Source: Tetramitus jugosus (taxonomy: Eukaryota > Protista > Heterolobosea). From it: a DNA stretch of 64,000 bases. The stretch covers positions 372,001-436,000 of the forward strand of contig OW569378.1 in NCBI GenBank assembly GCA_937625935.1, in the 5' to 3' direction. The notes beneath the pieces are model-generated. The model was not told the origin of the DNA, did not search any database, and was given only the letters and a program-made list of their open reading frames with translations. A program made the position numbers and the translations under genes. The stretch's first letter is position 1; every line of letters begins with the position of its first letter. This document shows positions 1 through 64,000 of this stretch, piece after piece.

Positions 1-67
1 TTTTTTAACATTGAGCTAAACAAATTTTTTTGGCGCCATTTTTTTTGAAAATATTGTCATTTTACAG

Positions 68-2442
68 CGGCATTGAAGAGCATGCTAGAGCTCGTGGTTT
101 TGCACCCAAAGATTTTACAACAAAATTTGAGCACAATCATACACTCAACATGTCCATTTATTGTTCATGAGGAAAGACCTGTCAGAAAGGAGCTCAGGAG
201 ACTTCTTCAGTTTATTTTCCCGATTTTGTCCGAAAACACCATGAAACCATACATAGGATTCTATGTGGCTCACGTAGGCAATGCACTCACCAGTTTATTC
301 TCCACTGTTCGTATCTTTGGTCTAGAGCTCTTGCAAATGTTGATTGAGAACTATGAGTCGCAGTGCGCGCAATACTCTGCCAAAATTTTGCCCAATTTGT
401 TCAATGTGTTTCAAATGAGAACCGCTGGTATATCATACAAGGGCAAAAATCACTCGATTCAACAAGAGCTCAGTGTGAACATCTTGGATCGATATTTGGG
501 TGTTCTATTGGAGCACAATAAGCTCAAGATTCCAAACTATGTGAGAGAGATTAGTCATCCCCTCTTTTTCCATCATTCCCATGTTCAAAACAAGCTCAAG
601 AAGGACGATTTGGATCAACAGAGAGAGTTTATGTTCGCAAGAAACAAGGTTCTGCCCCACATTGCATTCACATTCAACAGTGTGAGTGATCAGCGCATGC
701 AAATGTATCATCGATTGATTCAGAGAAAAGTTGCTGATAAGAGCAAGATTATGTTTGAGTCGGAGAAGAAGAAGCCTTTGTCATCAACTTCGTCATCCTC
801 TGATCAAGTGCCTGCTGCTGAGCAACAGCAAAAGCAACAAAAGTCCAAGGACAGCACAAAGGACTCCTCATCTCATCACGTGCTCATGCTCAGTGAAGAT
901 GTGACCAATTATAGCATGGAGACTGAACAGTCATTGAATCTGATGATTCACAAGTTTTCATCGCCACTGTCCGAGTTGTACATGGAGTTTTACTCTCCTT
1001 TGAATCCTTCCATTGTGCACAATTCTCTTCACTCCATTTATCAGCTATTGTATGCTTTGGAGGAGGTGTCAACTGATGTGATTGATACAGCAAAGATGCA
1101 AAACGATTTCCCATTCTTCAAGTACTTGAGGAGAAAGGGTGAAGTGGAGTCTCACCTCGGAAAGACGAATCACTTCTCATGCAGATCAGCATGGATCGGC
1201 ATTACGTCCTTCTTTGATATCGACGAGACAATTGTTCAATTGTTGAGCGTTTTTTGTAAGAACAGGTTTGATGGTGACGCAAGAGACTTTGCAATTCTGT
1301 TGGGTGCATTCTGGAGAGTTAGCAGATATTTGACTGAGGATGTTGAGCTCGCGTTGTGGAAGGGTTTGACAAACATTTTCCTCAATGAGTCTCATCTCTC
1401 TCTCGTCCAAACATTGATTCTGCAGTTCTTTAGCGATATTGTGTTGAAGAAACAGAAAATGACACCTGCCGTACCTATATTCAAAGTATGGGCCAAGCAA
1501 CTACCAGTCTTGTTGAGCATGATTAGTCCGGAGCAAATTGGATTGTCAAAGTTTTTGGTCTCAGCCCTCTCTGCATTCTCCAAGAGCTTGCATCAGTGTC
1601 ATTTGACACCCGATTCATTGTTCCCACTATTTGCACCTAATTTCTTCCTCGCATTGCCAAGTCAGTACCAAACTCCACTCTTGTACCTGTTGTTCCATTC
1701 TCCAGATGTTAAGATTTCGAATGATATTTTGAAGAGTATGTCTCAAATCTGTACGAGCACCAAGTGTGAATCTGGTGTGGCCAGTGTGTTGATTGAGTTT
1801 ATTGCTGTGCAGAATGAGATTAATCCCGTGGATAAGACAACTTTCTTGCTCAGTGTCATTTGTGGAAAGCCAGAGTTAATCAGTGAAATCATTGTGGCCT
1901 TTAGCAACATTGAGGATGCTCTGAATCGCATCTCTGGATTCATGTGTCACATGCTGCCAAAGGATCTGGACATGAGATTGCAATCATCTCTGTTAGCACT
2001 CGTGTACAATGCATTAGTGTGGAGAGGAGACAAGACTGCTAGCGAGAACAAGTTAACTGACAAGTTGATGAACTCTGTGTTGCCAGCTCGTCTATTCAAG
2101 TTTTATGAAGCGTGCTTTATCCATAGAGAGTTTGAAGTACTATACATACCGTTGTGTATGAACTTGTGTACGATTCACTCAAATCTGTTGGCTCATTTGT
2201 TGGAGTCCCTCTCCAAGAGCAAACAGTCAATCAGCCTCGAAATGACTCTGACCCTACTCAAATCACTATCCAACACCACTGTTCAACAACATGCCACTCT
2301 ATGGAACCAACTATATGTGCATTTGACTCATCTGGTGAAAAAGGAACTCAAGGACACTGCGAATGTCTCTAACCTGGGTGACTCACTCCATCACATCCAT
2401 TCCCAAATGATATTGCACCAAATTGAAGGAACAAAAAAATAA
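68..2442 (+). CDS. IPI1: Ipi1/TEX10-like rixosome (pre-60S processing) HEAT protein, 5'-partial; last exon
   Basis: N-terminal segment VRKELRRLL..MKPYIGFYVAHVGNALTSLFSTVRIFGLELLQML resembles the Ipi1_N region. A TTTACAG acceptor at 61-67 precedes the open frame, so an upstream exon lies outside the window. Confidence 0.7.
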
Positions 2443-3018
2443 AAACTTCTGGAAGGAACACGTTTCCCACATGAAAAAAAAGCAAATGGCGATTGGAAAC
2501 ATCAAAAAGTAAATTCTTGGTTGTTACGAGCAAGGAGAATGGATCCTTGATGCTATGGGTGCTCAGACTTGAGTTCTCATACATTAGGAGGAGTATGACG
2601 TGCTACTTCGATTTCATTAGCTGCGATCATAAATAATTACTTGCGTCTCAACTGAACCTTAGTCCAATAACCGCTCTCACGTCTCGCAGATGCCAATCTC
2701 CTTTTTTCAAAAACAATTCAATTTATCCCACAGAGATTTTTTGAGTGATTTCAAATTTGACTTGATCAGTTCTGGATGATTGATTCATAAACTATTGTTT
2801 CTACATGATGAGAAAATAGTTAGCCTCTCCACCAAGAAGTATCAGGAGGGGTCTGATGATTTGTGATTACTCAACACTATGGCGTCATCCACTGATTCGA
2901 ACACAAGTTTTTTTGCTTCATTGCTCATTGACAATTTGAGGTCTCTCATTCAGACCGAAGAACTGTTTGGGTTCGAGTGTTAGAGTGAACGAACCATTGG
3001 AACCAAAAATTTCAAATC

Positions 3019-4206
3019 TCAATGTCGATACTTACTTTGTTGAGTAATCTTCGTGAGGTATGTTCGACGTTCGGATATTGACCTTTCAATAGCAGTTGAT
3101 AACATCCGAATAGTGATATCAGTCTTGCGTATCTGAATGAACTTCATGAAGTTTCGAACATCGTCACGAAGAACGAGATGAAGGAGTGGTGGCAGATCGA
3201 TTTTCACTTGCTTATTCTTGAGCAACACGTCAAGTACATCGTCTGCTCCCACGGAGCAAGCAATGAACAACGGGGTTCGAAAATGACCTCTTATCAAATT
3301 GACATCGATGCCACACTGATCGATCAAATACTGGAGACAACGCACAGCATTGTACTGACTCGCGAGATGAATTGGATGTTGTCTCTGTGAAGGCGGGTCT
3401 TCTGTTGCAGATATCATCCTTGGATCTGCACCATTCTCAACCAACCACCGCAACACATGGATATGATCACCAGGGATACAGCGCTGTATCGGAGTTGTTC
3501 CACTTGTCGTATGATAATTATTCATATTCTCTCCATGTTCCACAAGCATTTTCACACAGTTTAATTGACCAAACGCAGCTGCCACATGAATCGCTCGTTC
3601 GCCCATTCGAGTTTCCGCAGTATAATCTGCTCCATTGTCCAACAACACTCGCATACACTTGTCATGACCCAACCGTGCACAATAGTGCAATGGAGTGCGC
3701 TTCATAAAGTATTTTCTGTTAACACTTGCTCTCATCTTGATCAAATACTCTAGAATCTCATGCTGTCCATATTCGCATGCAGCGAACAACAGAGTCTTTC
3801 TGCGATTTGGAGTATAGTCTGCATACATTGAACTACTGGAGTGAAATATGCAAAGAAATCGATTCATATCACACTGTTTCACAGATTGTGGACTTTGAGA
3901 AGCATCATCAGAAAAACATTGGGCCATATCTTGCATAATTGTGTTATAAATTTCGCGAAGAGTCGGGGGTGGATTCTCTGCAGAATACTGAGCCTGCGGT
4001 GCCTCGATCATTGAAAAAAATTGAAACACAGTACCATCTGAGGAGGTAATGGTCGTAGTAGGGTTAAAACCTGCTTGAAGAGTGGGTAGTACCAAGTCAT
4101 TCATCGATGAATGACTACGTTCATCACTTGAACCGTGCAACCATAGTTGTCTACAATTCAGAGAGAACATCATGGTAGTCGTCAATAGCAATAGCGGAAA
4201 AAACAT
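3019..4206 (-). CDS. Ankyrin repeat protein (paralog B of a tandem pair)
   Basis: Multiple TPLHxxA..G..CxxxLLxxGAD ankyrin motifs; start codon uncertain. Confidence 0.85.
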   Translation of the reverse strand: MFFPLLLLTTTMMFSLNCRQLWLHGSSDERSHSSMNDLVLPTLQAGFNPTTTITSSDGTVFQFFSMIEAPQAQYSAENPPPTLREIYNTIMQDMAQCFSDDASQSPQSVKQCDMNRFLCIFHSSSSMYADYTPNRRKTLLFAACEYGQHEILEYLIKMRASVNRKYFMKRTPLHYCARLGHDKCMRVLLDNGADYTAETRMGERAIHVAAAFGQLNCVKMLVEHGENMNNYHTTSGTTPIQRCIPGDHIHVLRWLVENGADPRMISATEDPPSQRQHPIHLASQYNAVRCLQYLIDQCGIDVNLIRGHFRTPLFIACSVGADDVLDVLLKNKQVKIDLPPLLHLVLRDDVRNFMKFIQIRKTDITIRMLSTAIERSISERRTYLTKITQQSKYRH

Positions 4207-4695
4207 GTTTAGGGTCTGTCTTTCTTTTTTTTTGGTTTGGAATTTTGCTGCGTAGCAAAGTTGAGTCTGTTATGCTGCCACAGAAAATGATCACCAATCA
4301 TGGAATGTGATGTATGATGTTAATAAGCTTTATTTATGTTAATAATTGAAATTGTGTTATGTATCCAATCCCTGCCCAATCTTATGTGAAATTCTTCTTC
4401 TTGGCCCTGTTCAATAAAAAATAAACCACCCGAATGGCGCGAACACCGAATTAAGTGTCAAAGTGCACCGCACCTAAACTATATGACGACTGCTTTGGAG
4501 TGCGCACTCCGAAAGGAGGTGACAACTACACACCACAGTCTAAAACCACGACACCAGAGCATCATGGTGAGATCTCACTCCGAACGAAGCACTAATAAAA
4601 GTCGGTGTTAGTAAAACATGTTGTTCAATAAGAGTCGCTCGATTGAAAAAGCAGGTCGTCCTCACACGGTTCACTTGCTGAACAAAAGGGCGAGC

Positions 4696-6591
4696 TCAAC
4701 ATCCACTGCGGATGACAAGGACAAAGCACACCAACTCCCCTCTCGTATTCATCCACCCATCTATAAATAAATACATACCTCTTTGAGCCATCTTGGCAAT
4801 ATTCGTTCGACCGAAACGCTCCGAAGTTTTCGCTATTCTCGACAGTGACATACTGGCATTCTTGCTCCTCCGAATCAACTTCATACTGTTCTGAGCGTCG
4901 TCCCGAGTGAAGAGATGATGGAATGGCCTAGCGCCCAGATAATCTCTCAGCGATACATCTGTTTCTGCCTTCTTGAGCAACACGTCAATCACGTTGTCTG
5001 CTCCCACGGAGCAAGCAATGTGCAACGGTGTTCTCTTCTTCTCATCTCTCAAATTGACATGGATGCCACACTGATCAATCAAATACTGGAGACAACGCAC
5101 AGCATTGTACTGACTTGCCACATGAATCGGCAACAGTTGTCTCTGCAGATTATGATTTGATAGAGTGTTCGTCGCAAGTGCCTTGATGATGGCTTCGTGA
5201 TCAAAGCGACCAACCATTGGATCTGCACCATTCTCAACCAACCACCGCAATACGTGCACATGATCACCAGGGATACAGCACTGCAACGGAGTCGTTCCAT
5301 TCGTCGTATAATTAATATTCACATTCTCTCCGTGTTCCACAAGCATCTTTACGCAACTCAAATGACCAAACGCAGCTGCCACATGAATCACTCGATTGCC
5401 CATCTCAGTCTCCGCAGTATAATCTGCTCCATTGTCCAACAACAGTCGCATACACTTGTCGTGGCCCAACCGTGCACAATAGTGCAATGGAGTGCGATAC
5501 GTCTTGTACGTCGTGTTCACACGAGCCTTCATTCGTATCAAGTACTCTAGAATCTCATGCTGTCCATACATGGATGCCATGGACAACAGAGTCGGTGGAG
5601 CCTGTTGCTGCTGCTGCTGCTGTTGTTGTCCAAGATCAGGAGTATAGTCTGCATACATTGAGCTATTGGAGTGGAACACTCGTAAAAATCGACTCATATC
5701 ACACTGTTTCACTGGAATTTCCGCTGAGGCATTGACAGACATCCATGAAGGTGAAGACTGTGGCTTCTGCTCTTGTTCTTGATGTTGTTTTCTACTCTCT
5801 GAATAACACTTGTGCATTTCAACGGCAATTGCTCGATAAATCAGTGGAAGAGGCATGAAATTGACTGTTCTCCAGCGATTCAAATCGAAAAAACCATAAT
5901 CACCATCAACACCACCACCAATACTATTACTACTACTACTACTACTATTATTCATACTGTTACTGTTAACAGGTGAAGATAACCACACTTGTTGAAAATG
6001 TGCCTTTTCTTCACTCGTCGTTGCCAACAACAATTGTTCTCTATTGTCTATTGTTGTTGTTGTTGTAGTATGACTAGTATGACTAGTAGTATGACTAGTA
6101 GTAGTAGTAGGAGTGGCATCATGGTCCATATCAGATGATGCATCACTATCACTAAACTCACTCTGTTCTTCTTCTTCTTCTTGACTACTATTATTCTCAT
6201 CATCACTATTTTTTGATTGTTCATCAAAGTCAATCGTATGAGTCGCTTCAACAACAATAGAAACAATTGGATTGGAAACCGCCTCAAAATCATCCCAATT
6301 TTTTCTTCTCTTCTTTCGCTTATTCTCATTATCATCATCATCATGATTGTTACTGTTACTGTTAATGTTACTGTTGCTATCGAATGAAATGGTTTCCATA
6401 AACAATCTCTTATTTGGAGTCATGGACAAACGACTACTACTATTAGTAATACTAGTAATACTACTACGACTAGGACTATTACTACTTGATGATGGAGAAA
6501 AAGAGGAAGTAATAGAAAAAGAGGGTGATGATGATGATGATGTGATGATAGTCTTAGTAGAGTTGTTCTGATGATTGTTGAGAGAGAACAT
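4696..6591 (-). CDS. Ankyrin repeat protein with long low-complexity N-terminus (paralog A); probable short 3' intron
   Basis: Ankyrin motifs nearly identical to the 3019-4206 gene. A GTATGT donor at 4778 (minus) and a candidate CCGCAG acceptor at 4706 would give the end ..AQRVDVELALLFSK* (stop 4671-4673). Confidence 0.85.
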   Translation of the reverse strand: MFSLNNHQNNSTKTIITSSSSSPSFSITSSFSPSSSSNSPSRSSITSITNSSSRLSMTPNKRLFMETISFDSNSNINSNSNNHDDDDNENKRKKRRKNWDDFEAVSNPIVSIVVEATHTIDFDEQSKNSDDENNSSQEEEEEQSEFSDSDASSDMDHDATPTTTTSHTTSHTSHTTTTTTIDNREQLLLATTSEEKAHFQQVWLSSPVNSNSMNNSSSSSSNSIGGGVDGDYGFFDLNRWRTVNFMPLPLIYRAIAVEMHKCYSESRKQHQEQEQKPQSSPSWMSVNASAEIPVKQCDMSRFLRVFHSNSSMYADYTPDLGQQQQQQQQQAPPTLLSMASMYGQHEILEYLIRMKARVNTTYKTYRTPLHYCARLGHDKCMRLLLDNGADYTAETEMGNRVIHVAAAFGHLSCVKMLVEHGENVNINYTTNGTTPLQCCIPGDHVHVLRWLVENGADPMVGRFDHEAIIKALATNTLSNHNLQRQLLPIHVASQYNAVRCLQYLIDQCGIHVNLRDEKKRTPLHIACSVGADNVIDVLLKKAETDVSLRDYLGARPFHHLFTRDDAQNSMKLIRRSKNASMSLSRIAKTSERFGRTNIAKMAQRGMYLFIDGWMNTRGELVCFVLVIRSGC

Positions 6592-7214
6592 GTTTTTTTG
6601 TTGTTGTTGTTATTGTTGTTATTAACACTGACAGTTGAGGTGAGTAGGAGGAGGTTTAGATTGTTGGGTTCAATAATGAACTTTGAGAAGTAGCAAAGAG
6701 AGAAAAGTTGTTTGAGGGAGGAAGAATTTTTTTTTGTGGTTGTTGGTTGTTGTTGTGGTTGTTGTTTGAGGATAATATTGGTTCTGTTGTTGGTTGGTGG
6801 AAAGGCCTTTTTGGATGGGGCGGAAACAGAGTCTCTTCGGCCCGAAGTTCGAACAAAAAAGATTTTCCTTTGCGGTTCAACCAACGCAACAAGCGGATCA
6901 ATGGCGATTTACAATTGAAAAAAAATTCCTTGGTAGTGGATGATGGAAAGGGAGTTCATGTTCGTTTGGGCCCATAGACATCCATTTGTCACAAAAAGGA
7001 CAAGGCCAACAAAACATTTACTTGGGTGCCAAATATTAGATGAGAAGGAAAAAGCAACGATGGCTGAACGAATTTTATGTCCAAGGAAGATAAGGAAGTG
7101 AGCGAAACGCCACTCTTGATTGAATTTTTCTCTCACCGAGCAACGAAGTGACACAGACTGATTGTCACACTATTCCTGATCACTACTCAAGCGCAAGTTA
7201 TTCCGCTCTCTAGT

Positions 7215-8834
7215 TCACCTCTTTTCAGCCAATATTATCTTTGTCCTTTCAAAGACGTTCCTGACGTCCTCTGGATCGATGATGGACGATACGAGCACAT
7301 GCAACTTTTTCTTGCTGTGCGCTTTGCTTCGCACCTGATCAAATCGCTTTTGATAGAGACCACTGATGAAATCAATGGCATCGTTTGGATCAGTGGACCC
7401 AGAATAAGCACTAAACTGTTGCTTTAGCTGCTCTGCATTGAATTTCTCTAGAAAAACATCCTTCTTGTTCAGTACGAGAATGAACTTGATCTTCTTCTGA
7501 CTGAAACCAATCTGTCTTAATGTCTGCTCAAACACATCCAAGCTGTCCTTCATCATGTTCATTTCTGATGGTGTAGCTGATGGTGACGTTGGCGATGTAG
7601 TGAGAGATGAACCAGACGAGGAGGAAACTGGTGACGTCGGTAGAGAGGACCATGAGGGTGAAGATGCAGACACGGCTGACATGACGACACCGCTGCCACC
7701 ACTTACAGAAAGATTCTTGTTGTACTCTGACAGAGAGGCAAAATAGAACAGGGCATCTACATCGTTTGAATTGTGGTGCCATCTGGACTGCTCTGTCTTA
7801 TGACCACTCAAATCAAAAATCTTGACCTGGAAGTGGTCCAACTTTAGCTTTGAAATATCGACGCCACCAGTGGGCTTATACGACTGCAAAATGTCCATAT
7901 CGGACGGCACATAATCCGGTGGACACAATCGCTCCAAACTTCGCTGTGTCAGGAATTTGGAGATGCCTTCCGTGTGCTTTGCTCTCTCAATGAGACAATT
8001 TCGAAAGAAGGGTACTTGAAATAGCTTACACACCGTATCAGACACTTGTTTATCATAGTAAATGGAGGCACGTGTGTGCAGTGTCATATCACCCTCACAT
8101 ATCCTCTCAATTCTCTGAATTTTTTCCTCTTCGACACTCGCGTAATCCGCGCTGCTCTTCATTGGCAACAAACCACAATGGCGGCAGTATTTAATTGTCC
8201 GATAGAACAACAAAAGAATGTTACTGTAGATGATGTTTCGAAAATTGTCGAGTTCTTCTTGGGACCACGTAGTTCCCGATGCACTCTTCATAGCTTTCAA
8301 CCAACTACTCTTTCCAGAGTCTTCTGCACCCAGAATCAACACTTTTAATGGTTTTCCATGTTGACTCGATGATGACGATGACGATGATGATTGTTTGTCC
8401 AAGCGCGCGAAACTAATTCTCCGAATTATCCCCATCGATGTACGCGAATGTTTTTGATTGGCACCAATGGTGCTTTGACTGCCACTGGACGGTGGCGTCA
8501 AACTATTGCCACTGTTCTCTTTGCTGAGACTTGTCATTGTAGTAGTCGTAGTAGTCGTAGTTGTTGTTGTAGTTGTTGTAGATGATGATGATGATGCACC
8601 ACCTCGGCCAAAACCTTGTAAGGCACCTAATCCCATGAATGAAACGCTGGCACGGCCTTGTCTTGCATTGCCAATACTGTTATTGTTGAAATTATGATTA
8701 TTGTTATTCGTGTTATTCGTGTTGTTGACAGAGATGGAAGGATTATTGTTGTTGTTGTTGTTGGTGCTGAGTGATCCTCTCCGATTTTTCTTGTGGTTGG
8801 GTATTTCTTCAGAATGGGATTGATGTTGACCCAT
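7215..8834 (-). CDS. Divergent heterotrimeric G-protein alpha subunit with long disordered N-terminus
   Basis: MGxxxS myristoylation motif, KVLILGAEDSGKSS P-loop, YVPSDMDIL, IFDLSG, ILVLNKKD (G4). Confidence 0.85.
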   Translation of the reverse strand: MGQHQSHSEEIPNHKKNRRGSLSTNNNNNNNPSISVNNTNNTNNNNHNFNNNSIGNARQGRASVSFMGLGALQGFGRGGASSSSSTTTTTTTTTTTTTTMTSLSKENSGNSLTPPSSGSQSTIGANQKHSRTSMGIIRRISFARLDKQSSSSSSSSSQHGKPLKVLILGAEDSGKSSWLKAMKSASGTTWSQEELDNFRNIIYSNILLLFYRTIKYCRHCGLLPMKSSADYASVEEEKIQRIERICEGDMTLHTRASIYYDKQVSDTVCKLFQVPFFRNCLIERAKHTEGISKFLTQRSLERLCPPDYVPSDMDILQSYKPTGGVDISKLKLDHFQVKIFDLSGHKTEQSRWHHNSNDVDALFYFASLSEYNKNLSVSGGSGVVMSAVSASSPSWSSLPTSPVSSSSGSSLTTSPTSPSATPSEMNMMKDSLDVFEQTLRQIGFSQKKIKFILVLNKKDVFLEKFNAEQLKQQFSAYSGSTDPNDAIDFISGLYQKRFDQVRSKAHSKKKLHVLVSSIIDPEDVRNVFERTKIILAEKR

Positions 8835-9301
8835 GAGCTCTTTTAATGTTGTTCCTTTGGTTAGTACTGTTGGTTATTTGTTATGTTGTTGGTGTGTTGT
8901 GTTGGTTTTTTTTGATGGGATTCTTATTGGCGCGCATTCAAATGTCAAAAATTACAAAAAAGGGCACCAGAGTTCGTGGGAGTAATCTTTCTGCAAATAG
9001 AGCTCGAATTCTCGATTGGCATAATTGAAACTGGCAGTTGCAACTGGCAATGTGTTTGGGTTGATGATGTGCTTCAATTATTCTTTCAGAAATTGTTTTT
9101 ACTTTATTCCCAACCAGAATGATATTGGTGCATGTCGGGCTCCCTGGAAATTGAGATGACACATAAATGTGGGTATCTATCTCGCGCCAAAACAAAATGT
9201 ACGAACAGCTGCATGACGATCGGCGGCCTGATTGCGAGAAAAAAATCAATTTTTGTCTGTAGCTGCGGAGCCATAATTACTACATTCCCTATCCCCATAT
9301 C

Positions 9302-10804
9302 ATGATGAAATCAAATCATAGCTCTCTTTCTTTTTTGAGCTCAAAGAGTCCTGGTTCCTCCCATTCCATGCGTCAGGACAGTTCGCCAGATCGAATCGTT
9401 CGCCACGCAATGAAAGAACTAGAAGAAGAACAATTGTTTCATCCGATTGACGATGAAACGAATGAACATGACGAGAGAGATAGAGTTGCAATGGCAATTA
9501 TAGCTGAGATAAACACGAGTGGAATACAGAGCATCAAGCATGAAATTCCAGAGTCAATGTACATGTTTTACATTTTCCTGTATTTGTTTAATGTGTTAAT
9601 TTATTGTCTAACTTGCTGATATTTGTTCTTGATGATCAGAGATGTATTGACTCAATTTCGGGAACGGTGCTCCATGAGGGGTCAATATCAGTTGTGTGAA
9701 GCCATTACAAAGGTTATAGAGCTATTAAAGGAAGAAAATGATCAACTTCATGTCAAACAATTGTACAAACAACAAGAAAAGGATAGAATGGCTTTGGTAG
9801 AGGCATATACACAAGAAAATGAGGAGTTTATCAATGATTGGACCAACAAGATTGAATTTTTGAAGGCCGAGATTGAAACAATGAAACAAGCTCTTTTCGC
9901 GCGACATTCACAAGAAATGGAAGAGTTTATCAATACGTATCATGAGGAACTGCGTCATCGAACTCCCAAATTCTCAAAGCAATTATTGAATCTAAGGAAA
10001 ATACAAGAAACTTTGGCAAAGAAGAGGGATTTTGCAGAAGCATTGAGAGTGAAGAAAACTGCTGATGCCTTACAAAATGAGGAATTAGTTCGTTTGAGTA
10101 TGGATCAGGGAGAACGGTTCGAGAAGAAGAGAACTGCTCTAATTGTAAAACATAGGCAAGAGATGGACGGATTGGAGTTGCGTCTGAGAAGGGAACTGAG
10201 AGAAATGGAATTACAGAGAGACCGTGAATTCTCCAAAATGAATCAGAGGCACAACAACATTAAGCAAACAATTCTGGGTCAGCACTCTCTGACGGAATCC
10301 AAAGCAAAGGCGTTTCTGAGTAAGAAGAAACAGGAAAAATCAGTTCAAGTGCAAGATTCATGGAATAAGTCGCTCCCTGATTCTTCCTACCTCTGGGCTA
10401 CTACTAATATTAAGAGCGAAAGTTATCAGTCTCGGCCCTTTACAGTCCCTATTCCCGTTCCGTGCGATCCATCCTCGTTTTCAGAGATTACAAAATCTGT
10501 TGTCAATAGCATCCTCCAGAAGGAAAGAACATCACAGAAAGGCTCCAGATCGACCTCATTGAATCATTCAATGAATAGTAGTAATTACCGAGGCAACAGA
10601 GCGAATCGAAAACTGAATATGAGCGATTGCAACATCGTGATCCCACCTCGAAATGAGAAGAGAATCGGTGGACAGTCTCCTTTGTCTCCTATTAGGACAT
10701 CTCTTGTCATATCAGATAAATCCAGTCCTGTTGGAAGTAAACGGCAACTCCATAACTCTCCCAAGCACCTTCATGTGAGCCTCACTCAACTTAACCAAAA
10801 GTAA
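9302..10804 (+). CDS. Coiled-coil protein of unknown function, two exons (intron about 9559-9639)
   Basis: ORFs 9302 and 9623 join in frame via GT at 9559, CTAAC branch at 9608 and CAG at 9637-9639. Long heptad-rich region (KFSKQLLNLRKIQETLA). Confidence 0.65.
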
Positions 10805-11151
10805 AGTATCAATATACTTCGAGTTCAAAGTCAAAAAGAGGGCTTCTCTCCCAAAGAACGGCGAAACAATGCATGCAAGGTTGAATATTGGGAACAGGTT
10901 TTTGCTGGCCGGGTTCTCAAAAAAGTTTTTGTGAGCGATTCGGTTGTTTTTGCCAAAGTGAGTCACTCGGTGCCTACTTTCTTGCCGAGCAGTCTTTTTT
11001 GCTCTGACTGGAATACCTGAATACCACGCCTTGACAGACAAGTATTTAAGAATTAGAAGAGATGAAAGTTACTTCTTTGGTTCAAGCAAAACAAACAAAC
11101 GATTCCAATAACTCATAAAAGAAATCAGAATACAAAGGAGTACCTCAAAAC

Positions 11152-12717
11152 ATGAAAACCAAACTAATCACAAGTATCCTCTTGGGTCTCATACTTTTCA
11201 CATGTTACGTTCAGGCTATGAGGCTGACGTCGCGGCCCTTGGTAAGGGGTCGATCCCTGAAACGAACATCTGCCAGCAACGATGTTGTGATTAAAGACCT
11301 TAAAATGTATGTGGATGGTAAGGAATTTATCATGAAGGCCATCGCCTATCAACCTGCTCCATTGGGTATTGCTTCCATGTCTCTATCAGGTTTCGGTGGT
11401 GGAGGCTTCTGTAGTGCCAAGAAGACTGCTTTCGGAGAGTACAAGAGTGCCTGCTTCGGTAGTGACTACTTTGATGGTGTGACATCAGATCCAAATAGAA
11501 CCCCTCCTGGCCCAACAGACTCAAAAGGCAAGTCCATCCCTTACTGGCAAGAAACATGGATTCGTGATTTTAAGAAGATGAAGGAGATGGGTGTCAACAC
11601 ATTGAGAATTTACAACATGGCTTTCGTTACAAAGCAATTCATTGAGTTGTATCCTGACGAGTATCAGGTCACTGACCCAGAGAGAGCGGCTGAACACTCT
11701 CAATTCGTTGACTTGGCCCATGAATATGGATTCAAGTTGATTTTACCCATCGTTCAAGATGAGAGTTTCCTTGGCTCTTCTACCAGTGCTCAAATTGACA
11801 AACACATTGAATCTACAGTAACTGAACTGGGAGATCACCCTGCTTTGATCATGTGGTGTTTGGGTAATGAGATGGGTGTGGACAAGAAGCCAACCCTATT
11901 GGACTTGGTGAACAAGAAGATGCAAGTCGTGAGAGACAAGATGAAGTCCATTCACAACAGAAGCGTTCCAATCACTCATGCTGTTGTGGACGACCCTTCT
12001 ACTTATGACTTTTTAATTGCAAACTTGAAGGTTGATGTTTTCACAACCAATGCTGGATACCGTGACATTCACATGGACCCATTGTGGGAAGGTGGTGAGG
12101 GTTCTTTCGAGGGATGGTCTGCAGCTTCCAAGACCCACAACTTGCCAATGTTTGTCGGTGAGTTCGGTATGCATCAAGAGGGAGATGAGATTACTCAAGC
12201 AAAGCCTGACTGGTTCAACCAACAATGGAAATCCATTGTTGATCACATTGACGACGGAACTATTGGTGGATGCTTCTTCGAGTACAGTGACGAATTGAAC
12301 AAGGACGGTATGCAAAAGAACATGGGTGCCATCAAGTTCAAACAAGCCACTGGATCGGATGGAAAAACTTCTGTAGACGTAGATTCTTGGATTTTGGACG
12401 AGATTGAAGAGAAGGAGTTCCTTTATGATTCGATTACAAAGGGATTGGACAACTCTTCTTTCAAGGCTTATAATTTCAATGCAAACGTGTTTACATTGCT
12501 CGGCAGAAAACAGTCAACCATCGATGGCGGCACAATTGACCCAACAACCTCTCCCAGCGTTTCTACTTCGACTGGAAGTCAACCAAGAGATTCCAGTGTG
12601 CCTCACGGTCATTCTACCACCACCACCAGCGCAGGTTCAACTTTGTTGAACAGCAGAACGAATGCTGTATTGTTGGTAGTCGTGTTAGCTGCGATGGCAC
12701 TCCTGTTGAGAATGTAA
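11152..12717 (+). CDS. Secreted, probably GPI-anchored clan GH-A glycoside hydrolase (GH72/Gas1-like architecture)
   Basis: Signal peptide; RDFKKMKEMGVNTLRIY; LGNE acid/base motif; VGEFG nucleophile motif; GGCFFEY; Ser/Thr-rich linker; hydrophobic C-terminus. Confidence 0.8.
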   Translation: MKTKLITSILLGLILFTCYVQAMRLTSRPLVRGRSLKRTSASNDVVIKDLKMYVDGKEFIMKAIAYQPAPLGIASMSLSGFGGGGFCSAKKTAFGEYKSACFGSDYFDGVTSDPNRTPPGPTDSKGKSIPYWQETWIRDFKKMKEMGVNTLRIYNMAFVTKQFIELYPDEYQVTDPERAAEHSQFVDLAHEYGFKLILPIVQDESFLGSSTSAQIDKHIESTVTELGDHPALIMWCLGNEMGVDKKPTLLDLVNKKMQVVRDKMKSIHNRSVPITHAVVDDPSTYDFLIANLKVDVFTTNAGYRDIHMDPLWEGGEGSFEGWSAASKTHNLPMFVGEFGMHQEGDEITQAKPDWFNQQWKSIVDHIDDGTIGGCFFEYSDELNKDGMQKNMGAIKFKQATGSDGKTSVDVDSWILDEIEEKEFLYDSITKGLDNSSFKAYNFNANVFTLLGRKQSTIDGGTIDPTTSPSVSTSTGSQPRDSSVPHGHSTTTTSAGSTLLNSRTNAVLLVVVLAAMALLLRM

Positions 12718-13243
12718 AGCTTGTGCCTCCAAGAGAGAAAACAAGAACAATAAGGCAGTGACATAGGAAGTGTCACCTGTCACTTGTAACAACAAAAAAA
12801 AAGAATTAGTAAATACAAAATTGAATCAAGTTGAACAACCAATATGGCTTCATAGGTGTAAACTTTAGGTTTTATTGTGTGCACATTGTAACATACTGTG
12901 AGAATCAACCTTAAAGCTTTCTTCCCCCTTCCACCACACGAACAAAGTCGTAGCTTTAGCATGACAAACATACAATGCAAAAACAAGACAAAGATGTTTC
13001 AAGAGCTTCAAAGTAGTAAGGTAAGTTGTATGTGTATTTAAATAATGGTGAGTGATGGTTGAGCAGCACCCGTCATAATGGTAATAGAATCATTATTGTC
13101 ATGATTATTTGTTATTGGTGTTGTTAAAAGGGTTTTGTTGTTGTTGTTCTTGTGTTCTTGTTCTTGTTGTTGTTGTGCAGAGAGAGAGTAGCTTTCAGAG
13201 AGAGAGAGAGAGGATAGAGGGGTGGAGAAAAAAAATATTGTAA

Positions 13244-14137
13244 TTATTGATTTCTGCACGTCTTTTTCTTCTTCTTAATGGCGGCAATTTCCTCTGCGGA
13301 TGCGAGCTTTTCTGGTTCAATCACAGCTGCAATCGCACTCTGAAACACCTCACCCAGACCAGTCTGTGTCTTGGCACTGCACTCTAGATACGCAATAGCT
13401 CCCACTTCCTTTGCCATTTTTTCACCTTCTTCCTTCTTGACAGCGTTGGTAACACTGGGGTCATCCCTCATATCAAGCTTATTACCTACAATGAGATATG
13501 GTGTCTCATGATGACAGTGTTGCTTAAGCTCTGCGACCCATTTGGTCTTAATGCGCTCAAAGCTGCTTCTGTCGGTCAAACTAAAGAACAATAAAAAGAC
13601 GTTGCAGTCTTGGTAGCTCAGAGGACGCATGGTATCTGTTTCGTTACCACTGGTGTCCCACAAGTTCAAATTAATTGTTTTACCATCATAGTTCTCAATG
13701 CTATATCGATATCATTCATATGATTATGTTTTTCATCAATCATCAAGAGCATCAGCACGATTTTTGGTTTTTTTCGTTGTTGTAAAGTTTTGTTGTTCGA
13801 CAAGAGTATTTTTTTTTGTAAAGTTTTGTTGTTGATTTTGGCGCCAATCGGCATGTACACAAAAGAGAGAGAAAAAGAAAATTTTGTGTGAGTACATTTT
13901 GTTGTATGGTTGAAAAAAAAAAGCAGTGTGTGTCGTGGTGAGCTCCAATTCACACATAAAAAAACAAAGTTGATGTTGTTGTTGTTTTGTCTTCTCATAC
14001 CTTCTAAAGTTATCAAAAGCAGTTGGCACATATTCATCAGGGAATTCATTTTCAGTGTACGACACTAGCACACATGTCTTTCCGACACCACTGTCCCCAA
14101 TATTTACACATTTGATATTTGAGAAATCTTTACTCAT
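13244..14137 (-). CDS. Atypical Rho/Rac-family GTPase, two exons (14137-14001, 13700-13244)
   Basis: [24 protein letters not shown], spliced in frame (GTATGA..ATATAG, intron 14000-13701) to [19 protein letters not shown]; RPLSY, VGNKLD, YLECSAK; polybasic tail plus CaaX-like CRNQ. Confidence 0.92.
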
Positions 14138-15086
14138 TGTTGTTGTTGATGTTGTTGTAGTATTGTACGAATAATAGTATTATTATTATATATATGATGT
14201 TGTTGTTGTTGGGATATATAGATGGATTCGGTTGGTAACAATCTATATACTAATTTTTTTGCTTGTTGTTGTTGAGAGTAAATGCTTTTGTTGTTTGTTT
14301 GGTATGACACTTCTCTCTCTTTTGATGAGTTTTGTTGTTTTTGGGTAATGAAAAAAAAGTGATGCGTGTGTTTGCTGTTGTTGATTTTGGGTGAGGGGCA
14401 AACTCTGGTGGGAAGGCTGGTGGTGTGGTGTTGCTTGCTGTTTCAACGTTGGTAGGGAGCGCTCGTTCTGTTTCCTATCAGTCCTTGTCAAGTTGACCTG
14501 TCAATGTCACCAGAGACATGTTCCCATTGTAAGGATTCATGAACATTCAACGAATCATGCCAAAAAAAAGACCGGCCATTTTCTGTCGGAACATGAAACC
14601 GGTGTCTCCTTTTGTATGCCCTTTGAAAGATATCTTGTTTGATGTTTTCCCATGGAACACGTTGCCATGTGGAGGTACTCAATTATTGCCACCTTTCATA
14701 TGCTGAGCCAACATCATCGATTGGGTCACTTTTTCTGTACTGCGTTGGTTTCTTGTCAAATGTCAATAGCCGGGCTTTGGTCTACGATTTAGTGGCTAAA
14801 AATTATCTCTCGGAGAATTCATTGAGCTCCATGTGAAAACCTTGACTGTTTACCAGCTTGAAAAAACAAGTGAGTCGATGATCCAAGATCATCTCAAGTG
14901 GAGAGAAGAAAGCAAGTGTTCTTCTCTGCAAGAAAACTGTCAACCAAGTTCTCCTTCGGTTCGGCACAGAACGCAACAAGTCGAATTTGCTGTGTCACTC
15001 CTCCGAAACTTGCAAGAGAAACAACTCAAAAAAAAACAATGATCCCACAACATACGTAAGCACACACAGAAATCAAAGAAAAAATC

Positions 15087-17767
15087 ATGTGCATCCACGA
15101 ACAACAATTATCCAATCAAAAGCTTCGTGAGGCATTCTCCAGCACAAACAACTCTATTGCTCGCATGAGTGAGACCGTGATGCTCAATCTCAAGCACTTT
15201 ACTGCACAAGATCCACTTGTAGAGTGCAGTGAACATGCAGCTTATGATCAATTCTTGCATTATGCTAATGAAGCATGGTGGCCCTTTCACATGTTGTTAC
15301 TAACAACATCCACTGATCAACAAAAACAAGAGCAGATCGGTAGCTCTAATCACGAAAGTGAAAATGATGATCAGCTAAAAAGAAATGAAAAAATGGTCAA
15401 TGAGATTGAGAATGAAATTGAAAAAGTTTTGTTTCATGTCTTGTTGAATAAGCAAAGATTGAGTTCTCATGTCTACATGAGCAAATGTTGTTTGTTGTTG
15501 TTGGGTCTGTACGCACAACGCGAATCACTCTTTGTGGAGAAGCAACATAAGCAGCGACAGCAGAATTCTGTTGACCAGTTTTTTGTCTTGTTGGATAGTG
15601 TGTTGATACCGTTGGCGATGAATCAACAATACACTGCGAGCGATGGAGAATTGACTTTTTTGCATGATCAAGATGAATTGTTGGTGAGAATTGCGTCGAT
15701 TCATTCGTTGGCGTTGATGGCCAATCATCGATCGGCTGCTGCTTGGATGATTCAAGAGAAGAATGTGATCTCAACAGTGATTTTCACTGGTGTATGTCAC
15801 AATAATCTATACGTGAGACATGCTGCTGCTGATTTGTTTGTGAGACTTGTTTATTTGAATCATTCTTGCTTGTTGTTGTCATCGGAAGCAACTGTAGATG
15901 GGCAAGAAGCGGAAGAGCATGCCATCTTGAAGGATGAAGTGGTGAGAAGAGAGTTGATCGATCGGTTGTACAGTGAACACAAGGTGGAATTTTTTGATTT
16001 TGTGTTAACTCTGATGCAGTACGCATTTGAGAGAAGAAGAGTCAGAGATGATGATTTATTGCATGTACAATTGAATCGCTTGTCATTGGAGAATGATGAT
16101 AGGATGACTGTCGCACAAGTACTACAGAACTTTATTATACAACATAGATTGATGGATAGAGTATTAGAAACAATGAGAGGGAGCTTGACGAATCATGAAG
16201 AATTATCCAAGGCAGGTGATGTGCTCATCTTTTTGTCGGGTTCTCGTTTATTGTCGGGCGAGAGTGCTATGAGTCTACTTGGGACTGATAGTTCTTTTGT
16301 TTTGAGTTCGTTCTTGAACTCTCTGTTGAGTTTTGATGAATATACAGTTGATCTAGCTTGTCGAGTGATATCTTCTTTGGACCCAAGTGTATGGAGAGTC
16401 AGTGAGCAGCAACAGAACCGCAATTACGCTTTGATACAAGTATTATTTGAAGATGTACAGGCGCTACTGATCATATCAATCGTGGATATCAAAGACAACG
16501 ATTTTGTAGAAAGTTTAAAGTCATTGAATAGTCGCAAGAAGTTGAAGCTGATAAACTTGCTTCTGAAAAGTTTGTGTGACCTAATCGTAGACACCAAAGC
16601 AGCAGCTCACTGTAGTCACATCTATCACTTTTTGATGGCAGTTCTGCAAGAGTATGAGCCGTTGCATTCATCTGTATCAGTCGTGGTCTATCGGCTGTTA
16701 AAGCATTTTCTTAATGTTCGAGAATATGTTGTCGATGCACAAAATTCGCACTTGAAACAACTCAAGGAGCACATGTTTACTAGATTCTCTTCCAGTAATC
16801 ATGCCACGACATTTACACTGATTGGTCAGTGTTTGCCACTGATGTGTCACAATGACATCGAGCAGTACTGTACAGTATTAACTGAACGGTTATTCGATTA
16901 TAGTTGGGAGATACGTGATTCATGCTTGTGCATTCTCGATCATTTGATCCAAACGAGAAACAGTCACAGCCAGATCGAAAAGATTGTTCAAATTCTATTG
17001 ACTTCCAAGTGGCACAATCAATATATCCAAGATATTGTTGTGAAAAAGTTGAGTGATTCACAACAATTTGTTCGGTTGTCTGCCATGACACTGCTTCGAA
17101 CAATGTTGCACAACAATCTATACACTGGTGATAAGATGGTTGCTTTTACTACTTCTGCTCAGATTATCGTCGATTCTGAGTTCTCGATCCGTAAGAGTAT
17201 TTTGAAAGCGTTTGAGCACTGGTCCAGGGATGGCATTTTGCCCTCATTAGATAACCTGCTCTCTCACCAGATGTTTGTAACTCACATGAAGGCTGGTGTA
17301 TCCAAAATCTTTAACGAGTTCGATTTCGAGTCCATGTATTACGTTCTAGTGTTTGCACACCAGCTATGCGAGTCAAATCAGACGAGTTCATCATCATCAT
17401 TAATTGAATTGATAATCACGACCAACATTTATGATATACTTTATGAATGTGTAAGTACTGTGTTCTATTTGTTATTGACTATGTGAAACTCGAATGTTTA
17501 TTTAATCTATTTCTTGCTTAGGTTTCGAACTGCTCAGTCGACAGAACCCAAAAGTTAGCAATCAGCATATCAGAGACACTCATGGATCTCTATCGGGAAC
17601 GTGGAGCCATTCCTAGTCAATTCCTGGACAAGCTTAACCAATTAATCACAGAGACAACAACTGTTGTGACTCAAGAAGTACAGGAGAACCAATTGCAAGG
17701 CACGAGCCAATTGATGGACATTGTGGACTTTTTCAAATTTGATCAAGAGGGCTATGACTGCTACTGA
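15087..17767 (+). CDS. BRAT1: BRAT1-like HEAT-repeat protein, two exons (intron 17451-17521)
   Basis: DYSWEIRDS resembles BRAT1 WEVRDS. A GTAAGT..TTAG intron joins in frame to an exon ending in DCY*, the BRAT1 C-terminal signature. Confidence 0.75.
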
Positions 17768-17903
17768 TCCAGATTGAGGTCTACCACCAACCAATCATTG
17801 TAAAAACTTCTTCTCCTTTGAGACATTCAAATGACTCTATAACCGACGAAAAGAAACCTGAACAAAAAGGAAATACTTCAAATTCCATCAAAAAACAACA
17901 AAC

Positions 17904-18527
17904 ATGAACACTCATAACACCATTGGTGGTCGTCAACTCATGGCTGATGATGACTTTCCAGATGTCATGAGTTTTATCAGTGCCATTCAAAAACAACAAC
18001 AGCACCAACAACCATCACCATCAGTAGCAACACAACAACAATCGATGCCAACACAAACAACAGCAACAACGACTACACAAGCGATCGCATGGCTATTGAA
18101 ACATTACTTGATTGAAGTACCGGTCAACCATGTGACTCATTGGTTATTTCACCTGTTTGATCACCATAACAAGAAGAGTGGTGATTTCATCATGTCATCC
18201 ATCAATCATAATGACTATTATCAGAGAGAAGAAATGATCTCTCGAGCCATACTCATTGAATTTTTCATGTTGTGCGTGTTTGTGAGCTTGATTATTGTTG
18301 CGTGGCGACATTATTATCCATGGATACAGGATTTGTTGCTTCAGATACAACCGACAACATCATCAGCGGAAACGGCGGCAGCATCTACCGTAGATGAAAA
18401 TTCTACGACAGAAGAAAATTTTGATCAAAAACAGCAGGTGCCGATGAATGATGGTAGCTCTTCTATTGATTGTGATGAAGATCAAGAAGAGGAAGAGAAT
18501 AGTGACAAGGAAGATGACCGTGCTTGA
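17904..18527 (+). CDS. Hypothetical single-pass membrane protein
   Basis: 207-aa ORF with one hydrophobic segment (AILIEFFMLCVFVSLIIVAW) and an acidic tail. Confidence 0.6.
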   Translation: MNTHNTIGGRQLMADDDFPDVMSFISAIQKQQQHQQPSPSVATQQQSMPTQTTATTTTQAIAWLLKHYLIEVPVNHVTHWLFHLFDHHNKKSGDFIMSSINHNDYYQREEMISRAILIEFFMLCVFVSLIIVAWRHYYPWIQDLLLQIQPTTSSAETAAASTVDENSTTEENFDQKQQVPMNDGSSSIDCDEDQEEEENSDKEDDRA

Positions 18528-18667
18528 GAGTTTTTACCATTTAAGCTTCCAGAAGCTCAGACTCAACCGCGTGCGCACAAAAAATTTCATGTGTGGGATC
18601 GGAAACACAAAATCCTCCAAAACACACAAGCATACCCAACCTTGTCTCCAACCAACTCTGCTCGTAC

Positions 18668-19696
18668 ATGAATAGGTTTTATTCCAAGTTGTTCATCAGC
18701 AACAACAACAAGATCAACAAACAACTGTTGTCGGTAACAAAGAGAAACATCACATGTGTATCCACATGTCAATACAAGATTACCCATTCTTCCTCGTCAG
18801 TTCTCAACCATCGGAGCAAATGGGAACTGGTCAATGAAATTCTCTTCTCTCGCGGCATACTCAACAAGGATCAAGTCATTATGGACCCAGAAATCATTCA
18901 TGTGGATCATTTGAAACGAGTGCACGACAGTGACTATGTCGACTCGTTTTTGAATGATAAGATGGATATTCAAATGTTGAAAAAGATTGGTCTCGGTGTG
19001 TCTTCGTCAACGGGAACAATTGGAAAAGATGTGTATGATCGAGTGATGCATGTCATTGGAGCAACGTTGCAAGCAAGTCGAATCTCACTGGAAAATGCCG
19101 ATGGTAGGGCAGCCAATTTGTCCGGTGGTGCACATCATGCATTCCGTAGCTATGGCAGTGGTTATTGTGTGTTTAATGATATTGTGGTGGCGGGTGAAGC
19201 GCTGATAAGCGAAGGCAAGATTGAACGATATTTAGTGGTTGATCTGGATGTTCATCAGGGTGATGGAACAGCAGCCATGCTCGAAGGCAACCCAAATGCC
19301 TTTACGTTTTCAATGCACTGTGAAAAAAATTTTCCAATGGTGAAGAAGAAGAGCAGTTGGGATGTTGCTCTGCCTGAATTTACTGGCGATGAACAGTATT
19401 TGTCCACTTTGGACAAGTGCTTGAAACACATGCTCAAAAACCGAAACAAATCTTTTAATTATGACTTTGTGTTTTATCAGTCTGGTGTGGATGTGTTATC
19501 AGGTGATGGACTCGGTAGATTGTCTTTGACCATGGAGGGTATTCGGCAGAGAGATGAATTGGTGTCACAATTCATTGCTCAGAGTTCATGTCCTGTTACG
19601 GTGGTCATGGGTGGAGGATATCCAAAGGGAGATCACACTGCCCATGTAGTGGCCACAGCACATGCACAAACCATTGAGATGATGAATAGATATTGA
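18668..19696 (+). CDS. Zn-dependent histone-deacetylase-family deacylase (HDAC11/AcuC-like)
   Basis: GGAHHA, GYCVFND, DLDVHQGDG, DVLSGD and GGGY motifs all intact; first ATG at 18668. Confidence 0.92.
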   Translation: MNRFYSKLFISNNNKINKQLLSVTKRNITCVSTCQYKITHSSSSVLNHRSKWELVNEILFSRGILNKDQVIMDPEIIHVDHLKRVHDSDYVDSFLNDKMDIQMLKKIGLGVSSSTGTIGKDVYDRVMHVIGATLQASRISLENADGRAANLSGGAHHAFRSYGSGYCVFNDIVVAGEALISEGKIERYLVVDLDVHQGDGTAAMLEGNPNAFTFSMHCEKNFPMVKKKSSWDVALPEFTGDEQYLSTLDKCLKHMLKNRNKSFNYDFVFYQSGVDVLSGDGLGRLSLTMEGIRQRDELVSQFIAQSSCPVTVVMGGGYPKGDHTAHVVATAHAQTIEMMNRY

Positions 19697-19714
19697 TTAC
19701 GAGATATTCAAATA

Positions 19715-20719
19715 TTATTTATTAATCACATATTCAACAAGGTAGGGACGATGATCAGAGGCTTCTGTCACTGGAACAGATGCACGCACACAAGTCATCT
19801 TGTTGTTGAATTCACGTGGGAGCCACAATAGCTGATAATCAATTCTCTCATAGGGCTTCTGGCTGTTGAATGTGAAGCCATCAGATGCTTTACCTGATCC
19901 ACACATTTCCCACGTATCAATCATATTTGCCTCGTGCAATAAAATTTGAACTGCTTCACTGCTTGGCTCTGCATTGAAATCTCCACTGACAATAATTGGG
20001 ATGTTTGTCTCTTGGAGTGGAACGACAAGTCGATGTGCGAGCTGTCTGGCTTCCTCGGCTTGAACACCTTGCAGACCCAGATGAGTTGTCACGTACCAAA
20101 TGAACAGTGGTTCTTCAGCTTGCAACTGCACTCGAACAGCAAGAGCACCCTGGCAGAAATCATCGGGAGCATACTTGGCACAACGTTCGTCGTCACGAGA
20201 GCGACGATAGCTACGAAGTCCACCTGCTGATGAAGGCTTCTCATACTGCAGCATTCTGTGCTCAACAATAGGTAATCTACTCATGATTCCAATACCATAG
20301 GCACCACCTTGAAATGGTCTAAACTTTGCAAATTGAAAGTGAGGCATCTTTGTGGCAGAAGCCAACAGAGCAATCTGATCATCACCTGGATGTCTCTGTG
20401 TCATGTTGTCCACTTCTTGCAACGACACGAGTTCAAGCTCACCATGTACACTGGGAGAGGATGACTCACTAATCCTATTGATCGTATCGGCTTGTCTTGT
20501 CAGATTGTACACGTGATCAAATCCAGAGCCACTCTGGATGTTGTAGCTCATGATTCTAAAGGAATAAGGAGAGGCCGCACTGGCCGTGGAAGAAGGGCAA
20601 CACAACAGCAAAAGGGATGGTAGTAGCATGGTCAGTACGCTGCAGATTACAAGCCTCGACATTGCATGACTGGCCATTCTGGATGTGTGAGACATTGGGT
20701 GGGATTTTCTTTTTGTCAA
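19715..20719 (-). CDS. Secreted endonuclease/exonuclease/phosphatase (EEP) family hydrolase
   Basis: Hydrophobic signal region; MSYNI, LQEVD, THL, GDFN, RIDY and SDH motifs. Confidence 0.9.
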   Translation of the reverse strand: MTKRKSHPMSHTSRMASHAMSRLVICSVLTMLLPSLLLLCCPSSTASAASPYSFRIMSYNIQSGSGFDHVYNLTRQADTINRISESSSPSVHGELELVSLQEVDNMTQRHPGDDQIALLASATKMPHFQFAKFRPFQGGAYGIGIMSRLPIVEHRMLQYEKPSSAGGLRSYRRSRDDERCAKYAPDDFCQGALAVRVQLQAEEPLFIWYVTTHLGLQGVQAEEARQLAHRLVVPLQETNIPIIVSGDFNAEPSSEAVQILLHEANMIDTWEMCGSGKASDGFTFNSQKPYERIDYQLLWLPREFNNKMTCVRASVPVTEASDHRPYLVEYVINK

Positions 20720-20907
20720 GACCGTTTTGGTCGGGTTGGAGAAATGCTATTCCCCGTCTTCTCTTCCCCGACTAGAAGGTGAAGCTTCGGATATTTAAAA
20801 AATTGTAACCTGTCTCGCTGCAACCATTTCTTTGGGGGGCTTGCTGCCCAACACCCAATCGCAAACATCATCCCCATTCAAAAAAAGCTTTAAAGACCCT
20901 GATAATC

Positions 20908-21810
20908 ATGAGAGCTGTTACCCTAGTGTCCGTTTTGTTGTTGGCTCTTGTTGCCTTCACTGTCGCTCGTTTCCAACCAAGAACTCTTCCATATCGTCCA
21001 ACAAGAAGAGTCTTCAAGCCTGTCGTTGCTGCTGATTTGACTCAGTACAACTTTGACAAGACTGGATTGAACTTTTGGCAAGCCATTGACGAGTTCAAGA
21101 AGGCAAAGAAGGCCTATGATGAAATCAATAAGTCTTCTGCTGATGAGAGTGAATACTCATTCAACAAGTCTGGTTTGAACTTTTGGCAAGCTCTTGATGA
21201 GCTAAAGAAGGCAAAGAAGGCTTATGATGTGATCAACCGTGAAGAAGCAGAAGTTGCCTCTGACTTGGCTCAATACAGCTTTGACAAGTCTGGTTTGAAC
21301 TTTTGGCAAGCAATTGATGAACTCAAGAAGGCAAAGAATGCTTATGACACCATCAACAAGGTTCAAGATGATGAAGAAGACGAAGAAGAGGACTACTCCT
21401 TCAACAAGACTGGATTGAGCTTCTGGCAAGCAATTGATGAATTCAAGAAGGCAAAGAATGCCTACGACGAATTGAACACTGCCCAAGACGACGAAGAAGA
21501 CTATTCATTCAACAAGTCCGGATTGAACTTTTGGCAAGCAATTGACGAATTCAAGAAGGCAAAGAATGTTTATGATGAGTTGAACAAGGTTGAAGACGAT
21601 GAGGAAGAAGACTACTCCTTCAACAGATCTGGTTTGAACTTTTGGCAAGCCATCGATGAGCTCAAGAAGGCAAAGAACGTTTATGATGAATTGAACACTG
21701 CTCAAGACGACGACGAAGAAGACTACTCCTTCAACAAGTCCGGATTGAACTTTTGGCAAGCAATTGACGAATTCAAGAAGGCAAAGAAGGCTTATGACGA
21801 ATTGAACTAA
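20908..21810 (+). CDS. Secreted multi-repeat peptide precursor (7 x 28-aa cores, acidic spacers)
   Basis: Signal peptide MRAVTLVSVLLLALVAFTVA, basic Pro/Arg pro-segment, then seven cores of consensus YSFNKSGLNFWQAIDEFKKAK(K/N)AYDELN. Confidence 0.9.
   Translation: MRAVTLVSVLLLALVAFTVARFQPRTLPYRPTRRVFKPVVAADLTQYNFDKTGLNFWQAIDEFKKAKKAYDEINKSSADESEYSFNKSGLNFWQALDELKKAKKAYDVINREEAEVASDLAQYSFDKSGLNFWQAIDELKKAKNAYDTINKVQDDEEDEEEDYSFNKTGLSFWQAIDEFKKAKNAYDELNTAQDDEEDYSFNKSGLNFWQAIDEFKKAKNVYDELNKVEDDEEEDYSFNRSGLNFWQAIDELKKAKNVYDELNTAQDDDEEDYSFNKSGLNFWQAIDEFKKAKKAYDELN
21046..21807 (+). repeat. Coding tandem repeat, 7 units of about 105-120 bp
   Basis: Recurrent TGGCAAGC and AAGAAGGCAAAGAA blocks in all seven units; 84-nt cores with variable GA-rich spacers. 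Confidence 0.95.
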
Positions 21811-21926
21811 ATATTAAATTTGAGTCACTTGTTTCAGCAATTGTTGTTTCAGATTAGTTGAAGCACGGGACGCAGCAGCAGCTGTAAAGAGTCAACCTGC
21901 CTCCGAAGGTCCACATAAATTTATCC

Positions 21927-23459
21927 ATGTCACTTGTCACAGAAATCAGGACCGTTGATACTTACTTCAATATCTGGGAAAGGATTTGCTACAACACACA
22001 GACACCCGAAAAATCACAAACGATAACTGATAAAACGCATTTGGTAACAACAACTCAATCATCCGCCACAATGATACGCACCAACAGTCTCAACAACAGC
22101 ACCAGTTCAAAATTACTCCGATGGTGTCAATTCGTGACACAAGAGTACCCAAATGTTGACATTACGAATTTGAATGAAAGCTTTAGAAATGGGTTGGCCA
22201 TGTGTGCCATCTTGCATCACTTTCACCCTGACTTGTTCGACTATGCTTCTCTGAACGAAGGAAACCCAAGCTTCAATCACAAGCTGCACACGGAGCAATT
22301 TGAACTGGTCGGAGGAACATCGTACGTTGAACCGGATGATTTCTCGTTGAAGCGTTTGGAGGAGAAATCTCTGTTTACGCATTTGCGCACCATGTATGAA
22401 ACGTTGAATGACCGCGCGCCACATGTCGGTTATTTTGATAAGAAGACGTACGCGCCATTCGGATCCGAAACCACTACGGTTGCAGAGGATGACGTTGGTG
22501 ATATGAGCGATGTTGAAAACGAAGATGTTGATAACAAGAGAGATGACAACAATGGCGGCGGCAATAATGACCATACAGTAACACAACAACAAATACAACA
22601 ACAACAACAACAACAAAATGTTGTTGAGGAAGACGAAAAGACTAGGCGCAGAAGAGAGCACTTGGAACGATTTGAAAGGGAGAGATTAGCTCGTGAGCAA
22701 GAAGCTGAACAGCTCTTAGCTACAACAATAACAAGCACAGAAGCTACTGAACCAACTGTAGCTACAGACTCGATAATGACTGATGATGAGAATGAGAATG
22801 ATACTACTGCTACTACTACTACTACTAGTATCAGCAATGATGACAAGATGGATACTTCGATTGCTGTTGTGACTGAGAATCATGATGACAATGAGATACT
22901 AAGAATGAAGAATGCTGAGATTGAGGCACAAGAACAGAAATTGTTGTTGTTGCGACAGGAGCACGAACAACAGTTACAAGGCTTACAATTCCAATTCCAA
23001 CAATTCCAAGAGCAAAGCGCGCAGAGACAACAAGAGCTCGAACAAAATCAAAGAGCACAACAAGAGTTGCTACAAAAAGAACTGGAAACTCAAAGACAAG
23101 ATCAAGAAAAGCTCAGAGTGGAGCTACAAGAGCAAGTTCGATCACTGGTGGAGCATCATCAGTTTGAGCTACAAGAGAAGCAGGATAAGCTTCAATTGTC
23201 GCTGCAGCAACAAAAAGAAGAGCATGGATCAGAAGTACAAAAGTTGCAACAACAGTTGCATCAACAGAAGGAGAGAGAACAGGATTTGGTGCGTCAATTG
23301 CAACAAAAGGAGCAACAATGGAAGGAACAGACAGAAAAACTGCAACAGCAACTGCAGGAAAAGAGCAACAATTCTTTCTTCTCTCAATTGCCAACTGCTG
23401 TGCAAATTGGTATCGTTGCTGTTCCTGCACTGTTGATTATGGCTTATTGTTTCTTTTAA
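21927..23459 (+). CDS. Calponin-homology (type 2, MICAL/EHBP1/smoothelin-like) + coiled-coil + C-terminal TM anchor protein
   Basis: LLRWCQ..YPNVDITNL..SFRNGLAMCAILHHFHPDL; Q/E-rich coiled coil; hydrophobic C-terminus. True start may be the ATG at 22071. Confidence 0.85.
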   Translation: MSLVTEIRTVDTYFNIWERICYNTQTPEKSQTITDKTHLVTTTQSSATMIRTNSLNNSTSSKLLRWCQFVTQEYPNVDITNLNESFRNGLAMCAILHHFHPDLFDYASLNEGNPSFNHKLHTEQFELVGGTSYVEPDDFSLKRLEEKSLFTHLRTMYETLNDRAPHVGYFDKKTYAPFGSETTTVAEDDVGDMSDVENEDVDNKRDDNNGGGNNDHTVTQQQIQQQQQQQNVVEEDEKTRRRREHLERFERERLAREQEAEQLLATTITSTEATEPTVATDSIMTDDENENDTTATTTTTSISNDDKMDTSIAVVTENHDDNEILRMKNAEIEAQEQKLLLLRQEHEQQLQGLQFQFQQFQEQSAQRQQELEQNQRAQQELLQKELETQRQDQEKLRVELQEQVRSLVEHHQFELQEKQDKLQLSLQQQKEEHGSEVQKLQQQLHQQKEREQDLVRQLQQKEQQWKEQTEKLQQQLQEKSNNSFFSQLPTAVQIGIVAVPALLIMAYCFF

Positions 23460-23635
23460 GATGGTGAACTTGTGATCGCAAATTACAAATTATTTATTGC
23501 TTTATTCGTCGTGTTGTTGTTTTCATGTTTGTGATTCTTTAGCGTAAGTTGTGACAATCGCAATCTGTTTGACACCTAAATACTTTGTGCAAGGAATTCC
23601 ATTGAGGGTTTAATTTAATGCTCGTTTTACTTTTT

Positions 23636-24432
23636 TTACAAGTGGAAATGAACAGGTCTGGATCCAGTGGACACAAACAACTCACACGGCGCCACAGATC
23701 GATCATCTCTCTTCTCTGATATCCATTTTGCTGTTGTCGTACGTCTCACCTTTATAATAAAGTGCTTTCTTGCCCATAGTACCACATTAGGATCAATAGT
23801 CGTCTGAGTAGACAACAAATTGTCCAATGAATCATCCTTTTTCTCTGGCACAATCTTTACTTGGAGGTTCAAATCAGAGAACACTCTTCTCTTCTTGTGT
23901 TGGTTCAATTCTTCATTGGTCAAGCTCTTGCTGACTGTGAGATTGTCCTGCGAAAATTTTCTCTTCTTATTGTTAGTGTTGTTCGTGTTGTTAGCTAAGA
24001 GTGAGGATTTTTCTTCTTGGTTTTGGATGGATTGTAGCACTGACATGTCCAATTGTTCATCATCATCATCATTGTCATTATTGGCATCTTGCTTTTGTTC
24101 CTTGTCGTTTGTGGTTGTTGAAGCTTGATGCAAGTTGACGAGCTTATTGTGACTTCTTTGCTTCTTCTTGCTTTTTTGATCCTTTTGTTGTTGCAATTGT
24201 TGTTGTAGCTTTTGGCTGTCGGTTGTTCATGAAATGGCATCATTGGGAAGAACAAAAAGTGTCAGCAGCGATACATTGTAGTCAATCGGAGAATATATTT
24301 TGGCGCGAAAGTCGGAGTTACTTACAATTCTTCGGCAGCCGCTTGTTTGTTGGATTTGGAGGAGACTTCCATTGGAACTTCTTCTTCATCATCAGAATCA
24401 ATTGCGCTTATCACTGTCTTTGGTGTATTCAT
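23636..24432 (-). CDS. Small nucleolar-type protein, NOL7/Bud21-like; two exons (24432-24326, 24215-23636)
   Basis: Exon 1 MNTPKTVISAIDSDDEEEVPMEVSSK.. splices in frame (GTAAGT..GACAG, 110 nt) to the 24196 ORF. SDDxxPxEVS-like motif and basic tracts. Confidence 0.5.
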
Positions 24433-24655
24433 TTTTTTTCGTTGCGTTTTTCGTCGTCTTGTTTTCGTGTTTGAACAAAAATTGTTTGCTTTTTGTGTGT
24501 GAACAGTTCAATAAAATTAAAGAATCGCAACTAGATTCTCCGATCCCGTTGGGAATGAATACAATGGTTGGAGTACAATTCGGCAGCCGAATGAAAAGGC
24601 CAAGGTGGAACATGTCATTTCTTCGATAATGTGGATTGGTGATGATGATGTTTAT

Positions 24656-25258
24656 TTACAATTTGTGATTCACGGCTGCCAACAGAACAAAAACCTTGAC
24701 AAACTCGAGCAAGACATAGACAATGTGAGTCAGTGGTGCATTGCCCTTGGCATGAGCCTTCCTTCCATGCACAGTTTCTTGTATGACATGAATTCCAGAT
24801 CGATCAAGTATCGGTTGCATCACCATGACTTGCATGACTAGAAACAACACTGGTATGACATCCAACAGCGTAACAACAGTCATGTCAGACGAACAAATGA
24901 CTGTGAAAAGGTACCACAAACAAGCAAGAAACACTTCGGCCCTATTCAATGCAAAGAACACTGTTCTTCCCATGTCCAATCCAATATATCGAACACAGTA
25001 TTGAGCTCTAAACTTGACCCAGGCTTCCAGTAACGAGACACCAAAGACTAGTCCACACCAGACGAGTTGTACCATGGCAGCATGTTTTGGCTTGATTCTC
25101 TGACTCAGGTGCAATGGATCTATTGTAATCCTCTGTTGATGCGCAAGTACCAGTGTGATCAGTGTCATGATGATCGCAGGGATGCGATTGGAGTAGTGCT
25201 TGGGCACGATTGACTTGTGAATCTTGTCAATTTGATCTGGAGTTGTTGAAATGACCAT
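24656..25258 (-). CDS. Multi-pass membrane protein (DUF4149/TMEM205-like)
   Basis: Four to five hydrophobic segments; LEAWVKFRA..GLDMGRTVFFALNRAE; first ATG at 25258. Confidence 0.6.
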   Translation of the reverse strand: MVISTTPDQIDKIHKSIVPKHYSNRIPAIIMTLITLVLAHQQRITIDPLHLSQRIKPKHAAMVQLVWCGLVFGVSLLEAWVKFRAQYCVRYIGLDMGRTVFFALNRAEVFLACLWYLFTVICSSDMTVVTLLDVIPVLFLVMQVMVMQPILDRSGIHVIQETVHGRKAHAKGNAPLTHIVYVLLEFVKVFVLLAAVNHKL

Positions 25259-25470
25259 AGCGTTGTGTTTTTGTTGGTTGGAGCTCCCCTGTTCACCACA
25301 AGATCTTTTGGTGAGCAAATAGCTTCTCGGAAAAACTCTTCACAAGGTGAGTTGTGGTTTTGGCTAAAAAAGAGCAAAGGTTTGTGCAAATGTCGTAATG
25401 GACAATGTCTCGGTAGGTGTGATACAACGTTGCGAACGGTGAACTAAAACTGGTGTTGTTCTTTATGAAT

Positions 25471-28400
25471 TCATGGGTTTGATCTAAACAACCTGTTGGT
25501 TGTAGTTTTTCTGATCGATTTCAGTGAGAACTCTCTTGGTTGAGTTGACTTGTGAAGGTGTATTCCAGCTTCACTTGCTAATGACTTGGCAGTCTTCTTG
25601 TTGGCATTCTTCTTTGTAATCTTAGCATTACCGATATAGGTCAAAATTTCACACATTTCTACATTCTTGGCTTCAATGGCATAGTGCAGTGCTGTGTTGC
25701 CCTTCTTGTCCTTCTCATCCACATCTACCTCATAGCACAGAGACAAGTATTTCACAATCTTGGTGTGACCCTTGATCACAGCCATGTGCAATGCAGACTG
25801 ACCTGTGTTCAGATCCTTTTCATTCAATCGATCCTTGAGAAATCGTTGCACACGTTTCATTCCATGCCCGTCATCCTCTAAATCGGATGTAGCATGATGG
25901 GATACAAACGAGGAGTTGAATGAGCTCGAAGCAGTGAATGATCCATAGTCTGCCGTTGAACCAGATGTCATATCGTTTGCACTTTGCATAAACACTCGAT
26001 CTGCTGATTTGATCAATGCCTGGATAATGATCAGCAAACTCTTCAAGTAACCATTGGCAGCAGCTTCGTGGAACACTGTTCGACCATTGCGCGTCAACAC
26101 GCCAGTCAACTTGCACAGACTCTTGTAGGACTGACTGGGTGAGCTGTACATGACATGCTCGCAAATGTAAAATACAATCGAGTAGTTGGACAGAGAACTG
26201 AACAGAACATTCTCTCGATCTTGATTCAATCGAGAAACAGATGCAGAACACTCCTCAATCAAAAATTTGACTCTCTTCAGGTATCCCTCTCGAGAGGCAA
26301 TGTGAAGACAAGTGTCACCCTTGATGCCTCTCATGTGCACATCAGCTCTACCCAGTGACAACATTTTGATAATTTCAAGGCAATTGTTTCTCATAGCAAT
26401 CAACAGTGGATACACAGAGTACATGTCATTTGCATTCAAATCTGCTGCATTCAATATCAAACAACACACTGCTTCAATGGCGTTATTCGCACATGCATAG
26501 TGCAATGGTGTTGCCTTGATTGCATCAGTCTCATTCACGTTGGCTCCATGATTGATCAACAGTTGCATAATTTGATAATTGTTCATGCGAGCAGCAACGT
26601 GCATTGGTGTCACCTTTCGAGCTCCATAGTGAGAATTTGTGTGAACGAGTGCACTGCCTGTCGACTCTGATATTCTGTTGAGAATGTGAGCTACAGCAGA
26701 TAGGCCTCGGTCACTGGGCAAGCCACACAAATGAATCAACTGTTCTTGAATCGTTGGATACTTGCTCATGATCATTCTCTGAGATTTTGTCATTTGTTCG
26801 ACAGACTCATGAATAATCATCTCATCACCCTCTTCTTCCTCTTGCTCATACGCAATTCCATCAATGATTCGTGCTCCAGATGATCCCATTCCCAATCCAT
26901 TGTCATCATCAACAGCACCATCGTGATCATCATTATTGTTCAATGCGTCTCTTTCATCATTATGACGTTGATCACCATCTTCTTCTTCTTCTTCTTGAGT
27001 GACACTATCGATCAAACCAGCAAAATGATTCGAATGACGACCAATGATTTGTATATCACTAAATTCATCCAAATCAGTTGAATCGTCCTCTGGCAATATT
27101 CCATTTGGATGATGACGATGATGGTGATTGTGACGATTTTGATTATGGTTATTGTGTTGATCCATTTCGTTATCTGATTGAGAGTACTCTTCTCCAGTTG
27201 AAACGACATCTTGCCATAAACCAATTTCATCCGCTTCACTACTATCTCCATTCGCTTCCTCACTATTATGATGGTTGTTATTATTCGTGTCATGATTGTT
27301 ATTGTTGTTGTTCGTCATTGTATTGTTGTTCACTTTACTATTCTTGTTGTTATTGTTGTGTTGTCTCGTCGTTGCGTCAAACACTGAATCTTCCTCATTG
27401 TCTGACAATACTTGAGAGTGCGAATTGAATGCTGATACTGATGCGGTTCTCATCATTCTTGTCATGTGGTGATCCACATCTCTATGGTGGTCATGTTCAT
27501 CTGCTAATGTTACGATAGCAGATTCACTTACATGTGGTGCATCGAGAGCTCCATATGTGAATGGTGCAGCCGTAGTGTTGTTACTGTTGTTCACTTTTGG
27601 CGATTGTTGTGATAACGATTGTCGTGCAGCAGTGGGAATTTGTTGAGTGGGTGTGCGAGGGGATGTTGGAGGTGAGGATATAGGTGAGTTGACCAGTGAT
27701 GCTGCTGGTCCATTGTTCAAACGACCAGGGGAGTTTGGTGGTGACATTGACGTCGAAAAGAGCAAATCGTTGTTTTTGCTAATTTGCTTACTGTTGTGAG
27801 CAGATGTTGTGGTGAGAGAAGACAAGGTGAATCCTCCTCCAGTGGTGTTATTAGCTGAGGCATTGTCCTTGTTGTCATAGTGATAATGGTGCAAGTTGTA
27901 GCTCTTGGGTGGAGGCGTCGTTGTGAGTGGTAGCTTCGCTTCAGAAGCAGTTGTCGAATGTGTCGTAGCAGTGTGTGACGTGGGGCAGTGCCTGAGCGCA
28001 GTGACGCTAGAATTTTGTAAGAGCTCAATCAATGGACTCACTGGACCCACCATTGGACTCATTGTAATACTGGGTAGCCTTGTGTACACGTGCTTCATTC
28101 GACGAAAGGTGGCTCTATTTGGCGCCAAATTTCCCATCCATTCTGCGACGATTTACAGAAAAAATTGTATTCATAATCATCATTTTTAGCAAAGAAGAAA
28201 AAAGAAAAAAACTAGTGTGTGAGCTCAACATGTCAAACAGCTAAGCAAAAAAAACTCAAAACTTATTAAGAGCAGCAGTGACTCACCTGGTGTAATATCC
28301 ATAATGGACCGTTTTTGTGATACACGACACGAAAATTGCTCCACATGCTTTGCTGGTGGTGATTGTTGACTGTGATGACGGTGCAAGTACAAGTTCCCAC

Positions 28401-28515
28401 CTTGATAACTCCTTCGATGACTACTCAATAATTCATTGTGTATCGTTGTAGTTGTTGGGGATGTTGGAGATGTGGGAGAGGTTGGTGCTGATGACGATGG
28501 AGGTGGAGCATACAT
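25471..28515 (-). CDS. Ankyrin repeat protein with long disordered N-terminus; two exons (intron 28286-28143)
   Basis: C-terminal ankyrin motifs (TPMHVAA, TPLHYAC, TCLHIAS, SALHMAV, TALHYAI). The 28515 ORF joins in frame via GTGAGT..CGCAG. Confidence 0.85.
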
Positions 28516-29240
28516 GGATAATTTTTAATGTTGGTGGTTGTTCGTCTTCAAATTATGTACAGTAAGTGTTGGTTGTTGCAAGAAGAAACGTTTTTTTCCT
28601 CCGTGTGTCTGTTTGTGTGATGTTGTTTTTTTAAATTGGTGTTTTGTTTGTTGTGAACGAAAGCTCAGTTGTTGGTGCGCACCAATGATGGGAAATTTTT
28701 CGTTTCTGTTGTTTGTTGTTGGTGTTGCTCGCAAAGCTCAGGTATTGTTCTATTATTGATATTCGCTCGGCAAGCCTGTTCTGTTGATGATGTCTGATGT
28801 TTGCTTAGACAACAGCCATCTTGCTTTGTCCAAGATAGTGAATAGGTTTTTTGGTGCCGACAAACATACCAACTGTCATCAAATGCGCCGACAGAGCAAT
28901 AAATCGTTTTTGGGGTTGGGCTGAAATTTTCATGTTGATGGTGTTGAACATCACAATAACACAATTCCATCATCCCAAATCATTCCATGAGAGTGTGCTC
29001 GCTCATTGACTCGTCAAGGATTATTTCCCAGCCGTAGATCAAGGACATTAGACAGGTAACGCCACCTGTCATTTGTGTGCTGGAAGAACAGGAATGTAAT
29101 TTTACAAAAAACATTGCAAAATTTATTTTTAACCAGAATTCAGGGGACAAAATTCTGATCGACATTGATTGGGTTAACACAACAAACCACACAAACAACG
29201 AAACAAAATAAAACAAAGAAACAAACTCCTAAACATCATC

Positions 29241-29567
29241 ATGCAAGCTCTCGCACCAAACCACTTGTACTCTGCCAACGTCCACAACAAGACCAGCAAG
29301 CCAGTCTCCGTCACTGTTCAATACCAAGCTTTGGGTCACAACGAATCCAAGACTGAGACCATTGCTCCAAACTCTAGCAAGCTCTTTGAACAAGTCACTT
29401 TTGATCAAGGTAGCTCCACCAGTGTTGCTCCAGTGCATCAAATTGCTGCAAAGTTCGAAGACAGCAATGATGTCCACACCCATGCTCCACAAGTTCAAGG
29501 TGTCAACAGGGTCAAGGACTTCCATGTTGTTGAAGAGAATGAAGCTATCAAGGTTCAACAACTCTAA
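29241..29567 (+). CDS. Small (108 aa) beta-strand-rich protein of unknown function
   Basis: Clean ORF after an A/C-rich leader, strongly biased codons (AAG, AAC, GTC, GCT), AATAAA just after the stop. Confidence 0.75.
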   Translation: MQALAPNHLYSANVHNKTSKPVSVTVQYQALGHNESKTETIAPNSSKLFEQVTFDQGSSTSVAPVHQIAAKFEDSNDVHTHAPQVQGVNRVKDFHVVEENEAIKVQQL

Positions 29568-29689
29568 AAGAATAAAATCATCTTGTATTTTTACACGATC
29601 ATTTGTGTTGGATGATCTTGGCGATCTTTCAATGGAGAGCTCCTCTCCTTGATTTTTTTTTTACTGGATCAAAATGTTGTAGTGAGTCA

Positions 29690-32113
29690 TTATCCACCAA
29701 CAGCCCATCTATAAATTTCAGAGTTGAGATGTTCCTTGTGCTGTTTCAAGAATTTGTCAATCTCCACTGGATGGATGCCATTAAAACGAATGGCAACGTG
29801 AGACAAATCCTTTTTCTTGCCTTTTGAGTCCACGAGTTTTTTGCCACCTCCCGTTAGCTTGAGGAATCCCAAGTTGAGTAGCTTTTCAAAACTAGTCATT
29901 GCAATCGACTTGCTCAAGCTTAAGCTTCTCATTAGCTTATCTCGAAACAGATCAGCGTCCTTGACATTCACTGTTGTGGCACCGCCAGAGATAAATTTGC
30001 AGTACTCTGCGTAGGCAATCAAGAAATTGTAGGTAATAAATTGAGTGGAGGAGCGAGAGCCATACTCTTCGCACTTCTTGCACGCAATCAGAAAACAGAG
30101 CTCATACGTAGTTAAATCATGAATGATATCGATCATTGGATTTCGAGTGAGCTCACTGTACGTATCTGTAAACAATTGAGCCGTGATTTGATATCCATGA
30201 TTTCCTTGTTCGTTCTCTTCTTCAAGAAGATCATCTTGTTGTCGTTGCAGTTGTTGTTGAAACCGGAGCTCCAATGCAACAACGATTCTCTTGAACCATT
30301 CCAGATAGAATGCAACTCCAGAAGCACTGGCCAACGACCGTTGGAGCAATTGAGCTACTCTTGGTTCACTCGTGCACGATTGTAGGCTGTTCATTATCTG
30401 TTGGGCGATGGATCGCGTATGGAATTGTACAGTGTCATCCTCTGCAAGCGTGCTAACAACATCTACACATTCTCCATTGCTATTCGTTATGTTCTGATTG
30501 TCATCACTATGATTAATTGATTCTTGCTTGATATCAGCATGATTCCCAATTTCCTTTGAAGTTGTCAAATAATCACTGAGAGCTTCCTCTGCAATCTCCG
30601 TAAGTAATTGCCGAACTTGACTTGAGCTATTGGGTATGTGAGTAAATATTCTCCTACTTAGCAATCGACTCAGCGTTCTCTTGTCAATAATGGTTTCAAT
30701 ATTTTGACATGTCGTGAGACCAATGATCACCAAATGACTCGTCGACATGTGACTCGTATTGGCAATATGATACAAGGTTCGTTTTGCTCTCATGCAAACG
30801 AGCTCAAATCGATCAATGACAAAAATGGTACAAATGCCTTGTTTCCTGTTGTGAATGAGCTTGTTTTCGAGGTACATGAGATGCCTGGATAGAGTGACTT
30901 CGTCATCCTCATCATCCTTGCCATTGTCATCGTCGTCATCACTGTCATCCACTACATGTTCAGCATCCATCTCATCATCATATTTCTCTCTCGCATCAAG
31001 GTTCTTACTGTTGTGACTTTTGCGACGGGAAAGAGTGAAAATGGTGTTTGGATTGTCCAGTTGGGACTTGAGCTGAACATGACAACTGGTTTCCGTGGAC
31101 AGGAATTCACCTCGAATGGTCACGAGCTGATACCTTAGCGTGTTTTCCGTTTTTTGTGCATATTGCTGCAACTGGAGTTGTTGCTGTTGCAAATGCTGCT
31201 CCAAGCAACGAAACACATGAGAAACGAGCAAGTTTTTACCACTGCCCGATGGACCAATCACCAACACCGATGAATTCTCCTTGGATGTAATACTCCGACA
31301 CACGATTTGTGTCAGATAGTCGTGTTGTTTTTGTAGGAGAGAAGGAATGCGTCGTGGCATGTTACGACTCATCATTTGGCGCAACAACGAACCGTAGACG
31401 AGTTGAGCGGACTTTCGTTTAGCCGGAGAAATATGCTTGGCGCGAATTGCGGAGAATATCCCAGAGAAGGACTCACGAGGCGGAGGTGCAAATGACCTCA
31501 AAATCATGTGTGGTGTGTCGACAGCAGTTGCAACAAGAGTAGTACGAGTAGTAGTACTGGGTGTACTGACTGTAGTTGTGCTAACGTTCATTTTCTTCTT
31601 CTTTCGTTGTAATTTTTTCATCTGAACCGATTGAACGAATGCTTCATCAGATTGGTCAAGAATAAAGGAATCAATTTCATCACTACTACTACTACCACCA
31701 CCACCACCGTTTTTATCATTGTCTTTTGAAGCTATTGTTGTTGTTGTCTTCGTTTTTTCAGTTGTTGTTGTTTCAGTGGTGGTGGCAGTGGTAGTGACAG
31801 TTGTTGTTGTGACTGGTGATGGTGATGATTCAATGAGATTGAGTCTCTTGGTTCGTTTTTTTCTTGTTCGTTTCTTTTTAGTGATAACTGGTGTTGTTGA
31901 TGTTGACATTGTTGGTGACGACGGTATTGTTGTTGTTGTTGTTATTGACGACGGTGTGAGCGGTGGTAATCGTGTTGTTGTTACGGTTGTTGTTGTTGTG
32001 GGTTGTATTACTTGTATGAGTGGTTGTGGTGGTTCTGGTTCTGATTCGTATTCCTTCTTGATCTCGATGGAATCATCGAGATAACAATCTTCTCTTCTTG
32101 GTCTCTTGAGCAT
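29690..32113 (-). CDS. ORC4: Origin recognition complex subunit 4-like AAA+ protein
   Basis: SVLVIGPSGSGKN Walker A, IFVIDRFE Walker B, IGLT..IDKRTLSRL, LTTYELCFLIA and C-terminal IYRWA match ORC4 features. Confidence 0.85.
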   Translation of the reverse strand: MLKRPRREDCYLDDSIEIKKEYESEPEPPQPLIQVIQPTTTTTVTTTRLPPLTPSSITTTTTIPSSPTMSTSTTPVITKKKRTRKKRTKRLNLIESSPSPVTTTTVTTTATTTETTTTEKTKTTTTIASKDNDKNGGGGGSSSSDEIDSFILDQSDEAFVQSVQMKKLQRKKKKMNVSTTTVSTPSTTTRTTLVATAVDTPHMILRSFAPPPRESFSGIFSAIRAKHISPAKRKSAQLVYGSLLRQMMSRNMPRRIPSLLQKQHDYLTQIVCRSITSKENSSVLVIGPSGSGKNLLVSHVFRCLEQHLQQQQLQLQQYAQKTENTLRYQLVTIRGEFLSTETSCHVQLKSQLDNPNTIFTLSRRKSHNSKNLDAREKYDDEMDAEHVVDDSDDDDDNGKDDEDDEVTLSRHLMYLENKLIHNRKQGICTIFVIDRFELVCMRAKRTLYHIANTSHMSTSHLVIIGLTTCQNIETIIDKRTLSRLLSRRIFTHIPNSSSQVRQLLTEIAEEALSDYLTTSKEIGNHADIKQESINHSDDNQNITNSNGECVDVVSTLAEDDTVQFHTRSIAQQIMNSLQSCTSEPRVAQLLQRSLASASGVAFYLEWFKRIVVALELRFQQQLQRQQDDLLEEENEQGNHGYQITAQLFTDTYSELTRNPMIDIIHDLTTYELCFLIACKKCEEYGSRSSTQFITYNFLIAYAEYCKFISGGATTVNVKDADLFRDKLMRSLSLSKSIAMTSFEKLLNLGFLKLTGGGKKLVDSKGKKKDLSHVAIRFNGIHPVEIDKFLKQHKEHLNSEIYRWAVGG

Positions 32114-32164
32114 TTTGATATGTTTGTTTTTATTTGTTCGCTTTGGTTGTGGAATTTCCTGTGA

Positions 32165-32180
32165 TTTTTTTGGCGCGGAA
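32165..32180 (-). promoter_or_regulatory. E2F-like site upstream of ORC4
   Basis: TTTTTTTGGCGCGGAA about 55 nt upstream of the ORC4 ATG matches the TTTSSCGC consensus. Confidence 0.5.
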
Positions 32181-32231
32181 GTGGGTTGGCCTCGAGATTT
32201 TAATTAAAGAAAATTAGATTGGGGCATTCAT

Positions 32232-34025
32232 TTATTGATTATTAATCTCAACCAGTTCATATTGTTGATCCATGGAGCTCTGGTCATTTTCAAGGTGAAT
32301 TTTCACTCTGTTCACTGCAGTGGTCGAAGGTTTGTTGTTTGCCCATTGATACTGTCTAGCTTCTTCTTTAGCAACGTAGGATCGAGTGATTCGAAGGTTG
32401 GAACTTAATCGATCTGCAAATGATTTGTCAATTGCCACATCTCCTGTTTTAGAGCTATCTTCTGTGAATGGTTGAGCTTGAGTGTTTGCTGCAGTGTTCA
32501 CTTGATTCACAGTCGATTGTGGCAATTGTTTGGTCTCAAACACGATGGAATCTGCTTCGTTATTCACAAAGGAACAGTTATGGATCTTGAATTGAAAATC
32601 TTTGAGGTTTGGGTGGTCCAGATAGATGACTCCATAGCTTCCCTTCTTGGTTGGATTGATTGCCTTGCTGTGAATTTCACCTGTTCCCAAGCAACAGCGT
32701 GTAAAGTGACAATCATTGAGAGAGACCAAGCACTCTGACGACTGGGGAACATTCCTTTGATTGGCGATACGAATCGCATACTTTCCCAATCGATCAAAGT
32801 AACAATGGTTCATAATGACACTTGAGTTTTGAACGGCCAACGCAGCATCTTCATTCTCAAACTTACAATAAGAGAACTCTCCTATTGAATACTGATCCAA
32901 TCGCACCAAATCTGACACTTCAAACTGTTCACTCGGTAGCGAACTGAAACGGATTTGATGAAACCTTGCGAAACAATTTTTCAATTTAAGAGAACACTTT
33001 TTCGATGGTCCTCTCGGTTCAATCTGTATGACAACATCGGTCACTGCTTTTTCTTCACATTTCGAACTCTTCATTCCAATAATTTCCAATGTCTTACAAC
33101 TTTCGATACATCGATTACTTGCAATGTAATGATCTCCTGGTGGTAGCAGAATAATGTCTCCACTGTTGAGACGACCAGGTTCCAACACATCATCCAATGA
33201 ACCGTACTGATACACTTCAATAAATGGATACTTGTGCTTGAGCATGCATTGTTGAAAGAATGGATCCGATTCATGAGTGTTCGGATTGGCTGTCATGAGT
33301 GGAATATGGATGGTTAGTGACGCGAGATTCCTCTCTGGAAATTGGTCAGATGGCTCCATCAGATGACCCAGAGATTGAAAGAATTGAGTTACTTGAAGGA
33401 TACGATGTTGTTTGTATGCTTCGTCATTGTCTTCCTTCTCTTCTTGAAGTTCAATCGGCTGGACTTCTTCAATGGTTAGTTTTTGCTTTTTGTGAGACGA
33501 CGATGATTGTTGAGATGTTGTAACCGCACTGAGAGGTCGTTTGGTGCCCAATTTTTTCTCCTTTTCTTTTTGTTTCTTCTCCAATAGGAATTGAATCAAT
33601 TTGTCCTTGAGTTCGACCTTTGTCCCTGCTTCGTTCAATCCATACTTTTCTAATTCCAATTGCAATTCATGGAGTGATAGATGACCAATACGACTCTCTA
33701 TTTTTCTTCTTTGTCGTTCTTCTTCGCTCTTCTCGTCTCGGTTACTGTTTTGAAGTTCCATTTCCTTGTTTTTCTCTTGATACTGTTGCCACAGAGTTTG
33801 TAAAGTATTAAAATCGAACCGGTCATCATCTGGCGTTTTACTGTCATTTTTACCTACAGTAGATTCCTTTTGGATATCTTTCCGTTTGTGTCCATGTTTA
33901 GTGGAAGCTGGTTGAAGGAAGGCTGGAAGAGGGAGTTGACTCTGGATCGAGATATCTGAATCTGAAGCTTTGTTAGCTGATGTTTCGACCATGCTACTAA
34001 GATGTTTCGTTGATCGTTGTGGCAA
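32232..34025 (-). CDS. SAP domain + right-handed beta-helix protein
   Basis: LSLHELQLELEKYGLNEAGTKVELKDKL (SAP); GDIILLPPGDH followed by repeated xxCxF beta-helix turns. Confidence 0.7.
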   Translation of the reverse strand: MPQRSTKHLSSMVETSANKASDSDISIQSQLPLPAFLQPASTKHGHKRKDIQKESTVGKNDSKTPDDDRFDFNTLQTLWQQYQEKNKEMELQNSNRDEKSEEERQRRKIESRIGHLSLHELQLELEKYGLNEAGTKVELKDKLIQFLLEKKQKEKEKKLGTKRPLSAVTTSQQSSSSHKKQKLTIEEVQPIELQEEKEDNDEAYKQHRILQVTQFFQSLGHLMEPSDQFPERNLASLTIHIPLMTANPNTHESDPFFQQCMLKHKYPFIEVYQYGSLDDVLEPGRLNSGDIILLPPGDHYIASNRCIESCKTLEIIGMKSSKCEEKAVTDVVIQIEPRGPSKKCSLKLKNCFARFHQIRFSSLPSEQFEVSDLVRLDQYSIGEFSYCKFENEDAALAVQNSSVIMNHCYFDRLGKYAIRIANQRNVPQSSECLVSLNDCHFTRCCLGTGEIHSKAINPTKKGSYGVIYLDHPNLKDFQFKIHNCSFVNNEADSIVFETKQLPQSTVNQVNTAANTQAQPFTEDSSKTGDVAIDKSFADRLSSNLRITRSYVAKEEARQYQWANNKPSTTAVNRVKIHLENDQSSMDQQYELVEINNQ

Positions 34026-34329
34026 TGGATCTTCAGATTAAAAGTAGTTGGATGGTTTGGGTTGGAAAGGACGAAAGAAATGTGCGATCAACCGAAAGTT
34101 AGGGACATGTTAATAATAAATGCGAGAATTCCCGCGATACCGAACGTTGAGAGATTTCTTTTTTCAGCTGAGTTGAGACGTCGAATGTATTCAACAGAGT
34201 TGTTTTCGCCGTTTATCTGTCCCGCTGAACAAACCAATCAACGAGTACCAGTCCAGATACTTTCATTGGCAATAGAAGCCTCAAGCAAAAGATTTTCAAG
34301 ATTCTTCTAGATAGGGTTAAAACGCCGGC

Positions 34330-36390
34330 ATGGTTGAACTCAATTCCCAACAGGTTAACACACTACACAATCAAGAACAGTATTCTGATCAAGGACTCAT
34401 GAACAAGAAAGACTATGTACGACAAGAGAAGGGCGAGTTGAATGCAAAGGAAATGGCATGTTATCAAAAGTTGTTGAGACCATTCGATTCCAGATTCACG
34501 TGTCCATTGTCGAATCAACTGTTATCGGATCCTGTGTTCATAGAGAAGGGTCAAGACGAACATGTAATGTTTGAGCGAAAGGCACTCTTGGTTTCTCCTG
34601 AAAGGATTGGATCAGAAAAAGTAAAAACGAACTCTTATTTTGTAAACTCCTTGAAGGAGTATCGAGAAGGAATGACTGAAAAATGCTACAAGTTTGCTCG
34701 AAAACTGTTGCATGACAACAAGGGCTACGAAGAAACATTAAAAGTAGTGGATCTAGGGTTGACCTGCGATTGCTCCCCGCATTTTTCAACCCTTGTTTCG
34801 AGTTCCTCACAGTTGTCAAAAGATGAGAGGGATCGAATGATAAAGAGAAGATTGGATATGTTGCATTACAAGTTGAGATGCCTAACAAAGTTAGGAAATG
34901 GCCACGACGAAGAAAATCTGAAAACCAGAATTGAATTGACGGTGTTGTTGGGTGAGCGGTTGTCTGATGATACTTCAGTTGAATCGAAGAACACTTTAGT
35001 GGCTGACATTCTTCACTTACTACGCTCGACATTAATGGGAGGTATGATAATGGATGCTTCTATTGAGCAAAAGTGTCAATTATTGAGGGTCTTCTTGCAC
35101 AACTTTCAAGCGGTGTTCGATAAGTGGAATTCAAGGATCGATACTTCTACTGCCAAAACTACCAATTTTTCAGTAAGTGAGGTGAATCATCTCATGATGA
35201 ATGGAATAGATTGGATAGTAGAAAGAGGAGACAACAAAACAAATGAAGAACTTTGCTCGCTATACATCCATGCGATTGGATTGCTCGACTCTCATTGTCG
35301 ATTGAATACAATACTCAAATTAATCGACAACAATGATCTACGACTGAGAAGTGAACAGATCATTGTGTTGTGGGATGTTCTTCAGCGAAAACACATTCAA
35401 TCCTCAGATATCTCACGAATTGATCAATCAATCCTCAACACGATAAGAAATAGCAAATGGACCAACAATGAAAGGAAGTTACTTGCACAAAAGGTGAGAC
35501 AATTGATCAACAAACTTAACATCGAGAAAACCTCTCTTTCTTCCCAGTTACTATCTACACTTGAGGAAATTGAAAGTTGTAAAGTTGAGCCTGAAAAACC
35601 TGCCCAGAAAGCACAGGAAGTGGTTGTTCAATGCACATCTAATGTCCCATCCGAATTCAAGAAGAGAGGTAGTTACAGTGATACAGAAGCTCCAAAACTG
35701 TTTCAACCAGAACAGAGGTTCGCTCGGAAGCCATCCCGAACTCAAAGTGCTGACTTTGCAGAGGTTTCAGCAGCCCGAAGTGAGTTCAGTCCCTCATACT
35801 CCAAGCAAGCCAAACAAATAGAACAACTTCAAAACATTGTGACGAAGCAACAGAGAGAAATTGATGAACTAAAGATGTTGTGCATTCAACTATCGACAAC
35901 GAGTCGTACTGCACATCCCGAATTGATATACAATAGCGCTCTCTTAAGTGGCCGATGCGATGTATTTGTCAAACGGGACCACACCAAAACAACTATAGGA
36001 GAGTATTACTTATCCCAGGTGTTCGACTTGTGTGGATTTCAATGGCTTCTCATGATCTATCCTCATGGAAAGAAGAAGGCCAAGTATTGTTCTGTTAATC
36101 TTCGGCTCGTCAATTGCCCCAACGATATCATTCTCCAAATCAGAGCTCAATACTCCTTTTCCATGAACAACAACACGTGGAATAGAGAAAGGACCTTTTG
36201 TGCCGGCGGAAGAGGATGGGGAACAAAAAATTTTTGTTTGAAGGAGTTGTTCGACAAGGAAGAAACAACAGTCGCGGGAAACAACTCTGGACACTTATTC
36301 ACAGTTCAGATATCAATTGAAGAACTAAAAGTTTTCAAGACGAGAGAAGAACAAACACAGTTCAATCTGCTCCACCAAATTGAGATTTAA
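34330..36390 (+). CDS. U-box-like + helical + coiled-coil + MATH/TRAF domain protein (putative E3 ligase)
   Basis: FTCPLSNQLLSDPV..FERKAL (U-box); GFQWLLMIYPHG..CSVNLRL..GWGTKNF (MATH). Confidence 0.75.
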   Translation: MVELNSQQVNTLHNQEQYSDQGLMNKKDYVRQEKGELNAKEMACYQKLLRPFDSRFTCPLSNQLLSDPVFIEKGQDEHVMFERKALLVSPERIGSEKVKTNSYFVNSLKEYREGMTEKCYKFARKLLHDNKGYEETLKVVDLGLTCDCSPHFSTLVSSSSQLSKDERDRMIKRRLDMLHYKLRCLTKLGNGHDEENLKTRIELTVLLGERLSDDTSVESKNTLVADILHLLRSTLMGGMIMDASIEQKCQLLRVFLHNFQAVFDKWNSRIDTSTAKTTNFSVSEVNHLMMNGIDWIVERGDNKTNEELCSLYIHAIGLLDSHCRLNTILKLIDNNDLRLRSEQIIVLWDVLQRKHIQSSDISRIDQSILNTIRNSKWTNNERKLLAQKVRQLINKLNIEKTSLSSQLLSTLEEIESCKVEPEKPAQKAQEVVVQCTSNVPSEFKKRGSYSDTEAPKLFQPEQRFARKPSRTQSADFAEVSAARSEFSPSYSKQAKQIEQLQNIVTKQQREIDELKMLCIQLSTTSRTAHPELIYNSALLSGRCDVFVKRDHTKTTIGEYYLSQVFDLCGFQWLLMIYPHGKKKAKYCSVNLRLVNCPNDIILQIRAQYSFSMNNNTWNRERTFCAGGRGWGTKNFCLKELFDKEETTVAGNNSGHLFTVQISIEELKVFKTREEQTQFNLLHQIEI

Positions 36391-36577
36391 TACAACCCAG
36401 CTGTGTATCTGTGAATTTTTGGGTATTCTTTTCCCTCAGTCCGACGACACCTGTCGAAAAATGTCACAATCTCTCCATTGTTCGTCATCCCAAAAGAACA
36501 GTAAGCAAAAAACCAAAAAAAACCAAAAATCTTCTTGTTGCTCTCTGTTGTGAATTGTGAGTTCTTTCGAGGGTGAA

Positions 36578-39500
36578 ATGAGTGATAGCACGAGTTCTAC
36601 TTCTTCTACCCAACAACAACCACAACAACAAACCGTTGTGGAAGAAGCAACAAGTCAACCACAAGTCAGCAACACTGAAACAAAATCACAAAAGCAACAA
36701 CAAAATCTGAAAGAACCGATTGCTGTATGTGTTGCCAATAGTGATAGTGGTGCTTGGTTTCACAAAACAAAATTTTTTGGATCTTTTCCAGCTCGATCCA
36801 ATCATTGGGTATGTGCCCCCGTGTTGTTGTTGTTGCTTGTTGTTGCTTGTTGTTGTGTTTGTTTTTTGTGTGGAACCAACCGCCTTTTTAGCTCTTTGGT
36901 GTTTTTACGAGTGTCAAAAGCTTTTGTTACTGTTTTAAAAAAAGATGTGCGCCAGTGTACTGACAGTGTTGATAATCAATGAATGAATATGAAATATTTT
37001 TTGTTTTGCTATCATTGTTCATTGTTTATTGTTTATTGTTGTTCATGACTGCGACGAAAAAGGGTCTCTCATTCTCTCACAACAAATTCCTGGTGCAAGG
37101 CGGCGTTTGCGACAACAAAAATCTCCATCGAACCATTTACGTTTTTGAGCGACAAGCGAACAATACATGGTTCAGCACGAGTGCACCTGTTCAGAATCCA
37201 CAAGACGCTCCTCCGCGCATCTGGAATCACACGGTCGTTTACTATCCGAAACAAAACTCCATTTATGTTTTTGGTGGCAGAAATCATTTACGATGCTTTC
37301 AAGAGACGTTTGTTTTGCAGTTGGATCCTGTTTGGTTGTGGTCAAAGATTATTTCTGTTCATAAGGTGAATCATCGATACAGTGTGCCTCTATCGACATC
37401 GACTGCGAATACTGCTTCGATGAATGGCAGCAATAATATTAATAATAACAAGTTGAGAATTCCGTGCAGGAGACATGATCATACGGCAGTGTTGATTGGC
37501 AATGAAATGGTTGTTTTTGGTGGAATGAGTGATCACAGTTTGAACAGGAGGGTGTTGAATGATGTTTGGGCGTTGGACTTGGATAATCACACGTGGAGAG
37601 ATGTGATTGTATCGGTGAAAAATGGTGTGCCTGTTGAGAGGTACTCTCATGCTGCTATTGCGTTGGACGATGGGAAGAGTATGATGATTTGGGGAGGTGT
37701 TTCGAAAACGGGTCACAAGTTGAACGATTGTTGGATATTTGATTTGGGATTTAAATCGTGGAGACAGGTCATTTTAACAGGTACGGCTCCTCAGGCGAGA
37801 GTGGATTGTCAACTTGTGAGTATTGGCAGTGGTTTGGTCATTGGTTTCGGAGGATATAGTAACATGCGGTATCACAAGGACTTTTTCGCGATTGATTTAG
37901 TCAAGAACCGATACATTGCGGTTGATGTCCCGAGAAAGGAGTTACCAAGTGCCAGAAAGGGTCATTCGTTGACTATGTTGCAAAAGAGTGGTTCATTTGA
38001 TAATGTTGTTGTCATGTTGGGTGGCAATTCGAGAAAGCGAGGAAGATTGGATGATATGTGGTCCATTGATGTTCAATTATTGAAGAATCGATTGCTCTAC
38101 ACTGGAAAGAATCTTGCTCAATCCCTCAGCGATCACAACGCAAAATATGACCGAATTACGAAGTGTATTGAAGAATTGGAGCACCACATGTCCAATCCTG
38201 AAATTGAATCCAAGAAGGAGTTGGTTCCAGTGAAGAATTTAGACAAGGGAGAGACAGTTGAGGTCGAATTCGAAGCCAATGAACTCACGGCACTGTACAT
38301 GGACCGAATGATTCTCGATACAGAGCGTAGAGATTTCAACAAGGCCATGGATGCACTGAAGAAGTTAAAGGACATTTCGAGCACTGATGTATCCTCGTTA
38401 GAGACAGCAGCACTCGTGTATTATCATTGTGGAGACCTTGATCAAGCAAGAGAGCACTTGGATCGTGTTGACCGAAACCAGTTGAGTGTCGAAGGTCACA
38501 TTCTATTGACTCAAGTATACTTGGCTTGTGGAAGCACGACCCAGGCAACCAATTGTGTCAAGGACTTGTTGGACTCGCGTGGCAAGCAATTAAAATCGAA
38601 TCAAGTTAGCGAACTGAGCGAGTGGAGAAATTATCTTTCAAAGCTCGGTACTCCAAACACCAGAGGTCGCAGAGGCACTATTCTAGGACCCGCTCCCCAT
38701 TCGAATCTAGCGACTACTCTGCCAGATCAAATGATTGCTTACACAGAGACGATTGACGACGCATTCTATGAAGCCGAGTTCGATGATGCAACAGAAGATA
38801 CAATGAATGACCAGACGGAAGCGGACCTGAGAACCTCTGTGCCTGACGATCAACCAAACCAACAGAACTCCCATGACATTATTATTGCAGGTGGTGCATC
38901 CTGTGGTTTGAAAACAATGTTACAAAACTGGAGAGCAGCATTAGTGCAGAGCGTCAGTCCAAACGAGTGTGAGCACTACCGATCCAAGATACGGAATCAA
39001 ACAGTGGATATACTTTTTGCTTGTGTTGATCTGATAGAAATGTTTAATGCGAGTATCGAGATACAGATGCGAGAGTCATTGGATATTGTTTTTAACCGCG
39101 AGCGAATGTTGTTTGAGCAGGCACAGGCCGAACGAATTCAAGCAATTCGAGACTTGAAGGAAAAGAACAGATCAGACTACACAGAAGATGATTTTGTGTT
39201 GGTTGGTACATTTTGTAGAGATCGTGCCGTTCGAACAGTCATCAAGTCTCTGTACGAAATTTTGAGCTACATGGATGAAAAACAGTTGTGTATCGAGCCT
39301 GTGTCCACACTTCTCACGAGTGATATTCACTATTACATGAATGAACAGAATGTAGCTCGTATAATATGTTCCGGTTCACTCTTTCCAATTATTGCCTCTG
39401 ATGTGCTTCGAATTGCTCATAAACAGCATTTCTTCTATCCGGCACATTTACATTCAGGGGAGGAAGAACAAGCATATGAATCAGACTATCCTATTCTAGA

Positions 39501-40149
39501 GTTGATGTACAAAAAGATTCCATACAACATTGTTTCGGTTCGAGATGTGCAGAGTGTATTTAATGTAGAGTCAGGTGAGAGCATCGCTGTTGATTTGCAT
39601 CAACGATTCCCTCATTTGAGTTGTGTTGTGCTCGTAGCCAACTTGGCAGACGTGTTTAGCAAGCACAACAGCTCACTGAATGAAGGAGAAGAAGAGTATG
39701 CTGTTCTGTCAGGAGGTGTCACCTACAATAAGAACAGCAGCTCTTCTATCGTTGCAAGTTTGAGATTATTCCATGCAATTTGCAATGACTTGGCATTGGC
39801 AGATAAGCCCGTAGTGATTTTGTTTACGCACTGCGATGAGTTCGCTAGAATGTGCAATAGTGTGGCAAAGGTGAACAGCCCTGGTGTTTATTCCTTGCAG
39901 AATGTGTTGCCAAAGTTCTATCTCCCAGCAGCAGACAGTGGTATCAGTTTAGGCAAGAGTGTGTCTGTCTTTTTGGAGAAGTGTTTCAATGACCTAAATG
40001 AGACCAACTCCAATTCGACACGAAGGTTGCATTTCCGTTATTTTGATAGCAATGAACAAGCTCAAGCCATGGCGATTTTCAAGTTTGTGGACAGTGTTGC
40101 GAATGCTGTTCGTGCACATAACATTTTGAAGGACATGAAAATGCTGTAA
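36578..40149 (+). CDS. Kelch-repeat + TPR + degenerate G-alpha-like domain fusion protein; two exons (intron 36809-37062)
   Basis: Kelch motifs (RRHDHT..VVFGG, RYSHAA..IWGG, RKGHS..MLGG), TPR-like helices, C-terminal G-alpha-like segments (SLRLFHAICN..KPVVILFTHCD). In-frame splice GTATGT..AAAG. Confidence 0.8.
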
Positions 40150-40611
40150 ACTACGAACTAGAGCGTGCCATAAATGTTGAATGGTGATGTGTACTACAAC
40201 AATAAAGTTCCTCAACTCACCAAGTGGAACTGTCCATCTGTATGCGAATTCATCGCACCTGGGAGCAGCACAAAAGAGCTATTTAGCTTCCAAACATCAA
40301 GATTCACACCAAACATCGCCCACACGTCGAAAGAAAAGATTCGGTCTAACCGGTAACGAAAACGCGCCAAACCTCGAACTGTCAACCATAGTCAATAAAA
40401 GGAAAAGTAACAGCACCCCGAGATACCGTTCGAACCAAAACCCACTTGTCACTGAAACACGAGAGAGAGCAAACAACAAACAAACTGCTGGCTACTACAC
40501 TCAACAATATAATACTACTTATATCCTCAGGCTACCCCACACAACTACCAACTCACCTTCTTGTACATACATATCACAACAACAACAAATAACAACAAAC
40601 AACAAACAACA

Positions 40612-41466
40612 ATGACACATCTTCACCAACATCTCAAAAGAAACAGGAACAATAGGCTTGACTTGTATCTTATAGGATCAAAAAACGTTGGAAAATCTGC
40701 TTTAATATCCAGATTCCAATCTTCTCCACTACCACTTGACTTGAACAGACATCCTAGAAACAAGGTTCGTTTGCACGAGCTTTCCTCAAAGGATGTGCTT
40801 CAGTTTGTAAAGGATGAACACTTTTTGCATGAACACTGTGGATTCATGTTTGTATATTCTGTAGATGACCAGGATTCGTTGGAACAAGCACAACTTGCTT
40901 ATCGGACCTTGCTCTTTCTTCAAGAAGAACAAGGCTTTACGACAAGGTTGTCAGCTGTCATTGTCGGAACAAAATATAATTGTCCGTTAACTACGGATGA
41001 CCGACAGCAGTCGGAGCGGCCACATGATGACTTCTCCTCTCTGCCATGGTACTTGACAACGATTGATGAAAATGAGAAGCATCTAACATCTAACAAGAGG
41101 CCTTTGCACAGTCATACGCCGTTTGATCATTTAATACAAATGGTTCACGACCGTTATCACTACCTTCAAGAGATGGCAGCTTGTTGGAATGATGATCAGC
41201 CAATCGTCAGTGAAGAAGTTGAGCTATCACAACAAGCAGAAGAAGAAACTGAAGAGCAAGAAGAAATACCAGAGAACTATTCTCCACCACAGATGATTTC
41301 CCTACCTTCAGTTGCAAGCATGGTCCATGTCGCACAAATGTCGACGAGTATAACGGTTCCGATGAGCGGACAAGAGCAACCAAGTGCCACCGAACCAGCT
41401 GTTACACCTCGGTTGAACGCTGTACCGGATCCAACCAAGGACACCGCTGCAGACGTTCCTGAATAA
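40612..41466 (+). CDS. Degenerate Ras-like small GTPase with acidic extension
   Basis: LIGSKNVGKSAL P-loop, FMFVYSVDDQDSL, VIVGTK; no DxxG motif and no CaaX. Confidence 0.6.
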   Translation: MTHLHQHLKRNRNNRLDLYLIGSKNVGKSALISRFQSSPLPLDLNRHPRNKVRLHELSSKDVLQFVKDEHFLHEHCGFMFVYSVDDQDSLEQAQLAYRTLLFLQEEQGFTTRLSAVIVGTKYNCPLTTDDRQQSERPHDDFSSLPWYLTTIDENEKHLTSNKRPLHSHTPFDHLIQMVHDRYHYLQEMAACWNDDQPIVSEEVELSQQAEEETEEQEEIPENYSPPQMISLPSVASMVHVAQMSTSITVPMSGQEQPSATEPAVTPRLNAVPDPTKDTAADVPE

Positions 41467-42031
41467 AAAACAAATATGTCAACAAAGGAAAATATTTTAC
41501 AAATCTAATATACAAAAACAAAGCTTTTTTCCTTTGGGAGGTATTCTATGACTCGCTAATCAACTCTGAATTCTTGTTATTGATTGATATGACTGGTGGA
41601 TGGTGCTTATCGCCAAAAGGGTAGAAATTGGTTAACTTCTCTGTGTGATGGCGTTTGGATTCCTTTAGTTCAAATGGAAACACCTTTGGTTGAATAAAAC
41701 CGGCTCTTGGTTCCTTGGACTTTTGTCTACGCTTTCCCAAGGGATCCCATTCGTGAGTAAACCTTTCTTCTCTAATGTTTTTCGAGACATGTCTCAGCAG
41801 TGAAACTGTCGGTGTTAGACGTAGTGTTCCCTGGTTGACCGAGATACCCAATGCACATTCGGAGAGTAATTTACTATTCATTCGATTCATCTTGCGTCTT
41901 ATGTGTTGGTTTGAAGAGTACTGTGTGACTTATTGCCAGAGTGACAATACAATGTATTTGGCTGATGTATGACTCATTTCGACTCCTCATTTCGCAAACC
42001 TATTTTTTACATTGAGATCACACTGCGGTTA

Positions 42032-45000
42032 CTATTTTGGGTTAGCATACCCGATCTGTAACAATTCGTAATCTTCTTGCATCGAATGTCCGACAGGATT
42101 GGTGTCCTTGAATTGAGAGATGTCCACGAGTTTCATCTCCTCAGACATTGGTAAGATGATATCGTTGAGTATTGCTTGACCCAAACCAGGACTGACAAGT
42201 GCCTGAATGCTCTTCAATGTCTTGGATAAAGCCCAATATTCTTGACCATAAATCATATCCCGATTCACTCTGTCAGACAATGTGTGAAGCAATGGTATCC
42301 ACAGCGAACTACTTTCATCCGAATCGTCAAGAACACCTTCCGTAGATGATTCTTTAGCGTTGTCCACCAGAGTTAGCGTAATGAACTCTAACAGTTCAAT
42401 CGTTTGAATCGTTATGACTTCATGACTCTGTTCCAGGAATATTCGTATACAGGCTATGCAGTCCTTGTAGCAGTCAGAATATATAACAACGTCAAAGTTT
42501 TGGTGCACCAGTGCAGAGAGATTAGCAAATGCGTGTTGCACTATCAAAAACTTCTCGAGAATCTCTCGTTCCTCTATTGTTTGGCTTTGGTGGACCAGAG
42601 ATCCTATTTTCACAGATATCGCCAGAATCTGAATGATATGCTTGCTTGCTTGACAATCAACAGTCTTGGGAAGGCTGACCATAATCGTTCCCACGCTCTG
42701 CACAACTGCATCCATCACATAAATCTTATCGGATGTGGAGTTGATGTTCATGAATACATCAAGTATTTCGATGATGGTTACAAAGTTTCGAGACAACATG
42801 GAGAGTCCCAGAGCTTTTAAGCAGTTTATGGCACACAATATTACTCCTTTGGTGTTCTTTTGGGTCAAGATATCACATAATCCATGAGAGATGGTCTTCC
42901 AGAATTTCTTCATCTCTTGTTTCGGTCGATGAAGGTTGTAATTGAGAATTTCTGGTAATAAATTCGTAAAGAATATCTTGCTCTCTTGTTCTATGGGGGA
43001 AGATAAGTACTCCATGAGATATTCAAGAAATTCGTAGAAACCTTGTTCTGATAATTGAGATGTTTTCGGCCACAAATCAACGGAATATGCATAGAAAAGT
43101 TGATGATGAAGTTGGTTGTTGGAGTCCTTGTTTGGTAACTTCTGGTTGACTATGAACGCTATACATCGAAACACTTGAATCCAACAGTTTTCAAACTGAT
43201 TTCCATACTCCCCAGTTAGTCGAAACAATATCTTTAGATACTTAAATGTTTCATCTGAGTGGCTAAGTACTGTCGCTCTATTGGCGAGCGAAGCAATAAA
43301 ATGATACAACTTCTTGTTCATACCATGTTCGGCACTGATCACACAACATATCTCTGTTAGTGTACTGTATGCATCTATACTCACTAGATCAGGAGAATTC
43401 ACCAATGGATGCACGTACTCGAGTATTAATTCGAATAGAGAGAGAATGTAATCACTGTTGCCAGTATTTTTGGGCAAAATTGAACCACCGGATAGCACAC
43501 TGGAAGGAACATACTGCCTGCAGATGTAATTCATTTCATCGACAATCTGTTGTTGATTGAAGGACGAAGTGCTTCCCTTCACATGGCTCTTGACTGAAAG
43601 ACGGTCGATATCAGGAAGTTTCCTCACCTGTTCGTAGCACTTTCGAACAAATTCATCACTGAATACATTTTTGTCGTAACTCAAGAAACTTCTTTGGAAA
43701 TGAGGTAACGTTGTTTGCTTATTCCGAATACAATCAACGATACATTTGACCAGAAACATTAGATCTTCCTCTTTTAGTATGGAGCTGACATTGTCCCTCT
43801 TGAACTTTCTAACAAATTCGAGGATCAATACATCGTGTTTCATCTGCCGTATATCCAAATTGATCGTCTGTAAATACATGTATGTGGATAGTACGATATC
43901 TCTATTCTTTAGAAACAGATTATCAACAAAACGATGAAGCAGCTCAGGATGAGAACACAACAAGTTTGCTGTTCGACTCCGATCTAATCCATTGGAGTGC
44001 AAAAATAATGCCACATCTTCATCTTCATCGTTAATAAAGTGATTATGTTTGAATAGTTTGATTGCGACCTCCTCGTTCACTGTATTATAATGTTTCATGA
44101 ATGATTGGAAATCTTTTTTTCTCTCACGAATTAAGGCAAGAGGATATTCATCTGTTGGCTTAGAATCACACTTTCGGACAGCACATAATAATTGGATTAG
44201 AAACTTCAGAGAATCGTTTCTCATTGTTGAATCATTCGTAATCACATATTGTAATGATTCTAGAAGTTCATGAATCACATTGTGACAGAGAGTATTGCAA
44301 TCGAACAGACTAAATAATTCTATCAGAATGGTGGGATTTCGACCTAGCATGTCAGACAAACTTTGGATAATTTCTTTCTGCAGAGCCGATCCAGATACTG
44401 GCAACAAGTGAAATGTAATCCTCAGTAAAAGTTCCAATTCTAACTTCATTCTCTGACGGCATTGCTCTACTAATATTTTCACGATGGTTATGCTTTTCTT
44501 AAACAACACCGTGTTCCCATAGGTTAGATTGATTAATAAGGATTGAACCATCGGGAGTTTTACATAGTTACAGAAGAAGTCAGAATCGGACAACTTGTGT
44601 GCCGAAGTTTGTAACACCTTTTTCAGTATTTTCAGGGCTAACCTATGTAACTGAATTTCGATAGCGACGTCTTCTCTGGTCGTGGCCACTTCCTTCATCG
44701 ATAAATTACAGATGATGCGAAGGAGTAGGACCACATCAATTTGAAACTCACTGTGTAAGTTATTATCTGGCTGTGAAAGACTCCGCTCTATGCACACATT
44801 AAGTATCTGTACCAGTGTATTCTGTGCCTTTTTCAGGCAACTCTGTCTTGCAATTGATACTGAAGTTGGGTGACTTGTTTGTTTCAAGTCATCTGAACTA
44901 TTCATACAAATAGAAAAACATGTCTGGGTCGCGAGAGTCAATCCTTCTCCATGAACTCTACAAGTGAGTATCGTACAGAGTAGTGTGTTCAATATATCGG

Positions 45001-45556
45001 TCGCGACAGATATCGTCTCTATATTGTCTAACCTCTTTTCTACTTCATCTGCATAGCAACAGCACACGTTGTTTATGATTGCTCCCCCTATATCATCATT
45101 CTCCTCTGGAACACATCTCGCTGATAGCAACTTTTGAAGACAGTCGAACAATAATCTCAAAACTGATACTTTCCGTATGGTTTGAATAGCCAGGAGTAGA
45201 GGTGTAAAGTATTGATGGGGATTTGTCTTCACTGATCTTAGTGGATCCTCCATTCCACCAACTCTATCAAAAACAGATGCTAAATGAAGGGATTCATGAC
45301 TGTTTCTAGCAATATCATTCAGCACAACTTCACACAACTTTCGAAGTTCTGACCTTTGTCCTGATAGGTGCGAAATGATGCTCCTCATTGTTTTTTCATA
45401 ATAGAATAGGGTGACAACCTTTCGATTTTTTTGCTGTTTCGCTGGTGACCATGAAGATGGACTACTGGGTGGACTGTCCATGGAGGACGAGCTGCTCATG
45501 GTGTCAATCGTGCATTGGTGGCTTGACCTCATCATTCTCGATATGCTTGTTTTCAT
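42032..45556 (-). CDS. Large Arf-GEF (BIG/Sec7-type) scaffold protein with degenerate Sec7 domain
   Basis: DCB-like N-terminus (FDCLQKL, VHGEGL), HUS box-like LFDCN, Sec7-like DVALFLHSNGLDRS, HDS-like ENCWIQVFRCI. Confidence 0.7.
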   Translation of the reverse strand: MKTSISRMMRSSHQCTIDTMSSSSSMDSPPSSPSSWSPAKQQKNRKVVTLFYYEKTMRSIISHLSGQRSELRKLCEVVLNDIARNSHESLHLASVFDRVGGMEDPLRSVKTNPHQYFTPLLLAIQTIRKVSVLRLLFDCLQKLLSARCVPEENDDIGGAIINNVCCCYADEVEKRLDNIETISVATDILNTLLCTILTCRVHGEGLTLATQTCFSICMNSSDDLKQTSHPTSVSIARQSCLKKAQNTLVQILNVCIERSLSQPDNNLHSEFQIDVVLLLRIICNLSMKEVATTREDVAIEIQLHRLALKILKKVLQTSAHKLSDSDFFCNYVKLPMVQSLLINLTYGNTVLFKKSITIVKILVEQCRQRMKLELELLLRITFHLLPVSGSALQKEIIQSLSDMLGRNPTILIELFSLFDCNTLCHNVIHELLESLQYVITNDSTMRNDSLKFLIQLLCAVRKCDSKPTDEYPLALIRERKKDFQSFMKHYNTVNEEVAIKLFKHNHFINDEDEDVALFLHSNGLDRSRTANLLCSHPELLHRFVDNLFLKNRDIVLSTYMYLQTINLDIRQMKHDVLILEFVRKFKRDNVSSILKEEDLMFLVKCIVDCIRNKQTTLPHFQRSFLSYDKNVFSDEFVRKCYEQVRKLPDIDRLSVKSHVKGSTSSFNQQQIVDEMNYICRQYVPSSVLSGGSILPKNTGNSDYILSLFELILEYVHPLVNSPDLVSIDAYSTLTEICCVISAEHGMNKKLYHFIASLANRATVLSHSDETFKYLKILFRLTGEYGNQFENCWIQVFRCIAFIVNQKLPNKDSNNQLHHQLFYAYSVDLWPKTSQLSEQGFYEFLEYLMEYLSSPIEQESKIFFTNLLPEILNYNLHRPKQEMKKFWKTISHGLCDILTQKNTKGVILCAINCLKALGLSMLSRNFVTIIEILDVFMNINSTSDKIYVMDAVVQSVGTIMVSLPKTVDCQASKHIIQILAISVKIGSLVHQSQTIEEREILEKFLIVQHAFANLSALVHQNFDVVIYSDCYKDCIACIRIFLEQSHEVITIQTIELLEFITLTLVDNAKESSTEGVLDDSDESSSLWIPLLHTLSDRVNRDMIYGQEYWALSKTLKSIQALVSPGLGQAILNDIILPMSEEMKLVDISQFKDTNPVGHSMQEDYELLQIGYANPK

Positions 45557-45770
45557 TCTTCAAAGAATTTATCTGGAGAGGAGTCCTGAGAACAAAGAAA
45601 ATCTAGTGTTCGATATCTAAGAACAACGGCGTCACTGTAAATTCGTCGCCGATTATCTACAAATATTTTTGGACAGGTATTGACCGCGCACCCAATTTGG
45701 TTCTTTGCACAGGAATAAAAACAGAAAATTGCAGCCTTCTTGCTGAATTCTCCACAACAAATACTTGAAC

Positions 45771-46403
45771 ATGCTTCGATCCGGTGTCTATACTATTACT
45801 AACAAGTCGACAGGACTCTGTTTAGAATCGCCTCCTCCCAATGCAAAGCAACTCTCGCAAGCTCATCCAAGAGCATCCATGACTCCTTCTTCCATACTCC
45901 ACGATGGAGGAGTCAACAAGGAATGGTTCATTGAAGAAGTGGGTAATGGGCGGTACTTGATCAAGAATACGCACAATATGGCTCTGGATTCAAACGAGAA
46001 TGTCCCTCAACAGGACCACTCTCATTCAATGCCCTTCCTGTACAGTGCAAGCTCAACGTCACCCAACCATCGATGGATTATTGAATTTTCGGGAGAACCC
46101 GACACTTTTTTCATTCTGTCAGAATACAATGGTAAGGCATTGGATGGCAATGTTGATGGTGCGCAACAAACAGATTATGCCAACAAGGCTCCGTTCCTGT
46201 GGCCTCTGAACAGACAAGCTCAGAATCACAAGTGGATCATTTCTCCAGTGAGAGGACAATACAATCCTCCTAGTTATCCACCGAGCTATCCTCAGACGAA
46301 TTATCCCAGTGGCGGAGATGAAATTCATCCTTCTGCTCCTCCCACACAACACAGCTCTGGTGGTTCAAACAATCCAAATTGGAGCAGTGGAGGTGGTTAC
46401 TAA
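45771..46403 (+). CDS. Ricin-type beta-trefoil (R-type lectin-like) protein with Pro/Tyr-rich tail
   Basis: Three subrepeats ending NKEW/NHRW/NHKW, with YTITNKSTGLCL and ALD motifs. Confidence 0.75.
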   Translation: MLRSGVYTITNKSTGLCLESPPPNAKQLSQAHPRASMTPSSILHDGGVNKEWFIEEVGNGRYLIKNTHNMALDSNENVPQQDHSHSMPFLYSASSTSPNHRWIIEFSGEPDTFFILSEYNGKALDGNVDGAQQTDYANKAPFLWPLNRQAQNHKWIISPVRGQYNPPSYPPSYPQTNYPSGGDEIHPSAPPTQHSSGGSNNPNWSSGGGY

Positions 46404-46589
46404 ACCACAAATCTTCATCGATACAACTCTAAAATTCTTTCATTTTAAAACCTTCAACTATCTTGTTGTTATCTCTGAAATCTGTGTGTTGTCTGAGCCG
46501 CTCCAAACAACAAAGAGTTCAAAAAAAAACGCCAAAAAAACAACCAACAAAACCAACACACCACACCAACTCAACACACCACAACTCCA

Positions 46590-48965
46590 ATGATCACCAA
46601 CAACCAAAGAACGGACGGTAATATTTTGATTGATTCAACTGAACAGTTTCATCAAATATTGGCTCCCATTCTCGATCAAACAAGGATCATTGCCATTGAC
46701 TGTGAAGGCAGTCCAGATCTCAGTAAGACTGGTACTCTGTGCGTGTTGCAACTGTGTGCTGTTGTTGAAACTCATGACGAAAAAAGCGGAGAAAAGAGCG
46801 GAGAAACTATTGCGGCTTATGTGGTGGATGCCTTGGCAGAAGAAGGAGCGATAATTCAATTGTTGAAGCCTGTTTTAGAGTCGACTCTAGTGTTAAAGGT
46901 GATTCATGATGTGAGAAGAGATGCTGAAGCTCTATTTTTTCAGTTTGATATTTGCTTGGTGAACGTGTTGGACACTCAAGTGGCATATCGAATGATTTTG
47001 ATGAGTAATTTGTTGAATAGTCGGCACTATCAGTTGAATGAGTCGGTGATTCCGTGGAGAACGTTGAGCTTTGAGACGCATCTGTTGACTCTGTCGAGAA
47101 TTTATGGTTTTTTGGTTCATGCGATTCATGATGACTCAACGACGACAGCGACCATAGAGACTACAACGGATACGACAACTGAAACGAATACAAATAATTC
47201 TTTATTAATGGAACAAGTGGATCGGACGAATGTTGATTGGGACAATAATCAATTAATCAAATTGATTCGACAAGAAATTTCAACGGATTTTGTTACAAAC
47301 AGCAAGAATCAAGTTCAAGGCTTGGCACAAGTGATATGTGATGTGATTGTATCGAGTCATTTACATCCTAATAATATATGTGACAAAGCAAATACATTCC
47401 CCAAGTTCTCTGCACAGCTCTGTTACTCTCTTGTAAAGCATTTGGAACTCGGTAAGAAGCTCAAAACTGCCTTCAAGTCCGATTTCAAGAACCATTTAAT
47501 GGAAACCAATTTCGATAATCTCAAGAGACTCCAACAACAATTGATTCAATTTTTGAATGGTGCAGATCATTTTTCAACAGATAGTGACTGGCCAGTCATG
47601 TCTCATTCTGTTGCAAGGCACATGGCACTCTTTCACTTTAGGAAAATGTTGATGAATCATGCACGATTCCTAGGAGAGTTGTTCAATGTTGGTGCTGGTC
47701 TGTATACTGAATCAGCACTATTGAATGCATTGCAACTCATTGCCCAGAATGATGATGACATTAGAGATGAATCAGACAAGCTCACTTATCAGAAGATGAT
47801 TAGTGACTATCTTTGTACGATATTATCTATTGTAGGATCAAAGCTAGGCCGCGCAAAAACTCTCAACATACTCGAGCAGTTCAACTGGATAAACTCTGAG
47901 ATCCATTCTGCCCTGACTCAATCTGTACTTGATGCGATTCAAACTTCATTGGACCATGCTGATTCGAACGATGAAACAAAAGATGCGTCTACTGTGATCA
48001 ATATTACCATAGATCAAGAGAGTGAGCCAAAAGTTGAAGATATAGTCCCGTTTAGAACAATGCTTGCCGATATATCTTTAGTGAAAATGCTACTTCAATG
48101 CACAGATATTGACTATTCTGAGAAGATGGAACACAGATCAAGTGTTCGCGAAGATCCTGAATATTGGAAGGTGAGACCACTATCGCCAGAGCTTGCTGAT
48201 ATCGCAGCCAAGGATGTCTTGAATCTGATACCACTGTATGAAGCGATTCGATTTTTGGTGGCTATTGACAGATTCAGGTATCCAGAAAACTTCAAACACA
48301 TTGCGAACCAAATCATCGAAAAGAGTGATTTATATGCATCTACCATCAGACTATTCGGTTATGTGGAGTTGACACCTGCATCCTATACACCCTTTGATCT
48401 GTACAATAAGCAATTCGTCAAGTTTGAACATAAGGCATCAGACTCCACATCAGAGCACCAAATACTTGTCATTCTAGATGTAAAGCAGAACATGGGTCGG
48501 ATTATTGGTCGCTTCGGAAGGAACTTACAAGCTCTTCAAATCATGTCTCCATCGGTCAATGTATTTACCTTTAGAACAGCTCCCAACAGACTCTACCTCA
48601 TTGGTATTGAAGAAGAGATACAAACATTTATTCAGAACCTGCCCAAGAATGCAAACGTGTTTATGCACAAGGAAAAGTACTCGAAAGCTTTGAACAGGAA
48701 CATGAATCTGATACAAGTCGAACAAACCTCAAACTGTTCCATCTATGTGTTTGAACAAGGTGAGAACAAGAAGATTCGACTATGTGGTACTGACGTTCAA
48801 ATCGACCAGGCCAAACGTATGATTGCCCAGTACACCACCGCTACAGGTACCAATCACAATCAACAATTTTTATTCATCCCTCCGTCCATCACCACTACCA
48901 CCACCTCTTCACCATCAAATGATACCCCTCCTCCCTCCTCAAACAACAACTCTCTCCAACAGTAA
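46590..48965 (+). CDS. EXD1/egalitarian-like 3'-5' exonuclease with internal MIF4G-like domain and C-terminal KH domains
   Basis: IAIDCEG, KVIHDVRRD, DTQVAY, WKVRPL..AAKDV; central FSAQLC..RFLGELFN; MGRIIGRFGRNL KH motif. Confidence 0.8.
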   Translation: MITNNQRTDGNILIDSTEQFHQILAPILDQTRIIAIDCEGSPDLSKTGTLCVLQLCAVVETHDEKSGEKSGETIAAYVVDALAEEGAIIQLLKPVLESTLVLKVIHDVRRDAEALFFQFDICLVNVLDTQVAYRMILMSNLLNSRHYQLNESVIPWRTLSFETHLLTLSRIYGFLVHAIHDDSTTTATIETTTDTTTETNTNNSLLMEQVDRTNVDWDNNQLIKLIRQEISTDFVTNSKNQVQGLAQVICDVIVSSHLHPNNICDKANTFPKFSAQLCYSLVKHLELGKKLKTAFKSDFKNHLMETNFDNLKRLQQQLIQFLNGADHFSTDSDWPVMSHSVARHMALFHFRKMLMNHARFLGELFNVGAGLYTESALLNALQLIAQNDDDIRDESDKLTYQKMISDYLCTILSIVGSKLGRAKTLNILEQFNWINSEIHSALTQSVLDAIQTSLDHADSNDETKDASTVINITIDQESEPKVEDIVPFRTMLADISLVKMLLQCTDIDYSEKMEHRSSVREDPEYWKVRPLSPELADIAAKDVLNLIPLYEAIRFLVAIDRFRYPENFKHIANQIIEKSDLYASTIRLFGYVELTPASYTPFDLYNKQFVKFEHKASDSTSEHQILVILDVKQNMGRIIGRFGRNLQALQIMSPSVNVFTFRTAPNRLYLIGIEEEIQTFIQNLPKNANVFMHKEKYSKALNRNMNLIQVEQTSNCSIYVFEQGENKKIRLCGTDVQIDQAKRMIAQYTTATGTNHNQQFLFIPPSITTTTTSSPSNDTPPPSSNNNSLQQ

Positions 48966-49041
48966 ATAAATACAAAAGGAACTTAGACAAACCCCAATTA
49001 CGTGTTCTCTTGTTCATCTGCTTCAACAACAACAAAAATAG

Positions 49042-50208
49042 ATGAGAAAAACAACAACAAAAATGCCACAACAACAACCAAAATCAACATCATCCTCACC
49101 AACATTAGAAAACCCTACTACAAATACCACCGTCATATCCATCACCAATCACAACAATCATTCATCAGACAATGCCATTGTCAATGACAACAATAACAAC
49201 CATAACACGAATGATACTGATGATGATGAACTCTTATATGTAACAACAACTGCAACTACAACAAGTGAGAATAAAGAAGAAGAAGAAGATGAGCTATTCA
49301 TGGTAGCATCACTAAAGAATAAAAAATCAAGTAATATAGTCGTTGGTGGTGGTCGTTTCACCTATCGTAGCAGTAACAACAACAATAACATGTACAGTTA
49401 TAACAATAACAATAGCTCTCATCTATTTTTAGGTAATAATGAACTACAGCAACAATTTTCAGTGATGGACGTTGTGAGACTAAGGTTCAGTAGACTACTC
49501 CAATCCAATATCTATCACGTATTTTATGTGATTATGATTGCAGTGTGTGTTGCGCTGTTTGTTTGGACGTTGATCAAGAAGGGTCACCCTGATAGCTTAC
49601 TGTTTTTGTATCTTGAAATTTTGGTCACGTTTGCGTTGATGACAGAAGTGACGTTGAAAATTTTTTTGGTTGAAGGAAGTGTGTATTTTCAGTCGTATTG
49701 GAATTGGTTGGATTTTGTGGTGAGTGTCATGTGTGTCATTAGCTTTATCATTTATTTGATAAAGAGAGGTGTGGAGACTAGGTGGGAAGCGTTGACGGAT
49801 ACGACTTTGATGACGTTTCGATACGTTTCTCAAATTGCACGGATTATTTTCTTTATTCAAAAGTATGTTGTTTTTTATTGTATTTGTTTTTTGTTGTTGT
49901 TTGGTTGTATTTGGTTGTCTTGTTTTGTGTTTGATTGTAAGGGGGAAAAATTTAGCTTACAATCATTGTAATCATTTGTTTGATAATGTGTTTGTTTGTT
50001 GTGCAGGCAAAGGCGACAGAGACAATTTGCCAATCAGCAGTTTATTGATTTGTTTTCTGAGAGACACGAACTGTCATTGAACTCTTCGACGAGAAGATCA
50101 GACGATGATCGCCAAGATCAAGAACATGACCACCATGGTCATTTAATGTTGAATCACTCGGATGAATACGAAGATGATTCAGATGAGGAAATGTTTGTTC
50201 GAACATGA
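49042..50208 (+). CDS. Stand-alone voltage-sensor-like (4-TM Ion_trans) protein; two exons (intron 49863-50006)
   Basis: S2 E..K, S3 YF..WNWLD and S4 FRYVSQIAR; no pore domain. In-frame GTATGT..TGCAG splice. Confidence 0.75.
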
Positions 50209-50278
50209 GCTAAGTAACAAGAAATAAGTATCTCTAAATAGAAACAAAACTTCAAGATTGTATTATAGCGAATTCGAG

Positions 50279-53200
50279 TTAGAATAGATAAACAGACTGC
50301 TTTTGTTTGTCTTGTTTCCACTTTGGCAACTTTGCAAAGGCTTCACGCGTCATCTCAAACACGATTCTGAACTCAAGGTCACTCAGATAGGTTTCCAGTA
50401 TTGTAGGATCAACACCTTTGGGCAGTGGATCTCTCAGTAATTCATCATACGAGAATGTTGTACGAGCCAACTCCTGCAACTTGTCACTTAACAACTCTAA
50501 TTTCGGTGTGGATTTCTTTCCCTTGTTATCTGATGAGTCGGCAGAACGATTGACTTGCTCTTGAATCTCCTTCATTAGTCGATCTCTGTATGGACCCCAA
50601 GATTGGAAGTGTGTTGTGAATTGAGCAGGTTCCTCACATGGTCTCACAATGAACATTCGTTTTTCAATGTCCTTTGGTCTATCTGGCTCATCTTTTAGCC
50701 CAGATTTGCATTGGGCATACTTGGCAGCAACTTCCATTGCCATTTTCTGTACGAAATGCATGGACGTTGTTCCAATCCACAAGAAAATCTCATTATCAAC
50801 ATCGAGCATCATGACATTAGAATTATCTAAGTCTTCTTGTGCCATGTTGTATACACGATCCACAACAACTGCTCCAGTCGCACCGTTGAAAATATAGAGT
50901 CGCTTGAGCTGTCGAACTCCCTGTTCGTCCATGATGGCTTTGTTTTGTCGTTTAAGTGCAATTCTGTCAATGGCATTAATGTTCATCAGCTTGTAGAATT
51001 CATCAGTCTCTTCACCTTGGTTAACTGTTTTGATTGATGGCGCGCGATCAACTATCTTCTTGATAAGATCTGTCGCAGCTGAATGCTCTGTTGGGTGACT
51101 GAATTTTCCCTTCCATATGAAAGCATTCTTCTGGTCGCTACTAATAATGACAGAAACATGATTCTGGTTGAGTTGATCCTTATTGACTTCATATGTCTCA
51201 ATTGCTCGCAACTTTGCATTTCTTAAATCTCTGTATTCACTGGAGAGTCTCACATCAAACATTCGAATCGGATTCTGCTTGAGTCGATTCACATAGTTGG
51301 CGTACTTCCCATTGTGGATGACGAGTTGATTCTTGAACAGTGCCAAGAAATGTTTGGTCTCGTGCTGCTGTGTAATACGGAGCTGAGGTGCACTTTCAAA
51401 CTCTGATGAAACATCAATAGTTAACAAAGCAGAAGCACCCTTCTCATTGATCGAACTATCTCTTCCCTGCCAGAAATAAACTAGATAATTGTCTTTGTTC
51501 GAAGTCTTGTACGATGTCATAATCACAAATGAATCACCACTGAAGAATTGACCATAGAGTGAATTAGGGTATGGTGTCTTCTCGAATCCTTCCACTCGCC
51601 AGACTGTAGTCACATTGGTCTCAGGACTTGGGTTTCCAAACATTGGATCATTTGGAGGCTCTAATCTCATCATTGATATTGGATCAATGACTTGTTGTAC
51701 TGCTCTTTGAGACACGTTGTTCTTACCCATCTTCTCTTGGTAGGCCTCCGAGCTGACGGCAATTGGCAGAACACCACCATAGTCTGACAATTTCTCTTTA
51801 AAGATCACGGGCTCACCATTTTCAATAACCTTTGTTGTGCTCGTCCATGTTGGTCTCCGCTCGCCCTGCTCCATTTTCATGGCAAACTTCTTGGCAAATT
51901 GTCTCTGCTCCTGCAATGATCCCTTACCTTCCCAGATGAATAATTCTGAGAAGCAATCAAGCAAGTAAACGTACTCACTCTTAAACAATGCCTTGGAGGG
52001 TTGCGATCCCTCATGGATCATCTTAACTTGTATCCTTCCCTTGACATCCGCTCCAGTCTTATTTGAGAGCAGATCGGTGGCTTGTAGTGATAACTTTTGT
52101 TGCTCCTTCTCTAAAATGTAACTAATTCTGTACAATTTGGTCTTGGAATCAATCCACTGTTCAAACTCTAGATCGTCTCCTCCCTGCTCTGCTGATCGAA
52201 CTGTCATGTTAGGTGGAGGAAGAGGTTGCTTCTTGTCCACAATCTTCAATTGCTTCTGAAGAATCAAGGACCAGAATTCTTGCTTTTCTGGTGTATTTTC
52301 ATCGTCCTTTTCATCAATGATGAACACCTTGGCATTTCCACCTCTTTCTTTGACACGAAGATTTGTACTGACATCAAGCCCTCTGGCCTTCTTGAACTTG
52401 GATGCCTTAGCTCCGTTCCATTGATAGATTACCTTTCCACAATCCAAGACGAACACATCTCCCGAATTAATGCTTTCGAACTCGATTGGGACAAGTCTAG
52501 ATCGAATTCTTTTCTTGCCCTTGATTTGAAGGAGCACCTTTTGCTGATTTTGCTTTACCTTAGTTGGATCTACTTGATTAGAGAACAGAGCATCCTCTTG
52601 TGCTTGGTTCTTTGGAACATCAGAGCCGGACAACAGTTTGACGACCACTGCCTCTCCATAAAGCTTACTGCCTGACATCCATTGAGCTCCTTCAGCACTC
52701 TCTCGTGTTGCGAATTTAATGTATCCCGTCTGAGAATTATTGTTCTCGTTCATCCATAATTTCAGTAACTCCACCTCACCAAACATGAGGAAAAGATCTA
52801 GGAAGTCCTTGTTTGATACCTTATGACTGACTGACTCAATCTTTAGATATCCTGGTTCACTTGAACGCTCCTTTGCCGCTGTTTGAGAAACCAACGTAAC
52901 AGAGATCTCGTGTCCATCAAGATTCATCATATCTAGACATAATGCCTGTTCAGCTGCGCTCATCTTCTTATAGGTGATGAATGCATGATCTTTGAACTTT
53001 CCAGTTCGTTGCAAATCGATCTTATCTATGACACCAAATACTTGGAAAGTGGAGCCAATATCATCTGCTGTTAAATTCTCTGAAATGGGATAAATATCAA
53101 TTTGACCGGGATCTTCTTCAACAGAACCCGATCCATCAATTGACTTTGATCTGGACAAAGATTTTCGTTTCTCTGATGGATCAGCCAATCCCATTGACTC

Positions 53201-55579
53201 GAGCAATGCTTCTTCAGAATCAGCCTCAACGGAATGAGCAGCTGCGAGTCCACATTTTTGCAGAATATAATCACACCACATATCCTTTTGTAGCTGTGAT
53301 GTACAAAGCAAATATTTCGTATATCCGTCCTTTTGTGTTTTGGTATACAACATTTTTAAGCATAATTCCTTTTCTTCACTGAGTAGTGTAATGCCAGGAG
53401 CTGTTGGTGATGGGATCAAGTTGACAAGCATGGGCAACTTGGATTTTCCGTTATCGATACCCAATCGAATGGACTCAACAGGAGAGAGTGCCCTCCGAGA
53501 AGCAAAAATGTACACAACTTCATCAAGTGCAACAAACCATCGCTTTCTCCAATAGGCAGGAATATCATCCGATGTCTCAGAAAGCTCCAAAATATAATCC
53601 TCAAGAGGCATGAACATCATTGTTGGCTCACTTAACTTCTTGTTTCTTCGGACAGCCTCCATCGATAGAATAAACTCTCGTTGAAGAGTCGACACCCACA
53701 GTTCTCTGTCATCCGGAGAGCTACATGCCACATATAGTACATATAATTGATTATGCATAGTAATCATAATCTCAAAGCATTGCTCATCAGAAAACTTTTC
53801 ATTTCTGAGCAGCTTGACCTCCTTGGCAGTACAGAATGAACCATCGAGCAAATTAATCTTGAGAAGATTGGTGTTCGAAAGAGATGTTGATGAAGAGTCT
53901 GATGGTTTCTGAGCCCGAACATTTGCTTCCTTTGTTGATATGTACAACATTTGAGAGTTGTCATGGCGACACATGAGTCCCATAAACACTTGAACCCATT
54001 TGTTGTTCGATTGAACAGGATCTAATATATTGACCCAGCTTCCAAGCGTAATTGCATTCGAGTCAGAACCATTGGTGGGACTAGATACTTGCGGAGAAGG
54101 TGTGTTAGAGAGACCGTCTCTCTTTGTCAAGTTGGCTTGAAGAGTATTCAAAGGTACTCGCTTCCTACCACCCTGATCCTCTGGAACATCAAAAACAGAT
54201 TTCATATCTGATGGTTGCAAACTCTTCAACTCTGGAGTCTTTGTTGCACCGTTGAACCATTCATCCGATGTCAACAATGGCTTATTAGACAAGATTGGTT
54301 GATAAATATCTTCTTGGAAGAGTGCTTCTCCTGTGGCTTGCTTTCTAGGTATGAATATCGAACATGTTTGAACAACATCCTTATTCAATACCATAAATCT
54401 TGCAATTTCATTCTTTCTCACATCGCAGAGTGTTTTCGGTAACATATTCAATCCTGTCATTGTTGTCTTCGTGTCAGTATAATCATTCATGGCGTGCAAA
54501 TATGGTGATTCGAAGGTATCAACCTCAAACACTCGGATCCTATTGTCTCCTCTTCCTGCCAAATAAATCAAGCTTGATCCCTCATCGACAAACGGAATGA
54601 GTTGAGTGCTGCTCGTTGTGTCGTCAGTGATGGTCTTCGTAGTCAAACTTCCTCGTTTCATTCCCTTACGCAAATCCCAAAGTGCATACTGACGCTGACC
54701 AGACGCGTTGAAACCCACTGTGAAAAATAGATCGGTAGAGCCCAACCACACACTTCTGAATCCCTTTTTACCCTCGTGAGCTTGTCCCTGAACGAACGCT
54801 ACTCGGCTCTTATCTCTCGGATCAAATATACGAACCATGGTATCACGACAACTCGTTAACAATGTATCGCCACCCCTCATATTCCAATCCATACTCGTCA
54901 CCATGGAGTCATCAAACGACTCTTTTGGTAGTGTGATACGACTCGTCTGTTGTTTCAAATCCCAAATTCGAACAGTGTTATCAAACGATGCACTCACTAC
55001 GGTCTCTGCTGCAAATTTGTGAAAATGAACGAGATGAGTCTTCTTTGTGTGCTCCGATAGCGTATGAATACTCACATCTTCACTATTGACCGCACTGCTA
55101 TTCACAATAGGAATACAGTGAATCTGAGGATTGACCTTTCGCGTTGCTTCCTCCAAACTAGGCATCTCAACCTTCCAAATCTTCACAGATCCATCTGCAC
55201 AAGCAGAAGCCAACATTTCTTGATCATTGTAGCGCGAATTGTACAAATGATTGAAAGCAATATCATGAATGAGTCCCGTGTGACCCGTGAGCAAAGGCGG
55301 AGAAGCATTTGCTTTTCTGGCTTGAATGTTATCGGGTATTCCAGAGTGACGAATCACAGTGATACCACAGTTGGTGGCCCACGGAAGAGCAAAGCAATTT
55401 TCAGTAGTACAAATACCATAGCTCTCAGCACTGATACTAGACTTGTGAATATTAAGATTTGTAAAGTGTAGTTCTCTCTTGCATGACTCACCAAACAAGT
55501 TTTTAAAGGTTGAGAACCTTTGACCGGTGAATTTGGAGCCAATATTGGACCCGAAGGAACTCTCTCTTCTGTGATGCAT
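50279..55579 (-). CDS. Villidin-like protein: coronin WD40 + PH domains + two RRMs + gelsolin repeats + villin headpiece
   Basis: Coronin motifs (FKNLFG, AHEGKKG, AGRGDNRIR, VRKNEIAR, LFQEDIY), PH (WRKRWFV), gelsolin (LLQIKGK, SGDVFVLD, YFWQG), headpiece (LPKWKQDKQKQSVYLF). First plausible ATG at 55579. Confidence 0.9.
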   Translation of the reverse strand: MHHRRESSFGSNIGSKFTGQRFSTFKNLFGESCKRELHFTNLNIHKSSISAESYGICTTENCFALPWATNCGITVIRHSGIPDNIQARKANASPPLLTGHTGLIHDIAFNHLYNSRYNDQEMLASACADGSVKIWKVEMPSLEEATRKVNPQIHCIPIVNSSAVNSEDVSIHTLSEHTKKTHLVHFHKFAAETVVSASFDNTVRIWDLKQQTSRITLPKESFDDSMVTSMDWNMRGGDTLLTSCRDTMVRIFDPRDKSRVAFVQGQAHEGKKGFRSVWLGSTDLFFTVGFNASGQRQYALWDLRKGMKRGSLTTKTITDDTTSSTQLIPFVDEGSSLIYLAGRGDNRIRVFEVDTFESPYLHAMNDYTDTKTTMTGLNMLPKTLCDVRKNEIARFMVLNKDVVQTCSIFIPRKQATGEALFQEDIYQPILSNKPLLTSDEWFNGATKTPELKSLQPSDMKSVFDVPEDQGGRKRVPLNTLQANLTKRDGLSNTPSPQVSSPTNGSDSNAITLGSWVNILDPVQSNNKWVQVFMGLMCRHDNSQMLYISTKEANVRAQKPSDSSSTSLSNTNLLKINLLDGSFCTAKEVKLLRNEKFSDEQCFEIMITMHNQLYVLYVACSSPDDRELWVSTLQREFILSMEAVRRNKKLSEPTMMFMPLEDYILELSETSDDIPAYWRKRWFVALDEVVYIFASRRALSPVESIRLGIDNGKSKLPMLVNLIPSPTAPGITLLSEEKELCLKMLYTKTQKDGYTKYLLCTSQLQKDMWCDYILQKCGLAAAHSVEADSEEALLESMGLADPSEKRKSLSRSKSIDGSGSVEEDPGQIDIYPISENLTADDIGSTFQVFGVIDKIDLQRTGKFKDHAFITYKKMSAAEQALCLDMMNLDGHEISVTLVSQTAAKERSSEPGYLKIESVSHKVSNKDFLDLFLMFGEVELLKLWMNENNNSQTGYIKFATRESAEGAQWMSGSKLYGEAVVVKLLSGSDVPKNQAQEDALFSNQVDPTKVKQNQQKVLLQIKGKKRIRSRLVPIEFESINSGDVFVLDCGKVIYQWNGAKASKFKKARGLDVSTNLRVKERGGNAKVFIIDEKDDENTPEKQEFWSLILQKQLKIVDKKQPLPPPNMTVRSAEQGGDDLEFEQWIDSKTKLYRISYILEKEQQKLSLQATDLLSNKTGADVKGRIQVKMIHEGSQPSKALFKSEYVYLLDCFSELFIWEGKGSLQEQRQFAKKFAMKMEQGERRPTWTSTTKVIENGEPVIFKEKLSDYGGVLPIAVSSEAYQEKMGKNNVSQRAVQQVIDPISMMRLEPPNDPMFGNPSPETNVTTVWRVEGFEKTPYPNSLYGQFFSGDSFVIMTSYKTSNKDNYLVYFWQGRDSSINEKGASALLTIDVSSEFESAPQLRITQQHETKHFLALFKNQLVIHNGKYANYVNRLKQNPIRMFDVRLSSEYRDLRNAKLRAIETYEVNKDQLNQNHVSVIISSDQKNAFIWKGKFSHPTEHSAATDLIKKIVDRAPSIKTVNQGEETDEFYKLMNINAIDRIALKRQNKAIMDEQGVRQLKRLYIFNGATGAVVVDRVYNMAQEDLDNSNVMMLDVDNEIFLWIGTTSMHFVQKMAMEVAAKYAQCKSGLKDEPDRPKDIEKRMFIVRPCEEPAQFTTHFQSWGPYRDRLMKEIQEQVNRSADSSDNKGKKSTPKLELLSDKLQELARTTFSYDELLRDPLPKGVDPTILETYLSDLEFRIVFEMTREAFAKLPKWKQDKQKQSVYLF

Positions 55580-56002
55580 CTGATGGAGCTGAGTGTCTGT
55601 GGGTTTTTGTCGGCAGGAGAAGCAAAGTGTGATCTTTTTTTGATGTTTCTTGACTTGTCGCCAGCTCGGCGAGAATCTTCGTCCAGGCTTTTTTGACGCG
55701 TGACATGAATTTACTCCGGTAGAACGGTGAATATCCTTTGCTTTTACTTCAAATTTATCATGGAAGCTTCTGGTGTGTCCATCTATTTTTTGAGAGAGAG
55801 TTCCAACAGGCTTCCTCACAAGCAAGTTCAAGACTTTGGATAGACTTTGCAGGAGAACATTGGAATCAAGTTGTTCGCTGGCGGTTTTCTTTTTATTGCG
55901 TCGGGGCTAGAGCGCATTCGAAAATTCGAAATCGAATTTGTGCGCACTGGACCAAAAAGTTTTGTGGCGCAAACAAAAAACGACACACCCACAGCAGCTC
56001 AC

Positions 56003-58150
56003 ATGAACACGCCAACTACTCATCAACTGCACCACTATAGTGGTGGCAACAATAGCAGCAGCATGTTCCACGAATATGATCAAAGTGATGATCTCTTCAA
56101 CGACTCTTACCATCACGATGGCAACAATGACAACCATCAATCCTCTCAACAACAACAACAACAACAGCAACAACAAAAGCAAAAGAGAAGAAGACCAGTG
56201 TTCGTAAGCAGAGCTTGCACCAATTGTAGAAAAGCTCACACAAAGTGCGACGAACAAAAACCATGCTCGCGTTGTGTTCGATTAGGTCTCTCTGACACGT
56301 GTCATATGGCAGAGCTTCAAAAGAGAGGAAGAAAACGAAAGACTGAACAGCAACAAGACTCTGATGAGATTGTTTCAAATGAGAGACAAGTAAACAAACA
56401 AGTGCAGCATCAACATTATCAACAAGGTGCAGAAGAGAGTCATCAAAAGAGAGTGAGACATGATGAGTTTGGTAAGGAGATTATGGGCGCTGCCACTCAG
56501 TCCTTGCTCAATTTTGAGCAAAATCCATTTGATTTCGATGTTTTGATGGGTAATCACTATCAACACCAACAACACCAACAACATCAGCAACAACCACAAG
56601 CACAATATCAACAACAACCGATTGCAACAACAGCAGCAACCATGAATAACAACAACAATATGAGTGCCATGTTACCACAACAACAACAACAAATGATGTT
56701 TCAACCACGACCAGTATCTGCTGTCAATGACCAATCCTTGTCCTCGGTTGCTTCATTGGATCATTCTCCATTGAATCAACATCTTCACAACAACAACAAC
56801 AACAGTAACAATAATATTATTGCTCATGCAACAATGATGAATAACAATCATGGTAATAACAGTGATGATGATGCAGATGAATTGTTGGAACCGTTTGTGA
56901 TTGATGACTTTTTCCCTCTGGGTCAAAACGGTCACATCACCACAACTGCTACTCCAACTGGTCCTACGACTGCACAACATCATCAACAACAACAACAACA
57001 ATCAATGGACCCTACCAACAATAACAATAACTCTCCAACAACGAATCATGTCTATGACCACAATTATGCCAATTTTTTGCTGTCTGCCAATTTACCCAAT
57101 TTGGCTGCACTCTGCCCTAGTGCGGCCGCTGTTGCAGCACCTGTGATTTGTGATCAGTTGAGACATCAAGCCCTTGTACAACAACACCAGCAGCAACAAC
57201 AGCAACAACAAACTCATATCATTCAGCAACAAGCTGTTCAATTGGCTCAACAACAACAGTTGTTGCATTTATTGGCACAAAAAGTGTCACAATCACCTGT
57301 GATGGATGTGAGTACAAGCAGTAGTGGTAGTAATAGTGGTCTTTTGGCTCCACAACAGCAACAACTACCACAAGCTATGCATCAACAACAGCAGCAACAG
57401 CAGAATATGTCCATGAGTCACTTGTTGACAACACCAGTGTCTCCTGTTCATTCTCCATCGTACTTTGGTGCTAGTTCTCTAGATTTTGACTCATTGGAGC
57501 ATCAATACTCGTCACCTACGACATCAACTAGTGATTATCGTAGCAGTGTCGATGGTTCATCCAACAACACATCTTCTTCATCCCTCTCAGAAGAGGACAG
57601 TCTCAGAGAACAAGTCAGACGGTTGCAACTAGAGAATGAAAAGTTGAAGAACATGATGGTCGTCAACAATCAACCTACTGCCACTGCCGTTGCGAATACA
57701 GCTCCTCAGCAGAGCACAGATTACCTAGAGTCCATTCCATCACACATCAAGAGCAAGACACGATTCGAAAATCAATACCTGAGATTCAATGAAGGTGAAG
57801 AAGAAGTCGGTCTGATCGTATCTGCTAGAGATGGAACCATTATTAGCATGAATGAGGTCATGAGAGATCTATTAGGGTATTCTTCTGAGGAGATGCGCAC
57901 TGTTGTGAACAATTGGGGACAGATTCTAGATAAAGACTTTTGGCCAAAGCAGCTTCAATGGGCTGAGAAGAACGTATTCAACATGGAAGAAAATGCCGAA
58001 TTGTCCGATGTGGTCTTCCAGAAGAAGGGTGCCAGTGACCCTCCTAAAGAAAGTGATTTGATTCGACCTAAGGCCTTCCAGACTAGATTCTGCTATGATT
58101 GCACATCAAGAAGTCTTTTGTTCTCGATTACAAAGGTGTATCTAAAGTAG
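56003..58150 (+). CDS. Zn2Cys6 (GAL4-type) transcription factor with poly-Q region, zipper and C-terminal PAS-like domain
   Basis: ACTNCRKAHTKCDEQKPCSRCVRLGLSDTC; LREQVRRLQLENEKLK; DGTIISMNEVMRDLLGYSSEEM. Confidence 0.9.
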   Translation: MNTPTTHQLHHYSGGNNSSSMFHEYDQSDDLFNDSYHHDGNNDNHQSSQQQQQQQQQQKQKRRRPVFVSRACTNCRKAHTKCDEQKPCSRCVRLGLSDTCHMAELQKRGRKRKTEQQQDSDEIVSNERQVNKQVQHQHYQQGAEESHQKRVRHDEFGKEIMGAATQSLLNFEQNPFDFDVLMGNHYQHQQHQQHQQQPQAQYQQQPIATTAATMNNNNNMSAMLPQQQQQMMFQPRPVSAVNDQSLSSVASLDHSPLNQHLHNNNNNSNNNIIAHATMMNNNHGNNSDDDADELLEPFVIDDFFPLGQNGHITTTATPTGPTTAQHHQQQQQQSMDPTNNNNNSPTTNHVYDHNYANFLLSANLPNLAALCPSAAAVAAPVICDQLRHQALVQQHQQQQQQQQTHIIQQQAVQLAQQQQLLHLLAQKVSQSPVMDVSTSSSGSNSGLLAPQQQQLPQAMHQQQQQQQNMSMSHLLTTPVSPVHSPSYFGASSLDFDSLEHQYSSPTTSTSDYRSSVDGSSNNTSSSSLSEEDSLREQVRRLQLENEKLKNMMVVNNQPTATAVANTAPQQSTDYLESIPSHIKSKTRFENQYLRFNEGEEEVGLIVSARDGTIISMNEVMRDLLGYSSEEMRTVVNNWGQILDKDFWPKQLQWAEKNVFNMEENAELSDVVFQKKGASDPPKESDLIRPKAFQTRFCYDCTSRSLLFSITKVYLK

Positions 58151-58209
58151 AGAAGGAGAATTTAACTTCTGTAATTTATAAATTTTCAATCTTTCGAATA
58201 TATTATATA

Positions 58210-59382
58210 TTAGAAGATGTTCTTCCATTGATCTTGATTTGACTTTTCAACCTTTCTCAAGGATGATTTCTTTGTGAGAATCACTTCGAGAGCTGGTACC
58301 GCAGTGTTAGATGTGGTTGGTGTTGAAGGAGCAGACAGTGGCTTTTGCTCTTCCTTTGATTTCAACTTCTTGGCCTTGATGAGCTCATGCAAGCTGAGAG
58401 CAGGAGCAGTCGAGGTTGCATCCTCTTGTACTTGTTCATTGCTCTGATTATTGTTGTTCTCTTGTTGTGGTTTCTCATCTTGTGAAGTGACCACCTCTTG
58501 TTGAGTTTCTTGCTCCTTTGCAGCTGAAGCACCGGACAAGAATGAAGCCAGCAACTCGTCTCTTGCTTCCACATATTCCTCAGCTGACATGAATCCCTGA
58601 CTGTACATGTCCTTCAACTTGTAAATCTCTTCGACAATCTCTTCTGGTAAGTTCAATCCATTCAAATACTCTTCGTCATTGACCTCTTCGCCTTCTTCCT
58701 CAAACTCCAATACTTGATCATCTCCAAGTGCAATGATTTCACCTTCGTCGTCATCGTTATCATTACCACTTTCTTCACCTTGTTCATTGTCCTTTGTTAC
58801 TTGCACTTGCTGTGTCTGCTTTTCTTCTTGTTGTTGAGATTCTTCTGCATGGATCGTTGGAGTAGCAGTGGTCAATTCGGATCCGGATGATGGTACAGCA
58901 CTGACTTGTGTTGTTGTGTCATCTTCACTACTTTTCACAACCTCCTCTGGAAGAACAACAACGCCATCACATTTCTCCTCATCAGCAACAATGTTGGTTG
59001 TTGTTTCGATGACTTCATTTGAGTTTTGCTCCACAGCTACATCCTCTTTTGCATCCTCACTAACACTTTCAACGGTACTGTTGGTAGTGACTTGAATTTC
59101 ATTTTCAACAGCAATTGTTGTTGATGTTGCTTCATTGTGTTGTTCAACTGGTTGTTCTTCCTTGTCAGTATTGTTGGTAGTTGACAAGGATTCTTGTTGT
59201 TGTGGTTGACTGATCGTTGTTGTTGGTACAACTTCAGTGACTGCTGGTGAAGAAGAAGGTACTTGTGGTGGTTGTTCTTCCACACCAGTTTCTTTTGTCA
59301 CAACGCTGGCTGGTGTCACAACAGGCGCGGCATTGGTTGATTTTGAAGGCGATACCTTCGGCTTTGCAGGTTGATTTCCCAT
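58210..59382 (-). CDS. Acidic disordered protein with N-terminal MG, SHOCT-like domain and C-terminal WH2-like motifs
   Basis: MGNQ start; EEIYKLKDMYSQGFMSAEEYVEARDELL; LHELIKAKKLKS and LEVILTKKSSLRKVE. Confidence 0.65.
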   Translation of the reverse strand: MGNQPAKPKVSPSKSTNAAPVVTPASVVTKETGVEEQPPQVPSSSPAVTEVVPTTTISQPQQQESLSTTNNTDKEEQPVEQHNEATSTTIAVENEIQVTTNSTVESVSEDAKEDVAVEQNSNEVIETTTNIVADEEKCDGVVVLPEEVVKSSEDDTTTQVSAVPSSGSELTTATPTIHAEESQQQEEKQTQQVQVTKDNEQGEESGNDNDDDEGEIIALGDDQVLEFEEEGEEVNDEEYLNGLNLPEEIVEEIYKLKDMYSQGFMSAEEYVEARDELLASFLSGASAAKEQETQQEVVTSQDEKPQQENNNNQSNEQVQEDATSTAPALSLHELIKAKKLKSKEEQKPLSAPSTPTTSNTAVPALEVILTKKSSLRKVEKSNQDQWKNIF

Positions 59383-59563
59383 GTGGGACTATATGAGAAT
59401 TCTCTAAAAAGGTGTGTTCTTTTGTGTTTGTTGTTGTGGATAGGGAGAGAGTTATCTCACGGCCGTTGGTAGTTAGTCCAAGGTGCCCAAGTTGTCAACT
59501 TTCCGACATCCACGGAGAAACACGAAAATTTTTCGCGCTGGAGGGAAAATTACACAGAAGAAA

Positions 59564-60988
59564 ATGGTCACGTGTCTTTGTTGTTCTTGTTCGAGATCAA
59601 CAATCCTTTTCGTTTCTCTCTTCCTTCTCCTATCTTCTCTCCTCTTATTTCTCACTCTAAACTACAGTAATTCACCTGTTTTTATCCTCAATCGTCCATC
59701 TCCTTTACCCTTGAGTTTACAATGCCGTCAATTCAAGATTCATGACAAGGATACTGCTGGTACGGCTCAATCGACGTTGATCCACATTTATGATCAAGCC
59801 ATTTTTTCCAAGCAAAAAGCAATTGATCAACTGCATACTTACAATGAAACGAATCTGAGCACTGTTCCGAACGCGTGGTTCCATTGTCAACTACTGTGGT
59901 TCCACTATGTTGGTCAGTTGCATCACGGGAAGAAGAATGGAGTTGGTTACTTACTAACGAGTTATCTTCAGTTTCGAGGTGAATGGAAAGACAATGAGAG
60001 AAACGGTGCAGGTGAATTGATTATTTTTGAGAATATTTTGGAGTACATGAGTGTCATGAGAGGAAATTGGAGTAGAGATCAATTGAATGATAAGAATGCA
60101 TTTTTGGCTCAATTGTATGCCCCAATGAATGCAAAGCTCTATTATCAAAACAGAGTCAAATCGATTGTACCGCGTTTTCTTTCAAAGATTTTGTCGAGCG
60201 ATAGCGAACAGGCTGGATCGAATGAGAACAGTTTGTTCAATATTGGGTGGTATTGGACAGAGTATCATGGAAATGTGAGGAGCTATTTGGCTCATGGTAT
60301 TGGCAATGTTTACTTTAAGCGAACGGCTGATGTTCGGAATGTCACGAGTGATAGTGATGGTGCTTTTTCGTCATCTTTTCTGAATAATAGTCAAACTCTA
60401 TTCTCAATTAAGAATGGCAAGTTTGAAAATGGAATCTTGTCTATTGCTAGGTCAAGAAACACAAAGTCACAAGATCAAACTTTAACGACTATTGTTCTGA
60501 ATCAGTTCGAAAATACTTCATTTGTGATTGGAGAGTACCAGGATGAGTGGACAACAGGAAATATGGGTCACACTGGCAGAGCAACGCTATTGATGGATGA
60601 AATTGCCAATTTGGCAAAGTTTTGTGCTCCTTTCCTAGGACAGTCAGCACTTAACGAAACCGAAGCACGTCCATTCCTGTCTTGGGCTCAGGACAAACGA
60701 ATACCTGCTCAACAACTATCTTGGGATGGCAGGAGAGTGAGTGCCATTGCTAATTCAACTGATTTGCTGTCAGCAACCAAGCCAACTTCCGAAGAAAACC
60801 AACATTCAACTGTCGACAACTCTCTGATTACAAAATTGATTGACAATTGTGTGGATAGTGTGGCCAAAGAGCTACAAAACGCCCTCAACGTACTCAAAAG
60901 AATGGAGTTGTATTGGCTCACAGCACAACTTCGAGTGTCACGTGAGGACCTATCCTTGAGCAAGAAACAATCGAAGAAAACAAAGTAG
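59564..60988 (+). CDS. MORN-repeat protein with N-terminal membrane anchor
   Basis: Hydrophobic N-terminal segment; YVGQLHHGKKNGVG and FRGEWKDNERNGAG MORN motifs. Confidence 0.7.
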   Translation: MVTCLCCSCSRSTILFVSLFLLLSSLLLFLTLNYSNSPVFILNRPSPLPLSLQCRQFKIHDKDTAGTAQSTLIHIYDQAIFSKQKAIDQLHTYNETNLSTVPNAWFHCQLLWFHYVGQLHHGKKNGVGYLLTSYLQFRGEWKDNERNGAGELIIFENILEYMSVMRGNWSRDQLNDKNAFLAQLYAPMNAKLYYQNRVKSIVPRFLSKILSSDSEQAGSNENSLFNIGWYWTEYHGNVRSYLAHGIGNVYFKRTADVRNVTSDSDGAFSSSFLNNSQTLFSIKNGKFENGILSIARSRNTKSQDQTLTTIVLNQFENTSFVIGEYQDEWTTGNMGHTGRATLLMDEIANLAKFCAPFLGQSALNETEARPFLSWAQDKRIPAQQLSWDGRRVSAIANSTDLLSATKPTSEENQHSTVDNSLITKLIDNCVDSVAKELQNALNVLKRMELYWLTAQLRVSREDLSLSKKQSKKTK

Positions 60989-61246
60989 TACACTAGTGAT
61001 CATTTACAGAGTAAAATAACAACAACCCCAAACAATAGTTCACCCCAACCACCGAAGGAGAAACAAGTTGTAGTCCACAACCCCTCGAACTGGAAAGTGG
61101 CCACTCCGAACTGGCTGCACAATCTTTTCACACGCTCCCATTTTTTCCATGTTGGGGTTCAAAATTCTGAAAAAACACGACTCAAAAACCAACACACTTG
61201 CGCAACCGGCGAATCATCATCACCAAAGAATTTTTGTTCAACAACC

Positions 61247-62743
61247 ATGGATGCCAAGAACTCCACCATCAATCAAGCTGATGAGCAAGTTGTTTACAGC
61301 GAAGTAGTACACTCTGACAACACACCAAAAGACCCATTTGGTCTCGTTTACTTTATTATGGTTCTTCAGGGAGCAGGAACATTGTTTCCATGGAATGCTT
61401 TCATCAGTGCACCTGATTATTTCAATACCATGTATGGTGAGAGTACATTGCTTTATTTAGCAACAATTTATTCGATATCCAATTTGATGGGTCTCCTTTT
61501 GATGGTCTGGTTTGGCTCAAAGCTCTCCCTGTTTCGTATGTGTCATGCCTGTCTTTATAGACTGTGTTATGTGTGATTTTGCGCAAACCGCACAAAAGCT
61601 ATTTGGTGTTTTTTTGTGTTTCACACGCATTTCATTTTCGCGCGTTTTTTTGACTTGAGCTTTGCTATTGACAAAATTTCTCTTCTACATTTCGCATGTG
61701 ATCTGTATTGAAAATGATGATACACAGTCAAGGTCATTCCTGCCTACCTCGTTTTCATTGTCGTGCTCGTTCTCATTCCAGTTCTCGGTTTCTGTAAAGT
61801 GAGTGGCGTTGCTGGCTTCTCTATTACAATGGTTCTCGTGTTTTGCACTGCCATCTTTACATCTATTCTACAGGGTGGTATTTTCGGATTTGCTGGTATG
61901 CTTCCTCCAATTTATATTCAAGCTGTCATGTTGGGCAACGGTTTTGCTGGTATTACGACATCAGTGATTCGTGTGGTAACAAAGGTGACTATTGAAAGCA
62001 AGAAACCAGTGACATTGAAGCAATTGAATCTCTCTGCAGCCATTTACTTTTTTGTGAGTGCAGGTTTCATTGTCTTGTGCGTCATTTCTTATTTCATCAT
62101 GAGCAGAACTCCATTTGTTCTCTCGTACATCCAGAAGCAACAACAAGCATCATCATTGTCATCCGAGTCCAACGAGGAAGAATCACTCATTGAGAAGCGA
62201 GAGTCAACAGAGATTGCTACTGAGAAGCCTAGCGCATTCCAAGTCATGAAAAAGATTTGGCACATGTGTTTCTTGATCACATTTGTGTTCTTTGTCAGTT
62301 TGGCCATTTTCCCAGGTATCAGTGTGACGATTGAGAGCTATTACGGACCAACTTCTGTCATGGCAGACTGGTTGCCAGTGTTGATGATTGTCATGTTCAA
62401 CGTGTTTGATTTCCTCGGAAGATTGTTCCCAAGATTTATCATCTTGTTTGGAGAGAAGTCTGTGACTGTTCCTATTTTGTTGCGTGTCGTCCTATTGCCA
62501 TTGTTTATCATGTGCATTTATCCAAGAGTGATCTATCACGACGCAATTCCACTGGTATTCATGGGTATTCTGTCCTTGACCAACGGTTATTTGAGCAGTA
62601 TTGTGATGATGACTGCACCTGGATTGGTCGATCCTCATGAGAGAGAAATGGCTGGAACCATCATGACAGTGTTCTTGCTGTTGGGTATCTGTCTTGGATC
62701 CAACTCTGCCATGTTGATTGGTAAGGTTGTTGGTCTGAGCTAA
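61247..62743 (+). CDS. Equilibrative nucleoside transporter (SLC29/ENT); two exons (intron 61536-61727)
   Basis: GAGTLFPWNAFISAPDYF, FFVSLAIFPG, FNVFDFLGR, SLTNGYLSS; in-frame GTATGT..ACAG splice. Confidence 0.93.
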
Positions 62744-62885
62744 AAAACTTGCAGAAGGTACCGCAGCCAATAAATAAATGCTCTTTCGCCATCAAAAAAA
62801 TGGAAATTTTCTTTCGCGCAAAAAACAAACCAAAGACAATCATCTCCAGTGTCTTGTTGCTGTGATTAAAAAGTTGAAATTCGCG

Positions 62886-64000
62886 ATGATGATAATGAAC
62901 CCACATCAACAACAACAACAACAATCAGAAGTGAACCTAACCACTTCACACACCAAACGTGTCACTCACAAAAACATTTTGGATCAAGTCGAAGATTGTC
63001 TCGCCAATTTTGATCGATCCGAACAACCCATTACACACCAGAATTGGAACGATGTGCTGCGAAATTATCGAGTCGCTCTCACACAGTTAAACATCTTGTA
63101 CGATTATGCTTCACCAAGAGATGATGACAATTTACCGAGAGCCATCTTCCCAGAGCACATTCCTGATCAATTTAGAGAAAATGTGGATGCTCTACCAAGA
63201 TTACTCAGTGTGTTTACATTGGATTTGACAAGTAATACGGAGATGGGTGCTGGTGGTACTGGTGGTGGTAGTGGTGAAGATGCACACACGACGACAATGA
63301 CAAATGGAGGAGGTGGTAGTGTAACGAATGATGTGATGCAATTGAGAAATGCAAAGGAATCGGTGGAGCAACACAATCAACGAATTAAACAATTGTTGGA
63401 GCTGTATCGGAAAGAGTTGATTGTGCAGGGTAAGGGTGCAAGTGATGTTGCTGGTGATAGGGAAGATGTAGAGTCGTCCACTCCCACGTCAACGACAAGC
63501 AGTAGTGGCAAAAAAACAAAAACCAAGAGAAAGCAGAGCAAGAAGGATAAGAAGAGGAAGGGTGAGTCAGTGTCTTCTCAGTTGGTGATTCGATCGAGAG
63601 AAAGTGTGGCTCATGATTCAAAAATTTCCAAACCAACAGGCAAACATGCTCAATTGCTTGCTCTATGGGATGGAAAGGGAGTCAAGGCTGTTGTTTCCAA
63701 GAGAGCTTCTGCTGCCAAGTCGGCTAAACAAGCGACTGAAGAAGCATCTACAACGGTCGATCCCAACTCGCGTGCATACTTTGTTGAGCACTTCCAAAAG
63801 AGCCAAAAGGCTGCTCCTGCTGCCTCCGAGGCTGGCTTACCTTCAATTCCTCCAACGAACGCTGCCCCTGCTTCAAATGCTGGTGTGAGCACTGCACATG
63901 GAGTGAAGAGTGAAGAGACTGCCAAGATACCTCCAACGTCTGGTGCAATCGATCAAAAGGTACAACAGCGACTCAGAGTCAAGAAACAGGATGGTACTCC
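62886..64000 (+). CDS. MED8: Mediator subunit 8-like protein, 3'-partial (absent from the ORF track, apparently because no stop falls in the window)
   Basis: Frame from ATG 62886 translated by hand: WNDVLRNYRVALTQLNIL..AIFP..LPRLLS..VEQHNQRI..LLALWDGKG, resembling Med8 motifs. Confidence 0.55.
   Translation, partial: MMIMNPHQQQQQQSEVNLTTSHTKRVTHKNILDQVEDCLANFDRSEQPITHQNWNDVLRNYRVALTQLNILYDYASPRDDDNLPRAIFPEHIPDQFRENVDALPRLLSVFTLDLTSNTEMGAGGTGGGSGEDAHTTTMTNGGGGSVTNDVMQLRNAKESVEQHNQRIKQLLELYRKELIVQGKGASDVAGDREDVESSTPTSTTSSSGKKTKTKRKQSKKDKKRKGESVSSQLVIRSRESVAHDSKISKPTGKHAQLLALWDGKGVKAVVSKRASAAKSAKQATEEASTTVDPNSRAYFVEHFQKSQKAAPAASEAGLPSIPPTNAAPASNAGVSTAHGVKSEETAKIPPTSGAIDQKVQQRLRVKKQDGT

Follow-up and report, generated by a model that had tools for sequence, protein, structure and literature searches.

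A seven-core secretory-type polyprotein of Tetramitus jugosus as a candidate precursor of Asp-cut peptides

Multi-copy precursors of linear peptides are textbook knowledge in animals and fungi. In the literature that we searched, heterolobosean multi-peptide precursors are of the saposin type only, and we found no description of peptides like those considered here in the literature on Tetramitus. We wondered what use a soil amoeba might make of a gene encoding a putative signal peptide followed by seven near-copies of a 28-residue unit. The organism, the heterolobosean T. jugosus CCAP 1588/3C, is a bacterivore that forms cysts and flagellates (PMC11106597), and the protist source supposed when the gene was noticed is correct. 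The gene lies on contig 35 of the 26,350,207-bp T. jugosus assembly, in which it is present as a single copy. We analyzed the 64,000 nucleotides around it (the window; positions below are counted from its first letter). We tentatively favor, at somewhat less than even confidence, the view that the gene encodes a precursor of Asp-cut, acid-activated antibacterial peptides.

Layout of the precursor gene

The features of the gene are as follows.

20877-20907, plus strand: short 5' leader of the transcript, approximate (RNA-run contigs start at 20877 in run X10 and at 20881 in run X12)
20908-21810, plus strand: precursor gene, 300 aa, intronless, single copy (intact ORF and RNA contigs)
20908-20967, plus strand: signal peptide, aa 1-20, predicted cut after Ala20 (sequence inspection and alignment)
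20968-21036, plus strand: Pro/Arg-rich lead cassette, aa 21-43, with AD at its end (comparison with the contig-42 cassettes)
21046-21129, plus strand: core 1, aa 47-74, charge 0
21130-21153, plus strand: spacer 1, AD site (Asp79)
21154-21237, plus strand: core 2, aa 83-110, charge +2
21238-21273, plus strand: spacer 2, SD site (Asp119)
21274-21357, plus strand: core 3, aa 123-150, charge 0
21358-21393, plus strand: spacer 3, a long acidic run nearly identical in make-up to the acidic run preceding the Gly-rich tail of a contig-43 precursor
21394-21477, plus strand: core 4, aa 163-190, charge 0
21478-21501, plus strand: spacer 4, QDD site
21502-21585, plus strand: core 5, aa 199-226, charge 0; strains L007 and L008 have D15G
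21586-21612, plus strand: spacer 5, EDD site; other strains lack one codon
21613-21696, plus strand: core 6, aa 236-263, charge 0
21697-21723, plus strand: spacer 6, QDD site; other strains have one extra codon
21724-21807, plus strand: core 7, aa 273-300, charge +1, abutting the stop codon; predicted single helix

The RNA contigs place the transcript start only approximately, and the relative P0001 (see below) has a comparable 5' leader of 26 nt. The contig starts rule out upstream in-frame TTG starts, and no intron joint was seen in the RNA contigs. Opposite-strand ORFs over the precursor are shadows.

The original prediction had described a signal peptide, a basic pro-segment and seven 28-aa cores separated by variable spacers. 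All of these were borne out, and the spacers that it quoted are present. The cores are exactly 28 aa long, starting at aa 47, 83, 123, 163, 199, 236 and 273, while the spacers vary from 8 to 12 aa. All seven start with Tyr and carry Asn as residue 28, and the last Asn directly precedes the stop codon. The acidic character ascribed to the spacers holds in general, but two of them finish LTQ or LAQ and are non-acidic at the end. TRF returned the core array with a period of 111 and a score of 644; the cores differ mutually by 6-18 of 84 nt. The whole 33-kDa precursor has a net charge of about -21 and no Cys, and its single RR (aa 33-34) lies inside the lead segment.

All seven cores are retained in other T. 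jugosus strains, represented by two metagenome contigs; the differences there are indels of one codon in the acidic spacers, one substitution each in a spacer and in a core, and silent changes. In run X12 the spacers are arranged differently or there is an additional unit ahead of core 6. Between window positions 21274 and 21723 two types of spacer, KV-x-DD and TAQDD, alternate, which hints at duplication of a two-unit block.

Conserved cores in rearranged relatives

We sought homologues of the core by an exhaustive profile search and two word searches. Two true relatives, both environmental, were present in the databases searched: P0001, a protein of 294 aa from three Logan runs, and P0002, one of 252 aa from a JGI contig. 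The second word search returned only these two. Prokaryotic genomes and viral contigs held no relatives, a search for fragments of 60-190 aa gave none, and no named Naegleria or other annotated protein was among the matches. Rows P0003-P0012 of the profile search were rejected as chance hits, the three inspected being repeat proteins of TPR-like, Ig-like and other kinds. The likely source of P0002 is another heterolobosean, because P0002 adjoins a UVSSA gene that is 43% identical to its T. jugosus counterpart; the latter is located on the same chromosome as the precursor, 350 kb away.

Both relatives have a signal peptide (hydrophobic aa 4-19 in the T. jugosus precursor, with an A-x-A-like site by inspection), a basic or Pro-rich lead and repeated cores, and core number and order differ. 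P0001 combines four cores of the canonical kind with two others (aa 58 and 182; L003) that form a second type; these are shorter and more cationic and share the K-x-G-x-x-F-W head with the canonical ones. P0002 carries four cores and a cationic insert. This insert (aa 68-118; L006) is located between cores, has a charge of +8 and is amphipathic with a moment of 0.62; it loosely echoes the core start (NSFEK) and is without a match in the T. jugosus genome.

Core identity between species is 65-72% (about 70%), and dN/dS of the cores ranges from 0.07 to 0.18 at a dS of 0.5-2.8, that is, up to saturation. Ten columns are invariant in 15 cores (Y1, F3, G7, L8, F10, E16, A20, K21, Y24 and D25), and spacers cannot be aligned between species. 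These comparisons indicate strong purifying selection on the cores, and conserved modules, free spacers and cassette shuffling together represent, as far as alignments can tell, the signature of a multi-peptide precursor. We infer that the precursor is secreted, and we consider it quite probable that it is cleaved into peptides.

Structure predictions were compared with this view. With a three-sequence alignment, which is a weak basis, AlphaFold placed seven separate helices without packing (pLDDT 35, pTM 0.17); core 7 by itself was modeled as a helix with a pLDDT of 78. Fold searches with the models found generic helices only (best Atlas TM 0.30), and a model this weak cannot exclude a fold. 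The PDB gave nothing specific by sequence or by fold, and Pfam had no single-stretch match to the precursor or the cores; apparent Pfam matches to PqqD, RGS and others were summed weak scores across the repeats, with no passing stretch. Thus none of the structural repeat families searched for in Pfam and the PDB fits the core. The nearest ESM Atlas cluster by features consists of apidaecin precursors (0.78), which is under the Atlas's own threshold and a lead only.

The protein might also act uncut or partly cut, as a beads-on-a-string lipid-binding, surfactant, cell-coat or cyst-wall protein. Its helices, which have aromatics in heptad position a and Ala in position d, would form bundles or rest on lipid, with Ca2+ bound by the acidic spacers; in a variant of this idea, any pieces released would be surface-active like Ustilago Rep1. 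Neutral helices carrying both charges and an abundant transcript would suit such a protein, as would the heptad pattern of aromatics at 10, 17 and 24 (F10/F17/Y24) and Ala/Leu at A13/A20/L27, which could allow the helices to bundle, and the N-glycosylation sequon at position 4 of five cores. We nevertheless regard an uncut protein as unlikely: the relatives vary freely in spacer length, core number and cassette order, the position-fixed Asp motif described below is common to clearly modular polyproteins, and the weakly founded AlphaFold helices stay separate and unpacked. The multi-core precursor of the original prediction is therefore the part of it that stands, on conserved cores with scrambled spacers, mixed cassettes in the relatives and the lack of a predicted packed fold, of a fitting repeat family and of a detectable kexin; its weak part is the proposed legumain cut after Asn.

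Asp delimiters and candidate proteases

Three sister genes were located in T. jugosus by DNA pattern, one in L054 and two in L055. The first (L054:3166-4191, contig 42 at about 265.2-266.2 kb, plus strand) encodes a secreted 341-aa polyprotein with nine Pro/Arg/Trp-rich cassettes of 17-24 aa ended by [FLY]SD, followed by an acidic run and a Gly-rich tail. The other two (L055:2665-3339 and L055:4108-4908, contig 43 near 73.2-75.4 kb) form a tandem pair built on the same plan, with SD-ended Pro/Arg/Tyr-rich cassettes and Gly-rich tails whose last residue is aromatic. Cassettes of the sisters are about 17-25 aa long, and Pfam had no match to these proteins. We take their Pro/Arg-rich and Gly-rich cargoes to resemble insect apidaecins and attacins.

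Several features tie the seven-core precursor to these sisters. The signal peptides are near-identical in style in the alignment, and BLASTP of precursor aa 1-44 against the contig-42 polyprotein gave an E value of 8e-7. The lead of the precursor ends in PVVAAD where the sister polyproteins have PVVYSD, PHSD is common to P0001 and the contig-42 polyprotein, and spacer 3 nearly matches the acidic run ahead of the contig-43 tail. The Asp motif of the precursor spacers matches the [FLY]SD delimiters of all three sisters. Similar signal peptides, a basic lead, SD-ended cassettes and an acidic run followed by an aromatic residue are thus common to both, whereas the cargo of the sisters consists of Pro/Arg/Trp-rich cassettes and a Gly-rich tail. 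Judged by these likenesses, the precursor belongs to a T. jugosus polyprotein set with a common signal peptide and Asp delimiters. The lead cassette is possibly a peptide in its own right, given its likeness to the Pro/Arg-rich, SD-ended cassettes of contig 42.

The delimiter is also evident within the precursor family. Of 15 distinct spacers, 13 have an Asp at -4 or -5 relative to the core, compared with a mean of 4.5 in shuffles (p<1e-4), and eight have it as [SA]D, compared with a mean of 0.8 (p<1e-4), although these p values overstate independence since the spacers are related through duplication. [SAD]D is found inside none of 17 cores, and no piece obtained by splitting at [SA]D/xDD sites contains more than one core. 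In P0002 the first core is without the Asp motif. A pattern search for [SA]DE triplets gave none, L060 and L002 being chance matches.

Cleavage by legumain after Asn28, releasing exact Tyr-to-Asn membrane-active 28-mers, had been the original proposal. Asn ends all seven T. jugosus cores, the last at the stop codon, and the genome has two legumain genes, one with a visible signal peptide (a third C13 match is probably GPI8). But position 28 is Asn in only 11 of 15 cores and in one of the four of P0002, and neither relative terminates at Asn. Every T. jugosus core moreover holds two or three internal Asn open to the same attack, of which those at position 4 may be glycan-shielded, and the release of the Tyr end is left unexplained. 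Because Asn28 is not kept in the relatives and internal Asn occur in every T. jugosus core, the Asn rule is weak and we consider this route very unlikely. The conserved spacer Asp, as [SA]D or xDD, appears to be the better candidate cut site.

As had been predicted, processing is unlikely to be of the classical Kex2 type: no KR or RR flanks any core and no kexin was found in the genome. The kexin/furin P-domain PF01483 had no match in the T. jugosus genome with a first-pass filter that could miss one. There were 11 S8 protease matches, of which the best kexin candidate resembles bacterial subtilisins and none shows what we take to be the kexin-type catalytic motif. Legumain cleaves after Asp below pH 4 (PMC9788469), and phytaspases, which are plant subtilases, process peptide hormone precursors at Asp (PMC6043521). 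As both can cut at Asp, either enzyme class could serve. Cleavage after Asp would leave three or four variable residues before Tyr1 and several past the helix, so that either exopeptidase trimming would be needed or the products would be 32-40 aa long.

If the Asp rule holds, it represents a processing code that Kex2-based mining pipelines miss, and the products of several other T. jugosus polyproteins become predictable. Precursors of this type are known as such; the core family and the Asp-delimited grammar appear to be undescribed. The original prediction drew a parallel to prepromagainin, Ece1/candidalysin, Rep1 and fungal RiPP precursors. Its plan does work like those of spider linear-peptide precursors, fungal KEPs and apidaecin or magainin precursors, but it lacks the sites that define each of these groups and belongs to none of them. 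Like the fungal KEPs (Ece1/candidalysin, Rep1, alpha-factor), it is a secretory-type precursor with a signal peptide and repeated cores leading to linear peptides (PMC7329392), but it has no KR/RR at the cores, no kexin was found in the genome and its host is not a fungus. In contrast to ustiloxin-type multi-core fungal RiPPs, no DUF3328 or tailoring gene is present among 30 window ORFs, and in contrast to magainin-type precursors, its cores carry a charge of 0 to +2 and a moment (0.30-0.41) within that of shuffles.

The complex precursors of spider venoms, which yield linear peptides such as cupiennins and lycosins, also combine a signal peptide, a pro-region and many linear helical peptides with anionic linkers of variable length and very high expression (PMC8290080). 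Their linkers start and end with Arg (iPQM/PQM; PMC8290080). The T. jugosus spacers lack this Arg-bounded motif (one starts with Arg, none ends with it) and have a conserved Asp instead, and the cores are near-neutral and conserved rather than strongly cationic and hypervariable, with no sequence similarity. Apidaecin precursors (PF00807) likewise have tandem copies with acidic spacers, and the lead and the contig-42 cassettes are Pro/Arg-rich as well, but the T. jugosus cores are predicted to be helical and are Pro-free, have no Pfam match and lack a dibasic site per unit. Systemin and phytosulfokine, plant hormones processed by phytaspases, resemble the proposed scheme in a non-kexin cut after Asp and possible trimming (PMC6043521); they are mostly single-core and unrelated in sequence, and the T. 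jugosus proteases named above are candidates.

Possible roles, expression and genomic setting

How might such a peptide be useful to a bacterivore? In the reading that we tentatively favor, an abundant secretory-pathway polyprotein would be cut C-terminal to Asp at the spacer [SA]D/xDD sites, by legumain at low pH or by an Asp-specific subtilase. Trimming by exopeptidases would then yield a conserved peptide, about 28-36 aa long and in seven copies, consisting of a YSF-x-K-x-GL head and a helix of 18-20 aa. The acidic spacers would hold the precursor, with its net charge of about -21, inert. The peptide would act in or near the food vacuole against ingested bacteria, and acid pH would be the switch, as the peptide is predicted to carry about +1.5 to +3 at pH 4.5 instead of about 0. 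We would expect it to self-associate or to bind a defined target, and not to behave like a classical cationic detergent.

The physical properties of the cores bear on the last point. Core charges 1-7 are 0, +2, 0, 0, 0, 0 and +1, in agreement with the near-neutral cores and the value of about +1 for the last core given at the outset; cores of the relatives are in part +2 to +4. The amphipathicity proposed for the core helix is moderate and had been overstated: the hydrophobic moment of the 18-residue helix is 0.30-0.41 and does not exceed that of shuffles (p 0.11-0.32). The value for the first 11 residues is 0.6 (p about 0.07), and Ala13 and Ala20 make for a narrow apolar face, which also contains the invariant Lys21. 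Given their near neutrality and merely moderate amphipathicity, the cores are doubtful candidates for lysis of the classical cationic kind.

Provided that the precursor is cleaved, we consider an antibacterial role slightly better than an even prospect. It is the membership in a polyprotein set with AMP-like cargoes that makes the peptide most likely antibacterial in or near the food vacuole. In addition to this common grammar we counted the bacterivorous host, the apparent abundance, the cationic insert of P0002 and the predicted gain of charge at vacuolar pH. A multi-peptide antibacterial precursor is also known from the related Naegleria (PMC6723116). Naegleriapores A and B of Naegleria fowleri similarly derive from a heterolobosean pre-pro-multipeptide precursor, are proposed to kill ingested bacteria and stand in a non-Kex2 context (PMC6723116, PMC5850478). 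The T. jugosus precursor, with no Cys and no saposin match in Pfam, lacks the six-Cys saposin domain of naegleriapores and amoebapores. Naegleriapores are disulfide-bonded saposin-like domains. On the other side, near-neutral cores with a full-length moment within shuffles are unlike typical lytic peptides. The polar residues E16, K21 and D25 are conserved over a distance at which UVSSA is 43% identical, which suggests a specific partner, as for a hormone; peptides that lyse non-specifically do not usually keep polar residues in this way.

A peptide released by the same processing might accordingly be a signal, for encystment, excystment, the flagellate switch, mating or density, with the conserved aromatic N-terminal head activating a receptor while the helix docks, as in secretin-type hormones, and with seven copies amplifying the output as in yeast alpha-factor. 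We know of no peptide signal in the heterolobosean lineage and think this role rather unlikely, even though strong purifying selection with invariant polar residues, near-neutral charge with a modest moment and a single-copy gene without a diversified family would all fit, the cores are more conserved than the neighboring DNA-repair protein UVSSA, and plants have Asp-flanked peptide hormones (PMC6043521). RNA levels that appear high in several unrelated samples, the grammar common to AMP-like polyproteins and the cationic insert of P0002 speak against it. Tyr1, following acidic residues, could be sulfated, but P0002 has lost the acidic residue that precedes it, as have cores 1 and 3. A broader formulation, to which we give a similarly low weight, is that Tetramitus-like amoebae have a kexin-independent, Asp-directed polyprotein platform that evolved independently of animal, fungal and plant systems and makes the conserved 28-mer as a receptor- or target-specific ligand, either a peptide signal or a target-specific antibacterial of a discoban protist. 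The candidate 28-mer is synthesizable and its source is a culturable, harmless soil amoeba with a finished genome, allowing a precise and cheap test. Each outcome would be of use: one would provide a new antibacterial scaffold that is switched by acid and stems from a predator of bacteria, the other a peptide signal.

The apparent abundance used in the antibacterial reading comes from public RNA data. Twenty runs from 15 studies contain the stretch; many hold about half of its words, a share consistent with the ORF by itself. In an oligo-dT metatranscriptome the contig covering 20877-21575 has a depth of 141 versus 2-9 for neighbor contigs, an indication of strong expression for which contig depth is a poor measure; in another run only the precursor ORF was assembled. 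Codon use, with AAG for all Lys, is nearer to that of PDI and the sister polyproteins than to that of the neighbor genes. Runs X10 and X12-X18, labeled as seven other organisms, contain the precursor gene, probably through Tetramitus contamination, and the gene could be a sensitive marker of such contamination.

Around the precursor lie housekeeping genes together with a gene of the HDAC family, one for an EEP hydrolase and one for a CH-domain protein. Pfam detected no tailoring gene, DUF3328 or other, among the 30 window ORFs, a set that covers ORFs below about 130 aa and split genes in part. A functional cluster with the HDAC-family, EEP and CH-domain neighbors was rejected on the lack of tailoring enzymes, the far lower neighbor depth in the oligo-dT run and the location of P0002 beside UVSSA instead. 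The EEP-family hydrolase (19715-20719, minus strand) has a signal-peptide-like start and stands head to head with the precursor, about 250 bp apart; RNA-run contig X4 covers both genes. Elsewhere in the window, 36979-40149 (plus strand) is a 1056-aa ORF with a Kelch-repeat propeller fused to a G-alpha-like domain, 50279-55831 (minus strand) encodes an 1850-aa villidin-like protein with coronin-like WD40, PH, RRM, gelsolin repeats and a villin headpiece, and 55847-58150 (plus strand) encodes a heterolobosean protein with a fungal-type Zn2Cys6 cluster domain.
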